Source of the DNA: an uncultured delta proteobacterium
Lineage (GTDB): Bacteria; Desulfobacterota; Syntrophobacteria; BM002
DNA length: 64,000 nucleotides
Reading direction: 5' to 3'
NCBI GenBank assembly: GCA_963712115.1
Contig: CAVQGX010000022.1
Coordinates: forward strand, 63,153 to 127,152
In this document: positions 1 to 64,000 of the stretch, piece by piece
Numbering within the stretch: the first letter of the stretch is position 1
Layout of the letters: each line of letters begins with the position of its first letter
Translations under genes and position numbers: made by a program
Notes under the pieces: generated by a model
Told to the model about the DNA's origin: nothing
The model's database searches: none
What the model saw: the letters and a program-made list of their open reading frames with translations, nothing else

Positions 1-152
1 ACAATTCTAGGCAACCAGCGAATCAAGATAGTGTTGAACCGCCATTGCAGAAAACGGCTGAGTCCAATTCTCCCCACAAGGTGCGCACATATTCGTTTCA
101 TACCATTTCCCCTTAATTACGCCCTGGTTGGAGTATTTTAGATTTTTTAGGT

Positions 153-2963
153 CTATCGCCGGAAGGCAATTACCTTCCTAGTCCCCCTTGACCTCCCACT
201 AGTGTCACTGTCTGTGTCTCCACCAATGTCAAGAATTTTTCTTACAGCATAAACCAGTTCTTCAGGCTTGAATGGCTTGTGCACCAACGGTGTTTGCCGA
301 TCTCCTGCTAGCAGTTGTGAGTCAGGTTCCCTGGCCCCGTAGCCACTGCAGATTAATATCTTTAAAGTAGAGTCAAGTTGCCTGAGCCTCTCTAAAGTCT
401 CTTTGCCACTCAGCTTGGGCATGAGGAGATCCAGGATTACCAGGTCAATCTCAGCTCTCTTATGGTGGAAGATCTCCAGTGCTTCCACCCCATCAGCAGC
501 CTCAATAACCTGGTAGCCGTAACCTCGCAAAATCTCAGTACCTAGATCCCTAACCATTGGCTCGTCGTCCACTAGCAAAATAGTCTCATTGCCTTCCAAG
601 CCAGGCTTCAACTGGCCCAGTGTTGGCTCTTGTTCTTTGCCACTGGCCACACGAAAGAAAAGATTGAACTCAGTGCCCTTTTCCTCTTCACTTTGCACCT
701 GTACGTAGCCGCGAGCGTTCTGAACGATACCGTAAACCATGGCCAACCCAAGACCTGAACCCTTTCCAACTTCTTTGGTGGTAAAAAATGGATCGAAAAT
801 CTTATCCAGATTTTCCTCTGGAATTCCACTTCCATCGTCAGCCACCCGAATGCGGATATACTTCCCCGGTTCTGCTGCCAAATCTTGGTAAGCAGAGGCA
901 AGGTCTCCATCTAAATCAACATCAGCTGTCGAAATCGATATTTTGCCGCCGTTAGGCATAGCATCACGAGCATTGAGGCAGAGATTGAGTATTGCCTGCT
1001 GCACCTGGGTAGCGTTTGCCGCTATAGGAGGTATGTGGGGGTTTAAATCAAGCTCCAGCACCACATCTTTACCGACTGAACTTTCGAGCAATCGGGCAGT
1101 CTCCCGAATAACGCGATTGGGATAAACTACCTGCAGGTCCTCAGGTTGGGTTCCGCGGCTGAATGCTAGCAGTTGTCTCACCAGATCGGCAGCCCTTAAG
1201 CTGGAACTTTCGATAATCTCAACAAAGCGCTGGGTTTCCGGCTCTTCTTGGAGTCGGTGTTTCAACAGGCTGGCGTAACCTAGAACTCCAGTGAGGATGT
1301 TATTGAAATCGTGGGCGATGCCTCCTGCCATGGTGCCGATGCTTTCCATCTTCTGTTGATGTAGAAGTTTGGTTTCCATCCGCTTCTTATCAGTGATGTC
1401 AGTAACCATGGCAAAGCTGCCCTTATAGCGATCCCCCTCAATAACGGGAACACTACTTATAATTGCTGAGACAAGCTTACCGTCATTACAGAGCATCTCG
1501 ATCTCTTCCTGAGCCACCAAACCTCTCATGTTTTGCACAAGAAGATTCAACAGTACCCTTTTCTTGTCAGAGGGTACGAGCTCATTTATATTTCGACCTA
1601 ACATCTCATCATAGCCAAGAATCGCGGACAGCCGCTGATTAGCAAAAGTGATGAGGCCATTTTCATCCACAACCCATATGCCCTCGTGGGCGTTTTCCAC
1701 GAGTTCACGGTACTGGCGTTCTGATTCTTCAAGTTTTCGGTATAGATTGGCGTTGTGGATGGCAATGGCTATTTGGTTGGAAAAGCTTATAAGAAAATCC
1801 TTCTCCGTTGAAATAACTTTACCGCCCGACTTTTCTTGGTCGCCAACTAGAACCCCCAAAACTTTGCCTCGGACCTTGAGGGGCAGAGCTATGAAGGCCT
1901 CTGGCTGAAATCGTTTGATTAGAGGGTTCTCTTTATTAATCTTCGAGGCGGCCACATCATCCACCAGTTCAGGCTCCCCGGTTTGAACCACCCGGGCCAA
2001 GATATTTGTGTCCTTTGTCAGGGGAACACTGTATGACCTCACATCTTCCACATAAGAAGGATTAGTACCCACCGCATGTGCGAAAAAAAGTTCTTCTCTT
2101 TCTTCGTCCACCAGAAAAATGGCCGCCCGATCCAAAACCGAGACATCGACCAACCCTTGGAGAATTAGGGTCAAAAGCTCATCGATGTCTAAGGTTGAGA
2201 GAATCGCTTTGCTAGCTTCCTGGAGACTAACAAGTCTGTCCAGTTGGGACTTGAGTTGAATGTTGAGCCCGCGAACTTCTGCGTATTTTTCCCGCAGAAG
2301 TTCTTTGTCCTGCTCCAACTCTTGAATGGTGGCCTTGGCTAGTCTCCAGGGAGCGATTACCTGTAGTAAAAGCCGTTTGATCGACGGCTTCCGCTTCCAA
2401 CTTAGATGATACTCACAGTAATCGTCGCCCTGGAAGTAACATTTGCGCTCCTCCAAGTGTAGGGGCGGTTCATTCCATACTACCGGAACCGCTGTGTATA
2501 CTCCCCGGTTCATTAAGCAAAAGTCGCGAGTCATGGGGATATCCCTGAACCACTTGAGACGGACCACAGCCCCATCCCGGTTGAGCTCCGCCAGTTCGAC
2601 CTCTTTGCTGCGGTTAAATTTGTCGTTGAGACTCTGAATTCTCCTGAGTGTACGAGCGTGGCTGCGGAAAGCGAAAAAGAGGACACGTTGAATATAGCCG
2701 AGTCGCTTTTTGGCCACGGACTCGAAGCCGATGTGGAAGACCACATCTTCCTTGCCAAGAAGCTCTTTAGTTCTCTCGTAAAGAAGAATTAGTATATCAC
2801 TGGAGACCCAATTGTTAGGGTCACAAAGAAACTCTTTGGAATTCGTCACCCCATCCAGTTGCTGACTCAACCCCTTGAGCAGAGGCTCTACGAGGGAAGG
2901 ATCGCGCTCCTCAACATAGTCAATGACGGCTTTGGTGTTTATACAGCTATTGTGTCTTTCCAT
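153..2963 (-). CDS. Hybrid sensor histidine kinase/response regulator (N-terminal V4R/HNOB-like region, GAF, PAS, HisKA, HATPase, REC)
   Basis: H-box [12 protein letters not shown]-box [11 protein letters not shown]-boxes [23 protein letters not shown], receiver ILLVDDE...DLLMP...KPF; N-terminal Cys pattern C..RG..C..C typical of V4R-like domains. Confidence 0.92.
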
Positions 2964-3147
2964 GGGCTATAAGCTCAGAAAACAAAAACCACATCGCCTT
3001 AGACGTACGATCTCGTCTCTCGTGGACTCAGTTGAATCCCGAGACCGGTAACCTAAAACGTGTGGTTGATTGGTGCGGGAGCGGATGGTTGGTCAGCGGA
3101 CCGGTAAGTCCGAAATACTTGCCCGCTGGCCTACATCTCTAGCCTCT

Positions 3148-3177
3148 CTTATACTTTTTATTGCCTTGAAATGTCAA
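3148..3177 (-). promoter_or_regulatory. Putative sigma70 promoter for the kinase gene
   Basis: Minus strand TTGACA-N18-TATAAG about 185 nt upstream of the ATG. Confidence 0.45.
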
Positions 3178-3205
3178 GAAAAAAAACAGTGTAAAAGACA
3201 AAAGC

Positions 3206-6200
3206 TCACTTTCCACCAAGCTTTTCGAACTGTTGGTCGAAGCGAGCTGTTACCAGACCTTCGAACTCCTTACCCAGGTGGCGACGGTTGCTAAGCAGTT
3301 CAGCCCGTACTTTTTTCCAGAGTCTTAATAGCTCTCCAGTATTGGTGCAGCTAAGAATTTTCCGGTGAATGGCCTCGAGTCTGGAACTGCGCAAGCGATC
3401 CCGGTTGAATTCAAACATGTCCTTTGCCAGTTGTATTTGTTCTTCTGAGAAACTGTTTTCTTGAGCCAGCACCATCAGTTCATCAAGGACACGCTCAATG
3501 CCGGCAAAGGTCCTTTGCTGTCGCATTTTTTTTTGGGCCTTGTGCATAGAACGTTCTATTAGTTCGTGTAAACGCTTATGGAAAGAGTCGCTGAGGATCT
3601 TTTGGTAGTCTTCCGTATGGTAAGGATGGTTTTTGAGTTTTTTTAACTGACGATGATAGAGGTGCTTAAGTCGTAAAATATCCTCCTCCCCCCTGATTTG
3701 TTTGAGAATGCCTTCAATCTCAAGACGATCTTGAAAAAGAACCTTTAATATCGCTTTGTCTGAATTGACCTGGAGAATAATCCCTAGCCTAGACCTATTG
3801 AGGCTGGAGAGCAACCGGCCGTCCTTGAATAAGCGATCAGCGGGCAGCTTGGCCAACTCTTCGGCAATGGCCTGGTAGCGTCGGTCAATGATTAGACTGA
3901 GGTCATGAAAATCGAGTACCCTGGGGTTGTCATTGTCAGGGCAAAACCGATCCAGAGCACGGAAGCCAAGAATCAACAGTTTTAGCCAGGTCCCAGGCTC
4001 CAAGTGTTGAGCTACGTATTCCAAGCCATAGATGCGGACAAAGTCGTGGGCGGGGCTAAGCTTGTCCAGCAACTGTTGCCTGATTTCCTCATCGAACCTG
4101 ATGAGCGCTTGGTAGACCACAATGGCTTGCTGAAGATCTTTTTCGAATTTAGCCAAGCCAGTGCTTTTTAAACCCTTCTTGTGGTAAATGAAGCTGACCG
4201 GCATATCCAAAATCTTCATTTGAATGTCGACGAAACTAATCTCAGGTATCCCAACGAGTCGGAAGAGTCGTTCAATGGCAGCTGCATCCTCTCCCTTGCG
4301 GAGGTGACCTTGCTCATCCTTTAAGCTATCCCAGTGGGAGAAAAGGGCAAACTGACTCTGACCTTTTTTCACTGTATCCATTTCAGGCAATAGACTCCTG
4401 CCCATTGCCCTGAACTCATTATCGATATAGGTTTGCCATGAAATCTCACCACGCATGATACTCAAGGCCAACTGTCGTAGATCTAAAAAGCGATCTAGTA
4501 AATCTTCAACCATAATGCCTTCACGATAAGCCGCAGCAGCAAGGACGGAGTGGAGGAAGAAGGCTTCAAACAGTAGCTCGTCACCACAAGAAGTGACCAG
4601 ATCTAAGGCTGGCAGGGCTACTTCTCCCTTAAGCACATGTCCCATTAATCCATGGACCTCCACGAGGAAATCCGTCAGTTTGCTTTTTTTATCGTCCATG
4701 CCAAGATGCTCAAGCAGATCGTGGCGCCTAAGGATTTCAGCTCCTGCCTCGCCGTGAATATTACTCTGGGAGAGAGATCTATACTCTTCCAGATACAATG
4801 GAAGTTTGCCAATCTCTTGGAAAATCAACGCTGCGCTTAGGGATTCCATCAATTCCGCACGAGTGTTGATGCGGTTAACGATCTCCTCTAGCATCTCAAT
4901 CTGTACATTGCTAATGCCGATGGACTCACCCGTCATTGCCCCAAATTGCTGTTGAGCAAGCTGGTAGAAGATCTCAATATTTTGCAGGGCTTCGCGATCC
5001 CCAGTGACAAGGGCTTGGAACTTCTTCAGGCAGCGCAGAACGTATCTGGGGATCGTCTCCCCAGAGTGAATTTTCTTGCTCGGTTTTATCTTATCAAGCT
5101 CCCAGAACTCGGTAAGGATGCGGCGGCCGATTGTGGGGCAATGTTCGTGGATTATCTCCAAGGTGTCAAAAACTCGGTCGGGGATCAGGAGCTTTTGGGC
5201 GAACAGTTTCTCGAGACGTGAACAGCAGCGGTCAATCTTGGCTTTCTGCCTGGCCAGGGAGTCAGTGCCAACGCCGGTTACCGGGATGAACCGCTGTAGA
5301 TGGTCGTGGTAGGTGTGTAATTCTCCAAAGAGTCGATCGGTCTCTCTTAGCTCTGATACAGCTATGTCAGGAATCAACTGGTCACGAGCCGACTGCAGGA
5401 TTAGTTCAACCTTTCTGAGGTTGTCCTCCACGTCAATGAAGACGACCTCGGTAGCCTGACTCACCGGATTGTGCCGCAGCTGAATACCACTGTCAAAGAT
5501 AAAGGCCGGTCGACCCTGAGACAACGTCTGTTGTATCCCAATCAGGTAGTCGAAATGAAGCTGCTCCGGTGCCAATGATTCCAGAGCCTTCTTTACCCTT
5601 GCCAGCCTTTCGTCGCTGTCCTGGTGCTCGTAGCTGATAAGCGGATTGAAGTTAATGACACTTCCCGGCGAACCACTTATGGTAATCCACAGGAGGATAA
5701 ATCCCGCCCGAGTACCAAGAATCGGAAAGATGTGACCTGTGCCGTGGAACTGGCAGTTAAGGAGTTTGCGAAAGAAGTATGGGCGGCTCAAAAGTTCACG
5801 TTCGTAGAAACGCTCCTTGAATTGATTAGTAATCCTAATAAGTTCTATAACTTGATCAATCTGCTCCAGTTTTTCCAGGCGATAGTCCGCCAGGGCTTCT
5901 TTTTGAAAAGGACCCTTCTTGGCAATATGGGTCCATGAGTCCAGGTACTCGAAAAGATTGAAGAGCTTCAGCATTTGGCGCACGGCCACATTCTGCGCCC
6001 CGCCCAAAGCTGCTATCTTCTGATCATGGAGAGTCTCCCACTCCAGGTGGGGATCAGCAGCTATCCAGATGGCCTCGTCATAGAGGCTGAAAAGCTCGCT
6101 TCCCTGTTCCTTGGTGAGTTTGTCGCCCAAAGATGCGGCAATTTCTGCCATGCTGATTAAGCGAATTGTTCGAAGAAGATCAGCCACTTCTTCGAGGCTC

Positions 6201-7924
6201 TTGCGCCTGGCCTGGTCAGTAATGGATTTCAGAGTTTTCTCCGGAAGCTTTCCAAAGGTGATTCGCCCCATAGTGGTATGGCCCACCACAATTAGATACA
6301 TCTCTCTAAGTAGCGCTGGCGATAAGCCCAGAAGTGACAGCTTTTCGATGTTTTCCAGAACCCTGGTGCTGGGTCCCTCCAACTCCGCAGGGTTGAGGAG
6401 GGATTTAAATCGGCTCAACTGGACGGACTTCTTCATCAGTTGCTTCATATGGTTAAAAGCGCGATAGCGGTTTTTGGGAGCTGCAAATGGATTGTGTAAA
6501 CGGTTTAGCTCAAGCTCGGACAAGCGGTCGAATGTCTTCTCGCGAATTTCCGCCAAATCTCGCAGAACCGTGAGAACATAGTTGAAAGTATTTTTATAGC
6601 CCGCAACCAGAGCCAGGGAACATCCGGCCATGCCACTTGCCCGCTCTTCTTGCTCCAATTGAGTCAACCGCACTACGGGTTCACGTTTGCGGCCAAGGTA
6701 GATCTGCAAATTGTCAGGGAGTTCTCCCTCGACTATGTAGTTTTTCTCCCAATTTTTCTTGAGTGATTGAGCGATTTTGCTGTGGGAGGTGATTTTCTCA
6801 AAGAAAGGATTGAGTACCAAGGCCCAGCGGGTTTCCAGATCAACGGGTTTGCTGCTAGAGATCTTCAAGTTTAGGCGAGGCAAGCGGTCAATTTCCTCTA
6901 AGGCAAGCTGCATGGGATCCTGTTCGCCAACTACTTTCTTCAAGTCCTTACGATAGACGAAGATACCGCTGAGGTAGTTATAGAAATCGGCAAGATGGAC
7001 TCGGAGGAGGCTGCCTCCCTTTCCGCGGTAGCTTTTTCTTGAACGGAAAACGTGAGTAAAAAGCAGGAAATTTCGCAAATCGGCTTGATCCCGAAATTCC
7101 ACCCAAACCTCTTGGTTAGTAGGGGGAAAGGGTTTGCTTGAAATAACGCAGAGCTCACCTCCTTTCCCGAGAAGATCATATATCTTCCCCGCCACATATG
7201 TGCCGTATGTTGCGAAGGTTTCCTGACTGAGGGTCGAGCCAGCCAATCCTTTGATTCCCATTGACAAGAGGAGATCATCCATGTCTTTCGGGATCACCAT
7301 GAGATCGAAAGGGCCGCTGATTTCAAGGAGCTTGTCAATGGAATCGATGACCACAAATTTCTGAGTAGGCATTCTGCCGGTAAGCTCGTGGACGAAGAGT
7401 TCGTTAGGGGCAGCTAGTAAGCCAATGTTGAGCCGTTCTTTCTTCTGCTGGTAAACTTGTTTAACAAGCACTCGCTCGATCTCGTCTACCTTGTCCTTTA
7501 TGTCTGCCAACGAATGGCTCACCCAGTTTATGGGAATGAGGAAGTAACGCTTACCCTCTTGGCTAAAACGCATCAGTAAACCTAGTTTGCGGTAGATGCT
7601 ATTGAGCCGGCGGTAATTCTTCCTCAGAGTTGCTGGGTCGCTGAAATCGAGTCCTTCCAGGAAGTCAAGCTCACTGCCCCCAAGCTTGTCCCGCTGTTCA
7701 ACTATACCCATACCATAGGCGTTACCGCCAAAGCGGCTGGCGAGAAAAGGAGGATGGTCTTTGGCCACGAAGGTGCCCACCGGCACATCCTGGGGATCAA
7801 TCCCCAAAGAAGCGAATTCCTCAGGGCGGACAATTTGGTAGGAGATATCAACGGTGCGAATCCGATCGGGCAGCGGCAGACCTGATGGTAAGCTAGTGGT
7901 GTGTGTTTCGCTCTTGGAGCTCAT
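3206..7924 (-). CDS. Large (1572 aa) hypothetical protein with two degenerate GlnD-like HD helical modules
   Basis: Long uninterrupted ORF; AALIFQEIGKLP...HGEAGAEIL...LVEVHGLMG resembles LxAxxHDIGK...H..GA...LV..HL.M of GlnD HD domains; function unknown. Confidence 0.85.
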   Translation of the reverse strand: MSSKSETHTTSLPSGLPLPDRIRTVDISYQIVRPEEFASLGIDPQDVPVGTFVAKDHPPFLASRFGGNAYGMGIVEQRDKLGGSELDFLEGLDFSDPATLRKNYRRLNSIYRKLGLLMRFSQEGKRYFLIPINWVSHSLADIKDKVDEIERVLVKQVYQQKKERLNIGLLAAPNELFVHELTGRMPTQKFVVIDSIDKLLEISGPFDLMVIPKDMDDLLLSMGIKGLAGSTLSQETFATYGTYVAGKIYDLLGKGGELCVISSKPFPPTNQEVWVEFRDQADLRNFLLFTHVFRSRKSYRGKGGSLLRVHLADFYNYLSGIFVYRKDLKKVVGEQDPMQLALEEIDRLPRLNLKISSSKPVDLETRWALVLNPFFEKITSHSKIAQSLKKNWEKNYIVEGELPDNLQIYLGRKREPVVRLTQLEQEERASGMAGCSLALVAGYKNTFNYVLTVLRDLAEIREKTFDRLSELELNRLHNPFAAPKNRYRAFNHMKQLMKKSVQLSRFKSLLNPAELEGPSTRVLENIEKLSLLGLSPALLREMYLIVVGHTTMGRITFGKLPEKTLKSITDQARRKSLEEVADLLRTIRLISMAEIAASLGDKLTKEQGSELFSLYDEAIWIAADPHLEWETLHDQKIAALGGAQNVAVRQMLKLFNLFEYLDSWTHIAKKGPFQKEALADYRLEKLEQIDQVIELIRITNQFKERFYERELLSRPYFFRKLLNCQFHGTGHIFPILGTRAGFILLWITISGSPGSVINFNPLISYEHQDSDERLARVKKALESLAPEQLHFDYLIGIQQTLSQGRPAFIFDSGIQLRHNPVSQATEVVFIDVEDNLRKVELILQSARDQLIPDIAVSELRETDRLFGELHTYHDHLQRFIPVTGVGTDSLARQKAKIDRCCSRLEKLFAQKLLIPDRVFDTLEIIHEHCPTIGRRILTEFWELDKIKPSKKIHSGETIPRYVLRCLKKFQALVTGDREALQNIEIFYQLAQQQFGAMTGESIGISNVQIEMLEEIVNRINTRAELMESLSAALIFQEIGKLPLYLEEYRSLSQSNIHGEAGAEILRRHDLLEHLGMDDKKSKLTDFLVEVHGLMGHVLKGEVALPALDLVTSCGDELLFEAFFLHSVLAAAAYREGIMVEDLLDRFLDLRQLALSIMRGEISWQTYIDNEFRAMGRSLLPEMDTVKKGQSQFALFSHWDSLKDEQGHLRKGEDAAAIERLFRLVGIPEISFVDIQMKILDMPVSFIYHKKGLKSTGLAKFEKDLQQAIVVYQALIRFDEEIRQQLLDKLSPAHDFVRIYGLEYVAQHLEPGTWLKLLILGFRALDRFCPDNDNPRVLDFHDLSLIIDRRYQAIAEELAKLPADRLFKDGRLLSSLNRSRLGIILQVNSDKAILKVLFQDRLEIEGILKQIRGEEDILRLKHLYHRQLKKLKNHPYHTEDYQKILSDSFHKRLHELIERSMHKAQKKMRQQRTFAGIERVLDELMVLAQENSFSEEQIQLAKDMFEFNRDRLRSSRLEAIHRKILSCTNTGELLRLWKKVRAELLSNRRHLGKEFEGLVTARFDQQFEKLGGK

Positions 7925-7994
7925 TTTTTAACCAGTTTGAAAAGCCAATTTTTTTACCAAGCGTTGAGTATCTGTTTGGTTTAATACCCTAGCC

Positions 7995-8203
7995 AAATCC
8001 GAAATCCGAATATCGAAATCCGAAACGAATCCAAATTCTCAAAATCCAAATTATCAAAACCTAAAACTTCTACGAAATTAGATGACCTGGATGAGTTCCA
8101 GTTTCACGGCACCCATTTCAAAATCTTGATTAACATCGTTTTGGTCATTGAAAAATTTGAATTTTGAATTTGTTTCGTGCTTCGTGCTTAGAATTTCGAA
8201 TTT
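7995..8203. repeat. Intergenic palindromic element built from 7-nt units (AAATCCG... / ...TTCGAATTT)
   Basis: Imperfectly complementary arms; resembles 26967-27100. Confidence 0.7.
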
Positions 8204-8235
8204 GAAGTGGCATATAAGAAAACAAAGCCCTAATT

Positions 8236-8886
8236 TTACCCTTGACGAACTTTCAAGGATTGCTTTCGGCCCAGGGCACGTTTAGCTTTGAGGCGGAGCA
8301 AGCCGGGACTCTTATGGAGATACATCAAAGGGCTGTCAAAGCCTCCATTAAGAAAAAAACCCTCGAACTCATCAAAGAGTATCGGCCGAGTTGGCCAGGT
8401 ATACATACGTTCTCGTCGACGAAATCCTGCCCATTGCGAGGCCAGACTTTCGCTGTTGGCCAGCACCGAGTTTTTGGCAGCGTCGCACAAGAACATCTCA
8501 CAGACGATGGGTTTACAGAGCCAAAGACAGCCATTCTCATTCAAATAAACACAATTGAACCCACCGGTGTCACGCTCAAGGATCTCCAATAATGTGTCGT
8601 TTTGTTTGTTAGTCGAAAGGAGCACATTGATCACCACATCGGCGAAAAAGGTGATAATACCTTCGCGACCACAACAACCGCTCGTGCGGCTGCTGAAGCA
8701 TTTCTGTGAACAAATATCAGAAAAATGTTCTTCTTGAAAGGAGTTGACAGCTTTTCTAAATTGCACATATGACTTGATTCTTTGTTTAAGCCAGCGCAGC
8801 TTTGAGGCTGGAAGATGCGAAAGGTACTGACGCACCATGAGGATTGCGTCCTTCTGCTGCTGATTGTATTCACTCATCTCAAACAT
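8236..8886 (-). CDS. Cys-rich hypothetical protein (YkgJ-like zinc/iron-cluster type)
   Basis: CxxxC...GCC and CVYL...GC..KPIVCEMFLC motifs. Confidence 0.75.
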   Translation of the reverse strand: MFEMSEYNQQQKDAILMVRQYLSHLPASKLRWLKQRIKSYVQFRKAVNSFQEEHFSDICSQKCFSSRTSGCCGREGIITFFADVVINVLLSTNKQNDTLLEILERDTGGFNCVYLNENGCLWLCKPIVCEMFLCDAAKNSVLANSESLASQWAGFRRRERMYTWPTRPILFDEFEGFFLNGGFDSPLMYLHKSPGLLRLKAKRALGRKQSLKVRQG

Positions 8887-8943
8887 CTGGTTTCTTAAAG
8901 GCGGTGACCTTATTTAGTGGGGCGCACCCACTTTACACCTTAT

Positions 8944-9041
8944 ACTAGGCACTAGGGACTATGCACTAAGCACCTAAAAGATTAATTTTGAGGTTATACT
9001 GGTAGTGCCTACTGCCTACTGCCTAGTGCATAGTGCCTAGT
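8944..9041. repeat. Mirror pair of 7-nt tandem repeats (CTAGGCA-type / TAGTGCC-type)
   Basis: ctaggca ctaggga ctatgca ctaagca ... tagtgcc tactgcc tactgcc tagtgca tagtgcc; same family at 31171-31406 and 34774-34836. Confidence 0.75.
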
Positions 9042-9043
9042 GA

Positions 9044-9532
9044 TTAGAGTTCATAGAGCTTTTCATCTTTCCGGGGTGGCCTCTTCTGCAAAGATGCCTT
9101 TTTTTGTCCTTGAAAAACCAAAGGATCTTCTTCCTCTAGCAAATCACCCATTTCTGCTTCAATCTGTTCTGGGTCTTCGCCGGCCTCCATTCTCCGCAAC
9201 GCCTCCTCCATGCCAGTGCCGAGCTCCAGGCCGGTCATATGAGTCAATTTTCGCATCAACTGGGCCGCCTGTTTTGGGTCGTCCTCATTAATACGCTCAG
9301 CTTCGCTAGCGAGAGCGGTCATGGCCTTCTCCAGTTTTGACTCATCAATGTCGGGGAGGCCATCGTCCTGATCCTCCTTGACGCCGCGAAGTACTGCAAA
9401 AGAGGACATCTGTCGCTCGAGTTTTAAACGATTGCACTTGGGACAGGGAGGTATCTTTTCAGTGTTGATTGTACGGGAGAAAAAGTTAAAAATGATGTGG
9501 CATTGCGGGCAATAGAATTCATAAATCGGCAT
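9044..9532 (-). CDS. FmdB-family zinc-ribbon regulatory protein
   Basis: MPIYEFYCxxC...CPKC..LERQMS signature; GGAGG RBS. Confidence 0.88.
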   Translation of the reverse strand: MPIYEFYCPQCHIIFNFFSRTINTEKIPPCPKCNRLKLERQMSSFAVLRGVKEDQDDGLPDIDESKLEKAMTALASEAERINEDDPKQAAQLMRKLTHMTGLELGTGMEEALRRMEAGEDPEQIEAEMGDLLEEEDPLVFQGQKKASLQKRPPRKDEKLYEL

Positions 9533-9643
9533 GATTAGTCACCTCCGGTTCGCTAAACCAAGATCCCAAAGAGTTTTACATCTTAGTTATCTGCAATTGT
9601 TAAAAAATTTCGACCCAAAAGTCAACGGTAACGAGTCAAAAGA

Positions 9644-9751
9644 TGGAGTAATGGAGCCATGGCCATTTCAAATTGCAGATTGTAGATTGCAGATTGCATC
9701 AATCTAAAATCTCGAATCTGAGATCAAAAATCGCTGAAACTCCAATACTCC
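9644..9751. repeat. ~108-bp dispersed repeat, copy 1
   Basis: Reverse complement aligns with few mismatches to 33015-33130. Confidence 0.8.
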
Positions 9752-9830
9752 GAGGATGCTGCATTGACTCGATGAACGATGTGGCTTAGGATAGCTCCTT
9801 CCGGTGGACATAAATTTACGCGAGGTTCAT

Positions 9831-10475
9831 ATGATCCGAATACCATTGGTTCTAGCAACGAGAAACGAGGGGAAAACTGAGGAGATAAGAGCACTGCTTG
9901 CCGAGTTCCCGGTGGACATCAAAAATCTTACTGAGTTTGGGCCCACGCCGGCAATCGAAGAAGATGGTGAGACCTTTGAAGACAACGCGGTCAAAAAAGC
10001 TCGCTTCATCGCGAAGATATTAGGCTTCCCTGCACTGGCCGACGATTCAGGCCTAATGGTGGAGGCCTTAGGAAACGGACCGGGAGTACGATCTGCTCGC
10101 TATGCGGGAGAAGAAGCCACGGATGAGGATAATAACGCCAAGCTGCTTAGAGAGCTTGAAAATACTGAAAATCGTAATGCTGCCTTCGCTTGTGTTATTG
10201 CGATTGCTGTACCTTGGGGGCCAGCTCTGATTTACGACGGGCGCTGCGAGGGTGTAATCGCCAACGAGCAGGTAGGCACCAAAGGCTTTGGCTATGACCC
10301 GGTATTTTACTATCCGCCGCTGCAAAAAACCTTCGCCCAACTCAGCACTGAGGAAAAAAATCAGGTAAGTCATCGGGGACAGGCTTTGCACCAGTTACGA
10401 GATGAATTTGACAAGGTGCTCATCTGGTTGCGGCAGAGGTTGGTAGATTCGGGTTGGCAGTGGTTAGAGGAGTAA
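9831..10475 (+). CDS. rdgB: XTP/dITP diphosphatase (HAM1 family)
   Basis: LATRNEGK, ADDSGL, GFGYDPVF, KNQVSHRG motifs; start placed at ATG 9831. Confidence 0.95.
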   Translation: MIRIPLVLATRNEGKTEEIRALLAEFPVDIKNLTEFGPTPAIEEDGETFEDNAVKKARFIAKILGFPALADDSGLMVEALGNGPGVRSARYAGEEATDEDNNAKLLRELENTENRNAAFACVIAIAVPWGPALIYDGRCEGVIANEQVGTKGFGYDPVFYYPPLQKTFAQLSTEEKNQVSHRGQALHQLRDEFDKVLIWLRQRLVDSGWQWLEE

Positions 10476-10509
10476 AAAAAGCCGACTCTCTTGCATGAGA
10501 GTCGGCTTT
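10474..10509 (-). terminator. Intrinsic terminator between convergent rdgB and hesB-like genes
   Basis: AAAGCCGACTCTC-TTGCAT-GAGAGTCGGCTTT perfect stem; T7 run follows on the minus strand. Confidence 0.85.
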
Positions 10510-10525
10510 CAAGGCTAGGAAAGAT

Positions 10526-10837
10526 CTAGCAACTACAAGAGCCGCAGTTGTCTGGTTTTGACAAGGTGGAAGTGATGGCAAAGCCAGAACAGTTTGAATC
10601 TTCTACGAAATCTACCTTGATGGGGCGAGCCTGATTAAAAAGGGCTGAATCGACAAGGTAGGTAACACCCTCAAGTTCGATTACCTGATCCTGTTCGTTT
10701 GGCTCATCCAGAGCCATTCCCAGAGAGGGTCCCCCTCAGCCAATTTGGGAAACAAAGATCCTAATGGCTGATTCGAGTTCGCGCTCTTCTAGGTACTCCT
10801 TCAATTTCTCTGTTGCCTTCTCAGTGACTTCAAGCAT
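10526..10837 (-). CDS. HesB/IscA-like selenoprotein (103 aa, Sec at residue 34)
   Basis: ATG 10837 reads MLEVTEKATEKLKEYLEERELESAIRIFVSQIG-TGA-GGPSLGMALDE...CGSCSC; the TGA (10736-10738) sits at the GC(x)G Cys of IscA/HesB proteins; SECIS-like hairpin downstream. Confidence 0.9.
10700..10716 (-). promoter_or_regulatory. SECIS-like hairpin of hesB-like gene
   Basis: UGGCUC-UGGAU-GAGCCA, loop begins 25 nt after the UGA. Confidence 0.65.
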
Positions 10838-10903
10838 GCTTGTATCCTCTCTTCATTTATTATCTTAAACTCTCACACCATGGCAAAATCTAAACGAGCC
10901 TAT

Positions 10904-10932
10904 ATAGTAAGGACAGTGCTAAACAGTGTCAA
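10904..10932 (-). promoter_or_regulatory. Sigma70 promoter of hesB-like gene
   Basis: TTGACA-N17-TACTAT on minus strand. Confidence 0.7.
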
Positions 10933-11499
10933 GACAATATTGGTCTACGATTAGTAACATGGGTCTCAAGCAAAGATTGCGCCAGCGTGAGCCGGCTCAG
11001 ACTAAAGCCGCGCAAGTTGGTCAAAAAATCTAGAGCGACACAAGCAAACCACCACTAATCCGAAATAAGGTGAGGGGCCACCTAAAAGAATCCAAGCACT
11101 TAGAGTTGCAATCGCCGGAATGCCGCTGTTGGAGACCGCTCCACTGCCATTGGGGATTTTACTGAGTCCAGAGTTATTGCAAAGTAAGGCGGGAAGAGTG
11201 GCAAAATGGTTGGATATAGTAGAGCTCCAAAGGGAATCCCTTAATGTGAGATCAAGGGAACTTTGGTAGCCCAACAATGAATGGCAGATCGTTTAGGGGC
11301 AGAAAGATGTAATTGTTTTTTAGGGAATCCACATCTCCAGGTACAAAAGTTGCATTTTCTTAAGCAGAGTTTGCGCTTTAATAGATTTTTGATCCGACAA
11401 AAAGGAGCCAAACAATTACTCCTACATTTTGAGACAACAAAGGTGGCGTTTAACTCAACAGCTTAGCTCACGAAATAATAAATCAGGCAGTCTATCCAC

Positions 11500-12498
11500 A
11501 TGAAAAAATTGCAAATTACTATTCTTTGTGCAGTTTTATTTTTCCTAGTCGTTCTGGCCACGGTTGCTTTGATTTTGGGCCAAATTGCAGCTTTCACCTT
11601 ATTGGCTGTTGCCGGAATTGCATTGGCGAGTTTTCCTCTAATTTTAGAGCCTGAGAAGACCAGTCTCTCTCACGAGATGAGATCGCACGCGCCTGGAAAG
11701 TTTGTCCATTTACCAGAAGGGTTTGTGCATTATGAGATAGGTGGTCCAGAAAACACTCAGGTTGTCGTTCTAATTCACGGTTTTTCAATCCCATACTATG
11801 TATGGGATCCAATTTTCGAGGCTTTGAAGATTAGCGGTTTTCGTGTTTTGCGCTACGATTTGTTTGGCAGGGGACATTCAGACCGGCCCAAAGCTAAATA
11901 TGAACGTAAGTTTTTCGTACAGCAGCTGGACGACCTTTTAAATGGTCTAGAAATTGCGGAGCCGGTCAATCTCGTTGGCTTATCCACTGGGGCTGCCGTT
12001 GCTTCAGACTTCACCACTGTTTGGCCAACAAGGGTGGATAAACTAGTGTGCATTGCTCCACATCACGCTGCAACGAATATCTCCCTGCTCGATGTTCCAA
12101 TTTTGGGTGAATATCTAGCTGCAGTTTTCTTTGGCCCGTCCCTTCCGCAGAGACAGATTGAATATTTTTATAGGCCGGAAAGATTTCCAGAAATGCCAGT
12201 ACGTTTTCGCGAGCAAATGAAATATAAAGGTTTCCGCCGTGCTCTACTCTCTACCCTGCGTAATTTTGTCAACCAAGATCAGCTGGAGATCTTCAAGCAG
12301 GTGAGCAAACTGAATAAGCCGGTTCTTCTTATCTGGGGAAAGGAAGATAAAATAGTACCGTTCTCGGGTAATGAAAGGCTACTAAGTGTTCTAGAGGCTG
12401 AATTTCTTGAGGTAGACAAGGCTGGTCATCTCGCCTATTATGAACGGCCAGAGGTCGTTAGTCCCAGGTTAGTTGATTTTTTGCGTCATGACAGCTAA
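11500..12498 (+). CDS. Membrane-anchored alpha/beta hydrolase
   Basis: N-terminal hydrophobic helices; LIHGF, DLFGRGHS, GLSTG nucleophile elbow, WGKEDKIV, GHL. Confidence 0.9.
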   Translation: MKKLQITILCAVLFFLVVLATVALILGQIAAFTLLAVAGIALASFPLILEPEKTSLSHEMRSHAPGKFVHLPEGFVHYEIGGPENTQVVVLIHGFSIPYYVWDPIFEALKISGFRVLRYDLFGRGHSDRPKAKYERKFFVQQLDDLLNGLEIAEPVNLVGLSTGAAVASDFTTVWPTRVDKLVCIAPHHAATNISLLDVPILGEYLAAVFFGPSLPQRQIEYFYRPERFPEMPVRFREQMKYKGFRRALLSTLRNFVNQDQLEIFKQVSKLNKPVLLIWGKEDKIVPFSGNERLLSVLEAEFLEVDKAGHLAYYERPEVVSPRLVDFLRHDS

Positions 12499-12806
12499 TG
12501 CGGTGAGTTTCTAAACAATAATAAACAGACCAGGGGCGGAGCTTTCCTTTCCATGGTTAGCCATTAAATTAGAGCAGTCAACTTTTTGAACCCTCCACAC
12601 AGCCATTTAGCGAAGTACTATGTCGCAGAGCTAATTGTCCCCGTTTTAGATTGAGTACGTAGCCCGTTCTTTCGACACAAAGTAACCAATAGGCTGGGAT
12701 CTACAATTATCCTCTTTTTTGTATTTGACTAAAAATTGAAATCTCATCTTCAAGAGTTACGTCTAAATAGCTCGGAGAAAAGGTTGCCACAAGTGAGAGT
12801 GTAGCC

Positions 12807-14633
12807 ATGGCAGCGATAGCCAGTATGGTGGATCGTGTAATCGAAACCGATGTATTGGTAGTGGGAGGCGGTGGAGGGGGGTCAAGTGCGGCAGTTGCTG
12901 CACGACGTGCCGATACCGAAGTGACCTTGGTTACTAAAGGACAGTTGGGCAAAAGCGGCAACACTATTATGGCAAGTGCTGCGCTAGGCATGGATGGTGA
13001 AAGTGCCTACCGCCTAGGTGAAAAGAAGGCTGACCGTACATTTACTAAAGACGTTTTGTTTGAGAGGATAGTCAGGAGTGGTTTCTACCTAAGCGAGCAG
13101 GATTTGGTACAGCAGTATGTGGAGGAAGCCGAACCTTGTGTTTGGGATTTTATTCAACTCGGTAGGCGAGCTAAGCAGCGTTTTATGTTTTTGCCTCCTG
13201 GATCCTGGTTCACTTCAGGCAAGGCCATAGGTTTGACCTGCCGCCAGGCTGTGCACGAGACACCAGGAATTCAAGTCATAGAAGACGTGGTGATCTGTGA
13301 TTTGTTGACATGTGGCGAAAGGGTAGTTGGTTCATTAGGCGTAGATGTCTATACGGGCGAGCTTATCGCTTTTAATGCCAGAGCCGTAGTGCTTTGCACT
13401 GGAGGCTATCAACCATTCTCTTTCAAATGCACACACAGCGGCACAACTGGGGACGGGATGGCTGTGGCTTATCGGGCAGGGGCTAAACTTGCAGATATGG
13501 AGTTTCTCTTATTTCTGCCAGGAGTGCTTCTATCACCGCAATTCCACCGTGGGTCTATATTCCCCTTTATCTGGTATGTGGCAGGATTGGCTCGGCCGGA
13601 CGTGCTAAATAGCAATGGTGAAAAAATTACTGATCATCTGTCGCCCGAGCTCCTCGAAATGGCTGAAGGCAGCGAGTGGGTTAAATTAATCTATACCTAT
13701 TATTGGGGCAAGGAGATAGTTGCTGGCAGAGGCACACAGAACGGCGGTGTCTACTTTAGCTTTTCAAACCTTCCGAAGTGGAGGTACATCAGAGGTGCAT
13801 TGAAGGCACTCGTGATGCTCAAACAATGGTATCGCAAAAATTGGTGGTACCAGGGCGAAGACATGGCTGACTTAAACAGAATGGCTTTAAGGGGGGTTCC
13901 GTGGGAAGTCGGTCTGTCGAGCGAATATACTATGGGGGGTATCATTGTTGATACCGAAATGTGGACCGGCGTGCCGGGACTATTCGCTGGTGGTGAGGTC
14001 ACAAGCGGTGTGTTCGGTGCTGGTCGTGCGGCCAGGGCACTCACAGAGATGCTAGTTCAGGGTCACCGGGCCGGTGTATCAGCGGCCTCATACGCTCGAC
14101 AAGTTGACACCAGTGCAATTGAAGCCGATCAACTAGCGGAGATAAAAGAACGTATATTGCGTCCGTTTATACAAAATGGTGGCCCCAGCCCATCGAAGGT
14201 AAATAGGGTAATTGAAGAGGTCGCCGATGCTGGTCTTGGCTTTGTGCGCGAAGAATCTAGCTTGCGTTCATCTCTAAAAAATTTTGAAACCATCCGCCAC
14301 GAGGATATACCAGCAATGAGTCTTTCGAGCCATTCAAGGGCTTACAATTTGGAATGGATTCAAGCCATACAGGCAGAAAATCTGGCTACCTGCGTTGAGA
14401 TCGGCCTCCGAGCGGCTTTAATGCGTAAAGAAAGTCGGGGTTACCACATCCGCACTGACCACCCCGAGGTCGACCATGACACTTGGCTGGAACGTATTGT
14501 TGCGAAAAACGCTGGGGGAAGGATGAGTCTCACCACACGCAAACCCCTCTCTACTACTCTCCCGTTTCCCGGTGGTAAAAGAGAAAACATTATGACTTAC
14601 GCGATTGAGTGCGAAAGGGAAATGAAAAAATAA
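12807..14633 (+). CDS. FAD-dependent oxidoreductase, SdhA/FrdA/NadB superfamily flavoprotein
   Basis: DVLVVGGGGGG, LCTGG, TGDGMAVAYRAGA..DMEF, YTMGGI, GLFAGGE, RKESRGYHIRTDHP. Confidence 0.9.
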   Translation: MAAIASMVDRVIETDVLVVGGGGGGSSAAVAARRADTEVTLVTKGQLGKSGNTIMASAALGMDGESAYRLGEKKADRTFTKDVLFERIVRSGFYLSEQDLVQQYVEEAEPCVWDFIQLGRRAKQRFMFLPPGSWFTSGKAIGLTCRQAVHETPGIQVIEDVVICDLLTCGERVVGSLGVDVYTGELIAFNARAVVLCTGGYQPFSFKCTHSGTTGDGMAVAYRAGAKLADMEFLLFLPGVLLSPQFHRGSIFPFIWYVAGLARPDVLNSNGEKITDHLSPELLEMAEGSEWVKLIYTYYWGKEIVAGRGTQNGGVYFSFSNLPKWRYIRGALKALVMLKQWYRKNWWYQGEDMADLNRMALRGVPWEVGLSSEYTMGGIIVDTEMWTGVPGLFAGGEVTSGVFGAGRAARALTEMLVQGHRAGVSAASYARQVDTSAIEADQLAEIKERILRPFIQNGGPSPSKVNRVIEEVADAGLGFVREESSLRSSLKNFETIRHEDIPAMSLSSHSRAYNLEWIQAIQAENLATCVEIGLRAALMRKESRGYHIRTDHPEVDHDTWLERIVAKNAGGRMSLTTRKPLSTTLPFPGGKRENIMTYAIECEREMKK

Positions 14634-14680
14634 CGACTCCAGGAGTCTTTCAAGTGCACAAAAAAACCTAGGTATCACCG

Positions 14681-14998
14681 ATGTCTCTCAAAGTTAGAGT
14701 GCATAGATTCGATCCGTCTGTGGAAGAAACTGCTCATTTTGAGACTTTCCATATCCCCATACCTTTCGGGGAGAAATGGAGTGTTCTTGATGCTCTTGAC
14801 TACATATACTTTCATTTGGACAGCTCGCTAAGTTATTATCGGCATAGCGCTTGCAACCGCGGTGTCTGCGCAAGGTGTGTTGCACAAATTAATGGTAAAG
14901 CTGGCCTACTCTGTGAGTATATAGTCCCTGTGGACGGGGAAATCGTACTGGAACCACCACCCGGCAAGAAGGTTGTCAAGGACCTGGTAGGGAAATAA
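14681..14998 (+). CDS. Stand-alone [2Fe-2S] protein resembling the SdhB/FrdB N-terminal domain
   Basis: SVLDAL, CNRGVCARC...LLC, VVKDLV; ends before any 4Fe-4S domain. Confidence 0.85.
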   Translation: MSLKVRVHRFDPSVEETAHFETFHIPIPFGEKWSVLDALDYIYFHLDSSLSYYRHSACNRGVCARCVAQINGKAGLLCEYIVPVDGEIVLEPPPGKKVVKDLVGK

Positions 14999-15275
14999 AG
15001 AAAAATAGAGGTTTTCCTTCTGGGAATTTATGTAGAGGTAGCCGACCGAATTAGATACCACCGTGGTCTAAAGCTGGTACGTGCAGAAAATGTAACTTGA
15101 ATATCAGACACTTATACCACTCTACTGCCAGGCAATAAAGGCAACAAAATCCTCGCCTTCCAAGATTTCTTCAACTTGACAGAAAAATGAAAAACCCTTC
15201 AATGAGAACTTTTTCCATGATGATTTAGCGCTTCGCCCGTAGAAACACCAAGCGAACCATGTTAAAAAACCAACT

Positions 15276-16427
15276 ATGAGCCTTTTTCTTCTAACTTTCC
15301 TTTCCATTTATGGCGCTATCCACCTCTACCTGTTTGTCAAGGCAAGGTCTGCCTTGGCTTCAGGCCTTGGGGTGAGTGTGGCCATGGCCTTATTCTTGGC
15401 GGCCATGGTGGTCGCACCAATAGCGGTGCGTTTGCTAGATCGACATGGGATGCATCTGGCCGGTCGATATCTTGCTTACGTTGCTTATACCTGGATGGGG
15501 CTGCTGTTCTTTTTCTTTTGGCTAAGTCTTTGCCTGGATGTGTACAATTTGTCTATGAGGGTCTTGGCTCTGCTGCCGGGATCGTCTACTGGCAGCTTGG
15601 TATGGAAAGGCAGGGATAGCTTCACATTTATAACCCTGGGGGTCCTTTTTCTGGGAGGTTTGTCTGGTTACAGTGCCTGGCAAATAAGGCTAGAGCGGGT
15701 GGTGTTGCAAACCATGAAATTACCCCCTCAAGTGGAGAAAATAACCATAGCGCAGATCTCTGATGTGCACCTCGGGCCCATGGTAGGTGAAAGGAGGCTG
15801 GCCCGCATTGTTAGGCTGTTGGAGAGAGTCAAGCCCGACTTAGTGGTTGCCACTGGGGATCTGGTGGACGCGCAGATGGACCGGTTGAATAACCTGGCGA
15901 CCATGTTGGCCACCCTGAATCCTCCTCTGGGCAAGTTTGCCATCGCCGGGAATCATGAGTTCTATGCGGGTATTGGTCAGAGTGGACGCTTCCTGAGCGC
16001 AGCGGGTTTTAATTTCCTGCGCAATGAAGGTTTTAAGCTTAACGGTTTAATTAACATCGTGGGAGTGGACGATCCCGCTGGGAAAAGCAGGTATCCGCAG
16101 AATGGTCAGGTGGGAAAAGAGGAAAAAATTTTGCTTGCAGATTCAGACTCAGAGAGATTCACCCTGCTGCTCAAACACCGCCCTACGGTAGAGATGGAAT
16201 CTATAGGCCAATTCGATCTCCAGTTGAGCGGCCATACTCACGGTGGGCAGATCTTTCCTTTCAATCTGATCACCCGACTCTATTATTCCAGGCAAAGAGG
16301 GCTCCACCGTTTGGATAAGGGAAGTGTGCTATATGTGAGCCGCGGAACCGGTACCTGGGGTCCCCCCATGAGATTTCTCTCACCTCCAGAGGTGACGGTA
16401 ATTGAACTTAAGAGACTGGGAAATTGA
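15276..16427 (+). CDS. Membrane metallophosphoesterase (YkuE/YaeI type)
   Basis: SDVHLG, TGDLVD, GNHE, HRP, SGHTHGGQ, SRGTG motifs after N-terminal TM helices. Confidence 0.92.
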   Translation: MSLFLLTFLSIYGAIHLYLFVKARSALASGLGVSVAMALFLAAMVVAPIAVRLLDRHGMHLAGRYLAYVAYTWMGLLFFFFWLSLCLDVYNLSMRVLALLPGSSTGSLVWKGRDSFTFITLGVLFLGGLSGYSAWQIRLERVVLQTMKLPPQVEKITIAQISDVHLGPMVGERRLARIVRLLERVKPDLVVATGDLVDAQMDRLNNLATMLATLNPPLGKFAIAGNHEFYAGIGQSGRFLSAAGFNFLRNEGFKLNGLINIVGVDDPAGKSRYPQNGQVGKEEKILLADSDSERFTLLLKHRPTVEMESIGQFDLQLSGHTHGGQIFPFNLITRLYYSRQRGLHRLDKGSVLYVSRGTGTWGPPMRFLSPPEVTVIELKRLGN

Positions 16428-16442
16428 TTGGGAGGGGTGTGA

Positions 16443-17480
16443 TTAACGGATGATTTCTGCGATATCTTTTCTATTTACCTTAAAGCTGTACCTTCCACCA
16501 AAACGGAAACTCTCAAGAGTAAGAGAGCTGTCGTCTTCAGCAATGACCACACCTTTGTGAACGGCGCCGTTTTTCATTTTGAGGTAGACTGTGCTGCCCA
16601 CCAAATATTCTGTCTTCTTTTCGATACTCTTCTCGAGTTGCTGTTCCAATTTCTCGATAGAAACCACCGAGGTCGATGGTGTGGTGGAATCACCATAGCT
16701 GTTCACAATGGCGCTATAAAATGGTTGCAGTTTGGTGAGTTCTTGTTTTGAAGCGATGAGGCTGACGATGAAATACCTGTCGGCCTGGGACTCAAAAATG
16801 TTAAAAACCATGTTTTTGTCAGCAAAAGCTCCACTTATCTGGGAGACATCCTGTTGGTTTATTTTCTTGGTTTCTTTTTTGATATTAGTGTAGCCTCCTC
16901 TTTTCATGGTCTCTTTCACAGAATCGGCATAATTATCCCCGAGTTTTCTAGTGCGGCCGTAGCATTTCAAACTTGCTTCACTGCCAGGGGCTTGCAAACG
17001 AATCCCATAAAGAATGCTGTTTTCAGCATCTACAGCGCTCCTGCTCCAGTCAGGGGGATAAGAGATATGGGAGCCGTCCGGAAATTCGACGCTCTTCCAT
17101 TGGTTCATGTCAGGCTTATCTGCAGCAGTCTCAACCTTTTCCGCAACCTCTTTTGTTTCCGCTTCCTTTTGTAATGGTTTCTCCTCCTCAGGAGTATCTT
17201 GCTCTTCTGAGGGAGAAACTGTTTCTTGCTCCACAGGAGCCTGTTTCTTCGCTGCCGGAGGTTTCCTCACCTGTGCCACTTTGGGCCCGGCAGCAACCTT
17301 TTCCTTGCCGGTACCGGTGAGATCTTTATACATCACCGCTGCAAAATAGATACCGTAGCCCAGAACCATCACCCCTATGACCAGATAAAGCCCGAGTATG
17401 GGGTTTTTTCGGACATCGTGGGTGACAAACTTTTTTAGCCTCTGTGGGATCTCATTGAGCTTGCCTGTCCGAGCTCCCAT
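16443..17480 (-). CDS. Single-pass membrane hypothetical protein, possible PsbP/DcrB-like domain
   Basis: One TM helix, low-complexity linker, ISYPPDW motif. Confidence 0.75.
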   Translation of the reverse strand: MGARTGKLNEIPQRLKKFVTHDVRKNPILGLYLVIGVMVLGYGIYFAAVMYKDLTGTGKEKVAAGPKVAQVRKPPAAKKQAPVEQETVSPSEEQDTPEEEKPLQKEAETKEVAEKVETAADKPDMNQWKSVEFPDGSHISYPPDWSRSAVDAENSILYGIRLQAPGSEASLKCYGRTRKLGDNYADSVKETMKRGGYTNIKKETKKINQQDVSQISGAFADKNMVFNIFESQADRYFIVSLIASKQELTKLQPFYSAIVNSYGDSTTPSTSVVSIEKLEQQLEKSIEKKTEYLVGSTVYLKMKNGAVHKGVVIAEDDSSLTLESFRFGGRYSFKVNRKDIAEIIR

Positions 17481-17598
17481 GGTCGCAACCTTCCTATTTG
17501 ACCTTTAATAACGTTACTTTGAATGATGGAGGTCAGTGTAAATTATTAGTTTCTTCAGTTGGGCTCAGCTCATGCCAATCTAACCATTGATGGAAACA

Positions 17599-17614
17599 AG
17601 CAAAGAACATGCCA
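17599..17614 (-). promoter_or_regulatory. Putative sigma54 (-24/-12) promoter
   Basis: TGGCATG-TTCT-TTGCT on minus strand with correct GG-N10-GC spacing, ~120 nt upstream of ORF 17480. Confidence 0.6.
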
Positions 17615-17639
17615 GCCATAAGGCAAAATCCTGTGGTTG

Positions 17640-19916
17640 TTAAAGCTCTGATAAAGAGGATACCTCCCTACTCCTACCAGTATTAGAAATCCAATGTCGT
17701 AGCACTCTAACGCAGTTCTCCACCTCTGGGTCTTGCCGAAGTTCCTCCAAGGAATAACTCATCTTTGTTGACCAGTTGGGATACTCTGATACTGTTCCAG
17801 GCACATTCTGTTGCCTGGCATCCCTGAAAAGATCCTCCTGACTCAATAGGACCAGTTTGGCTGAAGTTGATAAGATAAAGCCAATGATCGCACTATGGAG
17901 GTCCCCGGTCAGTGCTGTGTAGATCTCCGGGTTATTTGCCAAATGCTCCGCTAGAAAACCTGAGATTACCAGTCTCTCAACAATCTTGTCCTTTTCGTGT
18001 TTTCTATTTTGCCAGGCAGCTTGAAATTGGCTTTCACTGGGGAATAGCCCCAAGCTCTTGCGCAAGTAAAGATCTTCTCCTGTCCAAAATCCTGCCAGAG
18101 TGGGAAGGTCATGAGTACCTATGGAAGCCAGGGCCAATTCCGGATACGATCCCCCATCCTTAAATCCCCATTCGTCTCTTTCAAAGTAGAAAAGTCGATA
18201 AGAGAGAATGCGGAAATGAGCGAGGGCCTCTCTTACTTGGGGGGGAACCGTGCCAAGGTCTTCTCCAATAATCAGGGTTTTGGAGCGCTCACTTTCCAAG
18301 GCTAGAATCTTCAGAAGATCGTGGTAATTGTACTCCACATAAGTCCCATTCTTGGCAGGCCGTCCAGCAATAATCCAAAAGAGCCGAAAAAACCGCATGA
18401 CGTGATCAATTCTCAGAGCCCCGCCTGCCTGACAATTTCTGTTGATCTCCTTGCTAAACAGGCTGTAGCCGTCATTGCGGTATTTTTCCCCATGGGGCGG
18501 GTGGAAGCCCCAGTTTTGGCCCTCAAGAGCAAAATCATCGGGTGGCGCTCCCACTGTAACCCCTTCGACAAAGAAATCCTGGTAGGCCCAATAGTCAGCA
18601 CCCCCGGGGTCAATACCCAATGCCAAATCGTGATAAAGGCCAATGGAGGCTCCCAATGACTTGGCAAGGTCCTGTGCCTCTTGTAGCTGTTCCTCTAGTT
18701 GCCACTGCAGGTACTTGTAGAAAAGTATACTTTCCTGGTGTTTTTGGCGAAATTCTCCTACTTCCACAGAGTGGGGCTCCCGGTAAGGTTGTGGCCACCG
18801 CCGCCAGGTCCACGCCCCATGATATGTCTGGTGAAAAAAAGCTTCCAAGGCGCAAAAAGTGGCAAAATTATCCAGCAGAAATCCTTCCCTGTTAACATAG
18901 GCCTCAAGCTGCCTGCCCCGTTCGCTCAACCCTTCCTCTTTCCAATGGTCTCTTAGAAAACTTTGGAACACCATCTTAAGGACTTTAAGCTTAAAAGTGG
19001 CCACCTGCTCGTATTGCACCAACTGGGAATGGCGAAGATCAGCCAAGAGATTTTGGCTTGTCTCTTCCCGGACAAATTCCTTTGCTTCTATAGAGGAGCG
19101 ATAGTCTTCCATCTTTTCAATGTCTAGGTAGATGAAGTTGCGATAATATCTGCTTGAGGGAAAATATGGGCTGATGTTGTAGGGTTGTCGGTTGGAGATG
19201 GCGTGCAATGGATTTAGACCAACCACATCCAGGTGGAGATTCCCAACCGCCCAGCGAATGAATTCCTTAAGGTCACCCAAGTCTCCAATACCCCAGTTAG
19301 CCTGTGATCTGAGGCCGTATAGGGAAATAGCTATGCCGGCTTTCTTGCCCTTTCCCTGCAAAGCTGGGGGCAGATAACTTTTCTCCGGGCAGAGAATGAC
19401 CAGGATTTTTTGCTCGAGTTTTTCTTTGTCGCGTTCTACACAGAGGTTGAATTGGTAGTAGCCAATGGAAAGACCCCCTGGAAAGGGAAGGGACCAACGC
19501 TCGTAGTAAGAACCATTAAGCTCCCTGGCCTCTACGAAAGTTAACTGTTCAAAGTTGAAGGAGTGGTTGACAGGGGGAATGTTTTCGCCGGAAATTTCCA
19601 GCCGAACTTGGAGAACCCTTTCCGATTTTTCTTCTGGAGATCGGGAGGCAGGTATTTGAAAAAGCAACTCGGCGGGCAATGGTTCAGTGGTTGCGACCAA
19701 AACCGGCTGAGCCAGTTGAGTCCAAGAAAGATTTTCGCAGTGCTTCAAAGCCTCTTGCGGGCTGGTGACATCCACACCGGCTGCGACAAGCAAGGTTTCG
19801 AGGTTCTCAGGTGAAATCTCATGGGACTGACCCCAGATGTCAAAGTAAGAGGTAAGGACGCCATAAGCTGCTGACAATTGCGCTAAGCTTTCTCTTCTCT
19901 GTTCTTCTGTTTCCAT
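17640..19916 (-). CDS. malQ: 4-alpha-glucanotransferase (GH77)
   Basis: WGIGDLGDL, SPY, DLALG, GAPPD..GQNWG, RIDHV, GEDLG, THDLPT, QNVPGT..PNW. Confidence 0.95.
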   Translation of the reverse strand: METEEQRRESLAQLSAAYGVLTSYFDIWGQSHEISPENLETLLVAAGVDVTSPQEALKHCENLSWTQLAQPVLVATTEPLPAELLFQIPASRSPEEKSERVLQVRLEISGENIPPVNHSFNFEQLTFVEARELNGSYYERWSLPFPGGLSIGYYQFNLCVERDKEKLEQKILVILCPEKSYLPPALQGKGKKAGIAISLYGLRSQANWGIGDLGDLKEFIRWAVGNLHLDVVGLNPLHAISNRQPYNISPYFPSSRYYRNFIYLDIEKMEDYRSSIEAKEFVREETSQNLLADLRHSQLVQYEQVATFKLKVLKMVFQSFLRDHWKEEGLSERGRQLEAYVNREGFLLDNFATFCALEAFFHQTYHGAWTWRRWPQPYREPHSVEVGEFRQKHQESILFYKYLQWQLEEQLQEAQDLAKSLGASIGLYHDLALGIDPGGADYWAYQDFFVEGVTVGAPPDDFALEGQNWGFHPPHGEKYRNDGYSLFSKEINRNCQAGGALRIDHVMRFFRLFWIIAGRPAKNGTYVEYNYHDLLKILALESERSKTLIIGEDLGTVPPQVREALAHFRILSYRLFYFERDEWGFKDGGSYPELALASIGTHDLPTLAGFWTGEDLYLRKSLGLFPSESQFQAAWQNRKHEKDKIVERLVISGFLAEHLANNPEIYTALTGDLHSAIIGFILSTSAKLVLLSQEDLFRDARQQNVPGTVSEYPNWSTKMSYSLEELRQDPEVENCVRVLRHWISNTGRSREVSSLSEL

Positions 19917-19928
19917 GGAATTGCCTAG

Positions 19929-21575
19929 TTAGCTTTCAAATTTTGCCGCGATTGGCATTCTCCTGCCAGAGCCAAAAGCCTTAGATGTAACCTTTAATCC
20001 AGGCGGCCCTTGTCGACGTTTATACTCGTTTCGATCAACTGCCCGAATCACCCAGCTTACTGTCTCGGGTTGGAAGTCAAGACGAAGAATATCATCAATT
20101 GAGTAATGCTCGTCCAAGTAGTAATGGAGAATCTGATCAAGGACCTCATAGGGGGGCAGAGTGTCTTGATCGGTCTGATTCTCTTTCAATTCAGCTGTTG
20201 GAGCCTTGTTGATGATATCTTGGGGTATGACAGGGGATCGCCTGTTAATGTATCCCGCCAGTTCATAAACCATGGTCTTAGGTACATCGGATATGACACT
20301 GAGACCGCCGCTCATATCGCCATAAAGTGTGCAATAGCCTACTGCCAGTTCACTTTTGTTACCAGTGGAGAGCACCAGATGGCCGAATTTGTTTGACAGT
20401 GCCATGAGAATGTTGCCCCGAATCCTGGCCTGAATATTCTCCTCAGTAATATCAGCCTCTCTTCCTTTTAAATGAGGCCGGAGAGATTTAATGTAAGCTT
20501 CATAGATGGGAGAAATAACCACTGTCTCGAATTTGATGCCAAGGTTGCCAGCGAGTTTCTTGGAATCTTCAACGCTTCCAGGTGAAGAATAAGGTCCCGG
20601 CATAGTGACGGCCACAACGTTGTCACCACCCAGGGCCTCCGCAGCAATACAGCAAGTGACCGCAGAGTCGATGCCACCTGAAAGACCTAGAATAGCACTA
20701 TTAAAACCGCACTTGATCATATAGTCTTTTACGCCCAGAACCAAGGCCTGGTAAACAGATTCAATTTCTTCTTGCGGTTCATAGGTAGTTGTTACTTCAG
20801 CTTGGTCGAGGGAAATAGTCTGTATGTGCTCCTGGAAGGGGGGGAAAACCGCAATGGGGTCGCCAGCTCCGTCTACGCAAATGGACCTACCATCAAAGAT
20901 TAGCTCATCATTGGCTCCCACTTGATTGACGAAAACAAATGGGATTCGGTGCCTGCGGGCATGACTTTGAACGATATTGTACCTGAGTCTTTCTTTGCCG
21001 CGATAAAAAGGGGATGCAGCAAGGTTAATTATCAGGTTGGCGCCCCTCTTTGCCATAGCTTCGATGGGATCACGATGGTAGGTCCGCCGGGGCCATAAGG
21101 CCGGATCGTTCCAGGCGTCCTCACAAACGGATATGCCCAGGACGCTATCTTTGAATTTCACCACGGGATCCTCAAGCCCTGGTTCGAAGTACCTTGGTTC
21201 GTCGAAGACATCGTAGGTGGGCAACAAAGATTTGTGGTGGGTGAAAAGGAGTCCTCCTTGATAGATCAGTAGGGCAGAGTTATGGATACCCTTTCCGGTT
21301 GGCTGCTGGCTGGGTTGAGGCGCGCCAACAATGATTCCCGTTTGGTTAAAATTTTGGGAGATTTTTAATAGTTCTTCAATTGCCGCCTGAGTTCTGGCGA
21401 TAAATGAGGGTCTCTCCAAGAGGTCTCTGGGTGGATAGCCAACGAGAAAAAGCTCTGGGAAAATAACCAGGTCAGGCGAATCTTTGCTGCACTCAGACAG
21501 GGTCTTCTCAACCTTGGCCAGGTTGCCCTGAATGTCGCCAATAGTCGGATTCAATTGTGCCAGGGTCAATTTCAT
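19929..21575 (-). CDS. nadE: Glutamine-dependent NAD+ synthetase
   Basis: Nitrilase domain (FPEL, K..LP.YDVFDE.RYF, CED) plus GLSGGIDS, ENIQARIRG, TGNKSE. Confidence 0.95.
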   Translation of the reverse strand: MKLTLAQLNPTIGDIQGNLAKVEKTLSECSKDSPDLVIFPELFLVGYPPRDLLERPSFIARTQAAIEELLKISQNFNQTGIIVGAPQPSQQPTGKGIHNSALLIYQGGLLFTHHKSLLPTYDVFDEPRYFEPGLEDPVVKFKDSVLGISVCEDAWNDPALWPRRTYHRDPIEAMAKRGANLIINLAASPFYRGKERLRYNIVQSHARRHRIPFVFVNQVGANDELIFDGRSICVDGAGDPIAVFPPFQEHIQTISLDQAEVTTTYEPQEEIESVYQALVLGVKDYMIKCGFNSAILGLSGGIDSAVTCCIAAEALGGDNVVAVTMPGPYSSPGSVEDSKKLAGNLGIKFETVVISPIYEAYIKSLRPHLKGREADITEENIQARIRGNILMALSNKFGHLVLSTGNKSELAVGYCTLYGDMSGGLSVISDVPKTMVYELAGYINRRSPVIPQDIINKAPTAELKENQTDQDTLPPYEVLDQILHYYLDEHYSIDDILRLDFQPETVSWVIRAVDRNEYKRRQGPPGLKVTSKAFGSGRRMPIAAKFES

Positions 21576-21600
21576 TTTACCCACCCATCCATTGTTCAAT

Positions 21601-21739
21601 TATCTAGTCTTTATTCGGAAACCCTACATTGTCATCCTGAGCACAGCGAAGGATCTCGAGATTCTTCGTCGTCCCGCCACGGCGGGACTCCTCAGAATGA
21701 CAATCAAAAAGAGGGGTTTCCAGATGGACACTATCTAGT
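21601..21739. mobile_element. MITE-like element with nested REP-like hairpin
   Basis: Direct repeat TATCTAGT at 21601 and 21732; imperfect terminal inverted repeats ...GGAAACCC / GGGTTTCC...; internal GTCATCCTGAG...CTCAGAATGAC palindrome. Confidence 0.65.
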
Positions 21740-22193
21740 AACCGGATTTCTTTGCTGTCATGCTTTCGATTTCAACCTTTATAACTAAAGTATTATTGAT
21801 TGCGGCCTCAGAATAATCGTAGGTTCCGCCGGAATAGTGTTCCATAATTGCATTTAAGCCCGCTTTTTTCTCTTGGATGTCCTCAACAATCGAGGCTTTG
21901 CCAAATCCTATGACGCTCCGGTATTTCATCCCCCACTTGCACCCTTCCTCGTCTGCGACAACTTCATGATCCAAGTCGAATTCGAAACACACCTTGCTAT
22001 TTTTCCTCAGTATTTCGATCTTTTTACCCTCGGGGGCGGAATGGAAATACAAGGTGCTATCCTTAAAGCCAAAGCTGAGCGGCACAATATATGGCCGGTT
22101 TTCTTCTGACAAGCCGAGCCGACAGACAAGAGATCTGCGGACGATCTGCTCAATTTCAGCAAGCTCGTCTATTGCTTTGTCTTTCCTTCTCAT
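21735..22193 (-). CDS. Pyridoxamine 5'-phosphate oxidase-like FMN-binding protein (NimA-like)
   Basis: MRRKDK, PYIVPLSFG, LYFHSAPEGKK, YRSVIGFG. Confidence 0.9.
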   Translation of the reverse strand: MRRKDKAIDELAEIEQIVRRSLVCRLGLSEENRPYIVPLSFGFKDSTLYFHSAPEGKKIEILRKNSKVCFEFDLDHEVVADEEGCKWGMKYRSVIGFGKASIVEDIQEKKAGLNAIMEHYSGGTYDYSEAAINNTLVIKVEIESMTAKKSGY

Positions 22194-22245
22194 GCCATGC
22201 TTTTTGTTCAAAGCTTTAATCCCCTTACCCGATCCCCTACACGGA

Positions 22246-23247
22246 TCAACTGGCCAAGTCCACAATTACCCTACCTTTTTGTTTGCCGGCTAAGATGCGA
22301 TCAATTTCACCATCCAACTCCTCAAGGGAACACAGGGAAGTCTGTCGATCCAGATCAGGCAGTTTCCATTCATTGGCAATTTTTTCCCAAGTCCTCTGCC
22401 GAATGCTCATTGAACAGCTCTGTGAATCAATCCCCACAAGAGAGATGCCCCTCAAGATGAAAGGGTAGACATTAATTGGTAAATCAGGCGATGCTACATT
22501 GCCGCAGCAAGTAACTGCTCCGTGCAGCTTGGTGGATCTGATGGCTGTTGATAGGATCTCACCCCCAACCGAGTCTACTACCCCGGCCCAGCGACCTTTC
22601 AAAAGGGGTTTGCCCGTGGTGTCGGTTGCCTCTGCCCTGGAGATGACTAGTTTGGCGCCAAGATCGATCAGGAACTGCTTTTCATCCATCTTGCCGGTAA
22701 CTGCAACCACTTGATATCCGCTTTGGGCCAGCATGGCCACGGCAAAACTGCCAACGCCACCAGTGGCGCCGGTAACTAATATCTCTCCTCGATCAGGGGT
22801 TATGCCATGCTCCTGCAGTTTAAGCAGGCAGAAACCGGCAGTAAGACCGGCTGAACCATAGGCCATGCTTGCCTTTAGTGACAGGTTCTCGGGAAGTGGC
22901 ACCACCCAGGCAGCCGGCACTCTGATGTATTGTCCGAAGCCCCCGGGAGTGTTCATGCCAAGATCGTAGCTGGTGACAATCACTTCATCCCCAGGGTGAA
23001 ATGCATCACTAAGGCTCTCTTCTACGACACCTGCGGCATCTACTCCCGGGGTGTGAGGATAATTCTTGGTCACTCCCCTGTGACCAGTGGCTGAAAGTCC
23101 ATCCTTGTAATTTAAGGATGAATAGTGAACCTTGACCAATACCTCACCTTCAGGCAAGTCATCCAGAGATCTATGGGTTACCTTCCTGAGAAATTTTCCT
23201 TTCTCTGCTTCCTCCACTAACATTGCTCTAAAGGTCTTGACAGCCAT
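22246..23247 (-). CDS. YhdH/YhfP (AcuI-like) quinone oxidoreductase, MDR family
   Basis: YSSLNYKD, VTGATGGVGS, PFILRGISLVGIDS. Confidence 0.92.
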   Translation of the reverse strand: MAVKTFRAMLVEEAEKGKFLRKVTHRSLDDLPEGEVLVKVHYSSLNYKDGLSATGHRGVTKNYPHTPGVDAAGVVEESLSDAFHPGDEVIVTSYDLGMNTPGGFGQYIRVPAAWVVPLPENLSLKASMAYGSAGLTAGFCLLKLQEHGITPDRGEILVTGATGGVGSFAVAMLAQSGYQVVAVTGKMDEKQFLIDLGAKLVISRAEATDTTGKPLLKGRWAGVVDSVGGEILSTAIRSTKLHGAVTCCGNVASPDLPINVYPFILRGISLVGIDSQSCSMSIRQRTWEKIANEWKLPDLDRQTSLCSLEELDGEIDRILAGKQKGRVIVDLAS

Positions 23248-23501
23248 AATTTCTACCTATCTCAGAAAATAATGAACAGATAATTTGTCTAAAAATACCT
23301 TTGTTTCCAGATCAGTAGTTTTTCCCTGAGGCTGGCCCTCATGGGTGGAGCTTATTCTTGCAAAACCATACAGTCAAGAAATAGTTTCTCAGGCTTTAAC
23401 TGCAGAGCAGATTATTGCAACCAGGTGAAAAAACTGGCATCATGACAAATGGTCGTGAGTCAGAACCGAAGATAACTCATCCTCCAGCCAGCAAACTGAT
23501 C

Positions 23502-24404
23502 ATGGATAATACTCTAAAGGAAGTAATATTCGGACCCATGCGGTTACCCTTTCTCATTTTGACTCCCGCCTGTGTTATGTTGGGTGCGGCTACGGCTGAC
23601 TGGTCTGGAAGCCCCCTGAACTTCTATTACCTAGCTTTGGCATTAATCGGAGCGGTTGGCGCACACATAGGCGTGAACGCCCTTAATGAATATCACGATT
23701 TCGAAAGCGGTCTGGACTTCAACACTGCACCAACTCCCTTTAGTGGTGGCAGCGGCACCCTTCCAAAAAACCCCAATAAGTCTCACGTGGCATTAATTAC
23801 GGGAATCGTCAGTATGGCTGTTACGGTTTTAGTAGGTATATATTTCCTCCGTGTTAGAGGCTTGTTGCTTCTGCCTGTTGGATTGTTAGGTCTTGTAACT
23901 ATTGTCACCTATACAAAGTGGATTACAAGAAACGCTTTTCTATGTTTAATTGCCCCAGGACTAGGTTTCGGTCCATTTATGGTGATGGGAACCGACTTCG
24001 TTCTAACAGGCACCTATTCCTGGACATCCTTTATTGCTTCCCTAGTTCCCTTCTTTCTAGTTAGTGACTTATTACTGCTCAACCAGTTTCCGGATATCGA
24101 AGCTGACAGAGGAGTGGGCAGACACCATTTTCCCATCGCCATAGGCAGAAAGGCCAGTGTGAGCCTTTACGCAGCATTCCTGGGATGCGCTTATGCCACA
24201 GTAATTATAGGGTATGCTGCCGGGAAGTTGCCCTCGGAGGGTTTTTTGGCCTTCGGCTCAACTATCTTCGCCATTCCCACGGTAAGAGGTGTTGCCAGGT
24301 TCGCAAATGATGTGCCTGAATTGATTCCCTATATGGGCCGGAATGTAGTAGTGATAATTTTGACGCCAGTGTTGCTGGCCATGGGTCTATTTATTGGACA
24401 TTGA
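23502..24404 (+). CDS. UbiA-family prenyltransferase (MenA-like)
   Basis: NEYHDFESGLD and NQFPDIEAD Asp-rich motifs, multiple TM helices; start uncertain. Confidence 0.85.
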   Translation: MDNTLKEVIFGPMRLPFLILTPACVMLGAATADWSGSPLNFYYLALALIGAVGAHIGVNALNEYHDFESGLDFNTAPTPFSGGSGTLPKNPNKSHVALITGIVSMAVTVLVGIYFLRVRGLLLLPVGLLGLVTIVTYTKWITRNAFLCLIAPGLGFGPFMVMGTDFVLTGTYSWTSFIASLVPFFLVSDLLLLNQFPDIEADRGVGRHHFPIAIGRKASVSLYAAFLGCAYATVIIGYAAGKLPSEGFLAFGSTIFAIPTVRGVARFANDVPELIPYMGRNVVVIILTPVLLAMGLFIGH

Positions 24405-24409
24405 GCATG

Positions 24410-25267
24410 TCATTTTTCTGGCGGGGTCAGCTCAATTTCAAATAGAATGGGCCACAGTTTGCCAGTTACGAAAAGCCGATCATTCCTCTGGTCGTAGGCA
24501 ATGCCGTTAAGCACATCTACAGGGTGAACAAGGTCCTCGGGCCTCAAGAGACCCCTCAGGTCTATCCAGCCCACAACTTCCCCCGTATCAGGAGAAATCT
24601 GCGCAATTTTGTCTGTTTGCCAAACATTTGCAAAGATCAGTCCTTGAACATATTCCAATTCATTGAGATTAGACACGGGACCCTTCCGGTCATGGACTTT
24701 AATCAGGCCCATTTCTTTGTAGGTTTTGGGATGTAAGCAGTACAAAGTCGATGTACCATCACTCATAATTAGATGCTCACCGTCATGGGTGATGCCCCAA
24801 CCTTCTGTGGGATAGTGAAATGTTTCAATTAACTGGAAGGTGTCTTTGTCGTAAACAAATCCAAGATTGGCTCTCCAGGTCAACTGGATCACCTTGTTGT
24901 GATAAACGGTTACGCCCTCCCCGAAAAAGTGTGCTGGCAGGTTCCTGAACTGCAAAATACTGCCTGTGGCCAGATCAACTTTGCGCAAGCTGGACCGACC
25001 GCGAAGACCTGTTCCTTCAAATAAAAAACCATCCACAAAAACCAGTCCTTGGGTGAAGCCTTTAGGATCGTGCGGATAACGGTTAACGATCCTGTAGCCA
25101 TGAGTGGGAGTCTGATCGACTGTCTTTTGCTCCAGGCGAATCTGTGAAGTTAGATTCTTTCGGCTGTTTTTCTCATTCCATTCCGGTGAAGCTGGGGAAA
25201 GTGGCATTAACCCTCCTAAGAGGAGAAGGATAAAAAAGGCACAAATGGCGATTAGAAAGCGATTCAT
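24410..25267 (-). CDS. Glutaminyl-peptide cyclotransferase (plant/bacterial type), exported
   Basis: PHD..FTQGL, FGEG, EGWG, SDG, LNELE, VLNGIAYD, TGKLWP; signal-like N-terminus. Confidence 0.92.
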   Translation of the reverse strand: MNRFLIAICAFFILLLLGGLMPLSPASPEWNEKNSRKNLTSQIRLEQKTVDQTPTHGYRIVNRYPHDPKGFTQGLVFVDGFLFEGTGLRGRSSLRKVDLATGSILQFRNLPAHFFGEGVTVYHNKVIQLTWRANLGFVYDKDTFQLIETFHYPTEGWGITHDGEHLIMSDGTSTLYCLHPKTYKEMGLIKVHDRKGPVSNLNELEYVQGLIFANVWQTDKIAQISPDTGEVVGWIDLRGLLRPEDLVHPVDVLNGIAYDQRNDRLFVTGKLWPILFEIELTPPEK

Positions 25268-25336
25268 TAGGTTCCCGGAAACCTGGTCCTTCCCCATAAA
25301 GCGGGATCTTCGATGGGCAAGGTCAGAGTTCACTGA

Positions 25337-25400
25337 GGTTTCAGTGTTCAGGTTTCAGCTTTTGTGTTATTCCTCCCTGACACCAGACACCTAAGACCCA
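25337..25400. repeat. Mirror 7-nt repeats (GGTTTCA/GTGTTCA ... CCTGACA/CCAGACA)
   Basis: Periodic heptamers visible in intergenic DNA. Confidence 0.55.
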
Positions 25401-25427
25401 GAGAATTAGTGCTTGTGTTTTGGGATT

Positions 25428-25763
25428 TCATAGCCCGGTCTGTTTAAAACGATACACATAAATGGGATCGTTGTGCAAGGAATTACCTGGGCGTAAAACC
25501 CGCTCAGGACTGAAACCGGGTAAGTGGAAGTTGCATGAGACCACCAAAGCTCCGGGTTTGAGGTCTGCTTTCAGTTTAGCTGGGAGGTCTCTCATTACAT
25601 CCGGAAAAAGGTAGCAAAACACAAGATCAGCGTCTGATAGATCTACAGTCCAGAAACTGCGCCACTTGATCTGAATGTTTTTGCGGCCAAAGCAAAGAAG
25701 TTTGGCTTTGACATAGGCTATTAAATTTAATTCGTATCCTACTGCTCTAACCCCATTTGACAA
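25428..25763 (-). pseudogene. C-terminal fragment of a class I SAM methyltransferase
   Basis: GYELN, ADLVFCYLFP, LKPGALVVS present but motif I (DLGxGxG) and the N-terminus are missing. Confidence 0.65.
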
Positions 25764-25775
25764 TAGGAATAGTGG

Positions 25776-26846
25776 TCAAGGTATCCGGCTCTTCCAATTT
25801 TGTTTGCGGGCGTAGAATTGGTAGAGTGCAACAGACCTGGGATCCAGGTTAGTCAAGCCCTCAACTACAGCCCAATCCATTGCTTCCAAGTATTCTTCAG
25901 CGGTAATGGCGCGCCAGATCTCTGGATGCTCATAGGCTTTATATTCCACCCTGTACTGATGCATTATGTTGACATAGGTAGATTTTGGTAAAGCCTTGCC
26001 TACCCACTTCACAAACTTATCTGTTCCTGCCACTCGGTTGGGCATTACTAAGTGACGTATCATGAGTCCGCGAAGGGCGATCCCGCGCTGGTCAACCAGG
26101 TGCTGTTTAACCTGACGGTTCATTTCGATAATAGCTTCTTTAGCTACTTCCGGGTAGTCAGATGCCCCGGCTGAATATTTTGCCGCTTTCTCACCGTCCA
26201 TATATTTCAGGTCCGGCAGATAGATGTCCACAATACCGTCAAGGATTTTCAATATCTCCACCCGTTCGTAGCCACTTGTGTTGTAGACCAAAGGGATGCG
26301 GAGACCTTTTTTGTAAGCAATTCTCGTAGCATTGATAATGTTAGGCATTACGTGAGTGGGGGTGACCAGGTTAATGTTATGGCAGCCGAGCTTCTGCAGA
26401 TAGAGCATCATCTTCGCCAGGTCTTCGTCCTCTAATTCGCTACCCTGTCCCTCATGGGCGATGGGCCAGTTCTGACAGAACACACAGCGGAGGTTGCAGT
26501 TGGAGAAAAAAATAGTGCCGGAACCGCGTTCGCCAACCAAAGAAATCTCTTCGCCGAAGTGAGGCTGGGCAATGTAAACTACAACTTTCGCAGGGGCCCG
26601 ACAAAAGCCGCGCTCGCCTTCCAGTCTATTTGCCCCACACTTACGAGGACAGAGCTCGCACTCCTTGAAGAGTGAATAGGCCTGATCGATCCTCGGAGCC
26701 AATTGGCCTTCGCTTTCTAATTTGGCGTAGGCTGGATGGTAGCCTTGTTTTTCTCGGGACGAGGCAGAGAGAATGGTTCGGGGCAGGAAAAGCGAGCCGC
26801 CGAGCACTAGAGAGGTTTTAATGAATTCCCGGCGCGTGATCTTCAT
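25776..26846 (-). CDS. PflX-like radical SAM protein with twin-arginine leader
   Basis: CELCPRKC, GSGTIFFSNCNLRCVFCQN, VTPTH, DIYLPDLKY, RHLVMP; N-terminus TRREFIK plus hydrophobic stretch. Confidence 0.9.
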   Translation of the reverse strand: MKITRREFIKTSLVLGGSLFLPRTILSASSREKQGYHPAYAKLESEGQLAPRIDQAYSLFKECELCPRKCGANRLEGERGFCRAPAKVVVYIAQPHFGEEISLVGERGSGTIFFSNCNLRCVFCQNWPIAHEGQGSELEDEDLAKMMLYLQKLGCHNINLVTPTHVMPNIINATRIAYKKGLRIPLVYNTSGYERVEILKILDGIVDIYLPDLKYMDGEKAAKYSAGASDYPEVAKEAIIEMNRQVKQHLVDQRGIALRGLMIRHLVMPNRVAGTDKFVKWVGKALPKSTYVNIMHQYRVEYKAYEHPEIWRAITAEEYLEAMDWAVVEGLTNLDPRSVALYQFYARKQNWKSRIP

Positions 26847-26948
26847 AAACAAAACTCTACCATCTTAGAATCATAACCGGAAGAGTTTTAACCCGGATGT
26901 TTGATGAATGGCCGTCGCGGGGTTGTAGGTAAAAAGAGTGAGCTGTTT

Positions 26949-27126
26949 TGGAGTACTGCAGTGAGTAAAAATTCCAAATAACAAATGACAAATTCCAAAC
27001 AAATCACAATGACCAAAATTCAAAATTCGAAACTTGTTTCGGTCATTTGGTATTGTAATTTGAGATTTGTTTGTAATTTGGTGCTTGGAGTTTGGGATTT
27101 CATTACGCCATCATTCCAGTACTCCA
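26949..27126. repeat. Nested palindromic element
   Basis: Inner long imperfect palindrome 26967-27100 inside outer TGGAGTACTG...CAGTACTCCA arms. Confidence 0.7.
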
Positions 27127-27199
27127 GCATACAGCCGCCCTAGAAAAATACCATTGAAAACGGCTCTGAGGGTGGCTGAGTCCTTCGGGTCTGGAGTGT

Positions 27200-27430
27200 T
27201 TACTCTTCCCTTTGGTCCTGTTTTGAAATCTTTCGAGCTTTCTCGACCTCACCGGCGAGATCAATTGTTCCGCAGTCCAAACACATGCTTGCAACCACGG
27301 GTACGTATCCCGGGTACATGGTAAGAAAACGCGGATCTTCAAAGTGAAAGTGTATCCGACCTGTAGATTGAACCCGTCCAGACTCTAACTTGGAACCTCC
27401 ACAACGGGAACAAGTATTCTCATCAGCCAT
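27200..27430 (-). CDS. Small zinc-ribbon protein
   Basis: CSRCGG...CLDCG pattern. Confidence 0.7.
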   Translation of the reverse strand: MADENTCSRCGGSKLESGRVQSTGRIHFHFEDPRFLTMYPGYVPVVASMCLDCGTIDLAGEVEKARKISKQDQREE

Positions 27431-27606
27431 AGTCCAACCCCTTTCTGTTAGCCCGGGTATTTAATGATGCAATTCATGAATGTCCGGGCTAGATAATTTT
27501 ACTAATTGCTGCTTAACATCCTCACACATGAGATCCATGCAAAATTCATCCCAAAGCGAGAGGGGGGGTGGGGGGTGGTGGATAGATTTTTTCACTGAGG
27601 TTGAGA

Positions 27607-28329
27607 TCATTGTTCCAACAACCAGACCCACTGTGCAGAGCTCCTGTGAATGAGATCGGGCCATATTTCCGAAGCGGACTTATCGAAGACAGTCTCTGCA
27701 TCCGCCCTTAGCACATGCCAACCGCCGGTGGCAATCTCATTATCCAATTGTCCAGGGGCCCAACCGGCATAACCGGCGTAAACCCGAAATCTCTCTTCGC
27801 CCTCAGGATTCTTGATCATCCGCTGGATCACCGCCTGAGATGAGCTGAGGTGTATGTCCTTAAATACAAGGCGAGACCCTTCAGGGGGACTGGAGGTTCT
27901 TATGATAAGCAGTAACTGATTCTTGGCCACTGGCCCTCCGAGGTAAATAGTATCTGGTCGCTGCCGCAACACCTCTATTTCCGGTAGTACTGCCGAGAGC
28001 TTTAGCTCAGAAGGTCGATTGATTATTACCCCCATGGCGCCGTGTTGATTGTATTCAATCAAGAGGACTACAGTTTCAGCGAACTGTGGGTCCAAAAGTT
28101 GTCTACTAGCTATAAGAAATCTCCCCTTTGACGGCTTGACCATAGGCCGAGACTGATTAGAAAGGTCGAAAATAATGGGGATCTGGAAAGGCAGAAACTG
28201 CGATCCAGCTCGCCCAAGAGAAGGCAAACCCATCCCGGCAGCGATCAAAAGGAAAACAGTGGCAAGTGAAATGGTAGCAAGTTGTGTTAGGATTTTACCG
28301 CTCTTATCAAAGGCAAGGTTTCTTCTCAC
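27607..28329 (-). CDS. YqgE/AlgH family protein
   Basis: FLIA..LLDPQF, GVIINRP, LGGPV, GYAGWAPGQLDNEI. Confidence 0.92.
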   Translation of the reverse strand: MRRNLAFDKSGKILTQLATISLATVFLLIAAGMGLPSLGRAGSQFLPFQIPIIFDLSNQSRPMVKPSKGRFLIASRQLLDPQFAETVVLLIEYNQHGAMGVIINRPSELKLSAVLPEIEVLRQRPDTIYLGGPVAKNQLLLIIRTSSPPEGSRLVFKDIHLSSSQAVIQRMIKNPEGEERFRVYAGYAGWAPGQLDNEIATGGWHVLRADAETVFDKSASEIWPDLIHRSSAQWVWLLEQ

Positions 28330-28384
28330 AAGTTCCCCTAGATCGTTTGGCTGATTATAGGTAAAGCGGTGGCGTGCAACCCTA

Positions 28385-28804
28385 CTAATTGTCAGGTACT
28401 GGGGGTGGAGTGCTGCCTGATTTACCAGGGTCCCTTTCAGCTGTGATGGGACCTTTTATATCAAATGATTTTGCGTAGGCCTTGATAACATCAAACACTT
28501 GAATGGGGCCATAGAGGTTGAAAAGAGAATATATTACTGCAGGAAGAATAGATTCTTCGCCGGTACTGAAAACCGAACTGAACAAGTCTATCATTTCTGC
28601 TCCAGTAAATGGACGCTCGTTAGTAATAAGCCCGGCGGCGGCCTTATCCATATAAAAGCACATGAAAATTACTTCTTCGCCGAGATTCTTTCTAAAGGAC
28701 CTCATAATATCCTGACGGATTCTTACTTTTGTATCTTCCACAATTACCTCCCTAAAATCTGCTTTGAGAGCCTGCTGCTCACTTGTAATTAATAATTTTA
28801 ACAC
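28385..28804 (-). CDS. Hypothetical protein
   Basis: 139-aa ORF co-oriented with neighbours; no recognised motif. Confidence 0.5.
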   Translation of the reverse strand: MLKLLITSEQQALKADFREVIVEDTKVRIRQDIMRSFRKNLGEEVIFMCFYMDKAAAGLITNERPFTGAEMIDLFSSVFSTGEESILPAVIYSLFNLYGPIQVFDVIKAYAKSFDIKGPITAERDPGKSGSTPPPVPDN

Positions 28805-28913
28805 AGCAGTCTTATCCGGTCACAGTACCCACCAGTTCACCCCATATTATTCTGGCAAGTAATCTTCCCGACGACTCCTTTTGCCCGGGGGCAATTCCCT
28901 TAAATGAAGCATC

Positions 28914-29429
28914 TTATTGGGCACTCTCTGACTTTTCCCAAGGTCTTAATCGCGGTATCCATCGGGGAACGCGGGCTTTATATTTTAAGTACTCGTCTCC
29001 GAACCTTCTTTCGAGGCCTTTTTCCTCAACAAGGGGAAAATAAATTGCATTACCAACAAAAAAAATAATCATCCATGCGGCTATTGGCCAGGAATGAAAC
29101 AATAATGCCTCAGCCAAGAGCAGAAGTAGTGCTCCGGTTATCATGGGATTTCTGCTGTAACGATATGGTCCAATAATAACCAGCTTTCTCGGGGGGTCCC
29201 AGGGAGCGGGAGTGCCGTCACCACACTTGGTGAAGAGATTTAAAGTCCAGACACACAAGGCAAACCCAATACTGGCTGCCAACAGAGCCAACCAAAATGA
29301 AATTTGACTGGGAGTTATTAACTTGGGAGGAAACCTCGAGTCTTTGGTAAGGAGCAGGATGATAGCGGGGATAAAAACGAGTACTGTGCCAGGCAACACG
29401 ATAATAGTTCTCAGAAGTCCCCAGTTCAT
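28914..29429 (-). CDS. Isoprenylcysteine carboxyl methyltransferase/PEMT-family membrane protein
   Basis: GTPAPWDPP, GPYRYSRNPM, EE..L..RFG..Y..Y...VPRW. Confidence 0.9.
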   Translation of the reverse strand: MNWGLLRTIIVLPGTVLVFIPAIILLLTKDSRFPPKLITPSQISFWLALLAASIGFALCVWTLNLFTKCGDGTPAPWDPPRKLVIIGPYRYSRNPMITGALLLLLAEALLFHSWPIAAWMIIFFVGNAIYFPLVEEKGLERRFGDEYLKYKARVPRWIPRLRPWEKSESAQ

Positions 29430-29570
29430 ATTTGGACTCCTTGTCTAGTTAGAGCTGTCTTGACTAAGCCCTGTGAAGATGGGTCTGTCTCAGCGCCCCA
29501 AATTACACCCATTGATATTTCCGAGCATAGATCTCGGTGGTGCTTTTTTGTCGAATAACAAATTGATCAG

Positions 29571-29945
29571 CTATTTTTTATCCTTTAGCAAGGACGAGAG
29601 ATCAGCGAAGGGTTTGTACTTAGGGGGTGTTTTTTCCTCAGCGGACGGAGTCTCGTCCTCATACCATTCCTGATCCAGATAGCGCGAGTGCTCATTGTCG
29701 TGACAGTAAAGACAGAGAAGCTCCCAGTTGCTTCCGTCAGGTGGGTTGTTATCGTGGTTGTGATCCTTATGGTGGACGGTGAGCTCACGAAGTTTCCTGC
29801 CAGAGAATTCACGCCCGCATCGGGCACAGATCCACGGGAAAATCTTCAGCGCTTGCTCCCGATAACCCTGCTCCCGCTTGCGCCGGGCCTCAGCGATGAT
29901 CCGATCTAACCTGTCTTTTTCTGATTGCTTCTTCTTCGATTCCAT
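29571..29945 (-). CDS. yajD: YajD-family HNH nuclease
   Basis: YREQALKIFPWICARCGREF, LTVHHKDHNHDNNPPDGSNWELLCLYCHDNEH. Confidence 0.9.
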   Translation of the reverse strand: MESKKKQSEKDRLDRIIAEARRKREQGYREQALKIFPWICARCGREFSGRKLRELTVHHKDHNHDNNPPDGSNWELLCLYCHDNEHSRYLDQEWYEDETPSAEEKTPPKYKPFADLSSLLKDKK

Positions 29946-30036
29946 GTGCTCACCTGTAAATTAGATTAAGCCTGCCTGCCGAGTTGAAGAGCAGTGAGTG
30001 GCTGTGCGCTAATGATCTCCCTTGTAAACAAATGGA

Positions 30037-30438
30037 TTACGCCGATGTCAAATTGAGCGAACCTCGTCGATCAACCCACAAACCTGTGACTGGAAAGATC
30101 AACCAGGGGAGAATATAGTAAACGGTTAAGTACCAGTATTCCCAAAGAAAGCTGATGCCGTAGCCAAGATGGATACCACAGTAAATCAAGTCATAGATGA
30201 AGAGCGGGACAGTAATGTAGAAAGACAACCACAAAGAGACCGCGAGACCTCTGCCCTTCCTCGCATTTTTCGCAGTCAAATAAACCACGAGCCATAGAGG
30301 TGGTAGGATAGCTGCGTCGAAGAGCACCATGAATCTGTGGGAATACTGTCTGTAGTAATCGGGCAGTCCTACAAGCCAAAAAATCAACCAGGCTAGGGTG
30401 ACAATAATCAAGAGACGCAAGTGCTTAGGCGCTGGCAT
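30037..30438 (-). CDS. Hypothetical membrane protein
   Basis: Four hydrophobic segments, GGAGG RBS. Confidence 0.75.
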   Translation of the reverse strand: MPAPKHLRLLIIVTLAWLIFWLVGLPDYYRQYSHRFMVLFDAAILPPLWLVVYLTAKNARKGRGLAVSLWLSFYITVPLFIYDLIYCGIHLGYGISFLWEYWYLTVYYILPWLIFPVTGLWVDRRGSLNLTSA

Positions 30439-30696
30439 TATTGTTTCCTCCGCGGTTAGCGGTGGGGATCGGGTGGCCTGGTTGTCCTTGGGCCTCTGTG
30501 AAGCGAACCCGAGGTCGTTGAAGTAACCAAATTCATGCTAATCATAATAATTGGTTATTCTTTATGTTACCATTCTAATATGGCAAAGGCTGCGAGGATA
30601 GAGTACATTTTCATTCGCATCAAAATTTGAGTAACTCAGACACTCTAACCTGCAAGGCTGTGTGATTAGCCCCCAGCTCGGTGAGGAGATCAAAGA

Positions 30697-31113
30697 ATGA
30701 AAAGAATTATTTCAGCGGTGTTGAAAATATCCATTGCACTAACTTTGGTTGCCGCTCTTTCCTTAAATGCAGTGGCCGGTAGCGCGCCCAGGATTACCAA
30801 AGAAGAACTCAAATCGATGCTGGGTGATGCAAAACTGGTTATTGTTGATCTTAGAAGAAGTAAGGACTGGAACTCCAGTGAATATAAAATAAAGGGTGCT
30901 GTCCGGGCCGATCCTGATCCAAGGAAGGTTGAATCCTGGGCCAGGAGCTATGGTAAAGACAAGACCTTCGTTGTTTATTGAGCCTGACCCAACGAACACA
31001 CCAGTGCCCGTGCGGTACTGAAGCTGATAGATGATGGATATCCCAAGGCCTATGCCTTAAAGGGCGGTTGGTACGAGTGGTTTCGGGCTAAATACCCAGT
31101 TGAAAAGAGGTAA
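30697..31113 (+). CDS. Secreted rhodanese-like selenoprotein with UxU motif (138 aa)
   Basis: After TFVVY, TGA (30979-81) GCC TGA (30985-87) continues in frame as PNEHTSARAV...YALKGGWYEWFRAKYPVEKR-TAA, completing the rhodanese fold; SECIS-like hairpin follows. Confidence 0.88.
31002..31020 (+). promoter_or_regulatory. SECIS-like hairpin of the UxU rhodanese
   Basis: CAGUGCC-CGUGC-GGUACUG; loop 27 and 21 nt after the two UGAs. Confidence 0.65.
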
Positions 31114-31170
31114 CCGTTTCATCCAACAGAGCACCATTGGGCAACATCTCCTCAGCGGACAACCGTTTCA

Positions 31171-31406
31171 ACTAGGCACTAAGAACTAAGCACTAGGCAC
31201 CACACAGGATTATTCAGTAACGAGTAGTTGAGAAGTACTCATTTTTGGATGCTTTTGTGTTAAATTCTGGATTATGACTCCTGGCTCCTTGCTCTATGCT
31301 CCATGCCCTATGCTTTTTCAAATGCGAAATCCGCATTCCGAAACCGGGAACCCGCCCGAAGGGTGGGAGTCCGAAGGACAAATTATCAAAGTGCATAGTG
31401 CCTAGT
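31171..31406. repeat. Nested repeat cluster (outer CTAGGCA/TAGTGCC arms, inner heptamer and REP-like units)
   Basis: Same outer units as 8944-9041; contains one arm (31333-31363) of a 31-bp inverted repeat. Confidence 0.65.
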
Positions 31407-31791
31407 AGACAACATCGTGTCCTGCCTCTTGCAATTTCAATACAGCCCTCTTCAGATTGTCTGCCTTAACCAGTAAGTAGTCGGTATCGAAGGTAGATAA
31501 TGCAAAAACACTAATACCGACCTCAGTCAGAGAAGCGGTCAAGGAAGCCAAGATTCCAGTCAAGGAAAAGTCCAGGGGACCTACCACCATGATGCAGCGC
31601 CAGCCTTTCTCACACTTGACACCATCAGGCACAACTTCCTGAGAGCAGACAAGCGAGAGTTCTGCTTCTGTCCGGGTAATGGAGAAAAAGTCCCCTGCCA
31701 GGGCCCAGGGAGGAATATCTGCCGCAGGTCCAAGTCGACAAATAGAATAGTTATCCGGCAGCAATGAGAGAGTTAGGTTGGTGGGGTTCAT
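31402..31791 (-). CDS. ACT domain protein (ACT_7/CASTOR-like)
   Basis: SITRT..ELSLVC, GPLDFSLTGIL, STFDTDYLLV. Confidence 0.92.
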   Translation of the reverse strand: MNPTNLTLSLLPDNYSICRLGPAADIPPWALAGDFFSITRTEAELSLVCSQEVVPDGVKCEKGWRCIMVVGPLDFSLTGILASLTASLTEVGISVFALSTFDTDYLLVKADNLKRAVLKLQEAGHDVVY

Positions 31792-31902
31792 GGTTAATGT
31801 TTACCATTTACCTTTAAATCCACAAAACATTAATTTGATCATTAAAATATAGATTGGTAAGATCGAAGTGACTATAAATCCGAAATCCGCATTCCGCAAT
31901 TG

Positions 31903-31933
31903 CCCTTCGGGCGGGTTCCCGGTTTCGAAATGC
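31903..31933. repeat. 31-bp inverted copy of 31333-31363
   Basis: CCCTTCGGGCGGGTTCCCGGTTTCGAAATGC, one mismatch to its partner. Confidence 0.8.
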
Positions 31934-32047
31934 AAAATCGCTCTTTGTTCCATCTTTGAATAGGAGTTGGAAAGCATAATATCCTGTGCTAAGTTGAGTT
32001 TTGGGTCATTTGGAGATCAGCTTTCCTAGCGAAGATGAGGAGAAATT

Positions 32048-32494
32048 GTGATCACCATAGAGGAACTTAAAAGGTACGAAATTTTCGCCGAAATGGACCT
32101 TACGGAACTCAAGCTCCTTTCCGCCATGGCTGAGGAAAGGAATGCACGGGAGGGTGAGGAACTAATAAGAGCAGGATCCCCAGCCCGGACCCTATATATA
32201 CTCGAAAAAGGCGGTCTGATGGTCGTCTTTCCAGATGGCCGAGCCATCACTTTGCACAAGCCGGGGAGAGTGGTGGGCTGGTCAGCTTTGGTAAGTCCCA
32301 CTCATTATACGGCATCGGTCACATGCCTTACTGATGCTACCTTGATCGCCTTTCCCGGAAGCGAGCTGTTGCGGTTAGTCCAGAGGAACGTTTCATTTGG
32401 AACAAAGATAATGAGGAAAATTTCAGAAGTGCTGAGCAAGCGACTTCCCTTTTTGCAGGAAAAGGACAAGCGGGTGCTAAAACAAAGGAGTTGA
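32048..32494 (+). CDS. Cyclic-nucleotide-binding domain protein (no HTH)
   Basis: LYILEKG, PGRVVGWSALV..YTASV. Confidence 0.88.
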   Translation: MITIEELKRYEIFAEMDLTELKLLSAMAEERNAREGEELIRAGSPARTLYILEKGGLMVVFPDGRAITLHKPGRVVGWSALVSPTHYTASVTCLTDATLIAFPGSELLRLVQRNVSFGTKIMRKISEVLSKRLPFLQEKDKRVLKQRS

Positions 32495-32498
32495 ACCC

Positions 32499-32981
32499 AT
32501 GGGCGGGTTTTCTGCAATAAGCGCTGGCAATGGCTGGCTAATTTCTGCACTGGGAATTTCGGTGGTTTTTTTCGGGTTGGCCTCTTTGGCTCTTGTCATC
32601 ACCTATTTCCCCCGCGCAATCAGCTGGTGGAATGATCACTCTCATACCCCCAGGTATGTTTTCCCTCTACTCAGGAGTCTTTTCGGAAAGGGCAGGAGAA
32701 AGGTGCCGGTCCTTTTAGGTAACGGGGAAATCCAAGAGCCCGGAGACATCGATGACGCGGAAGAAGCCCTGAGGTTACTTACTTCTCATATGGGTGACCC
32801 ATTTAAGCTGCCACGGCTTATCGAGATGGCAGAACAGAGAGGCCTGTCAAGGGTTCACTCAACGATCAATCGCCTGATTGTGAGAGGCACCATGGTTGGT
32901 GGCACTGATGGCCTGTTCCGTTGGGCCAGGGGAAGTGAGAGGGAGGGTCCAGTAGAAAGTAAGTTTAAAGAGACCAAATGA
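32499..32981 (+). CDS. oadG: OadG-family (decarboxylase gamma subunit-like) protein with C-terminal extension
   Basis: LGISVVFFGLASL TM motif; adjacent to oadB. Confidence 0.7.
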   Translation: MGGFSAISAGNGWLISALGISVVFFGLASLALVITYFPRAISWWNDHSHTPRYVFPLLRSLFGKGRRKVPVLLGNGEIQEPGDIDDAEEALRLLTSHMGDPFKLPRLIEMAEQRGLSRVHSTINRLIVRGTMVGGTDGLFRWARGSEREGPVESKFKETK

Positions 32982-33014
32982 GGCCTTATCTGTCAACCAA
33001 ACAAGTACCGAGCT

Positions 33015-33130
33015 GGATTATTGGAGTTTCAACGATTGTTGATCTCAGATTTGAGATTTTAGATTGACACAATCTGCAGTCTACAATCTGCAATCTGAAA
33101 TGGCCATGGCTCCATCATTCCATTACTCCA
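33015..33130. repeat. ~108-bp dispersed repeat, copy 2 (inverted)
   Basis: Reverse complement of 9644-9751 with an extra 8-nt unit. Confidence 0.8.
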
Positions 33131-33176
33131 TTATTTCCCTTTATTGGTGCCACCAAGAACGTACAAGGAAATTTCT

Positions 33177-34301
33177 ATGGAGCTGCTAATTGAGTTATTG
33201 CAAAATACCGGTTTTGGGATGGCGGACTTTCGCCACTTCGTTATGATTGGGGTGGGGTTAATCTTCATTTATCTCGGTATTGCCAGACACTACGAACCCT
33301 TGCTTCTCGTTCCCATCGGCTTTGGCATCCTGGTTGGCAACATCCCGGTATTCAAGGGGTTAGGCTTGGGCATTTACGAGAAAGGCTCAGTGCTCAACTA
33401 TCTCTATTTTGGAGTGAGGCAGGGCATTTATCCGCCATTAATCTTTTTGGGCATTGGTGCCATGACAGACTTTTCCACCCTACTGGCCAGGCCCAAGCTC
33501 ATATTGCTGGGTGCCGCCGCCCAGTTAGGTGTGTTTATGACCTTTCTCGGGGCGCTGTTTCTAGGTTTCCTCCCGAAGGAGGCAGGTTCCATCGGAATAA
33601 TCGGCGGGGCTGACGGCCCTACCGCCATCTTCCTGTCGGCCAAGTTGGCCCCGCATCTGGTAGGACCCATAGCCATCGCGGCCTATTCGTATATGGCACT
33701 GGTGCCGGTCATCCAGCCGCCGATCATGAGGCTGCTCACCAGCCGGCAAGAACGTCTGATCAGAATGAGTGATCCCAGGGAAGTGAGCTCGCAGGAGAAA
33801 ATTTTATTTCCAATAGTTGGCTTTCTACTGTGCTGCTTCTTGGCACCGGCGGCCCTACCATTGCTGGCCATGCTTTTTTTCGGTAATCTGTTGAAGGAAT
33901 GTCTGGTTACTGACCGTCTAGCTAAAACTGCTCGTACCGCCGTGGTTGATACAGTAACCATTGTCCTTGGTCTAACCGTGGGCGCCAGTACCCAGGCTGA
34001 CGTATTTCTCACTGGGAAGTCCATTGGAATTTTCATTCTAGGTGCTTGCTCCTTCATGGTGGCTACGGCGGGAGGCGTACTTTTTGCCAAAGTGATGAAC
34101 CTCTTTAGCCATGACAAGATTAACCCCCTCCTAGGCGCTGCCGGGGTGTCGGCGGTGCCGGATTCTGCCCGAGTGGTGCAGATGGTAGGCAACAGGGAGG
34201 ATCCTGGTAACTACCTGCTAATGCATGCCATGGCACCGAATGTGGCGGGGGTGATCGGTTCGGCCATTGCGGCTGGGGTGCTCTGGAGCTTCCTTGGCTG
34301 A
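33177..34301 (+). CDS. oadB: Sodium-translocating decarboxylase beta subunit
   Basis: EPLLLVPIGFG, IGIIGGADGPTAI, AAYSYMAL, GVSAVP, HAMAPNVAGVIGSA. Confidence 0.95.
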   Translation: MELLIELLQNTGFGMADFRHFVMIGVGLIFIYLGIARHYEPLLLVPIGFGILVGNIPVFKGLGLGIYEKGSVLNYLYFGVRQGIYPPLIFLGIGAMTDFSTLLARPKLILLGAAAQLGVFMTFLGALFLGFLPKEAGSIGIIGGADGPTAIFLSAKLAPHLVGPIAIAAYSYMALVPVIQPPIMRLLTSRQERLIRMSDPREVSSQEKILFPIVGFLLCCFLAPAALPLLAMLFFGNLLKECLVTDRLAKTARTAVVDTVTIVLGLTVGASTQADVFLTGKSIGIFILGACSFMVATAGGVLFAKVMNLFSHDKINPLLGAAGVSAVPDSARVVQMVGNREDPGNYLLMHAMAPNVAGVIGSAIAAGVLWSFLG

Positions 34302-34779
34302 TAGATTAAGAAGACATCCTTGGAAAGTTACCTCAGTTGGTGACGAGGCCGATTCTATCTGCCCCCGTTGCAAAGAGGAGACTATCCATCGCGTGGTCGC
34401 CATGGTGGAGAAGAAGATCCACCTGGTAATCTGTACCCGTTGCAACAGTCAACATCGATACCGCCCCTCGCTGACCGCCATGAGGAAGAAAACGCCCCTA
34501 CCGTCCAAGCGTCAGGCAAGGCTGTTAAAAAAGCTGGAAAAAACCAAAACCCCGCAGCCGCAAGCACCCCTTGGACAGTGGCAGAAATTAAAAGAAATTT
34601 ATGCTGAGATGCAACCATTGGATTACGATCCCAGTGAGGAATACAGGGAAAATCAGGCCGTTGCCCATCCGACCTTTGGGCTCGGTTTTGTTCGCAGGGT
34701 TGTTGATGCTTCCAAAATTGAGGTTGTCTTCGAACGGGAAGTGAAGATCCTGGTGATGAAGCGCCCCAAGAGAAACTAG
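34294..34779 (+). CDS. Zinc-ribbon hypothetical protein
   Basis: CPRCK...H...CTRCNSQH and HPTFGLGFV motifs; TTG start with GGAG overlaps the oadB stop. Confidence 0.8.
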   Translation: MADRLRRHPWKVTSVGDEADSICPRCKEETIHRVVAMVEKKIHLVICTRCNSQHRYRPSLTAMRKKTPLPSKRQARLLKKLEKTKTPQPQAPLGQWQKLKEIYAEMQPLDYDPSEEYRENQAVAHPTFGLGFVRRVVDASKIEVVFEREVKILVMKRPKRN

Positions 34780-34836
34780 GGACTAGGCACTATGCACTAA
34801 GCACCGAACCATTTATTTAGTGCCTAGTGCCTAGTT
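34774..34836. repeat. Mirror 7-nt repeats starting at the upstream stop codon
   Basis: ctaggga ctaggca ctatgca ctaagca ... tagtgcc tagtgcc tag. Confidence 0.7.
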
Positions 34837-34921
34837 AAACCGGCTGTTTTCAGTCCGCTGACCTCTAATCCTCGTCTCGCCGTTTCTCCGTGTCCCCGCG
34901 TCATACTCCTGTGCCTACTCC

Positions 34922-37216
34922 TTAGTGCCTAGTTGTACTCTCTGCTGGCCAAGAGATGAAGAAGGGCATGACTGCCGTCAGATTTAGCAGAGCAAGAATG
35001 AAGAGGGCCTGCAAAATTCCCACCGAAGGAATTAAAACCAGTCCCACCAAGAGACACCCCAGAAAAGATCCCAAGAGGTCTACACCATAGATCAAACCTG
35101 CGACCGGGCCAACTCGGGTTTGCCCTTTTAACAGCAACCGATTGGCCAGGGGAAAATGGGTCCCTCCGATAAAGCCGGCAAGCAGACTCAAAAAAGAAAA
35201 AGCTTCTCTATAGAAGAAATTGTGATAGCCCAAGGTCGGACTATTGTGGAAGTAAATGACCACAAGGGCCAAAGCTAGGCAAAAACAGGCCAGGACGATC
35301 TGAAAAGTAATGAGGGTCTTGAGTTCACTCGCCCTGTTCTTTGGATAATAAGAAAAAATGAAACTTCCCCCAGCAAGCCCTACCATAAAGAGCGCCAAAA
35401 GCAGACCTATCTTATAGTAGAGATAGCCGAAGAATACCTGAAACGCAAAGACGATGAGAATTTCAAGGGAGATTCCGGTGAGGCCGAACGTGGCAACTCC
35501 GTAGAGCACCCTAATCGTAAGAGACTGTGAGAACTGGGAGGTGAAACGCTGCCTGAAACTCAGGAGAATAACAACGGCGAGGAGGAGCGAAATGGTGATC
35601 CAAATAGTGCGCTTACTGAGAAAGGCGAAGATTGTGCCTATGGCCTGATAATAGTGAGAGCTCAACATGAGGAGGTTATATGCATAGGCTTTGAGATTCA
35701 GATCGCTATTGACCCCTACTTCAGCCGCCTGATCAACCATGGCCATAAATGTTTCTTGCCGGAGGGGCGAAAGATCCCAAAGTATGTAGTGGTCCTGCAC
35801 ATAAAATAACCGCAACCGCCGCTGCTGAATTCTTTCCACTAGGGTTTCCGCTTTGCTGGTGAGAGTTCCACGGGAGTTTGAACAAAAAAAGCGGGCAGTT
35901 TGCCCCGGAAAAATTACCACTTCAGGAAAGACACTCAGGGCGGTTCGGTGGAGCAGCTTCAAGTATTTTGCTCGGTTGGGACCAAGGGCAGTTTCGGAAG
36001 CGGTGGCAGTGAAGAAAAATACTCCCCCGTGGCGCATCCTGCTGGCAGCCAGACGGAAAAACTCTTCGGTGTAGAAACGATTTATCTGCGCGGTAAATGG
36101 TTCAGGAAGGTTGATTAGAATGACGTCGTAAAGCTTCGAGGTATGGGCCAGATATCGTCGGCCGTCTTCGTTGTGGACTACTACCCGTGGATTCTGCAAA
36201 GCAGCAGTGACCTGCTCCGGAAGATAAGTCTTTCCCAGTTCAATTAGCCTGGGGTCCAATTCTACATAATCTACTTGGCGAACACTTGGGTGCTGGAGTA
36301 ATTGGCCTAAAGATTCAGAGACCCCCCCTCCTATGAGAAGAATCGACTTGGGTTCAGGGTGCTGAAGGATGGCGTAATGCACCGCCTCTTCGGCGCTCAA
36401 CTGATCGGGCACTGCAAAGTTCCACAGACCAGTCTCAAAAAAGGAGAGCTGGTTTTCTTTCTCCACCACGGCTATGTGGCCAAAAATAGTCTCCTCTGAG
36501 GTAATAAGGTGGAAACCAGACCACTGCCACTGACGGCTGATTTTATCCAGGTTTGTGTTTTGCTGTTGAACAATAAGAAGAGCCAAGAAAGAGATGATAA
36601 AGACTGGATAGTGAAGCCAGGGGCGACGGCTACTCCGCAGGGTTATAACAAAGCCTGAAATACAGAGGAAGAGAGAAATTGCAGCGCAGATCTGTATGGC
36701 ATTGAAATGATGAATGAGTAAGAGGGTGTAAAGTAGACCGCCAATGCCGGCCCCAAGACCCTCAAGAAAGTAAACTAAACCGGGGGATCTTGTCCAATGA
36801 GGAATTAGAGCGGCCAAAAGTGAGCAGGCCAGGCTGAACAAAGAGCCAGAGATCAGACAGAAAGGGGCGAGAAAGAGAAAAGAAATGGCAAGCATCTGGA
36901 CCAAGGTGACCAGTTCGCCGGCGCCGACCTGGAACAAGAGACGGGCGAGCCGGATAAAAAAAATAGTTGCGATGAGTGCAAGACCGCCACAGCTCTGGAG
37001 GTAGCCAAAGAAGGATTGCGTCGCCACTCTATATTGGGAGATTTTCCCACCAAGCAAACCACCAAGAGCTGTCCAAAAAAGCCAGGCGGCGAGAACAACG
37101 GCCACTGCAAGTTCGCTGCCGGAGAATACGGTTAACAATTCCCGCAGGACGAGAATCTGGCCAACTGTGGCCGCAAAACCAATGAGAACGAAAGCTATTA
37201 GCAGAGTAGGCTTCAT
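34922..37216 (-). CDS. Membrane-fused spermidine synthase-like protein
   Basis: TM bundles flanking LLIGGG, VELDP, EDGR, NRFYTEEFF. Confidence 0.88.
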   Translation of the reverse strand: MKPTLLIAFVLIGFAATVGQILVLRELLTVFSGSELAVAVVLAAWLFWTALGGLLGGKISQYRVATQSFFGYLQSCGGLALIATIFFIRLARLLFQVGAGELVTLVQMLAISFLFLAPFCLISGSLFSLACSLLAALIPHWTRSPGLVYFLEGLGAGIGGLLYTLLLIHHFNAIQICAAISLFLCISGFVITLRSSRRPWLHYPVFIISFLALLIVQQQNTNLDKISRQWQWSGFHLITSEETIFGHIAVVEKENQLSFFETGLWNFAVPDQLSAEEAVHYAILQHPEPKSILLIGGGVSESLGQLLQHPSVRQVDYVELDPRLIELGKTYLPEQVTAALQNPRVVVHNEDGRRYLAHTSKLYDVILINLPEPFTAQINRFYTEEFFRLAASRMRHGGVFFFTATASETALGPNRAKYLKLLHRTALSVFPEVVIFPGQTARFFCSNSRGTLTSKAETLVERIQQRRLRLFYVQDHYILWDLSPLRQETFMAMVDQAAEVGVNSDLNLKAYAYNLLMLSSHYYQAIGTIFAFLSKRTIWITISLLLAVVILLSFRQRFTSQFSQSLTIRVLYGVATFGLTGISLEILIVFAFQVFFGYLYYKIGLLLALFMVGLAGGSFIFSYYPKNRASELKTLITFQIVLACFCLALALVVIYFHNSPTLGYHNFFYREAFSFLSLLAGFIGGTHFPLANRLLLKGQTRVGPVAGLIYGVDLLGSFLGCLLVGLVLIPSVGILQALFILALLNLTAVMPFFISWPAESTTRH

Positions 37217-37385
37217 GGTTTCATGAATACACTATTTCTCAGGCCCATTCCAGATGGATTTTAGATTTGAGATTGATGGAATTCTGCAATCTGCAATCAC
37301 AAATCTAAAATTGGCGACTCCGTAGCTTCAACACATTGGATTCAAGATCAAAGAGCAAAAGGAGTCAAAGGGACTGACTTTCCTC

Positions 37386-37432
37386 TTGACAAAACTGTGG
37401 CCCCTGGATACTATCGCAAATTATTCGCAATA
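37386..37432 (+). promoter_or_regulatory. Sigma70 promoter with overlapping Fur-box-like palindrome
   Basis: TTGACA-N17-TACTAT (37386-37414); imperfect palindrome TATCGCAAAT-T-ATTCGCAATA at 37412-37432. Confidence 0.7.
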
Positions 37433-37441
37433 AGGATATCT

Positions 37442-37876
37442 ATGAAAAGTGAGATCGACGTCTTTAGAGAATTCATTCGCAACAAAGGCCTGCGAAATAC
37501 GGTTGAGCGGGAACAGGTGGTCGAGGCTGTATTTTCGATACATGATCACTTTGACGTAGAAGAGCTTTATTTGTTGCTCCGGAGCCAGAATGAGAAGATC
37601 TCTAAGGCCACGGTCTACCGGACCATCCCCCTATTACTCGAGAGTGGTCTCATCCAAGAGGCATATTTTGAAGACGGTCATCTCCATTATGAACACATTT
37701 ATGGACATGACCACCACTGCCACCTTCGCTGCATGGATTGCGGCAAGGTGGTGGAGTTCACCGAAGAAGCTGTAAAGGAGGTTGAGCGGAAGGTTGGCGA
37801 GCACTACGAATTCATAGTAACTGGGCACAAAATGGAAGTGTACGGTTATTGTGCAAAATGTAAGGTTCATCAGTGA
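37442..37876 (+). CDS. fur: Fur-family transcriptional regulator
   Basis: SKATVYRT, HHCHLRCMDCG, YGYCAKC. Confidence 0.9.
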   Translation: MKSEIDVFREFIRNKGLRNTVEREQVVEAVFSIHDHFDVEELYLLLRSQNEKISKATVYRTIPLLLESGLIQEAYFEDGHLHYEHIYGHDHHCHLRCMDCGKVVEFTEEAVKEVERKVGEHYEFIVTGHKMEVYGYCAKCKVHQ

Positions 37877-37904
37877 TTTGACTCTCAGAGAGGCAAGAAA
37901 GCCT

Positions 37905-38603
37905 ATGGAAAGGCTGCATCAATACGAAAAAGAAGAATTTATTCATATCTGTAAAGAGCACGGACTAAACTACAGTGATAAGAGGTTGTTGGTGCTTGAG
38001 GAATTTTTAGGGACAATTGAGCATCTCACAATTGGGTCCCTCCAAGAGAAGCTTGAGACTAAAGGCCATCGATTGGACAGTGATTTTATTGGTGAAACCT
38101 TAGATCTCCTTTACAGGTATGGTTATGCTTACAAGAAGGAATTCGAAGGCCAGGCAGTCCAATACGAGCATAGACATGTAGGTTGGCATCATGACCATCT
38201 AATTTGTGCCGAGTGCGGCAAAATTCAAGAGTTTCACGATTCCGAAATTGAGGCATTGCAAAGACACATCGCGGTGAAAAGGGATTTCACCTTGCTCCAC
38301 CACAAGATGGAGCTTTACGGCATCTGCGGAGATTGCCGAAAACAAAGGCGGCCCGTTATGCCATTGTCCTTTGTGCTTCCGGGCGAAAAAGTTGTCATAG
38401 ATAGATTAGTGGGCGGCAGCAAGATGCAGCAAAGGCTGGCTGACATGGGACTTACGCCCGGGACAGCTATAGAGGTTATAAAGTCTAGCGGCCCCGGCCC
38501 GTTAATTGTCGCCTTCCGGGGCAGCAGAATCGCGCTGGGGCGCGGCCTTAGCAATAAAGTGCTAGTCTCGGAGAATAGCGGTCCTACCAGTGAAACTGAC
38601 TGA
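37905..38603 (+). CDS. Fur-like domain fused to FeoA
   Basis: HHDHLICAECG...YGICGDC followed by RLADMGLTPG...GSRIALGRG. Confidence 0.88.
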   Translation: MERLHQYEKEEFIHICKEHGLNYSDKRLLVLEEFLGTIEHLTIGSLQEKLETKGHRLDSDFIGETLDLLYRYGYAYKKEFEGQAVQYEHRHVGWHHDHLICAECGKIQEFHDSEIEALQRHIAVKRDFTLLHHKMELYGICGDCRKQRRPVMPLSFVLPGEKVVIDRLVGGSKMQQRLADMGLTPGTAIEVIKSSGPGPLIVAFRGSRIALGRGLSNKVLVSENSGPTSETD

Positions 38604-38705
38604 GGAGTTCAACTCAGACCGGTTCCCAGTTGGAATTTTTCTATTTTGCCAAAAATGATGGGAGTTCGGCAGAAGACCTTACTCGCCAACTCCGGAGAAA
38701 TGTTG

Positions 38706-38942
38706 ATGATTCCCTTGAGCGAGTTCAAAGAGGGCGAACGAGGCCTGATTGCCAGGTTGAACGGTAAGGGTAGGTTCCGCAAGCGACTTCAGGAGATGGG
38801 TTTTATTAAAGGGGCGGAAGTGTTGGTAGAAAAATATGCCCCACTGCGAGATCCCATAGAACTGGTATTGAAAGGTTACCACGTTTCCTTGCGGGTCGAG
38901 GAAGCGGCCCAGATAATGATGGAAAAACTGGAGAATAGGTGA
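38706..38942 (+). CDS. feoA: Ferrous iron transport protein A
   Basis: RLQEMGF, APLRDPIE..LKGYHVSLR..EA; start uncertain (38655-38706). Confidence 0.9.
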   Translation: MIPLSEFKEGERGLIARLNGKGRFRKRLQEMGFIKGAEVLVEKYAPLRDPIELVLKGYHVSLRVEEAAQIMMEKLENR

Positions 38943-41125
38943 AGCAAGAAAATATTACCATTGCCCTGACCGGGAATCCGAACTCCGGAAAGACCACCAT
39001 ATTCAATAATCTCACCGGTACACGTCAGCATGTTGGAAATTGGCCCGGGGTTACTGTGGAGAAAAAGGTAGGGACCGTAGTTCATAACGGCTGTCGGTTG
39101 CGAGTGGTTGACCTCCCGGGTACTTACAGTCTAACCGCCTATTCCATCGAAGAAATAGTTGCCCGCCGCTTTCTGGTGGATGAAAAGCCAGATGTGGTGG
39201 TTGATATTGTCGATGCGTCCAACTTAGAGCGAAACCTCTATCTTGCCACCCAGCTAATAGAAATGGGGGTAAAACTAATCCTGGTACTCAACATGGCCGA
39301 CGTGGCGCAGTCCCGAGGTCACCAGATCGACGCTGGCAGCCTGGGCAAATTATTAGGCGTGCCAGTGGTTTTCACTGTTGGTACCAAAAATGAGGGAACA
39401 AAGGACTTATTGGACAGAGTTGTAGAGGTGGTTGAGGATCGGGATACGGTGAGTCGGCACATCCACATTTCCTACGGCCATGATATGGAAAAGGAGATCA
39501 AGAATATCCAGGACGTTATCTGGCAGGATCCCTCGATAGGTGAGCGTTTTTCAACCCGCTGGCTAGCGGTGAAGTTGTTGGAAAATGACCCGGCCGTTCA
39601 CGACAGGGCCAATTCTTTTGGAGAAATAGGCAAGCAGATCCTGGCCCAAGCGGAGGCGAGCCGTGAGCGGCTAACTGAGATCTATCAAGACGACCCCGAG
39701 ATGATACTTACCGATCAGCGCTATGGTTTTATCAATGGTGCTCTCAAGGAAGTTCTCAAGGTCACCGGAAAACCCAAGATTGATCTGTCCAGACAAGTTG
39801 ATCTGATACTGACCAACAGAGTTCTGGGCTTTCCCATATTCATCTTTTTTGTCTGGGCGATGTTTCAGGCGACCTTCACCCTAGGCGCCTACCCCATGGA
39901 GTGGATTGATGCGGGGGTGAGCTGGCTAGGGGCTGTAATGACCGGCCTGATGCCACCGGGATTGGTGCGAGATCTCTTAATTGATGGGGTAATCGCCGGG
40001 GTGGGGAGTGTGGTCATCTTCTTGCCCAACATTATGCTGCTCTTTTTTTGTATCGCCTTGTTCGAGGATACGGGCTACTTGGCCCGGGCAGCCTTCATTA
40101 TGGACAGGGTAATGCACATAATTGGCCTGCATGGCAAATCTTTCATCCCTTTGCTTATGGGTTTTGGTTGCAACGCTCCGGCAATTATGGCGGCGCGCAC
40201 TCTGGAGAGCCAGCGTGACCGCATTCTCACCATCTTGATCAACCCACTGATGAGCTGCTCAGCTCGTTTACCCGTATATGTGCTTCTCGCCGGAACATTC
40301 TTCGGCGCCAGTGCAGGCAATGTCATTTTTAGTATTTATGCACTTGGAATTGCCCTGGCAATCACAATGGGCAAATTGTTCCGAGTGACCCTCTTTAGGG
40401 GGGAAACTGCTCCTTTCGTCATGGAGCTTCCTCCATACCGGGTGCCAACACTGAAGAGCCTTTTAATTCACATGTGGGACCGGAGTAAAATTTTTCTGAG
40501 GAAAATGGGCGGGGTAATTCTGGTGGGCTCCGTTCTCATCTGGTTTCTAGGAGCTTTTCCCAGACACCATGAACTTCCTGCAAATTATACAGGGGATAAA
40601 GAGACCGCCAGCAACGTCCTGGCCAAAGAGGTGACCTCAAAAAGTTCGGAGCAGATGGCCGGATCGCAAGAGGTAAAGGCAGCACAAAAAGGCGAAGGTC
40701 AAGCGGAGGCTTTGGCCAGACTAAGCCAAAGCTACCTTGGCCGTTTGGGTCAGGTAATTCAACCGGTATTTGGCCCCCTTGGTTTTGACTGGCGCACCAG
40801 TGTGGCCGTGGTAACGGGTTTTGTGGCAAAAGAGATTGTGGTAAGCACCCTTGGGGTATTGTATGCCGCCGGAGCGGACGTCAATGAAGAGAGCGAAGCC
40901 TTGCGCCGTTCCTTGCGCGGTTCGGGCATGACCCCACTAGGCGCATACACCTTAATGGCTTTCGTGCTCATCTACGTTCCCTGTTTGGCTACCGTGGCAG
41001 TTATCTCGAGGGAGACGAATTCCTGGAAGTGGGCTGCCTTCAGCATTGCATACTCATTGGTCTTGGCATGGGTGGTGTCGTTTTTAATATATCAGGGGGG
41101 CAGACTACTTGGACTTGGAGCATAA
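38939..41125 (+). CDS. feoB: Ferrous iron transport protein B
   Basis: GNPNSGKTT, VGNWPGVTVE, DLPGTYS, GFGCN, CSARLP, YVPC. Confidence 0.97.
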   Translation: MKQENITIALTGNPNSGKTTIFNNLTGTRQHVGNWPGVTVEKKVGTVVHNGCRLRVVDLPGTYSLTAYSIEEIVARRFLVDEKPDVVVDIVDASNLERNLYLATQLIEMGVKLILVLNMADVAQSRGHQIDAGSLGKLLGVPVVFTVGTKNEGTKDLLDRVVEVVEDRDTVSRHIHISYGHDMEKEIKNIQDVIWQDPSIGERFSTRWLAVKLLENDPAVHDRANSFGEIGKQILAQAEASRERLTEIYQDDPEMILTDQRYGFINGALKEVLKVTGKPKIDLSRQVDLILTNRVLGFPIFIFFVWAMFQATFTLGAYPMEWIDAGVSWLGAVMTGLMPPGLVRDLLIDGVIAGVGSVVIFLPNIMLLFFCIALFEDTGYLARAAFIMDRVMHIIGLHGKSFIPLLMGFGCNAPAIMAARTLESQRDRILTILINPLMSCSARLPVYVLLAGTFFGASAGNVIFSIYALGIALAITMGKLFRVTLFRGETAPFVMELPPYRVPTLKSLLIHMWDRSKIFLRKMGGVILVGSVLIWFLGAFPRHHELPANYTGDKETASNVLAKEVTSKSSEQMAGSQEVKAAQKGEGQAEALARLSQSYLGRLGQVIQPVFGPLGFDWRTSVAVVTGFVAKEIVVSTLGVLYAAGADVNEESEALRRSLRGSGMTPLGAYTLMAFVLIYVPCLATVAVISRETNSWKWAAFSIAYSLVLAWVVSFLIYQGGRLLGLGA

Positions 41126-41335
41126 CAAGCATGGAGCACGAGAGATTGAGGATTTTAGATTGTAGATTTAAGATTGAAGAGAGGCGAAAGGCGCAAGGCT
41201 CAAGGCAAAAGGTTAGTAGCCGGTATCCAGTAAGTGAAAAAACTCTATTTTGATTGATTTCTCCTGAATTCTGGATTCTGACTCCTTGCTTTTAAATCCG
41301 CAATCCGAAATCCGAAATCCGCAATCCGAAATCAT
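41126..41335. repeat. Cluster of several 7-nt-periodic repeat families
   Basis: gattttagattgtagatt, aggcgca aggctca aggc, ttctgga ttctgac, aatccgc aatccga. Confidence 0.6.
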
Positions 41336-41363
41336 CTGGCACCTGGCTCCTTTATTCTTAGAT

Positions 41364-42068
41364 ATGGCGATGAAAGACTATCAAGTCAAAAGAATGTTCG
41401 AGAGCATTGCCTTCTCCTATGACTTCCAGAACAGCTTTCTATCGTTGAGGAGAGATTCATACTGGCGGAGGGTTATGGCTCAATGTCTTGAATTGCCGGC
41501 GGATGCTCTTGTACTCGATATGGCCACGGGTACAGGTGAAGTAGCAGTAGAGATTTGCAACCACCACCCGGAGGCCAGGGTCATTGGGGTAGATTTCTCC
41601 CCCAAGATGCTTACGATTGGACGGAGAAAGGGAAAGTTCAAGAAGTTCGCCAGCCGTATTCACTTGAGCCTGGGCGATGGCCGTCAGCTGCCTTTAAAGA
41701 GCGCCTCCTTCGAGGCAGCCACGATCGCATTCGGAATCAGGAACATTGAGGAACGAGACCAGGCGCTGAGAGAGTTCTACCGCGTGCTCAAGCCAGGGGG
41801 TCAACTCCTTATCATGGAGTTCGACATCCCTGACGATCCGTTGCTAGGCACTATGTACCGGCTTTACTTCGACTACCTATTGCCTCCTTTGGGCAACTGG
41901 CTCTCCCGGACAAATTATGCTTACAGCTATTTAGCCACTTCCGTACACGGGTTTCCGACTGCAAAAGAATTTTTGCAGGAAATGGGCAGAGCCGGATTCA
42001 CTTCCCTGGGGGTAAAGAAACTTACCTACGGGGTCGCCAAGATTTTTCGAGGGATCAAAAAGGCGTAG
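41364..42068 (+). CDS. ubiE: UbiE/MenG demethylmenaquinone methyltransferase
   Basis: MF..IA..YD..N..LS, LDMATGTGE, TIAFGIRN, RVLKPGG, AYSYL..S..FP. Confidence 0.88.
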   Translation: MAMKDYQVKRMFESIAFSYDFQNSFLSLRRDSYWRRVMAQCLELPADALVLDMATGTGEVAVEICNHHPEARVIGVDFSPKMLTIGRRKGKFKKFASRIHLSLGDGRQLPLKSASFEAATIAFGIRNIEERDQALREFYRVLKPGGQLLIMEFDIPDDPLLGTMYRLYFDYLLPPLGNWLSRTNYAYSYLATSVHGFPTAKEFLQEMGRAGFTSLGVKKLTYGVAKIFRGIKKA

Positions 42069-42078
42069 CCTTTTGGTC

Positions 42079-42153
42079 AGCCGGTTTTGCCCGTTAAGCC
42101 AGCTAAGCCGGTTATCTAGTAGCAACCGGCTAAACCGGCCAAACGGGCAAAAC
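42079..42153. repeat. Mirror pair of 9-nt repeats
   Basis: gccggtttt gcccgttaa gccagctaa ... aaccggcta aaccggcca aacgggcaa. Confidence 0.6.
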
Positions 42154-42190
42154 AAATGTGTCTTAGATTACGGACACCACAAGGTGGTAA

Positions 42191-42784
42191 ATGAAAGTTA
42201 ACTGGGCGGAAAGACTCTGGGTGAACAGCCCATTGCGATTTTTTATCCAACAGCGGGAAACCCGGTTTTTTAGAAGGTTGAGAAATCTAGAACCGGGAAC
42301 CAGGTGTTTGGAGATTGGCTGTGGCCATGGTGCAGGTGCCCGAATTATTATTAATACCTTCCAGCCCAGCCATCTTGATGGGCTGGACATTGATCCGTTT
42401 ATGATAAGACTGGCTTTGAGACGACAGCGGAAATGGACAGCTGAGCGGCTTCGATTTCTAGTGGGCGATGCCCAGAACCTTCCCTATGTTGACGGCAGCA
42501 TGGATGCTGTGTTCAATTTCGGCATCATTCACCACCTGGAAAATTGGAGACAGGGAATAAGTGAGATTGCTCGTGTGCTTAAAAGCGGGGGCGCATTCTA
42601 TTTCGAGGAGATTTACCCTCCCCTTTACGCCAATCCAATCACCCGCATATTACTTGAGCATCCCACTGAAAACCGTTTCCACGGCCCAGAGTACCGAGGT
42701 GCATTGCAAAGCGAGGGCTTCAGGTTGCTGCCGGGCTACAAGGAGTCACGCTTCGCCATTCTAGGAGTAGCAGTCAAAGAATAA
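42191..42784 (+). CDS. Class I SAM-dependent methyltransferase
   Basis: LEIGCGHG, GDAQNLPY, IIHH, RVLKSGG. Confidence 0.9.
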   Translation: MKVNWAERLWVNSPLRFFIQQRETRFFRRLRNLEPGTRCLEIGCGHGAGARIIINTFQPSHLDGLDIDPFMIRLALRRQRKWTAERLRFLVGDAQNLPYVDGSMDAVFNFGIIHHLENWRQGISEIARVLKSGGAFYFEEIYPPLYANPITRILLEHPTENRFHGPEYRGALQSEGFRLLPGYKESRFAILGVAVKE

Positions 42785-42785
42785 A

Positions 42786-42928
42786 AGGCACAAGGCATGA
42801 GGCACAAGGCATAAGAAAAGGAGTCAGAATTCAGCATTCATAGAATAAGAATTGAAACCAGTCTATCGTACTCTTGTCTACTGGAATGTATGAATTAGCC
42901 TTGCGCCCTGAGCCTTGCGCCTTAAGCC
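42786..42928. repeat. Mirror 7-nt repeats (AGGCACA / CCTTGCG)
   Basis: Periodic arms at both ends of the intergenic gap. Confidence 0.6.
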
Positions 42929-43002
42929 CAAATTACTGAGAGCTGGCAGCTGATAGCTGAAAAAAGGAGTTGCAATTGAGTGCTGGTAAGCTGAAAGACC
43001 TA

Positions 43003-43308
43003 ATGCCAAAACGGCCTCGCTACTATGATGATCTGCCAGGAAAGCTCAGAGACAAGCTGGCCAAGGTGTACCAAATATTGCAGGATGTGCCCTATATAAA
43101 CAAACAGCAGTTTGCCAAGTGGCAGGAGCGCTTCTGCTACTCCCCAGAACCTGAGCGTGAGATCGCCATATGGGAGTGGTTGGCCAGAGAGTATAAAGAA
43201 CAAACAGCCGGCGTACAAAACCAGCGAGAAAAGAATCGTATTTTTAAGAGACTATTATCCAAATCAGTTGACTACGAACCCTTAGGTGTGAGGAAGTTGC
43301 CGGAATAA
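43003..43308 (+). CDS. Hypothetical protein
   Basis: Protein-like ORF (W..RF....PEREIAIW); start 42970 or 43003. Confidence 0.6.
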   Translation: MPKRPRYYDDLPGKLRDKLAKVYQILQDVPYINKQQFAKWQERFCYSPEPEREIAIWEWLAREYKEQTAGVQNQREKNRIFKRLLSKSVDYEPLGVRKLPE

Positions 43309-43353
43309 GTAGAGGGCGCAAGGCACAAGGCATAGGGCTCAAGGTATGATTAG

Positions 43354-43582
43354 GTCATTTGGCTCCGCCGTCACTTGGGCTTCGCCCGTCATTAGGCCTT
43401 AAGGCCGTCACTTATTGTCATTTATAGTCATTTCTTCGCGCTCGCTGCGCTCCGCTCAGGCCCGCAAGCGGGTTCCCAGTTAGCCTTCGGCGTCATTCAT
43501 GGTCACTCTTTAGTGACAATAAATGACAGCGAAGCGTAATGACGGCCACCTTAGTGGCCTAGTGACAGCGTAGCGTAGTGAC
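43354..43582. repeat. GTCAY / RTGAC mirror array with mini-hairpin spacers
   Basis: Eight GTCAY units followed by five RTGAC units. Confidence 0.7.
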
Positions 43583-43599
43583 CCAGAAGTGGCTGTTAA

Positions 43600-43812
43600 T
43601 TACTCTGTGCTTCGCTGCTTCCCCTCATCTCCGTCTCGCCCTTCCTGTTCTTGGCGTTCGGCCGCGATTTCCTGCTGCGCTTTCCAGGCAGGACAGTACT
43701 TGCCATGCCAGGACATAACCTTGCCAAAAGGGGTTTCTGGATTTCGCCTGGCATAATTACATAAAGGGCAATTGTCACAGATCTTGCCCATTGTGCGATG
43801 AAGACGGTTCAT
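43600..43812 (-). CDS. Small Cys-rich protein
   Basis: CDNCPLC...HGKYCPAWKA; GAGG RBS. Confidence 0.7.
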   Translation of the reverse strand: MNRLHRTMGKICDNCPLCNYARRNPETPFGKVMSWHGKYCPAWKAQQEIAAERQEQEGRDGDEGKQRSTE

Positions 43813-43961
43813 TGGTTAATCCTCTGTAAGGAGTCAGAATCCAGGAGGCAGAGAGCATAGAGCATAGGGCATAGGATAACAGAATTTTCGAATTTAAAAT
43901 CCGCTATGCCGCAATGCCGCCATATCTCCCTGCGGCTCACGAAGTGAGCCTCATTTTTTTC

Positions 43962-43990
43962 TTGACAGTGTGAAAACCTTATCATAATAT
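43962..43990 (+). promoter_or_regulatory. Sigma70-like promoter with no downstream gene
   Basis: TTGACA-N17-TAATAT. Confidence 0.5.
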
Positions 43991-43996
43991 CCCCCA

Positions 43997-44172
43997 AACC
44001 CCTGCCTAAAAGGGGGATCTTTCCAAGCGCGACTGCTCCAATCTGGCGGTTGTCATTTCCCAGTTAGTGCTGCAAGTTCGAGTTAATGCGAGTGTGCGAT
44101 TGTAATTTTGGGCTGAACCCTGTGCTGTAGCTGATTCTAAAGTTAAAAGCTTAGGAAGATCCCCCTTTTTTC
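43997..44172 (+). ncRNA. Candidate structured non-coding RNA
   Basis: 21-nt terminal arms (44008-44028 / 44149-44169) pair, internal G-U-rich hairpin, T7 run at the end, promoter upstream. Confidence 0.4.
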
Positions 44173-44336
44173 AGAATACATCCTCGCTTCAAGCAACTTA
44201 GCCTGCGGTGTTTCAACCGTTAAACTCCTATTCGAGTTGTCTCTGGTCCGGAGTCCGTTCACCGCAGAGCGCACAGCATGTCATAAGCATCTAGTCATTC
44301 GCTCTGCGCTATGCGATTAAACGGGCAACTGAGGGT

Positions 44337-47300
44337 TTAATGGCGGGTTCGGCGATTATTTCTATTGTTGAACCGGGTGCTTTGCACAGGGCCGGGGCCA
44401 TTTGTAAGGACAGCAGAAACTACATCAGTGCCGAAGTAGCGATTCACCTCTTCAATCATATTGCGATGAGGTTTCACCCTCAATCTGTCACCTAACCTTA
44501 TAACGGTCTCGCACTTTTCATCACTACAGAGGTGGATGTAGGTTTTGCAGTCACCTTTATGCCTTTCCAAAATAGCCCTGAGATCCTCTAGATTTTCCTT
44601 GGTGACTTTATCAACCGGCAATTTTAGTTGAATGGCTTGGGTGAAATGTTCCCTGGCTTCCAGGAGGGTAAGAATCCGTTGTGCTATTACCTTCGCTCCC
44701 TTGTCTTCTTGCTGTAAGGTGCCCACAATCAGTAGAGGTTCGTCCACCTCAAGCAGATGGAGACTGTCTTTGTAGATGTCGGCAAAGATCACGACCTCCA
44801 CTGTACCTTGTCGGTCTTCTAGGGTTAAAAAGGCCATGCGATCTCCTTTTTTAGTAGTAATTTCCTTGAGATCAGCGTTGAGACCGCAGAGCATAATCTG
44901 GATTCCATCGGTTTTTTCCGTCAAACTAACCGTGTCCACAATGGCAAAGGATTTTATCTCTTTTTCATAACTGTCCAAGGGATGACCGCTGAAATAAAAG
45001 CCTAGGGCCTCTTTTTCTATGGCAAGTTTTTGCCGGTGGTTCCACTCAGGAATATTGGGAAGGGGAGGCTCGGAGCCACGCTGCTGTCCGGCAAAGGTGC
45101 CGAACATGCTAATTTGGCCGCTGAGCCGGTCTTTTTGAATGGTCTGGGCCATCTCCATGGAATCTTCAAGGGCGGCCATGACCTGGCTCCTTACGGGGTG
45201 AAGAGAATCAAAAGCGCCGCATTTGATAAGGCTTTCCACTACCCGCCGGTTGACCCGTTGCAGATCGACCCTCTCACAGAATTCATATAATGAAGCAAAG
45301 TTACCTCCGTCCAAGCGGGCTTCTATAATAAAGTCAACTGCAGCGCCACCGACGTTTTTAACTGCGCCAAGACCAAAACGGATGGCCTTGCCCACCACGG
45401 TGAATTCCCACTGGCTCAGATTCACATCGGGAGGAAGGATCTCTAGTCCCTTCTCCCGACATTCATTGACAAGCTTAACCAAGTTGTCGGAGTTGCTAAG
45501 AAAACTGTTTAGCAGTGCGGCCATGTACTCCAGAGGATAGTGAGCTTTGAGGTATGCGGTCTGGTAGGCGATGAGTGCATAAGCGGCACTGTGAGATTTG
45601 TTGAACCCGTAGCCGGCGAATTTCTCCATGAGGTCAAATATGTGAGCCGCCTTTTTGAGATCAATTCCATTGTCCTTTGCTCCTGCTAAGAATCGATCGC
45701 GCTGGGCTGCCATCACCTTCGGAATCTTCTTGCCCATAGCCCGCCGAAGGATATCGGCTTCACCGAGACTGTAGTGTGCTAAAACGCTGGCAATCTCCAT
45801 TACCTGTTCTTGATAGAGGATTACCCCGTAAGTTTCCTGGAGAATTTCGCGAAGCTCCTCCAGTTCATAATTAATTTTGATCTTACCGTGTTTTCCGCTG
45901 ATAAAATCGTCCACCATGCCGCTTTCTAGAGGACCAGGCCGATATAGGGCTACCAGCGCGGTAATATCGTTAAAATTTTCGGGCTTTAACCGCACTACGA
46001 GATCACGCATACCCGAGCTCTCCAATTGGAAAACCCCAGTAGTATCTCCCCTACAGAGGAGTTCGTAGGTTTTGGGGTCGTCCAGCGGAAGATCACGCAT
46101 ATTCAGCTCGATACCGTGGTTCTTATTTATCAGTTTTACTGCCTTGTCAATTACGGTCAGATTGCGCAGTCCCAGGAAGTCGAACTTGATGAGCCCCGCC
46201 TTTTCCACGTATTTCATGGGAAACTGGGTCACAACTTCGCCCTTGGAACCTTTGTAGAGAGGCATGTATTCCACAATGGGTTGATCGGAGATTACTACGC
46301 CGGCGGCATGGGTAGAGGCATGTCGGGTCAGACCCTCTAGGGCGAAGGCTACGTCAAAGAGCTCCTGAAGGGCAGGGTCTTTTCGAAGCTCCTGGAGACG
46401 AGGTTCACTCTTGAACGCTCTTTCTAGGGTCATATTTATAACTGAGGGGATAAGCTTAGCTATTTTGTCAACATCACCGTAAGCCATGCCGAGGGCGCGG
46501 CCAACATCACGAATGACTGCACGTGCCTGCATGGTCCCGAAAGTGGTAATCTGCGCGACCCGGTCCTTGCCGTAGCGCTCTGAAACATAATGAAGAACCT
46601 GGTCTCGGCCGTTCATGCAGAAATCAACATCAATATCTGGCAGACTCAGCCGTTCAACGTTAAGAAAACGCTCGAAAATCAGACCGTGTTCAATGGGATC
46701 GATATCAGTAATGCCAAGGCTGTAAGCAACAAGACTGCCGGCCGCAGATCCCCTGCCGGGGCCGACAGGTATTGACTTTTCCTTGGCAAAATTGACGAAG
46801 TCGGCAACGATTAGAAAATAGGTGCTAAATCCCATCTTTTGAATGACCGAGATCTCATGTGCCAGACGGCGGCGATACTTTTCAACTAACTCCGACCCAA
46901 AGTCTGGACGTTTTTTCCTTAAGTATTCGAGCCTCTTCTCAAAGCGCTTTATGGTTTCACTTTCAAAACGGGATTCTTCCGACTCACCTTGCTCAAGGGG
47001 GAAGTGAGGGAAATGTGGTTCATCCAGTTTTAGACTGACCTGGCACCGCTCAGCTATTTCCAGGGTATTTCGCAGGGCAGTCGGTACTGCACTGAAACTC
47101 GTCCACATCTGTTCCGGAGATTTGAAAAAAAGTTCGCTAGTGGAAAAGCGCATTCGTTTTTCCTCTTGAACAGTCTTGCCCGTTTGGATGCAGAGGAGTA
47201 CATCGTGTGCCTTGGCGTCCTCAGCCCTTAAATAATGGCAATCATTAGTTGCAACTAAGGGGATGCCGGTTTTTTCGCTTAGGTGGATGAGGTCGCGATT

Positions 47301-47864
47301 AACGATCTCCTGTTCGGCTGTCCCCGTGGCTTGCAGTTCTAAATAGAAATTATCCCTGCCGAAGATGTCCCGATACTCCAGGGCGGCCTTTTCAGCGCGG
47401 GTGTAGCTGGCAGCCAATAGATGTGATGCCACCTCTCCGTGGAGGCAGGAGGACAGGGCAATGATTCCCTCATGATGTAAGGCAAGTAACTCTTTATCCA
47501 CCCTGGGCTTATAGTAAAATCCCTCGAAGTTGGCCAGGGTCAATAGTTTGAGCAAGTTGCGATAACCGGCATTGTTCTCAGCCAAAAGAACAATGTGATA
47601 GGTTCGCCCTCCGGTCTCACTCTCACCTCGATCTTGGCGGCTTTGTGGCGCTATATATACCTCACATCCTATAATTGGCTTAATCCCAAGATTGTTTGCC
47701 TTCACATAAAATTCCAGTACTCCATGCATGTTGCCGTGGTCCGTTATGGCCACAGCAGGCATACCGAATGCCTTGGCTGTCTCTAGCATGTCCTTTATGC
47801 GTATGGCACCGTCGAGAAGGGAGTATTCGCTGTGAACGTGAAGATGGACGAATTCTTTAGGCAT
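44337..47864 (-). CDS. dnaE: DNA polymerase III alpha subunit
   Basis: HLHVHSEYSLLDG, GPGRGSAAGS, PDIDVDF, KFDFLGL, YGFNKSH. Confidence 0.98.
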   Translation of the reverse strand: MPKEFVHLHVHSEYSLLDGAIRIKDMLETAKAFGMPAVAITDHGNMHGVLEFYVKANNLGIKPIIGCEVYIAPQSRQDRGESETGGRTYHIVLLAENNAGYRNLLKLLTLANFEGFYYKPRVDKELLALHHEGIIALSSCLHGEVASHLLAASYTRAEKAALEYRDIFGRDNFYLELQATGTAEQEIVNRDLIHLSEKTGIPLVATNDCHYLRAEDAKAHDVLLCIQTGKTVQEEKRMRFSTSELFFKSPEQMWTSFSAVPTALRNTLEIAERCQVSLKLDEPHFPHFPLEQGESEESRFESETIKRFEKRLEYLRKKRPDFGSELVEKYRRRLAHEISVIQKMGFSTYFLIVADFVNFAKEKSIPVGPGRGSAAGSLVAYSLGITDIDPIEHGLIFERFLNVERLSLPDIDVDFCMNGRDQVLHYVSERYGKDRVAQITTFGTMQARAVIRDVGRALGMAYGDVDKIAKLIPSVINMTLERAFKSEPRLQELRKDPALQELFDVAFALEGLTRHASTHAAGVVISDQPIVEYMPLYKGSKGEVVTQFPMKYVEKAGLIKFDFLGLRNLTVIDKAVKLINKNHGIELNMRDLPLDDPKTYELLCRGDTTGVFQLESSGMRDLVVRLKPENFNDITALVALYRPGPLESGMVDDFISGKHGKIKINYELEELREILQETYGVILYQEQVMEIASVLAHYSLGEADILRRAMGKKIPKVMAAQRDRFLAGAKDNGIDLKKAAHIFDLMEKFAGYGFNKSHSAAYALIAYQTAYLKAHYPLEYMAALLNSFLSNSDNLVKLVNECREKGLEILPPDVNLSQWEFTVVGKAIRFGLGAVKNVGGAAVDFIIEARLDGGNFASLYEFCERVDLQRVNRRVVESLIKCGAFDSLHPVRSQVMAALEDSMEMAQTIQKDRLSGQISMFGTFAGQQRGSEPPLPNIPEWNHRQKLAIEKEALGFYFSGHPLDSYEKEIKSFAIVDTVSLTEKTDGIQIMLCGLNADLKEITTKKGDRMAFLTLEDRQGTVEVVIFADIYKDSLHLLEVDEPLLIVGTLQQEDKGAKVIAQRILTLLEAREHFTQAIQLKLPVDKVTKENLEDLRAILERHKGDCKTYIHLCSDEKCETVIRLGDRLRVKPHRNMIEEVNRYFGTDVVSAVLTNGPGPVQSTRFNNRNNRRTRH

Positions 47865-47990
47865 AGGAGTGGTTCCTTAGCTTCCAAGCACAAAATAGAT
47901 AAGACTGCCTGATCTGCGATGTGGGATGCAGCAGAAAAAAATGTTTTATCTCACATCCCAGATCTCATATCTCACATCTCGTTTACTGCT

Positions 47991-49085
47991 TCAGTTAGTC
48001 CTAATTCTGTCAAGACTCCCCTTGAGTTGCTCCACAGTAATCGGATGAATGACGGTCTGGCCAATTTTGGAGATAAGGACTAAGTGGCAAATCTTCCCTT
48101 GGATCTTCTTATCCTTTTCCAAAGCGGACAAAAGTGATTCTGAATGTATATCCTCAGGTAATCCAGTGGGCAACCCTAATCTCTGGATTAATCTCAAAGC
48201 ACGGTCCGCTTCATCCTGGTCGAGTCCGGCCCATTGTTGTGAAAACCGGATTGCCACGCCCATTCCGGCGGCCACCGCCTGTCCGTGGGTTAAACTGTAT
48301 TGGGAAGCGGCCTCAAGAGCATGACCCAAAGTGTGCCCAAAGTTGAGGATGCGGCGCAAGCCGCTTTCATGCTCATCTTGGCTCACCACCCGGCATTTCA
48401 CTTCGGCTGCCTTAAAAATGATAGTTTCCAGCACCTCATTAGCAGAGTCGAGCAGATGAGTCCCTTTATTCTCCAGTAGAGCAAAGAGTTCAGAGTCTGC
48501 AATAAGAGCCGCTTTAATTATCTCGGCAAATCCCTCCCGTCTGGCTTCGACCGGTAGAGTGACCAACACATCCGGGTCAGACACCACCAGTAAAGGTTGA
48601 TGGAAAGCGCCTAAGAGATTCTTACCCGAGGGGAGATCAATCCCCGTTTTCCCCCCAATGGCGCTGTCCACCTGAGCGAGCAGGGTTGTGGGAACTTGAA
48701 TGTAAGGGATGCCTCGCATAAAGATGGCAGCGGCAAAGCCTGCAACATCGCCTACCACCCCGCCGCCAACGGCAATGAGGAGACTCTTACGGTCAAACCC
48801 CCTGGCGATTAGCTGCTGGCACAATTGGAGAACAATCTCCATATTTTTTGCGCTTTCACCAGGTGGAAAGGAAAGCAACTCGGAATTTATGTCGTGAGAG
48901 CGTAGATTGGCTTGAAGTTGTTCGGCCACCAATGGTCTGACAAAGTCATCAGTTACCAGGCCATAAGAGGAAAAGCTGCCGATCCTTTTTATCTCGCTGT
49001 GGAGGTCATTTAGAATGCCGCGCCCTACCAGGACGTCATATGAGCGATCGATTGCTCCTTTCAGCTCTAAACGAAGACTTTGCAT
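47991..49085 (-). CDS. aroB: 3-dehydroquinate synthase
   Basis: GGGVVGD, PTTLLAQVDSAIGGKTG, LNFGHTLGHALE, HGQAV, DKK. Confidence 0.96.
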   Translation of the reverse strand: MQSLRLELKGAIDRSYDVLVGRGILNDLHSEIKRIGSFSSYGLVTDDFVRPLVAEQLQANLRSHDINSELLSFPPGESAKNMEIVLQLCQQLIARGFDRKSLLIAVGGGVVGDVAGFAAAIFMRGIPYIQVPTTLLAQVDSAIGGKTGIDLPSGKNLLGAFHQPLLVVSDPDVLVTLPVEARREGFAEIIKAALIADSELFALLENKGTHLLDSANEVLETIIFKAAEVKCRVVSQDEHESGLRRILNFGHTLGHALEAASQYSLTHGQAVAAGMGVAIRFSQQWAGLDQDEADRALRLIQRLGLPTGLPEDIHSESLLSALEKDKKIQGKICHLVLISKIGQTVIHPITVEQLKGSLDRIRTN

Positions 49086-49146
49086 CGCTCGCTCACTTCG
49101 CTCGCCGCAAAGCGCCAAGCTCATAGCGTCTGGTTCATTGCTTATT

Positions 49147-50190
49147 TCAAGCTGCCTGCTGATTGCGGCTTTCGAGCAATCTCGCCCTCTGTTCCTCGGT
49201 CAAAATTGGCAGAATAGCCTCTACCATCTCAGTGAATTGCGAGGGCAATAGGGCTTGCTGGCCGTCACTTAAAGCCATTTCCGGTTCATGGTGTACTTCA
49301 ACCATCAACCCGTGGGCACCGGCAGCCACAGAAGCCCGACTCATGGGGATAACCTGGTCGCGGCGGCCACAAGCGTGGCTTGGGTCGACTATCACCGGAA
49401 GATGTGTCTCTTTCTTTACCACCGGTATGGCACTGAGATCCAAAGTGTTGCGAGAGTGGTCAGCGAATGTTCTGACACCGCGCTCGCACAAAATCACATT
49501 GGGATTTCCTTTGGCCATAATGTATTCGGCAGCCATAAGCCATTCTTGTATTGTGGCAGCCATGCCGCGCTTGAGCAGAACGGGCTTTTTAGCCTCGCCG
49601 GCCCGGTTAAGCAAGGAGAAGTTCTGCATATTTCGAGCACCAATCTGGATGATATCAGCGTATTCCTCCACAAGGTCGCAGAGCTCGTGATCCAATGCTT
49701 CGGTAACAATGTACAAACCAGTTTCTTCCCGGACTTTGACCAATATCTTTAGACCTTCCTCTCCAAGACCCTGAAAACTATAGGGCGAAGTACGCGGCTT
49801 GTAGGCACCTCCACGAAAAATGCGGGCACCTTGGCTCTTGACCGCTTTAGCGATGGTGAGAGCTTGCGACTCACTCTCCACCGCGCAAGGACCGGCCACA
49901 AGGACGAAGTTGTCGCCGCCAATTGCCACTTCTCCGACCTTGACGATGGTGTCAACTAGTTCGAACTCTCTACTCACAAGCTTGTAAGGTTTTGAAACAG
50001 GGATACACTCTTTCACCCCAGGCAAAAGGAGAAATGGGGCAGGATCAACCGGCCCTCGGTTCTGAAGGATGCCTATAGCGGTGCGCTCACCACCCCTTAT
50101 TTCTCGGGCTAGGTAGCCTTGTCCCTGGATGGCTGTCAAGACCTGGTTTATTTCTTCTTCGGTGGCGTAACTGCTCATAACCACCAACAT
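49147..50190 (-). CDS. aroF: DAHP synthase, type I-beta with N-terminal regulatory domain
   Basis: AGPCAVES, RGGAYKPRTSPYSFQG, QIGARNMQN, CERG, DPSH; AAGGAG RBS. Confidence 0.95.
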   Translation of the reverse strand: MLVVMSSYATEEEINQVLTAIQGQGYLAREIRGGERTAIGILQNRGPVDPAPFLLLPGVKECIPVSKPYKLVSREFELVDTIVKVGEVAIGGDNFVLVAGPCAVESESQALTIAKAVKSQGARIFRGGAYKPRTSPYSFQGLGEEGLKILVKVREETGLYIVTEALDHELCDLVEEYADIIQIGARNMQNFSLLNRAGEAKKPVLLKRGMAATIQEWLMAAEYIMAKGNPNVILCERGVRTFADHSRNTLDLSAIPVVKKETHLPVIVDPSHACGRRDQVIPMSRASVAAGAHGLMVEVHHEPEMALSDGQQALLPSQFTEMVEAILPILTEEQRARLLESRNQQAA

Positions 50191-50339
50191 ATGAATCTCC
50201 TTTCCGGGGCTATCAAATGGAGCTAAGAGAAGGGTCGGAAACTTACAGTCGAAAGCGCTCCCGAGATTTCCATGCGCTTGGATCTTACCAGGTGGCAACT
50301 CCTACTAGCATAGACCCCCGGTGCTGTCAATTTGTTTCC

Positions 50340-50480
50340 CATTCCGCTCACTGCGTTCGCAGTTGGAGGTTAGAGGCTCGCTTCGCTTAAGGTTTGAGGC
50401 TGAAAACCCTTTTGCCTCCAACCTCAAGGCGCCTGGCGCCGGTCCTCCATCCTCGAGTCCCGGATACTTTCGGGACGGTC
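50340..50480. repeat. REP-like hairpin cluster
   Basis: GTTGGAGG...CCTCCAAC arms and several short GC hairpins. Confidence 0.5.
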
Positions 50481-50487
50481 GGCTTTC

Positions 50488-51738
50488 CTACGGATGCAGT
50501 CCCCTGAGTAACATGGCCTCGGTTACGCGCCTGACCGCCACAATGTAAGAGGCCATGCGCATGTTAACTTTTTCCTTCTGTGCCAACTCCCAAACGTCGT
50601 CAAAGGCGCGATCCATAATGCCCTTCAGTTTGGAATTGACCTCTTCCTCTGTCCAGAAATACCGTTCAAGCCCCTGAACCCACTCAAAGTAGGATGCGGT
50701 GACGCCTCCTGCGTTGGCGAGGATATCGGGTAAATGGTATTTGCCCCGCTCAAAAAGAATTTCATCAGCGGCTGGAGTTGTAGGGCCGTTTGCCCCTTCG
50801 GCAATTATATCTGCTTTGATGCGGTCTGCGTTTTCCCGGGTGATTTGATTTTCCATAGCGGCAGGGATCAGGATGGAGCAGTCCAACTCAAGTAATTCCT
50901 CGTTGGTGATGTTGTCTGCACCTGGGTAATTCAGAACAGAGCCACTCTCTTCCTTGTGTGTTGCTAGAGCCCGGGGGTCTAGACCTTTAGAATTAAAAAC
51001 CCCACCCTTGCTGTCGGTGGCTGCAATGATTTTGGCTCCATCGTCGTGGAAGATCTGGGCAGCGTTATAGCCCACATTACCGTATCCTTGAACCGCAACG
51101 GTCTGGTCTTCCACCTTGCGGTTCAATCTCCGCAGCAGTGAATAGGCTGTAAATACACAGCCGCGGCTGGTGGCTTCATTCCGGCCTAGAGAGCCGCCAA
51201 CTGCTATGGGCTTACCGGTTACCACCCCGGGTTCGGCGTAGCCCACAGATACGCTGTAAGTGTCCATGATCCAGGCCATGATTTGAGGATTGGTATAGAC
51301 ATCCGGGGCCGGTATGTCTGTCCTAGGCCCGAAAACATTGATTAATTCAGAAGTATACCTCCGGGTCAAACGTTGAAGCTCTCTCCTAGACATTATTTTA
51401 GGGTTGCAGGCAACGCCACCCTTTGCTCCACCGTATGGAATGTTGACTACTGCACACTTCCAAGTCATCCACATGGACAGGGCTGTGGTCTCCGCCAGGG
51501 TAACATCAGGGTGGTAGCGAATGCCACCTTTGGCAGGGCCACGAGAGGTGTTGTGATGCACACGATAGCCCTCAAAGACCTCGACCTCTCCATTATCCAG
51601 CCGGATGGGTACGGAGACGATATAACATCTTGCTGGTTTCCGGAGTCTCCTGTGAATTGAAGGATCCAACTTGATGTGTTCAGCGACCTGATCAAGCTGT
51701 TGCACAGCAACGTCCAGGGAGTTGTCTTTGCCGCTCAT
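50488..51738 (-). CDS. gdhA: Glu/Leu/Phe/Val dehydrogenase (glutamate dehydrogenase)
   Basis: GPAKGGIRYH, GGAKGG, DIPAPD, GYGNVG, EGANGP, PDILANAGGV. Confidence 0.95.
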   Translation of the reverse strand: MSGKDNSLDVAVQQLDQVAEHIKLDPSIHRRLRKPARCYIVSVPIRLDNGEVEVFEGYRVHHNTSRGPAKGGIRYHPDVTLAETTALSMWMTWKCAVVNIPYGGAKGGVACNPKIMSRRELQRLTRRYTSELINVFGPRTDIPAPDVYTNPQIMAWIMDTYSVSVGYAEPGVVTGKPIAVGGSLGRNEATSRGCVFTAYSLLRRLNRKVEDQTVAVQGYGNVGYNAAQIFHDDGAKIIAATDSKGGVFNSKGLDPRALATHKEESGSVLNYPGADNITNEELLELDCSILIPAAMENQITRENADRIKADIIAEGANGPTTPAADEILFERGKYHLPDILANAGGVTASYFEWVQGLERYFWTEEEVNSKLKGIMDRAFDDVWELAQKEKVNMRMASYIVAVRRVTEAMLLRGLHP

Positions 51739-51919
51739 GGTCATTCTCCTTTCAAATAAATCAAGCGAAAGGCAGAGCGCATTGAGCGACTGAGGCATAA
51801 CCGTGGCCCTTCGGCCAGTTGGAGGATTGAGGAGCGCGAAACCGTTATGCCAAGCGGTTTTCCTCTGTGGTTACTGCCTAATGCTTGATTGTTAGTTCTT
51901 AGTTCCTCCTGACCTGCAA

Positions 51920-52621
51920 CTACCTGCCAAGCAGTTTGCGCAGATTCTTTTCCTTCCAGGATTGTAAATTGTGGTAATGTCGAAATCGTTCTTCGACCTG
52001 GCGGAACCTTTTGGTGTGGGCCATTTTGCGGCCATTGCGAGATTCAACTCCTAGATAGTGATGCAGCATTTCATGATAAATGATGCCGGTAATGACATAT
52101 TTGGGTACGTAGTTCCTGTCCAACACAGGATTAATCCTGATAATTTTGGTTCTGTCGGAGTAGCTTGCTAGCTTGATCGAATTTTGTCGGCGAACTAGCC
52201 TTCTGGGTCCCCAGGTTATATGGCAGTCTATTTTGTTGGCAAAATATTCTCGATTGACTTGCTCGAAAAGTTCCTTGAGATTGAAGTGACGTCCATTATG
52301 ACGAAGAATAGTTCTCCGCGGTTTGGCCGGGGCTTTTCTGATTTTGTTGTGGTTAGAAGCAACAAAACTTCGAAGCGGAGAAGGTGCTTTCTTTTTTCGG
52401 CCATTGATGTAGTGGGCCAGTGACCTCAGAACCTTGGCATCTGCCTCGAGGAACATGTGATGCAACCGGACTCTGTAGCCACTATTGGAGGTCCTGATGT
52501 GGATCATCGAATGGATGTTGTCGGTAATGGTGAGGTGGATGGGTCTTTTCACCAACCGGAGGAGGGACTTTTCGAGGTCTGATAACGCTTGCAAATCTAG
52601 ATTGCTGACGATGGAGCCCAA
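51920..52621 (-). CDS. SprT/M48-like zinc metalloprotease domain protein (copy 1)
   Basis: IIYHEMLH (HExxH) followed by H...F. Confidence 0.8.
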   Translation of the reverse strand: MGSIVSNLDLQALSDLEKSLLRLVKRPIHLTITDNIHSMIHIRTSNSGYRVRLHHMFLEADAKVLRSLAHYINGRKKKAPSPLRSFVASNHNKIRKAPAKPRRTILRHNGRHFNLKELFEQVNREYFANKIDCHITWGPRRLVRRQNSIKLASYSDRTKIIRINPVLDRNYVPKYVITGIIYHEMLHHYLGVESRNGRKMAHTKRFRQVEERFRHYHNLQSWKEKNLRKLLGR

Positions 52622-52666
52622 GATCGTTATCCTTCCTCCCCTAAAAGTGTTGGATGAACTTCTAAC

Positions 52667-52899
52667 CCGGATTATTTATAAATCCGTCAGCTTCATGAAT
52701 AATCCGCCCTTCGGGCCCTTCGGCTTCGCTCAGGGTCCTGAGCCTGTCGAAGGACTTCGACTCCGATCTTTCAGATCTCCGCTCAGGGTTAGCCTTGAGC
52801 GAGGTGTGAAACACCGGGTCGAAACCCACAAGAAAGCAATTTGCTTTAATGTGGGTGCCCATTCACGAGCCAAAGGATTCGTGAATGGGGCAGGCTAAC
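52667..52899. mobile_element. 233-bp MITE-like insertion present only in repeat copy 1
   Basis: CTAAC duplicated at 52662 and 52895; copy 2 reads TTCTAACAGAAAAG (empty site, 56424-56437); hairpins at both ends. Confidence 0.85.
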
Positions 52900-53035
52900 A
52901 GAAAAGAGCTTTCAAATGCCAGCATTAATTTCTATTTTAGCATGACGGGGAGTTTTCCTGTTGACAGGTTCGAATGGGTAGATAAGCTATGATCTCACAT
53001 CACACATCAGAAATGAGCTTTTGAGAGGTGGCAAG

Positions 53036-53458
53036 ATGGACCCAAAAGTCAAAGAGGCACTGCGAAAGCAAGTTAGAAAGGAGCCTTTCGCCAAGAAGCT
53101 AGGTCTGAGTTTGATCGAGGTTGACGAGGGCTATGCGGTTGTGGAGATGGTGTGCACCGAAGAGATGGAGAACATTTTTCAGATGATCCATGGCGGTGCC
53201 ATATTCACTTTGATTGATGAGGCATTCGAAATATCCTGCAACTCCCACGGTACCGTGGCTGTGGCTCTGAATGTAAATATTACCTACCACCGGGCTCCGT
53301 CACCAAATAGCACCCTTAGGGCGGAATCCAAGGAAGTCTCAAGGACTCGGAAGACAGGGAACTACTACATTACCGTGAAGGATAATAAGGATAATCTTAT
53401 TGCCAGCTGCCAGGCCCTTGCTTACCGCAAAGGGGAGAAGCTACCTTTCTTGGAGTAG
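53036..53458 (+). CDS. PaaI-family thioesterase (copy 1)
   Basis: N....IHGGAIFTLIDEAF hotdog motif. Confidence 0.9.
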   Translation: MDPKVKEALRKQVRKEPFAKKLGLSLIEVDEGYAVVEMVCTEEMENIFQMIHGGAIFTLIDEAFEISCNSHGTVAVALNVNITYHRAPSPNSTLRAESKEVSRTRKTGNYYITVKDNKDNLIASCQALAYRKGEKLPFLE

Positions 53459-53785
53459 GGGACGTCCCCAATCGCTCCAGATGATTTTCATCTATTCTAA
53501 TTGCCCTCTAACCAGAGCTATTTTAATAAATAGTTAAAATAGTACATTAAATTATCCTTATCTGGACTAAGTCCGGTTTTAATAATATTGGTATATTTGA
53601 TATTTGCATGGTTCGATTTTGAATTTTGTAATAGACTAACAAAAAGATAGGAATTGCGAATTTTCTAGCCCCCGCTCTGCTTGATAAACCTTGGCTAAGG
53701 CGAGAGTGGTCCTTTACTATCCTCAAGAGGTGCCGCCCTCTTTATTGTGCAACCTTTTAGAAATACAGAGATTTTTATCTAAACA

Positions 53786-55306
53786 ATGGACAGGTCTTTA
53801 GGTATTACTATGTGGAGACGATTTTGCTGCTTACAGGTGCGAAAGAAAGCAATGATGGTCTTCTTGTCAGTAACCATTTTGGCTCTGTCAAGACCTGCAT
53901 TCGCTGCTGCCGAGCTTCAAAGCCAACAGTTAGCCCAGGTTCAAGAAGAGGCCAGGAGGGGAAACTACAAGCTCATCACGCCAGGGTCCATGAGAGATCG
54001 ATTTCTCAAAAATCCCTCCTCTCTCTTTTTGGTAGATACCCGCCAGGACTGGGAGTACCAGCAAGAGTACATTCAGGGGGCGGTGAACCTGCCGGTTAAG
54101 CCCACCTGGTGGACTCAGTACTCTCCCTCGGCTCGGGCCGGAATGAAAAAGCTCCTCGGGCCTGACAAGAAGCGAGAAGTAGTATTTTACTGAGACGGCC
54201 TTACCTGAGTCCGCAGTGACTCGGCGGCTAGGTTGGCCGTTAGACTCGGTTATGAAAACGTCTATCGCTACGCTGAAGGGCTTCCGCAATGGAAAGATAT
54301 GGGGCTGCCCACAGTAAAAGGACAAATCTCCCTGGTGCAGCCCTCAGGAATCGGTGCTCCAGGATCCGCACTTTTCCAATCAGGCCTACTTCTGACTCTT
54401 GTGGGAGTCTTTTTTGGCGGCTTCGCTCTCAATCTTACTCCCTGCGTCTATCCATTAATTCCCATTACCGTCTCCTATTTCGGTGGTCGTGGTAGCGAAA
54501 AAGCTGGTTTCTTAGCCTTTCACAGCCTCTTCTATCTACTGGGCCTCGCTATAACCAACTCAGCCCTCGGGGTGGTAGCTGCCCTTACCGGTGGACTCCT
54601 GGGCTCGGTGCTCCAGCATCCGGCAGTGCTAATTACTGTGGGCGTCATTCTGCTGGGTCTTGCCCTGAGCTTTTTCGGTCTTTGGGAACTCAAGCTACCA
54701 GCATTTGTGACTCAGGCCGCTTCCAGGTCATACAGCGGCTATGGGGGTAGCCTGTTCATGGGCCTTACCTTGGGGGTGGTGGCGGCTCCCTGCATTGGTC
54801 CCTTTCTGATAGGACTTCTGACTTACGTGGCCAGCACTGGAAATCCCTATCTGGGATTCGTACTCTTCTTCACCCTGAGCCTTGGCCTGGGTATTCCCTT
54901 GGCTATTCTGGCCTTTTTTTCTGGAAGACTGGAGCGGCTTCCCCGCTCCGGGGAATGGATGATATGGGTGCGCAAACTTTTGGGATGGGTCCTGGTGGCC
55001 ATGGCTGCCTACTTCATCAAACCGCTGTTTCATGGACACTCAGCAGGAATCATAGTATTCGCCCTGGTGGTTTTGGCAGCAGGAGTGCACCTTGGCTTTA
55101 TTGATCGGACTAGGGGCACCTTTCGGGCTCTTGGCCTGGTAAAAAAGGGATTTGGTATTGCCGCCTTAGCCCTGGCAACCTACATGGTCATCTCCTTGAT
55201 AATGATCGGTCCGGGAGTTGCCTGGCAAGACTATTCGAAAGAAACGCTTGAGCAGGCCGTCAAAACGGAGAGACCGGTAATCATCGACTTCTATGAAAAA
55301 AAATGA
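53786..55306 (+). CDS. Rhodanese-DsbD/CcdA-(thioredoxin) fusion selenoprotein, copy 1, cut at the repeat junction (TsoB-like)
   Basis: ORFs 53786-54193 and 54233-55306 share a frame, joined by TGA-GACGGCCTTACC-TGA (VFY-U-DGLT-U-VRSDSAARLA); LTPCVYP and APCIGP DsbD-beta Cys; stops at DFY just before WCxxC. Confidence 0.88.
54206..54240 (+). promoter_or_regulatory. Two tandem SECIS-like hairpins
   Basis: UGAGUC-CGCAGU-GACUCG (54206-54223) and GCGGCU-AGGUU-GGCCGU (54224-54240). Confidence 0.65.
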
Positions 55307-55343
55307 AAAATAGGAGGAAGAGAGGAGAGAGTGGTGAAGAAGT

Positions 55344-55501
55344 AAAGACCTCGACTCTCATTATCAGCCGGATAGGTACGGAGACGATATAACATCTTGC
55401 TGGCTCCGGAGTCTCTGTGAATTGAAGGATCAACTTGATGTGTTCAGCGACCTGATCAAGCTGTTGCACAGCAACGTCAGGGAGTTGTCTTTGCCGCTCA
55501 T
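55344..55501 (-). pseudogene. Degenerate duplicate of gdhA 5' end
   Basis: Matches 51574-51738 with several single-base deletions. Confidence 0.8.
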
Positions 55502-55683
55502 GGTCATTCTCCTTTCAAATAAATCAAGCGTAAGGCAGAGCGCATGAGCGACTGAGGCATAACCGAGGCCACTTCGGCCAGCTGGAGGATTGAGGAGCGC
55601 GAAACGTTATGCCAAGACAGTTTTCCTCAGTGGTACTGCCTAATGCTATGATTGTTAGTTCGAAGTTCCTACCTGACCTGCAA

Positions 55684-56385
55684 CTATCTGCCAAGGAGTC
55701 GACGCAGATTCTTTTCCTTCCAGGATTGTAAATTGTGGTAATGTCGAAATCGTTCTTCGACCTGGCGGAACCTTTTGGTGTGGGCCATTTTGCGGCCATT
55801 GCGAGATTCAACTCCTAGATAGTGATGCAGCATTTCATGATAAATGATGCCGGTAATGACATATTTGGGTACGTAGTTCCTGTCCAACACAGGATTAATC
55901 CTGATAATTTTGGTTCTGTCGGAGTAGCTTGCTAGCTTGATCGAATTTTGTCGGCGAACTAGCCTTCTGGGTCCCCAGGTTATATGGCAGTCTATTTTGT
56001 TGGCAAAATATTCTCGATTGACTTGCTCGAAAAGTTCCTTGAGATTGAAGTGACGTCCATTATGACGAAGAATAGTTCTCCGCGGTTTGGCCGGGGCTTT
56101 TCTGATTTTGTTGTGGTTAGAAGCAACAAAACTTCGAAGCGGAGAAGGTGCTTTCTTTTTTCGGCCATTGATGTAGTGGGCCAGTGACCTCAGAACCTTG
56201 GCATCTGCCTCGAGGAACATGTGATGCAACCGGACTCTGTAGCCACTATTGGAGGTCCTGATGTGGATCATCGAATGGATGTTGTCGGTAATGGTGAGGT
56301 GGATGGGTCTTTTCACCAACCGGAGGAGGGACTTTTCGAGGTCTGATAACGCTTGCAAATCTAGATTGCTGACGATGGAGCCCAA
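55684..56385 (-). CDS. SprT/M48-like metalloprotease domain protein (copy 2)
   Basis: One amino-acid difference from copy 1. Confidence 0.8.
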   Translation of the reverse strand: MGSIVSNLDLQALSDLEKSLLRLVKRPIHLTITDNIHSMIHIRTSNSGYRVRLHHMFLEADAKVLRSLAHYINGRKKKAPSPLRSFVASNHNKIRKAPAKPRRTILRHNGRHFNLKELFEQVNREYFANKIDCHITWGPRRLVRRQNSIKLASYSDRTKIIRINPVLDRNYVPKYVITGIIYHEMLHHYLGVESRNGRKMAHTKRFRQVEERFRHYHNLQSWKEKNLRRLLGR

Positions 56386-56568
56386 GATCGTTATCCTTCC
56401 TCCCCTAAAAGTGTTGGATGAACTTCTAACAGAAAAGAGCTTTCAAATGCCAGCATTAATTTCTATTTTAGCACGACGGGGAGGTTTCCTGTTGACAGGT
56501 TCGAATGGGGTAGATAAGCTATGATCTGCACATCACACATCAGAAATGAGCTTTTGAGAGGTGGCAAG

Positions 56569-56991
56569 ATGGACCCAAAAGTCAAAGAGGCACTGCGAAA
56601 GCAAGTTAGAAAGGAGCCTTTCGCCAAGAAGCTAGGTCTGAGTTTGATCGAGGTTGACGAGGGCTATGCGGTTGTGGAGATGGTGTGCACCGAAGAGATG
56701 GAGAACATTTTTCAGATGATCCATGGCGGTGCCATATTCACTTTGATTGATGAGGCATTCGAAATATCCTGCAACTCCCACGGTACCGTGGCTGTGGCTC
56801 TGAATGTAAATATTACCTACCACCGGGCTCCGTCACCAAATAGCACCCTTAGGGCGGAATCCAAGGAAGTCTCAAGGACTCGGAAGACAGGGAACTACTA
56901 CATTACCGTGAAGGATAATAAGGATAATCTTATTGCCAGCTGCCAGGCCCTTGCTTACCGCAAAGGGGAGAAGCTACCTTTCTTGGAGTAG
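56569..56991 (+). CDS. PaaI-family thioesterase (copy 2)
   Basis: Identical protein to copy 1. Confidence 0.9.
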   Translation: MDPKVKEALRKQVRKEPFAKKLGLSLIEVDEGYAVVEMVCTEEMENIFQMIHGGAIFTLIDEAFEISCNSHGTVAVALNVNITYHRAPSPNSTLRAESKEVSRTRKTGNYYITVKDNKDNLIASCQALAYRKGEKLPFLE

Positions 56992-57318
56992 GGGACGTCC
57001 CCAATCGCTCCAGATGATTTTCATCTATTCTAATTGCCCTCTAACCAGAGCTATTTTAATAAATAGTTAAAATAGTACATTAAATTATCCTTATCTGGAC
57101 TAAGTCCGGTTTTAATAATATTGGTATATTTGATATTTGCATGGTTCGATTTTGAATTTTGTAATAGACTAACAAAAAGATAGGAATTGCGAATTTTCTA
57201 GCCCCCGCTCTGCTTGATAAACCTTGGCTAAGGCGAGAGTGGTCCTTTACTATCCTCAAGAGGTGCCGCCCTCTTTATTGTGCAACCTTTTAGAAATACA
57301 GAGATTTTTATCTAAACA

Positions 57319-59103
57319 ATGGACAGGTCTTTAGGTATTACTATGTGGAGACGATTTTGCTGCTTACAGGTGCGAAAGAAAGCAATGATGGTCTTCTTGT
57401 CAGTAACCATTTTGGCTCTGTCAAGACCTGCATTCGCTGCTGCCGAGCTTCAAAGCCAACAGTTAGCCCAGGTTCAAGAAGAGGCCAGGAGGGGAAACTA
57501 CAAGCTCATCACGCCAGGGTCCATGAGAGATCGATTTCTCAAAAATCCCTCCTCTCTCTTTTTGGTAGATACCCGCCAGGACTGGGAGTACCAGCAAGAG
57601 TACATTCAGGGGGCGGTGAACCTGCCGGTTAAACCCACCTGGTGGACTCAGTACTCTCCCTCGGCTCGGGCCGGAATGAAAAAGCTCCTCGGGCCTGACA
57701 AGAAGCGAGAAGTAGTATTTTACTGAGACGGCCTTACCTGAGTCCGCAGTGACTCGGCGGCTAGGTTGGCCGTTAGACTCGGTTATGAAAACGTCTATCG
57801 CTACGCTGAAGGGCTTCCGCAATGGAAAGATATGGGGCTGCCCACAGTAAAAGGACAAATCTCCCTGGTGCAGCCCTCAGGAATCGGTGCTCCAGGATCC
57901 GCACTTTTCCAATCAGGCCTACTTCTGACTCTTGTGGGAGTCTTTTTTGGCGGCTTCGCTCTCAATCTTACTCCCTGCGTCTATCCATTAATTCCCATTA
58001 CCGTCTCCTATTTCGGTGGTCGTGGTAGCGAAAAAGCTGGTTTCTTAGCCTTTCACAGCCTCTTCTATCTACTGGGCCTCGCTATAACCAACTCAGCCCT
58101 CGGGGTGGTAGCTGCCCTTACCGGTGGACTCCTGGGCTCGGTGCTCCAGCATCCGGCAGTGCTAATTACTGTGGGCGTCATTCTGCTGGGTCTTGCCCTG
58201 AGCTTTTTCGGTCTTTGGGAACTCAAGCTACCGGGATTTCTGACCCAGACCGCATCCAGGTCGTACGGCGGTTATGGTGGTAGTCTTTTCATGGGGTTTA
58301 CCTCTGGGAGTGGTAGCTGCACCCTGCATCGGCCCTTTTCTCCTCGGGCTGCTGACTTACGTGGCCAGCACTGGCAATCCTTATCTGGGATTCATCCTCT
58401 TCTTTACTTTGAGCCTAGGCCTGGGCATTCCTCTTGGCTACTCTGGCCTTTTTTTCTGGGAAATTGGATAGACTGCCCCGCTCAGGGGAATGGATGATAT
58501 GGGTGCGAAAACTCTTGGGCTGGGTGCTGGTGGCCATGGCCGCTTACTTCATCAAACCGCTGTTTCATGGAAACTCAGCAGGAATCATAGTATTCGCCCT
58601 GGTGGTTTTGGCAGCAGGAGTGCACCTTGGCTTTATTGACCGGACTATGGGCACCTTTCGGGCTTTTGGCCTGGTAAAAAAGGGATTTGGTATTGCCGCC
58701 TTAGCCCTGGCGACCTACATGGTCATCTCCTTGATAATGATCGGTCCTGGAGTTGCCTGGCAAGACTATTCGGACGAAAGGGTTGAGCAGGCTGTCAAAA
58801 TGGAGAAAACCGGTAATCATCGACTTCTATGCAGACTGGTGCGCTCCGTGCCGGGAACTGGAGCAAATCACTTTTCACCATCCTGAGATTCTCAAGCTGG
58901 CAGAAAATGACTTTGTCATGATCAAAGTCGACCTAACCCGCAAGGGCAATCCGATTAATGAACATCTCCTGCGACAATATGACGTCAGAGGGGTTCCTAC
59001 AGTGGTGTTTTTGGACAGGCAGGGCAGGGAGCGGAAGGACTTGCGCGTGGTAAATTTTCTGCCCCCCGACGCAGTTTATAAAGCACATGATAATTCTCAA
59101 TAA
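57319..59103 (+). CDS. Rhodanese-DsbD/CcdA-thioredoxin fusion selenoprotein, copy 2, full length but with apparent frameshift errors (TsoB-like)
   Basis: TGA at 57724-26 and 57739-41; single-base insertions near 58302, 58433 and 58806 relative to copy 1; C-terminal DFYADWCAPC...GVPT thioredoxin; true stop may be 59116. Confidence 0.85.
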
Positions 59104-59129
59104 AAGCAATTCTTAGAATGGAGAAAAGC

Positions 59130-59445
59130 ATGGTGAGAGTAAGATTCTTTATGAACGAGCCCAATGGAAAGCCGTGAAAGCATTTCAAGGAGATGATGCC
59201 CAGGTTGGGCCAGAAGTACGAAATTGAAATTGAGACCATATCCAAACCCAATGCGGAATACTTAACCGATGAGTATTTTGAGCTGGATCTGCCGGTGGCT
59301 CCGGCGGTAATGGTCGGTGAGGAAATCGTGGTGGAGGGCAGTGACGTTCCCGGAAGACAAACTTGAAACGGTCATTTGCCAGCACCTGGGAATTCCCAGC
59401 CCAGAGCCGCAGAAGAAAGGTCTCTTTGGGCGGGTATTCAAATAG
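59130..59445 (+). CDS. Small NEPxGxxU-motif selenoprotein (TsoC-like), thioredoxin-like, one apparent frameshift
   Basis: ATG 59130 with GGAG: MVRVRFFMNEPNGKP-TGA(59175-77)-KHFKEMMPRL...LPVAPAVMVGEE; removing one C near 59350 gives ...KKGLFGRVFK-TAG; hairpin GCCC-AGGUU-GGGC at 59198-59210. Confidence 0.8.
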
Positions 59446-59620
59446 TTGAGCGTTATTAGTCCTGTAAATACCCTCAAAGGACCATACCTGGAGGTTTGGC
59501 CCTATTAGATTGGAACAAACATTATGAGTGAGGAGAGCACTTTGCGAATTTAGGCAAAAGAGGGCTCGCAATGGGGAAAATTTACCTAAGGAATGCGGCA
59601 GGTTGCGGGAGTGAGGTACT

Positions 59621-59882
59621 GTGATGGAAAACGAATTAACCTCCCGAGATAAAGAACGGATTGAGGAAAGCATCCGGGGGAAGTATGCCAAAGTCGCCGT
59701 TAGTCCTGAGGGCCTTTTCAGGTATCCGACCGGCTTGGCGGGACTGAGAACATTAAACTACGATCCGAACAACCATCCAAACCCTACCGGAGAGTATAAC
59801 GGCCTCCTACTGTGGTGTGGGAAACCCTTTTGCTTTGGGACCGATTCGCAAGGGAGAGGCGGTCTTGGATATGGTACGATAA
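59621..59882 (+). pseudogene. N-terminal fragment of an ArsM-like SAM methyltransferase
   Basis: IRGKYAKVA.SP...F.YPTG..GL..L.Y then (frameshift near 59770) ASYCGVGNPFALGPIRKGEAVLD; breaks off before GxGxG. Confidence 0.7.
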
Positions 59883-60327
59883 AATACATAGCATTAGGAT
59901 GGGACGCTCTTCAATAAGTAAATCCACTCATTAATAAATTCACAACAATTTGAAGTCATTAACTAGATGGTTTAAGCTCTTTGCTGGCTCTTTGAGCCTC
60001 GCAAGTCAAAATAACCTCCATCAACTTTTATCCCCCACACCAGTGTCATCCACCTGTAAGCTGGTAACAGCTGACCCTTATCCGTGTCGGCAATCACAAT
60101 AATTAATATGCGACGTATCTAAATTATCTATTCAAATTCCCTTCTTATCTCGTTCTATTTCAATAGTGATTTCCGATATAAGTCATTGGTAAAAATCGAA
60201 ATTATCTATTTGACTTTCCCTTCAATCAGCCTTGTAATAGTGCAAATGTTCACACTTTTGAAAATCTCTGGATACACAATCAGATGGGCTTCCACGGCTG
60301 GTGAATCATTCAGAGGGGTTAAGCTTC

Positions 60328-61030
60328 ATGCGCGTCTGCCTGATTGCCACAGCTTTGGCTTGCATGTTTCTTAATTTATTTTCCGCCCCTAATGTCTTTG
60401 GGGCCTCACCTGCAATCCGTTTCCAGGAGGATGTCTTCACCTTCCAGCCGATTTTGGAGGGTGAATCTGTTGATATCACCTTCGAATTTAGCAATGGAGG
60501 TGAGGGAGCCTCTAGTAATCCATGACGCGGTGACCTCGTGTGGTTGTACCACGGCAGACTATCCAAGTGATTCCCTAAAGCCGGGAGAGAAAGGCACGAT
60601 CAAGACCACATTTCACTCCAAGGGACATGCTGGGGATAATGATATCAGTCTGCTAGTGAAGAGCAACGATCCCACAGTACCCGCCAAGACACTGCGCATA
60701 AGGGGAAAAGTGATTCGTCAATGGCAGGTAAAACCGAACCGGTTCATCCTGACCAATTTGAGACCGGGGAGCACCCTAAGCAAGAAATTTCAGATAACTA
60801 ACTTCATGAAAGAACCACTACAGATTAGAGAACTCGTGGCCGGAAATCCTCAAATAAGACTTCTCTCCACGGCCAAAGAAGTGGCTCCGGATAAGGACCA
60901 AGCCATTGCCTTCGAGGTGAGTTTAAAGGACCTCAAAACTGGCCAAATCACACAGTCTTCTATTCGAATAGAGGTTTACAATGCCGAGATGCAATCGGTC
61001 GAGATTCCAGTACTAATGAAACTCAAATGA
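60328..61030 (+). CDS. Exported DUF1573-type Ig-like protein, one apparent frameshift
   Basis: Signal peptide, F.F.N.G then PLVI..V.TSCGCT...LKPGEKG in the next frame (shift near 60505). Confidence 0.8.
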
Positions 61031-61052
61031 ATGATGGAAAGGGAGGAAATAA

Positions 61053-61574
61053 ATGCGAAAGGCTGCAGTGGTCTTCTGGCTGGTTGTTGTAGTTGTGAGC
61101 CTGTCTTTCGTTTCCGCTTGCGATAATCCGCAGAAAGTAGGCGTGAGCCAGGCCAACGTTCAAAGTGAATTTCTGGCGATGAAAGCAGCCAGCGAAAAAG
61201 AACGGGGCGATTACAAGTTGATTAGTTTAGGGGATTTGAAGGCAAAATTAGACGCCAAGGAGGATATTCTTGTTGTGGACACCATGCCCTATGAGGCCAG
61301 CTACAAAAAACAGCACATTCCAACCGCTGTGCAGTTTGAGTTCCCAATTGCCGAGATGACAACCATGGATCCTGAAATGAAAAGGCAATACCAGGAATTA
61401 CTAGGGCCGGACAAAGATAAAATGATTGTAGTTTACTGTGGCTTTGTCAAGTGTGGGCGGAGCCACAACGGGGGCATGTGGGCGACAAGACTGGGTTACA
61501 CAAATGTCTACCGCTGTCTCGGCGGAATATTCGGTTGGAAGGAGGCCGGGTATGCGGTTGAAGCGGTGAAATAG
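61053..61574 (+). CDS. Rhodanese-like lipoprotein (CxxxxC active loop)
   Basis: Lipobox VSAC; VVDT, HIPTA, VVYCGFVKCGRSH, GGIFGWKEAG. Confidence 0.92.
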   Translation: MRKAAVVFWLVVVVVSLSFVSACDNPQKVGVSQANVQSEFLAMKAASEKERGDYKLISLGDLKAKLDAKEDILVVDTMPYEASYKKQHIPTAVQFEFPIAEMTTMDPEMKRQYQELLGPDKDKMIVVYCGFVKCGRSHNGGMWATRLGYTNVYRCLGGIFGWKEAGYAVEAVK

Positions 61575-61761
61575 CGCGGAGCGCTATTTTCAGCAGGCAA
61601 CGAGCAGCAGTGCAGCTTGCTGCTTCAAGGAAAAGCGGAGGCTGGTGGAGGAGCTGAGCAACTGCGGTTATTGTTCCACCAGCTCTGAGGAATATAAGCG
61701 TTGTAGGCAGGAGGTGAGCCGCGACAGTAGCGAGCGCGCCAAGCAGTGTATGATAGGCTAG
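61552..61761 (+). CDS. Candidate small Cys-rich protein missed by the ORF track (start unresolved)
   Basis: Open frame 61570-61761 encodes ...CCFKEKRRLVEELSNCGYC...RC...QCMIG; the only upstream ATG (61552) is separated from it by an in-frame TGA (61567-69). Confidence 0.45.
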
Positions 61762-61790
61762 TTGCCTAAAATAATAATCTGTCACGGCCG

Positions 61791-61820
61791 AAAAAGCCCG
61801 GAAATGGTTCCGGGCTTTTT
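61791..61820 (+). terminator. Intrinsic terminator
   Basis: AAAAAGCCCGGAA-ATGG-TTCCGGGCTTTTT. Confidence 0.88.
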
Positions 61821-61944
61821 GTTTGCTATGCCTTAGCTCTGGTAATTAGAACCGAAAAAATATAAGCTTTAGCAAAAAGAAAGGGAATGTTTCAACGAGA
61901 ATGCAACGTTTTCATTTGAGCGGATAAGTCACGGAGGTGAAGCC

Positions 61945-62572
61945 ATGAAGAGAAAATGTAAGCTCTCGAGTGTTCATAAGATCATATCACTGCTGGCCAT
62001 GATTTTCTTGTTGATTTCTTGCGCGGGACCTTCTGTAAAGAGGACAGAGGTAGATGAGACTATTGATCTGAGTGGTCGCTGGAACGACACGGATTCTAGG
62101 CTGGTCTCGGAGGAGATGATTGAAGATTGCCTAAATCGTCCGTGGCTCCAGAGCTATCAGGTCGAAGAATCAGGGCAATATGCCAACAGTGATTGTGGGC
62201 ACCGTTAAGAATCAAAGCTACGAACACATCAACACCCAGGTTTTCATTAAAGATCTGGAGCGGGCCTTGATAAACTCAGGGAGGGTGCAATTCGTGGCCT
62301 CCAAAGATGAACGCGTAGAGTTAAGGCAGGAGAAGGCCGATCAACAACAAGGTTTCACTGGCCCTGAAACTCAGAAATCAATGTACAAGGAAGTGGGGGC
62401 AGACTTCATGCTCCAGGGATCAATCAATGCGATTAAAGATGAAATAAAAGGTAAATATGTGATGCTCTACCAGGTGAATCTTGAACTCATCCAATTGGAA
62501 ACGAATGTGAAAGCGTGGATAGGCCAGAAGGAAATTAAGAAGGTGGTCAAGCGGAGTCGACTTAGCTGGTGA
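61945..62572 (+). CDS. LpoB-like lipoprotein (penicillin-binding protein activator family), one apparent frameshift
   Basis: Lipobox LISC, DLSGRWNDTDSRLV, then PTVIVGTVKN.S.EHI...GADFML in the next frame (shift near 62160-62180). Confidence 0.8.
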
Positions 62573-62624
62573 ACAAAGGCAGCAGGTACTCTAGTTGCAG
62601 GTTAATCGGTCAAGAATTTTAGGC

Positions 62625-64000
62625 ATGGCAGACAGTAAAGCTGAACAACCTTGTATAAAGTCCTACAGTCTCAGGAAACACGGTTTCGCCCTCCTGATAG
62701 TACTCGCATCGGCATTCCTTTCTCTAGCCACTATCTCAGGCTGCGGCGTACCACGCCACCTCACCACCACGGTCGATGAGATGAGCGCAAGAGGGGAGTT
62801 TTCCCAAGCTCTCAGCTATGTAGAGGAACACGAGGAAGACTATCAAAACCGCAATCGGTTGCTGTTTTATTTGGATGAAGGGATGCTTGCCTTTTCGGTT
62901 GGAGACTTCGAAAAAGCTATCCAGGCTTTCACTGCGGCAGAGCGGCTTATGGAGGAATTGTACACCATCTCCATAAGTGGGGAGGCCACAACCTTCCTGA
63001 TAAATGACAACACGGCTCCATACCGGGGTGAGGATTTCGAGTCAGTAATGGTCAATCTCTTTCTGGCCCTTTCATACGCTAACCTTTCGAAGATTGAAGA
63101 TGCCCTGGTGGAAGCACGGAAGATTGACAGCAAGCTGGCAGCAATCAACCTGCAATACGACGAAGAACACCAAAATGCCTATGGTGAAGACCCTTTTGCT
63201 CGAATGCTCATTGGAATTTTTTATGAGATGGGACAGACTAGCGCCAATCTAAATGATGCCTATATATCATACTACCTTGCCATTAATGGATACGAGTCGG
63301 CATACCAACGCTTCGGTTTAAGTGTTCCTGGAATCCTTGCGGAAAACGCTCTGTCAACCGCAGAGTTCATGGGGGAAAAACAACAAGATCAATTGCGGGA
63401 GCGCTTTCCTTCAAAACAATTTCCAAGTCTGGCAGAACGCAAGGAGAAGGCGGAAGTATTTGGCCTGCACTTTAATGGCAGAGCCCCGGTTAAGGAACCG
63501 GCTACCATCGTCTTTCCGATGCCTGACGGATTTCTACTGAAGCTGGCTTTTCCAACTTATAGGAAGGTGGAGAAACGTATTATCGGCGGGCGGCTTTACG
63601 CTAAACCGCTAGAGGAAGATAGGGCCTTTCAGGCAACTTTCACCGTTGCTGAGCCCATCGGCAAGATCGCCAAGGAGAACCTGAAGGACCGGAAGGGTCG
63701 GATTGTAGTAAAAACTATTGCGAGAGTTACTGCCAAATATCTGGCTGTAAAGGCAGCACAGAAGGCAGCAAAGGAAGCGGGTGGACGGGACTATGGACCC
63801 CTGGCTGGTTTTCTCACGGGGATTACTGGGAATATACTTGCCTTTGCCAGCGAACAACCGGACTTGCGTTCCTGGAGAACCTTGCCAGCGGAGATCCTGA
63901 TCAGCAAGCTGACTTTGGAGCCGGGAACCTATCAGTTTTGGGCTGAGTGTTATGACGCCTCAGGAATAATCGTCCGAAAGGTAGAACTGGGAGAGAGAGA
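62625..64000 (+). CDS. COG3014-type TPR-like lipoprotein, runs off the window
   Basis: ATG 62625, lipobox ISGC, LLFYLDEGML, NDNTAPYRGEDFE, DLRSWRTLP; family typically adjacent to LpoB-like genes. Confidence 0.8.
   Translation, partial: MADSKAEQPCIKSYSLRKHGFALLIVLASAFLSLATISGCGVPRHLTTTVDEMSARGEFSQALSYVEEHEEDYQNRNRLLFYLDEGMLAFSVGDFEKAIQAFTAAERLMEELYTISISGEATTFLINDNTAPYRGEDFESVMVNLFLALSYANLSKIEDALVEARKIDSKLAAINLQYDEEHQNAYGEDPFARMLIGIFYEMGQTSANLNDAYISYYLAINGYESAYQRFGLSVPGILAENALSTAEFMGEKQQDQLRERFPSKQFPSLAERKEKAEVFGLHFNGRAPVKEPATIVFPMPDGFLLKLAFPTYRKVEKRIIGGRLYAKPLEEDRAFQATFTVAEPIGKIAKENLKDRKGRIVVKTIARVTAKYLAVKAAQKAAKEAGGRDYGPLAGFLTGITGNILAFASEQPDLRSWRTLPAEILISKLTLEPGTYQFWAECYDASGIIVRKVELGER

Follow-up and report, generated by a model that had tools for sequence, protein, structure and literature searches.

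The window, that is the whole 64-kb stretch of DNA that was analysed, carries on its forward strand the predicted coding sequence (30697..31113, +) of a 138-residue rhodanese-related selenoprotein of the NF041203 family, in which two UGAs are read through and which ends on TAA. An AGGAG resembling a Shine-Dalgarno sequence can be read off 8 nt 5' of the ATG (30684..30688, +), and hydropathy indicates a probable Sec-pathway signal peptide with a putative cleavage site (30697..30777, +). Standard translation halts at residue 94, and UxU rhodanese genes such as this one therefore look truncated under standard annotation. The interruption lies in TAT TGA GCC TGA CCC (30976-30990): the first in-frame UGA (30979..30981, +; U95) occupies the canonical catalytic Cys position, where most relatives have Cys (TGC or TGT), and the second (30985..30987, +; U97) is the usual selenocysteine (Sec) of NF041203, a TGA in 113 of 125 loci. 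When TGA is read as U across 30697-31113, the frame yields 138 residues, including U95 and U97, up to the TAA. A single bacterial SECIS-type hairpin (31002..31020, +; 7-bp stem, loop CGUGC) falls within codons T102-L108. The TGA-GCC-TGA at 30979-30987 and the one hairpin downstream are as described in the original prediction, which also held that read-through restores the remaining 42 residues of a rhodanese fold; the restoration stands, but 41 residues follow U97 and the figure of 42 counts U97 itself.

Sequencing error as the source of the TGAs is ruled out, because three other genomes of the host genus have the same two TGAs, and an independent public contig from another run (run X16, record 21, 30911-31022) spans both and differs at only two positions, neither of them in the TGAs. 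Contigs from RNA libraries also cover the gene, but do not show transcription. No promoter or terminator match was obtained on the strand of the gene, no Rfam family came near its gathering score, and a simple hairpin filter singled out no further convincing case of read-through within the window. Directly 3' of the gene, positions 31150-31400 belong to an intergenic repeat family with 130 BLAST hits in the genome, and this repeat reaches very high depth in public runs.

The translated protein scores 172.4 bits against the NCBIfam profile NF041203 ('rhodanese_LYCAU', rhodanese-related (seleno)protein; curated cut-off 115), covering positions 5-126 of 126, and also matches Pfam Rhodanese (PF00581). 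It has the Sec at the third position of Y-C-x-U (TGA 30985-30987), whereas the first motif position, Cys in the catalogued CxU form, is here a TGA; the protein is thus a UxU variant of NF041203. An AlphaFold2 model built from a 96-sequence alignment (pLDDT 95.9) has its best structural match in 2hhg (Z 15.6; 103 residues at rmsd 1.9), with GlpE (1gn0) at Z 14.7 and the Wolinella polysulfide-sulfur transferase (1qxn) at Z 12.6. In the model a strand (62-66) precedes U95, and both the model and a profile alignment to 6ku1 put U95 immediately behind the last active-site strand, which agrees with the proposal that the first UGA occupies the catalytic Cys position. The active-site loop of GlpE/PspE-type rhodaneses has six residues. 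The window protein shares their fold and the chalcogen residue at the start of the loop, but alignments make its loop two residues longer; for this reason some alignments place U97 rather than U95 on the catalytic Cys, and neither the substrate nor the catalytic residue can be read from homology.

The protein begins with a basic stretch and a hydrophobic core, with A-V-A (25-27) ahead of G28, and a similar hydrophobic leader occurs in 17 of the 19 UxU loci. Judged by hydropathy, then, the N-terminus resembles an export signal, in line with the secretion originally proposed, and export of the rhodanese, probably to the periplasm, may be presumed. Altogether, with sequence, family, fold model, conservation, selection and hairpin covariation in hand, we consider it likely that the gene encodes an exported (periplasmic) single-domain NF041203 rhodanese in which both active-site thiols are replaced by Sec, as U95-A-U97. 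The window codes near its end (approximately 61050-61565, +) for another exported rhodanese, which seems to be a lipoprotein (..VSACDNP..); this one has the motif YCGFVKCGRSHNG and no UGA.

At E 1e-28 or better, members of the NF041203 family turned up in 82 of the 401 phylum genomes searched; at E 1e-10 they turned up in 23 of 41 relatives. The 139 pooled matches were reduced to 134 by removal of duplicates and to 125 at a threshold of at least 55 bits, which dropped nine weaker rows. Homologues with CxC, CxU and UxU motifs were recovered, mostly with Cys at the first position: 94 loci are CxU, 19 UxU, five CxC and seven other, and none is UxC. A TGA occurs at motif position 1 in 20 loci (all 19 UxU loci plus one that has lost two codons) and is shifted by one codon in two loci, while stops elsewhere were met in only two of the 125, across some 33 stop-adjacent codons per gene. 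Among the unusual forms, L128 and L131 (family f41) read Y-C-C-S-U, with two Cys and the UGA one codon further downstream. In L141 (G277), the two-codon deletion leaves Y-U-Q-K-E-G-T, with one UGA at the usual Sec spacing, and brings the loop back to the length usual in rhodaneses; the hairpin of L141 appears degraded. The distant CxC relatives include a betaproteobacterial fusion of a VTT(DedA) protein with a rhodanese.

The UxU form is spread over 11 taxonomic families. A quick tree built from 124 of the 125 rows (one CxU row was omitted), in which the motif was masked, asks for 14 changes, at least eight of them forced by starred branches, and a single UxU clade was rejected in a subset of 42 rows (18 of them UxU; one long branch was excluded; p-AU 3e-102). 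Gains and losses of UxU are indistinguishable on this tree, and CxU members (L001, L119, L062) are nested in UxU clades; L001, the closest orthologue of the window gene (82% identical), has Cys (TGC) at position 95. A pattern scan of metagenomes returned at least 120 UxU matches, and all 120 listed match the NF041203 profile. Among these, 115 stay open for at least 36 codons downstream, four end at a contig edge and one is cut short; the 111 complete domains among the matches listed form 97 clusters at 90% identity.

These data bear on whether the first UGA is no more than a nonsense change in the codon for the catalytic Cys, which would make the gene a pseudogene. The change from TGC or TGT to TGA takes a single substitution, the nearest orthologue does have TGC, and UxU is scattered over the tree. 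However, a TGA stands at codon 95 in 20 of 125 loci against two stops anywhere else, and the sequence downstream of the TGAs is under purifying selection: for the 41 codons that follow U97, the four congeneric UxU genes give a dN/dS of 0.18-0.36 (0.25-0.50, and noisier, over the 29 codons left when those of the SECIS are removed), and in four UxU-cytochrome fusions, which keep at least 430 intact codons downstream, it is 0.10-0.23 over 430 codons. The SECIS is moreover intact in all 19 UxU loci, and the metagenomic frames listed are, as noted, nearly all open. The pseudogene is thereby largely refuted and in our view scarcely credible. The selection on the downstream segment and the position of the stops uphold the earlier argument that two independent nonsense mutations at these sites are unlikely, and both UGAs are very probably sense codons.

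The hairpin (CAGTGCC-CGTGC-GGTACTG; -10.1 kcal/mol) has its loop at 31009-31013, with a G at 31010. Counting from the first and the second UGA respectively, the base of the stem lies at 20 and 14 nt, the distances first reported for it, and the apical loop at 27 and 21 nt. Taken alone it is modestly unusual (z -1.9 against shuffles, eight of 200 of which fold as well). The published model of the bacterial SECIS asks for a loop of 3-9 nt, a stem of 4-16 bp, a free energy of -7.5 kcal/mol or lower, a G in the first two loop positions and a distance of 16-37 nt from the UGA (PMC13188914). With its 7 bp, its loop CGUGC and its distances of 27 and 21 nt, the hairpin agrees with this model for both UGAs, and a hairpin of this kind follows only 21 of the 997 TGA-ended ORFs of at least 200 aa in the host genome. 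CxU and UxU genes share its register: the loop of the best hairpin begins 21-22 nt 3' of the second UGA in 16 of 19 UxU and 85 of 94 CxU loci, and in the remaining three UxU loci the same hairpin ranks second. The loop G occurs in 19/19 UxU and 93/94 CxU loci, against 1/5 CxC loci. The idea that the first UGA has a further, shifted hairpin of its own was rejected, as no UxU-specific hairpin was found among the 19 UxU loci.

Two synonymous sites in the stem covary as T-A or C-G with near-complete pairing; the tables (59/5/2/26 in CxU, 14/1/0/4 in UxU) are inflated by kinship and GC bias. The same holds for the 109 distinct metagenome sequences among the matches listed (65/4/0/40, likewise inflated), in which the 3' partner site lay outside the search pattern. 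A conserved Ser codon is AGY in 19/19 UxU and 93/94 CxU loci, although TCN is commoner in the host genome; it is AGY in nine of 11 non-Sec loci as well, and AGY alone is a weak signal. Given the common register and the covariation at synonymous sites, one SECIS most likely serves both UGA codons, and the claim of a single hairpin is thus borne out by a single SECIS whose position is conserved between CxU and UxU relatives. We propose a decoding scheme that, as a whole, seems to us very likely. The ancestral NF041203 SECIS would serve U97 and, with its loop 27 nt away in a model range of 16-37, would also lie within the reach of SelB from codon 95; a single substitution turning the catalytic Cys codon into UGA would therefore be read as Sec with no need for a new RNA structure, and one hairpin would be used twice, two codons apart. 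Such a scheme would account both for the recurrence of UxU on a CxU background and for the absence of UxC.

Of the selenium machinery, the host genome contains selA, one selB and a Sec-type selD, the last on the same contig as the window (C22:26789-27709; L016) and with its own in-frame TGA in G-G-U-A-C-K. Nothing convincing was found for tRNA-Sec in this 94%-complete assembly by Rfam, by ARAGORN at lowered thresholds or by a motif scan. In three congeners selC lies just beyond the gene that in the host reaches the end of contig C31, and since C31 ends some 270-420 nt short of that position, the missing tRNA-Sec is probably due to an assembly gap at the contig break. A tRNA-Sec is present in four of the five congeners examined and in the other 18 of the 19 UxU genomes. 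The host assembly seems short of several tRNA genes, tRNA-Sec and some others being absent, and the sole tRNA-Cys called by ARAGORN (C42:18595-18670) has an odd anticodon loop (GTGCATA).

One or both UGAs might instead be read as Cys by a SECIS/SelB-dependent tRNA-ReC (selC*), which would make the protein CxU or CxC. Such tRNAs occur in the phylum of the host (PMC5389517) and are reported to be enriched in genomes with UXXU hydrogenases (PMC13582414). We recovered seven tRNA-ReC-like genes (91-94 nt, GCA or TCA anticodon) and built from these a model with which 80 of a planned 87 genomes were searched; 53 candidates were scored per genome, the genomes are incomplete and the seven source genomes match by construction. 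In all, 11-13 of the 80 genomes carry tRNA-ReC-like genes, one with a UCA anticodon (G037; loci L191-L193, L195, L197, L198, L202 and L211-L221). Three of the 19 UxU genomes have one, but this is no enrichment over the other genomes (8 of 61, or 10 with two weak hits), and none of the nine genomes of the host's family, the host and eight others, yielded any. Neither selC* nor selB* nor CysRS* was found in the host assembly, which is 94% complete and lacks some other tRNAs; it has one SelB only, and its second CysRS is a form of about 800 aa, not the shortened CysRS* (PMC5389517). Short CysRS-like matches turned up in two of 19 UxU and four of 22 other genomes, with no tRNA-ReC beside any of them. 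Recoding of either UGA to Cys seems very unlikely.

The genomic context of the rhodanese gene says little of its function. It stands alone, in a neighbourhood that is syntenic within the genus only; the neighbours (HNH, ACT and cNMP-binding proteins and an unknown membrane protein) give no functional hint, and no sulfur or selenium operon was found in this neighbourhood. In nine of 50 neighbourhoods a CxU copy lies near a membrane protein of about 460 aa resembling amino-acid permeases (L005, L007, L018, L019, L021, L023, L052, L053, L058), which is absent beside the window gene. Fusions are more telling: five of the 19 UxU loci and four CxU loci are fused to multiheme cytochromes, and the one fusion in which the motifs were counted (L085:2442-4046; PF13447) has eight CxxCH. 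Since some relatives are thus fused to an octaheme cytochrome, the role of the domain is likely to be that of a periplasmic sulfur/selenium carrier or reductase module, as judged from gene architecture. In all nine fusions (L085, L086, L087, L088 and L093, UxU; L029, L041, L042 and L119, CxU) the Sec-rhodanese is N-terminal to a multiheme cytochrome c weakly similar to hydrazine dehydrogenase. CxU-cytochrome copies occur in three genomes of the host genus, and 25 of the 120 metagenomic UxU matches listed continue for more than 100 codons. The fused protein is a candidate periplasmic selenium-dependent sulfur redox enzyme, and the octaheme fusions point to an enzyme that is as yet unstudied. 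The Sec-dependent multiheme polysulfide reductase of Geobacter is a different protein (PMC13510729).

Chemically, U95 would attack a sulfane-sulfur or selenium donor (polysulfide, thiosulfate or a persulfide) to give an Se-S adduct, U97 would resolve this adduct by releasing sulfide or handing the sulfur or selenium on, and the resulting Se-Se bridge would be re-reduced by periplasmic electron carriers, a scheme to which we give not quite an even chance. Alternatively, U-x-U may serve as a site for soft metals or oxyanions (Hg, As, Cr, selenite) in a periplasmic binding protein or reductase of the Cdc25/Acr2 or ChrE kind rather than in a sulfurtransferase. The extended active-site loop would suit such a role, the structural neighbours include the As/Sb reductase 2j6p and Cdc25 (Z 11-12), and there is a weak ChrE match (37 bits against a cut-off of 120). 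However, the protein has no arginine at the Cx5R spacing, a feature of phosphatases and arsenate reductases; single-domain rhodaneses and sulfurtransferases resemble it more closely in structure (Z 14-15.6), and no metal-resistance genes lie nearby. A metal or oxyanion site is therefore unlikely.

The second Sec may also matter less than its chemistry suggests. With the SECIS already in place, UxU could be a passenger state: both residues would be Sec, with U95 a near-neutral passenger or a leaky selenium-dependent checkpoint lowering output at times of selenium shortage, and the protein would function just like its CxU counterpart, without any distinctive diselenide chemistry. Since the closest orthologue has Cys and switching between CxU and UxU is frequent, U95 may indeed give little advantage; the nesting of CxU members in UxU clades and the minority status of UxU (19 of 125) point the same way. 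Against this, UxU has been kept in several diverged genomes belonging to two clades (dS 0.3-1.0), and this despite the cost in translation efficiency that a second UGA presumably carries. We regard the passenger or checkpoint as a substantial possibility, though one still short of probable. The most far-reaching reading is that one SECIS, with ordinary SelB and tRNA-Sec and no tRNA-ReC, decodes both UGAs ('SECIS hitch-hiking'), that the U-x-U diselenide site arose at least eight times within this one family, and that the domain is the Se-Se redox head of a periplasmic polysulfide or sulfur reductase, acting in trans here and octaheme-fused in relatives; as a whole it is tentative and rather doubtful. 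If SECIS hitch-hiking were true, these 110 residues would offer a natural test bed for the reach of a SECIS and for a very tight protein diselenide. The gene is in any case a compact natural system for asking whether a single bacterial SECIS decodes a pair of UGAs that lie two codons apart; the recurrent change from C to U over an existing SECIS shows a cheap route to new selenocysteines. Our literature searches returned no experiment on one bacterial SECIS serving two UGAs and none on the NF041203 family.

The UxU rhodanese is not without precedent. Zhang and Gladyshev (2007; PMC1976440, Fig. 3A) described the evolution of a second Sec, giving UxU, in a family of rhodanese-related sulfurtransferases of deltaproteobacterial symbionts of Olavius algarvensis; the motif and the broad bacterial group are the same as here, and the passages describing it give no spread, origins or SECIS analysis. 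We infer that the 2007 protein belongs to NF041203, because three rhodanese forms are traced back to a common 2005 source and form 3 alone among them is CxU (PMC13188914). The window gene is thus a further member of a kind published in 2007, in a family already curated. A 2026 review lists NF041203 as CxU with one Sec, with no UxU in its table (PMC13188914), and a 2022 review likewise gives CxU and one Sec; two are predicted in UxU members. Compared with the catalogued form, the window gene has the same motif register, leader and SECIS and passes the curated cut-off, but the Cys codon at its catalytic position is also UGA. Nearest in decoding are the UXXU Group 4 [NiFeSe] hydrogenases, for which one downstream SECIS was proposed to serve both UGAs (PMC13582414, 2026). 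There too the core hairpin is shared by the Cys/Sec and Sec/Sec forms (CXXU and UXXU), but the protein is different, the UGAs are three codons apart rather than two, and tRNA-ReC is enriched in the genomes concerned (~56%), as against three of 19 UxU rhodanese genomes. TsoB (NF045694), a rhodanese/DsbD fusion, is likewise a rhodanese-domain protein with two Sec, but these are more widely spaced (UxxxxU) and joined to a DsbD-like part, and the window protein reaches only 29 bits against its cut-off of 805. The polysulfide-sulfur transferase of Wolinella succinogenes is periplasmic. That enzyme (1qxn) and GlpE (1gn0) have the same fold as the window protein and a catalytic residue after the same strand; they differ in having a single Cys and a loop that is shorter by two residues, and they lack both a second chalcogen residue and Sec.

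Follow-up and report, generated by a model that had tools for sequence, protein, structure and literature searches.

The window analysed here, a stretch of 64,000 nucleotides from an uncultured delta proteobacterium, contains a gene whose profile matches identify it as tsoB, of a family (NF045694) that was defined computationally; tsoC follows it. The joint reading, in which we have high confidence, is that of a tsoB-tsoC locus with decoding of selenocysteine (Sec) through two hairpins and, by analogy, a DsbD-like relay, the breakage observed in the window being more likely a fault. TsoB belongs to a family already named and published, and the name, given in an earlier reading made from the sequence only, is the one attached to the matching profile (seleno_TsoB). 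According to a 2026 review (PMC13188914), the family was defined computationally (Haft & Tolstoy 2025, mSystems) and TsoB is listed there as a rhodanese/DsbD fusion-like selenoprotein with the motif UxxxxU and two Sec. Experiments on any TsoB were not found in the literature, and the works retrieved on diselenides and rhodaneses in bacterial selenoproteins included, by title, none concerning this family.

The duplicated tsoB locus and its neighbours

The sequence-only reading had taken 53786-59103 as one single frame. Self-BLAST reveals that this interval covers two tandem copies of tsoB, the first of which stops before the WCAPC motif, the second shifting frame (Table 1). The first repeat unit includes the 5' end of a Glu-dehydrogenase-like gene (minus strand, a label taken from the reading of its translation alone), a sprT-like gene (minus strand), a hotdog thioesterase gene (plus strand) and a partial tsoB reaching only the start of the thioredoxin domain, as well as an additional 228-nt piece at 52667-52894. 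Besides this piece and two single G, both units are identical over 52000-54600, with 1 mismatch, and the two flanks of unit 2 have diverged from unit 1 by about 10%, with many 1-nt indels. The halves of the filler that separates the units (a 25-mer and a 28-mer) are unique to this site in the genome.

Table 1. Coordinates of the features discussed, numbered from the first letter of the window
Feature	Position	Strand	Details
Rhodanese-related LYCAU-type selenoprotein	30697-31113		NF041203, 172.4 bits (cut-off 115)
Tandem repeat unit 1	51574-55295	.	Self-BLAST, identity profile, Pfam, NCBIfam
tsoB copy 1	53786-55309	+	One frame, two Sec codons; NF045694, Pfam
First Sec codon (UGA), copy 1	54191-54193	+	Copy 2 equivalent, 57724-57726
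Second Sec codon (UGA), copy 1	54206-54208	+	Copy 2 equivalent, 57739-57741
SECIS-like hairpin 1	54207-54222	+	5-bp stem GAGUC/GACUC, loop CGCAGU; copy 2, 57740-57755
SECIS-like hairpin 2	54224-54240	+	6-bp stem; copy 2, 57757-57773
Junction filler	55296-55333	.	Purine-rich, low complexity, between units
Tandem repeat unit 2	55344-58831	.	Self-BLAST, identity profile
tsoB copy 2	57319-59103	+	Rhodanese, membrane domain and WCAPC thioredoxin all there; frame broken
tsoC (NEPxGxxU selenoprotein)	59118-59445	+	NF045708, 137.1 bits (cut-off 45)
ArsM-type methyltransferase selenoprotein remnant	59621-59917	+	First 80 of 345 model positions only
DUF1573 / OS_HP2-family gene	60301-61030	+	Split over two frames near 60500
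Stand-alone rhodanese	61053-61574	+	Signal-like N-terminus; VVY-C-GFVK-C-GRS; Pfam, NCBIfam

Copy 1 is truncated at the repeat junction, where it ends in ...DFYEKK followed by a stop TGA (55307-55309); its start is likely further in, taking into account that residue 23, at 53852, is the first one aligned to the HMM. Its product contains the Pfam domains Rhodanese (residues 76-171) and DsbD_TM (residues 204-414). In copy 2, single extra bases are found at 58303, 58432, 58805 and 59062, and the frame shifts 1->2->0->1, three changes in all, on the way from the second membrane Cys to WCAPC, thioredoxin-like domains being recognised by Pfam over 58753-59100. The DsbD membrane domain with its TPCV and APCI motifs and the WCAPC thioredoxin, all pointed out beforehand, are present, and rhodanese, membrane domain and thioredoxin follow each other in this order, without either copy having all of them in one frame. 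Neither copy of tsoB is intact as assembled, and the window encodes no full-length TsoB.

NF045694 has 572 positions, with 805 bits as its curated cut-off. For copy 1 the match amounts to 715.8 bits over model positions 8-486, and copy 2 matches in four segments (406.2, 73.9, 156.1 and 156.2 bits) that jointly cover positions 8-566 (its thioredoxin piece, 161.7 bits). Both remain below the cut-off because copy 1 is truncated and copy 2 frame-broken, intact relatives reaching 860-892 bits, the range of seven further genomes from this genus, each with one copy and exactly two TGA. The intact tsoB of a related locus, L031, gives 872 bits. In this genus tsoB is an accessory gene (8 of the 17 other genomes). 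Earlier it had been conceded that homologues might consistently be two separate genes with a real stop; what is found in 24 of 30 relatives is a single open frame with exactly two TGA and the WCxPC motif, the intact product being one polypeptide of about 580-590 residues.

Downstream, tsoC is present as a single copy in the genome; its UGA (59175-59177) is followed, 23 nt downstream, by the hairpin GCCCA-GGU-UGGGC, and an additional base at 59352 disrupts its frame. No match to tsoA was obtained at E <= 0.01 in this genome (94.4% complete), and the nearest clade is likewise devoid of it. Further relatives have the order tsoA-tsoB-tsoC, the LULAxC motif being found in 16 of 30 loci, mostly just upstream. 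The DUF1573 / OS_HP2-family gene, split in the window, has an intact form in L031 (8287-9090), and lpoB, a peptidoglycan-activator gene located downstream, is frame-broken as well. In practice, the window offers a known gene type within a local assembly that should not be relied on for its exact structure.

Two Sec codons, each with a hairpin

In both copies an in-frame TGA pair gives VFY-U-DGLT-U-VRS, the U-x4-U active loop of the rhodanese, just as the sequence-only reading had proposed. Of 111 related fusion loci, 110 have TGA at both places in the loop (31/31 in a first scan and 79/80 in a second one), the sole exception, L091, having Cys at both. Since only this Cys/Cys form was found in the 111 loci, together with one Gly/Cys form among protein representatives, the di-Sec state appears to be almost obligatory. 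The stand-alone rhodanese at 61053, whose position is kept in L031 and L032, is a paralogue of the N-terminal domain of TsoB (36% identity, E 1e-24); the alignment is gapless around the loop, and thus both Cys fall on both U, which corroborates the Cys/UGA pair noticed before.

It is extremely improbable that the two TGA are ordinary stops, in which case a truncated rhodanese and, apart from it, a DsbD-like protein would be made. Public gene calls do read them in this way, giving 448-residue 'DsbD' proteins that start 3' of the second TGA, and the failure to find a tRNA-Sec points in the same direction. However, all of the fusion loci except L091 keep both TGA, and frame and protein sequence are conserved among them. 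L091 and the 61053 paralogue have Cys at the two positions, the hairpins described below covary, and a rhodanese interrupted at its catalytic residue would be left without an active site. The comparative data already contradict the reading of the two TGA as stops.

With regard to the Sec machinery, on which, together with a full-length product, the earlier proposal had been made to depend, the genome contains SelA, SelB and a SelD that itself includes an in-frame TGA; a tRNA-Sec was not found and, as assembled, no copy could give the complete protein. In the 94.4% complete draft, ARAGORN detected no tRNA-Sec, and with relaxed thresholds it made 14 'SeC' calls, none of which showed tRNA-Sec features by eye. 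The best match to RF01852 was a tRNA-Ser (45.8 bits vs a gathering score of 47), Rfam searches were empty at the loci of selA, selB and selD, and a motif scan returned 32 chance hits only.

There is one SECIS-like hairpin per UGA, hairpin 1 serving the first and hairpin 2 the second. They start 13 and 15 nt after their own UGA, with loops 18 and 21 nt after it, and hairpin 1 has the GA of the second UGA in its 5' arm; the coordinates and RNAalifold, which recovers both hairpins independently, agree in this with what had been drawn from the window. In the window sequence, an A-U pair extends the stem of hairpin 2 and leaves a GGU loop. Across 107 sequences, 97.4% of the cells of hairpin 1 are paired (14 of 535 unpaired), with 1 compensatory change, its support being mostly conservation. 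Hairpin 2 is paired in 99.7% of cells, with compensatory changes at two pairs, 42/54 (GC 56, AU 34, CG 11, UA 1) and 45/51 (CG 88, UA 17). For both hairpins together, 98.6% of cells are paired, vs 23.5-60.7% when the partners are slid, 65 cells are changed on both sides, and the covariation score was reached by 0 of 500 shuffles. Third positions hardly vary in the stems (C 27/28, C 29/29, C 27/29, G 23/23), the synonymous ones of hairpin 1 included, and do vary in the loops.

Energy minimisation folds the window sequence into a single long hairpin over both UGA. This candidate was rejected, its main helix being paired in 66.7% of cells (29 sequences), with 0 compensatory changes, no better than shuffles. 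The use of Cys forms as a negative control for SECIS function was also dropped, the control not being clean and the cases few: L091 breaks 2 of the 5 pairs of hairpin 1 and keeps the 6 pairs of hairpin 2, the Cys paralogues of the window and L031 can still fold into a hairpin where hairpin 1 would lie, and that of L032 is mismatched there.

Given that the second UGA lies in its stem, hairpin 1 must be melted when the ribosome decodes this codon, which would then be read with the help of hairpin 2. A phrase search for paired bacterial SECIS hairpins, which did not cover the family-defining paper, returned no description of them, the matches listed being eukaryotic by title. The comparative data offer a testable picture of two nearby UGA, each with its own hairpin.

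Assembly fault or decay of the locus

The duplication and the frame breaks are more likely to come from assembly or consensus error than from real decay. The five extra bases between 58303 and 59352 are all insertions in short runs, and they are absent from 11/11 rows of relatives (7 distinct genomes). Outside the repeat, none of the contigs covering 59071 and 59770 carries the extra base that the window has there (3/3 and 4/4 of the runs with coverage). One of these contigs measures 421 nt and has 1 mismatch, and among them a nearly identical, independent contig lacks the base at 59770. Moreover, unrelated downstream genes are frame-broken and the genome bin has redundant contigs, both of which count for an artefact.

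We consider it rather unlikely that these features are real, in which case the sprT-thioesterase-tsoB segment would have been duplicated and tsoB inactivated twice, tsoC, DUF1573 and lpoB frameshifted, with only a stub left of the ArsM-type gene, in a decaying locus from which no TsoB is made. Both copies and their junction do stand in the assembly, and loss is plausible for a gene that is accessory in the genus. The substitutions at the 3' part of copy 2 look genuine, its protein being nearer to that of L031 than the protein of copy 1 is, and the ArsM-type remnant corresponds to a longer gene, or to none, in other populations (among contigs from other metagenomes, one has 508 additional nucleotides at 59874/59875 and two pass over the remnant entirely). 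In one read run, X1, 7 of a depth of 24.5 at 58301 agree with the extra base of the window. Nevertheless, the five changes mentioned above are all +1, unaccompanied by deletions or larger lesions, single-base differences reach into the conserved lpoB, and a central 2.6 kb that is identical between flanks about 10% different is odd for a simple old duplication.

It has to be noted that the best share of window words in any read run was 0.48; none reached half, and the source sample is therefore not clearly among them. The junction (55296-55343) was unspanned by the contigs listed from four runs, with depth low or nil, which gives weight neither way. The stretch used for the contig comparison left out copy 1, and contigs running into the dehydrogenase gene at 55365 may be copy-1-type sequence placed on copy 2, for which reason the read evidence inside the duplicated part is confounded.

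Proposed relay and comparison with known systems

In relatives, TsoB consists of an N-terminal signal or anchor helix, the Sec-x4-Sec rhodanese, an eight-helix membrane domain of the DsbD/CcdA type with two transfer Cys, and a C-terminal thioredoxin domain of the DsbD-gamma type with WCxPC. PDB profile searches matched DsbD gamma (1.8e-21), rhodanese 6mxv (1.8e-16) and CcdA 5vkv (3e-10) and, together with Pfam, they support the architecture suggested previously, with a rhodanese in place of the DsbD alpha domain. An AlphaFold2 model of the L031 protein from 25 sequences (pLDDT 70.3, pTM 0.44) is too weak for inter-domain contacts.

DsbD moves cytoplasmic electrons via its beta and gamma domains to the N-terminal alpha domain. 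By analogy, the rhodanese and thioredoxin domains of TsoB would face the periplasm, and electrons would pass from a cytoplasmic thiol donor to the membrane Cys pair, then to WCxPC and finally to the di-Sec loop, which would cycle between diselenide and diselenol and might reduce or carry sulfur, selenium or other chalcogen or metalloid species outside the cytoplasm. In this view TsoB would be a di-Sec rhodanese of the periplasm, held in the reduced state by a relay like that of DsbD; the domain order is compatible with the earlier suggestion of a self-contained trans-membrane reductase acting on S/Se species. More tentatively, the Sec-x4-Sec loop may be a natural diselenide/diselenol centre that ends the relay, made by means of two phased SECIS hairpins acting sequentially. 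If so, it would be a natural case in which SelB is recruited twice within five codons, at UGA 15 nt apart, and would supply the periplasm with a reductant of very low potential for species of chalcogens or metalloids.

It seems unlikely that the di-Sec rhodanese is instead a metalloid reductase or carrier (for arsenate, selenite or tellurite), similar to the arsenate reductases of rhodanese/Cdc25 fold, and not a sulfur enzyme. The ArsM-type remnant beside tsoC, an ArsR-family regulator upstream of tsoA in locus L040 and methyltransferase neighbours in 15 of 109 loci would agree with such a role, as would VTT/DedA-type membrane proteins, neighbours in 77 of the 109 and once fused to a rhodanese, one DedA protein having been linked to selenite uptake. 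However, ArsR-family regulators sense persulfides too, the census of neighbours in these 109 loci showed no genes of an arsenic operon, and the loop, as its motif reads, would be two residues longer than that of canonical rhodaneses and one longer than the Cdc25 type.

TsoB is one of the few bacterial proteins with two Sec only five residues apart, and its family suits two questions, the action of SelB on closely spaced sites and the participation of diselenides in the redox chemistry of the envelope. Among known systems, DsbD of the E. coli type shares with it both transfer Cys of the membrane domain and a C-terminal thioredoxin-like domain, closest to DsbD gamma, and ordinary DsbD proteins are the best non-TsoB matches among representatives. 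In contrast, DsbD has an immunoglobulin-like alpha domain with a Cys pair where TsoB has a rhodanese with two Sec, and both copy 1 (159.2 bits) and the intact L031 protein (253.9 bits) fall below the cut-off of the DsbD profile NF001419 (330 bits). CcdA (5vkv) belongs to the same membrane fold family, and copy 1, devoid of thioredoxin, has a CcdA-like make-up plus a rhodanese, whereas CcdA is without N-terminal and C-terminal soluble domains. The LYCAU type (NF041203) is also a small exported rhodanese with Sec in its active loop; it differs in being single-domain and in its U-x-U spacing, with one hairpin after both UGA, compared with the U-x4-U of TsoB, which matches that profile weakly (26.2 bits). 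With respect to the TsoB family itself (NF045694), the window gene departs in being duplicated as assembled, with each copy below 805 bits and in a genome where tsoA had no match, and coincides in its domain order, its U-x4-U loop, the adjoining tsoC and HMM matches that extend over model positions 8-566.

Family assignment and domain architecture

The name TsoB, which the sequence-only reading had given to the product of 53786-59103, was the right one: the NCBIfam model NF045694 (seleno_TsoB, cut-off 805 bits) scores 715.8 bits on copy 1 of the gene, where positions 8-486 of the 572 in the model are covered, and 161.7 bits on the thioredoxin piece of copy 2. TsoB is a real and interesting family, already named; a 2026 review (PMC13188914) lists TsoA, TsoB (motif UxxxxU, two Sec), TsoC, TsoX and TsoY, and credits the tso families to Haft & Tolstoy 2025. 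The gene after tsoB is tsoC, which reaches 137.1 bits with NF045708 (cut-off 45), contains one UGA and is the sole copy in the genome; tsoA gave no match there. Genes for SelA (618 bits), SelB (395 bits) and SelD (382 bits) are present, that for SelD carrying its own in-frame TGA. None of the routes tried yielded a tRNA-Sec in the draft, in which 44 tRNAs were called; as the draft is 94.4% complete and in 70 contigs, this is a gap and not proof of absence.

Two scans of species-representative genomes yielded 133 related loci. In the first (53 loci), 31 have the U-x4-U loop, the remainder being a frameshifted extra copy (L082), an unrelated rhodanese (L083) and 20 loci matching the DsbD part only; in the second, 79 of 80 have U-x4-U and one (L091) has C-x4-C. 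Out of 1.84 billion protein representatives, the best 150 include a single full-length fusion called without Sec, P0019, whose loop is G-x4-C, the other matches being ordinary DsbD or fragments beginning 3' of the second UGA; such fragments, of 448 residues, also occur in public gene calls. Of the 30 loci checked for frame, 24 have a single open frame that includes WCxPC and spans 577-781 codons, one runs past the contig end and five are broken. Within the genus, 7 of 17 other genomes have one full-length tsoB (860-892 bits, exactly two TGA), and two partial TsoB matches occur in the window's genome only. Some MAGs hold two or three tsoB loci (L049, L082 and L124; L058, L103 and L104; L046 and L162), the heavily frameshifted L082 sharing a contig with the intact L049.

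TsoB has the domain order rhodanese-membrane-thioredoxin. In a PDB profile search the membrane part matches CcdA, and DsbD gamma is the nearest match of the C-terminal domain (E 1.8e-21); both membrane Cys are invariant in 25/25 aligned sequences, the thioredoxin Cys pair is kept in at least 90% of these, and the di-Sec loop is nearly invariant. By analogy with DsbD, the rhodanese and thioredoxin domains would both be periplasmic, and electrons supplied by a cytoplasmic donor would reach the Sec-x4-Sec loop by way of first the membrane Cys pair and then WCxPC. The second Sec lies five residues past the first, in a loop read as exceeding that of a canonical rhodanese by two residues, and the sequence suggests it as a resolving partner; the loop would thus work as a diselenide/diselenol couple and not as a simple persulfide carrier. 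The AlphaFold2 model was too weak for judging contacts, and the function of TsoB is one that we can only infer.

In a census of neighbours covering 109 loci, a VTT/DedA-type membrane protein appears at 77 (fused to a rhodanese once), the portions of tsoC and tsoA 3' of their UGA at 36 and 21, a methyltransferase at 15, a GcvH-like protein at 13 and a thioredoxin-reductase-like flavoprotein at 7; no VTT gene was found on the tsoB contig of the window's genome. These neighbours point to envelope handling of a small chalcogen or metalloid species, without naming it.

A tandem repeat, as assembled, with neither tsoB copy intact

Most observations of the sequence-only reading are correct, and every motif it listed is present; the claim of one frame fails for this assembly. 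Self-comparison resolves the span 53786-59103 into two tandem repeat units, not a single gene, joined by a short purine-rich filler. The single frame fails over the full length in both copies, copy 1 stopping early (it enters the repeat junction and ends ...DFYEKK, upstream of the thioredoxin active site) and copy 2 being frameshifted. The first 1000 nt of copy 2 show one mismatch to copy 1, and beyond ~58260 the two are ~10% different.

Positions of features in the window
Feature	Position	Strand	Remarks
Exported rhodanese	30697-31113	+	VVY-U-A-U; two in-frame TGA two codons apart
Repeat unit 1	51574-55295		Dehydrogenase gene 5' end (-), SprT-like gene, hotdog thioesterase, rhodanese-DsbD gene
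228-nt piece	52667-52894		Between sprT and thioesterase; unit 1 only
tsoB copy 1	53786-55309		One frame; TGA at 54191 and 54206
Hairpin 1	54207-54222		RNAalifold
Hairpin 2	54224-54240		RNAalifold
Repeat unit 2	55344-58831		Same contents as unit 1
tsoB copy 2	57319-59103		Three frame changes upstream of WCAPC
ArsM-type methyltransferase selenoprotein stub	59621-59917		80 of 345 model positions

When translated, the 228-nt piece resembles a short intergenic repeat element.

Five single extra bases in copy 2 and tsoC (58303, 58432, 58805, 59062 and 59352), all insertions in short runs, are missing from 11/11 relative rows, which represent 7 distinct genomes (four records are present twice). The downstream DUF1573 gene and lpoB are likewise split with respect to L031, a relative with an intact tsoB, and the dehydrogenase fragment opening unit 2 differs from its counterpart in unit 1 by about a dozen 1-nt indels. 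In an alignment of contigs from four further metagenome runs to 55000-60400, the window's extra bases outside the repeat were missing in all covering contigs, at 59071 in 3/3 runs with cover and at 59770 in 4/4; one of these contigs shows just one mismatch over its 421 nt. The stated contamination of the bin is 5.99%, and identical or near-identical stretches on the contig pairs C9/C10, C16/C59, C27/C51, C36/C54, C43/C45 and C43/C70 point to redundant contigs. An assembly or consensus error is probably what broke the locus. Real decay, in which the breaks would be genuine, is the less likely reading; part of the depth at 58301 in one of the runs (X1) matches the window's form, at a place inside the repeat, where the comparison is confounded by copy-1-type contigs aligned to copy 2. 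At 59874/59875, a contig of a different metagenome carries 508 extra letters, and two others, like L031, are without the whole ArsM-type stub; thus, this insertion varies between populations.

Paired SECIS hairpins and other rhodaneses

The description of two hairpins in tsoB, already made from the sequence, is now backed by comparative data. The comparison used an ungapped alignment of 29 and then 107 sequences, taken from 6 nt 5' of the first UGA. RNAalifold unaided gives two adjacent hairpins, regularly spaced. Stem 1 begins 13 nt past the first UGA and includes the GA of the second, and stem 2 begins 15 nt past the second UGA. In the 107 sequences, 98.6% of cells are paired, against 23.5-60.7% with slid partners; pair 42/54 occurs as GC (56), AU (34), CG (11) and UA (1), and pair 45/51 as CG (88) and UA (17). 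The covariation score was reached by 0/500 shuffles. The compensatory changes at these two pairs affect two Ala codons, at third positions that are synonymous, the remaining stem third positions being near-fixed and those of the loops free to vary. Hairpin 1 shows a single compensatory case, its support being mainly conservation. A single long hairpin has the lowest energy on the window sequence, but the alignment does not bear it out and it was ruled out. A phrase-based literature search, which did not extend to the family-defining paper, found no description of paired bacterial SECIS hairpins, and this phased pair with covariation support may be novel.

In the stand-alone Cys rhodanese at 61053, a paralogue of the TsoB rhodanese domain, a 5-bp hairpin (UGUGG/CCACA) is possible from the second Cys codon (61437-61496; 9481-9540 in L031), at the same place as hairpin 1 of tsoB and with a mismatch in the version of another relative, L032; this hairpin may be left over from a Sec-containing ancestor or be coincidental. 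Elsewhere on the contig, outside the window (G000:C22:26789-28287), a selD with an in-frame TGA is directly followed by a rhodanese-like ORF with a weak TsoB N-terminal match (25.5 bits).

The exported rhodanese matches NF041203 (rhodanese_LYCAU) with 172.4 bits (cut-off 115). In the review (PMC13188914) the form given is CxU, with one Sec; in the window, TGA occupies both positions. Unlike tsoB, with its two hairpins, this U-x-U rhodanese has one hairpin after both UGA (CAGUGCC-CGUGC-GGUACUG, 23 nt past the first).
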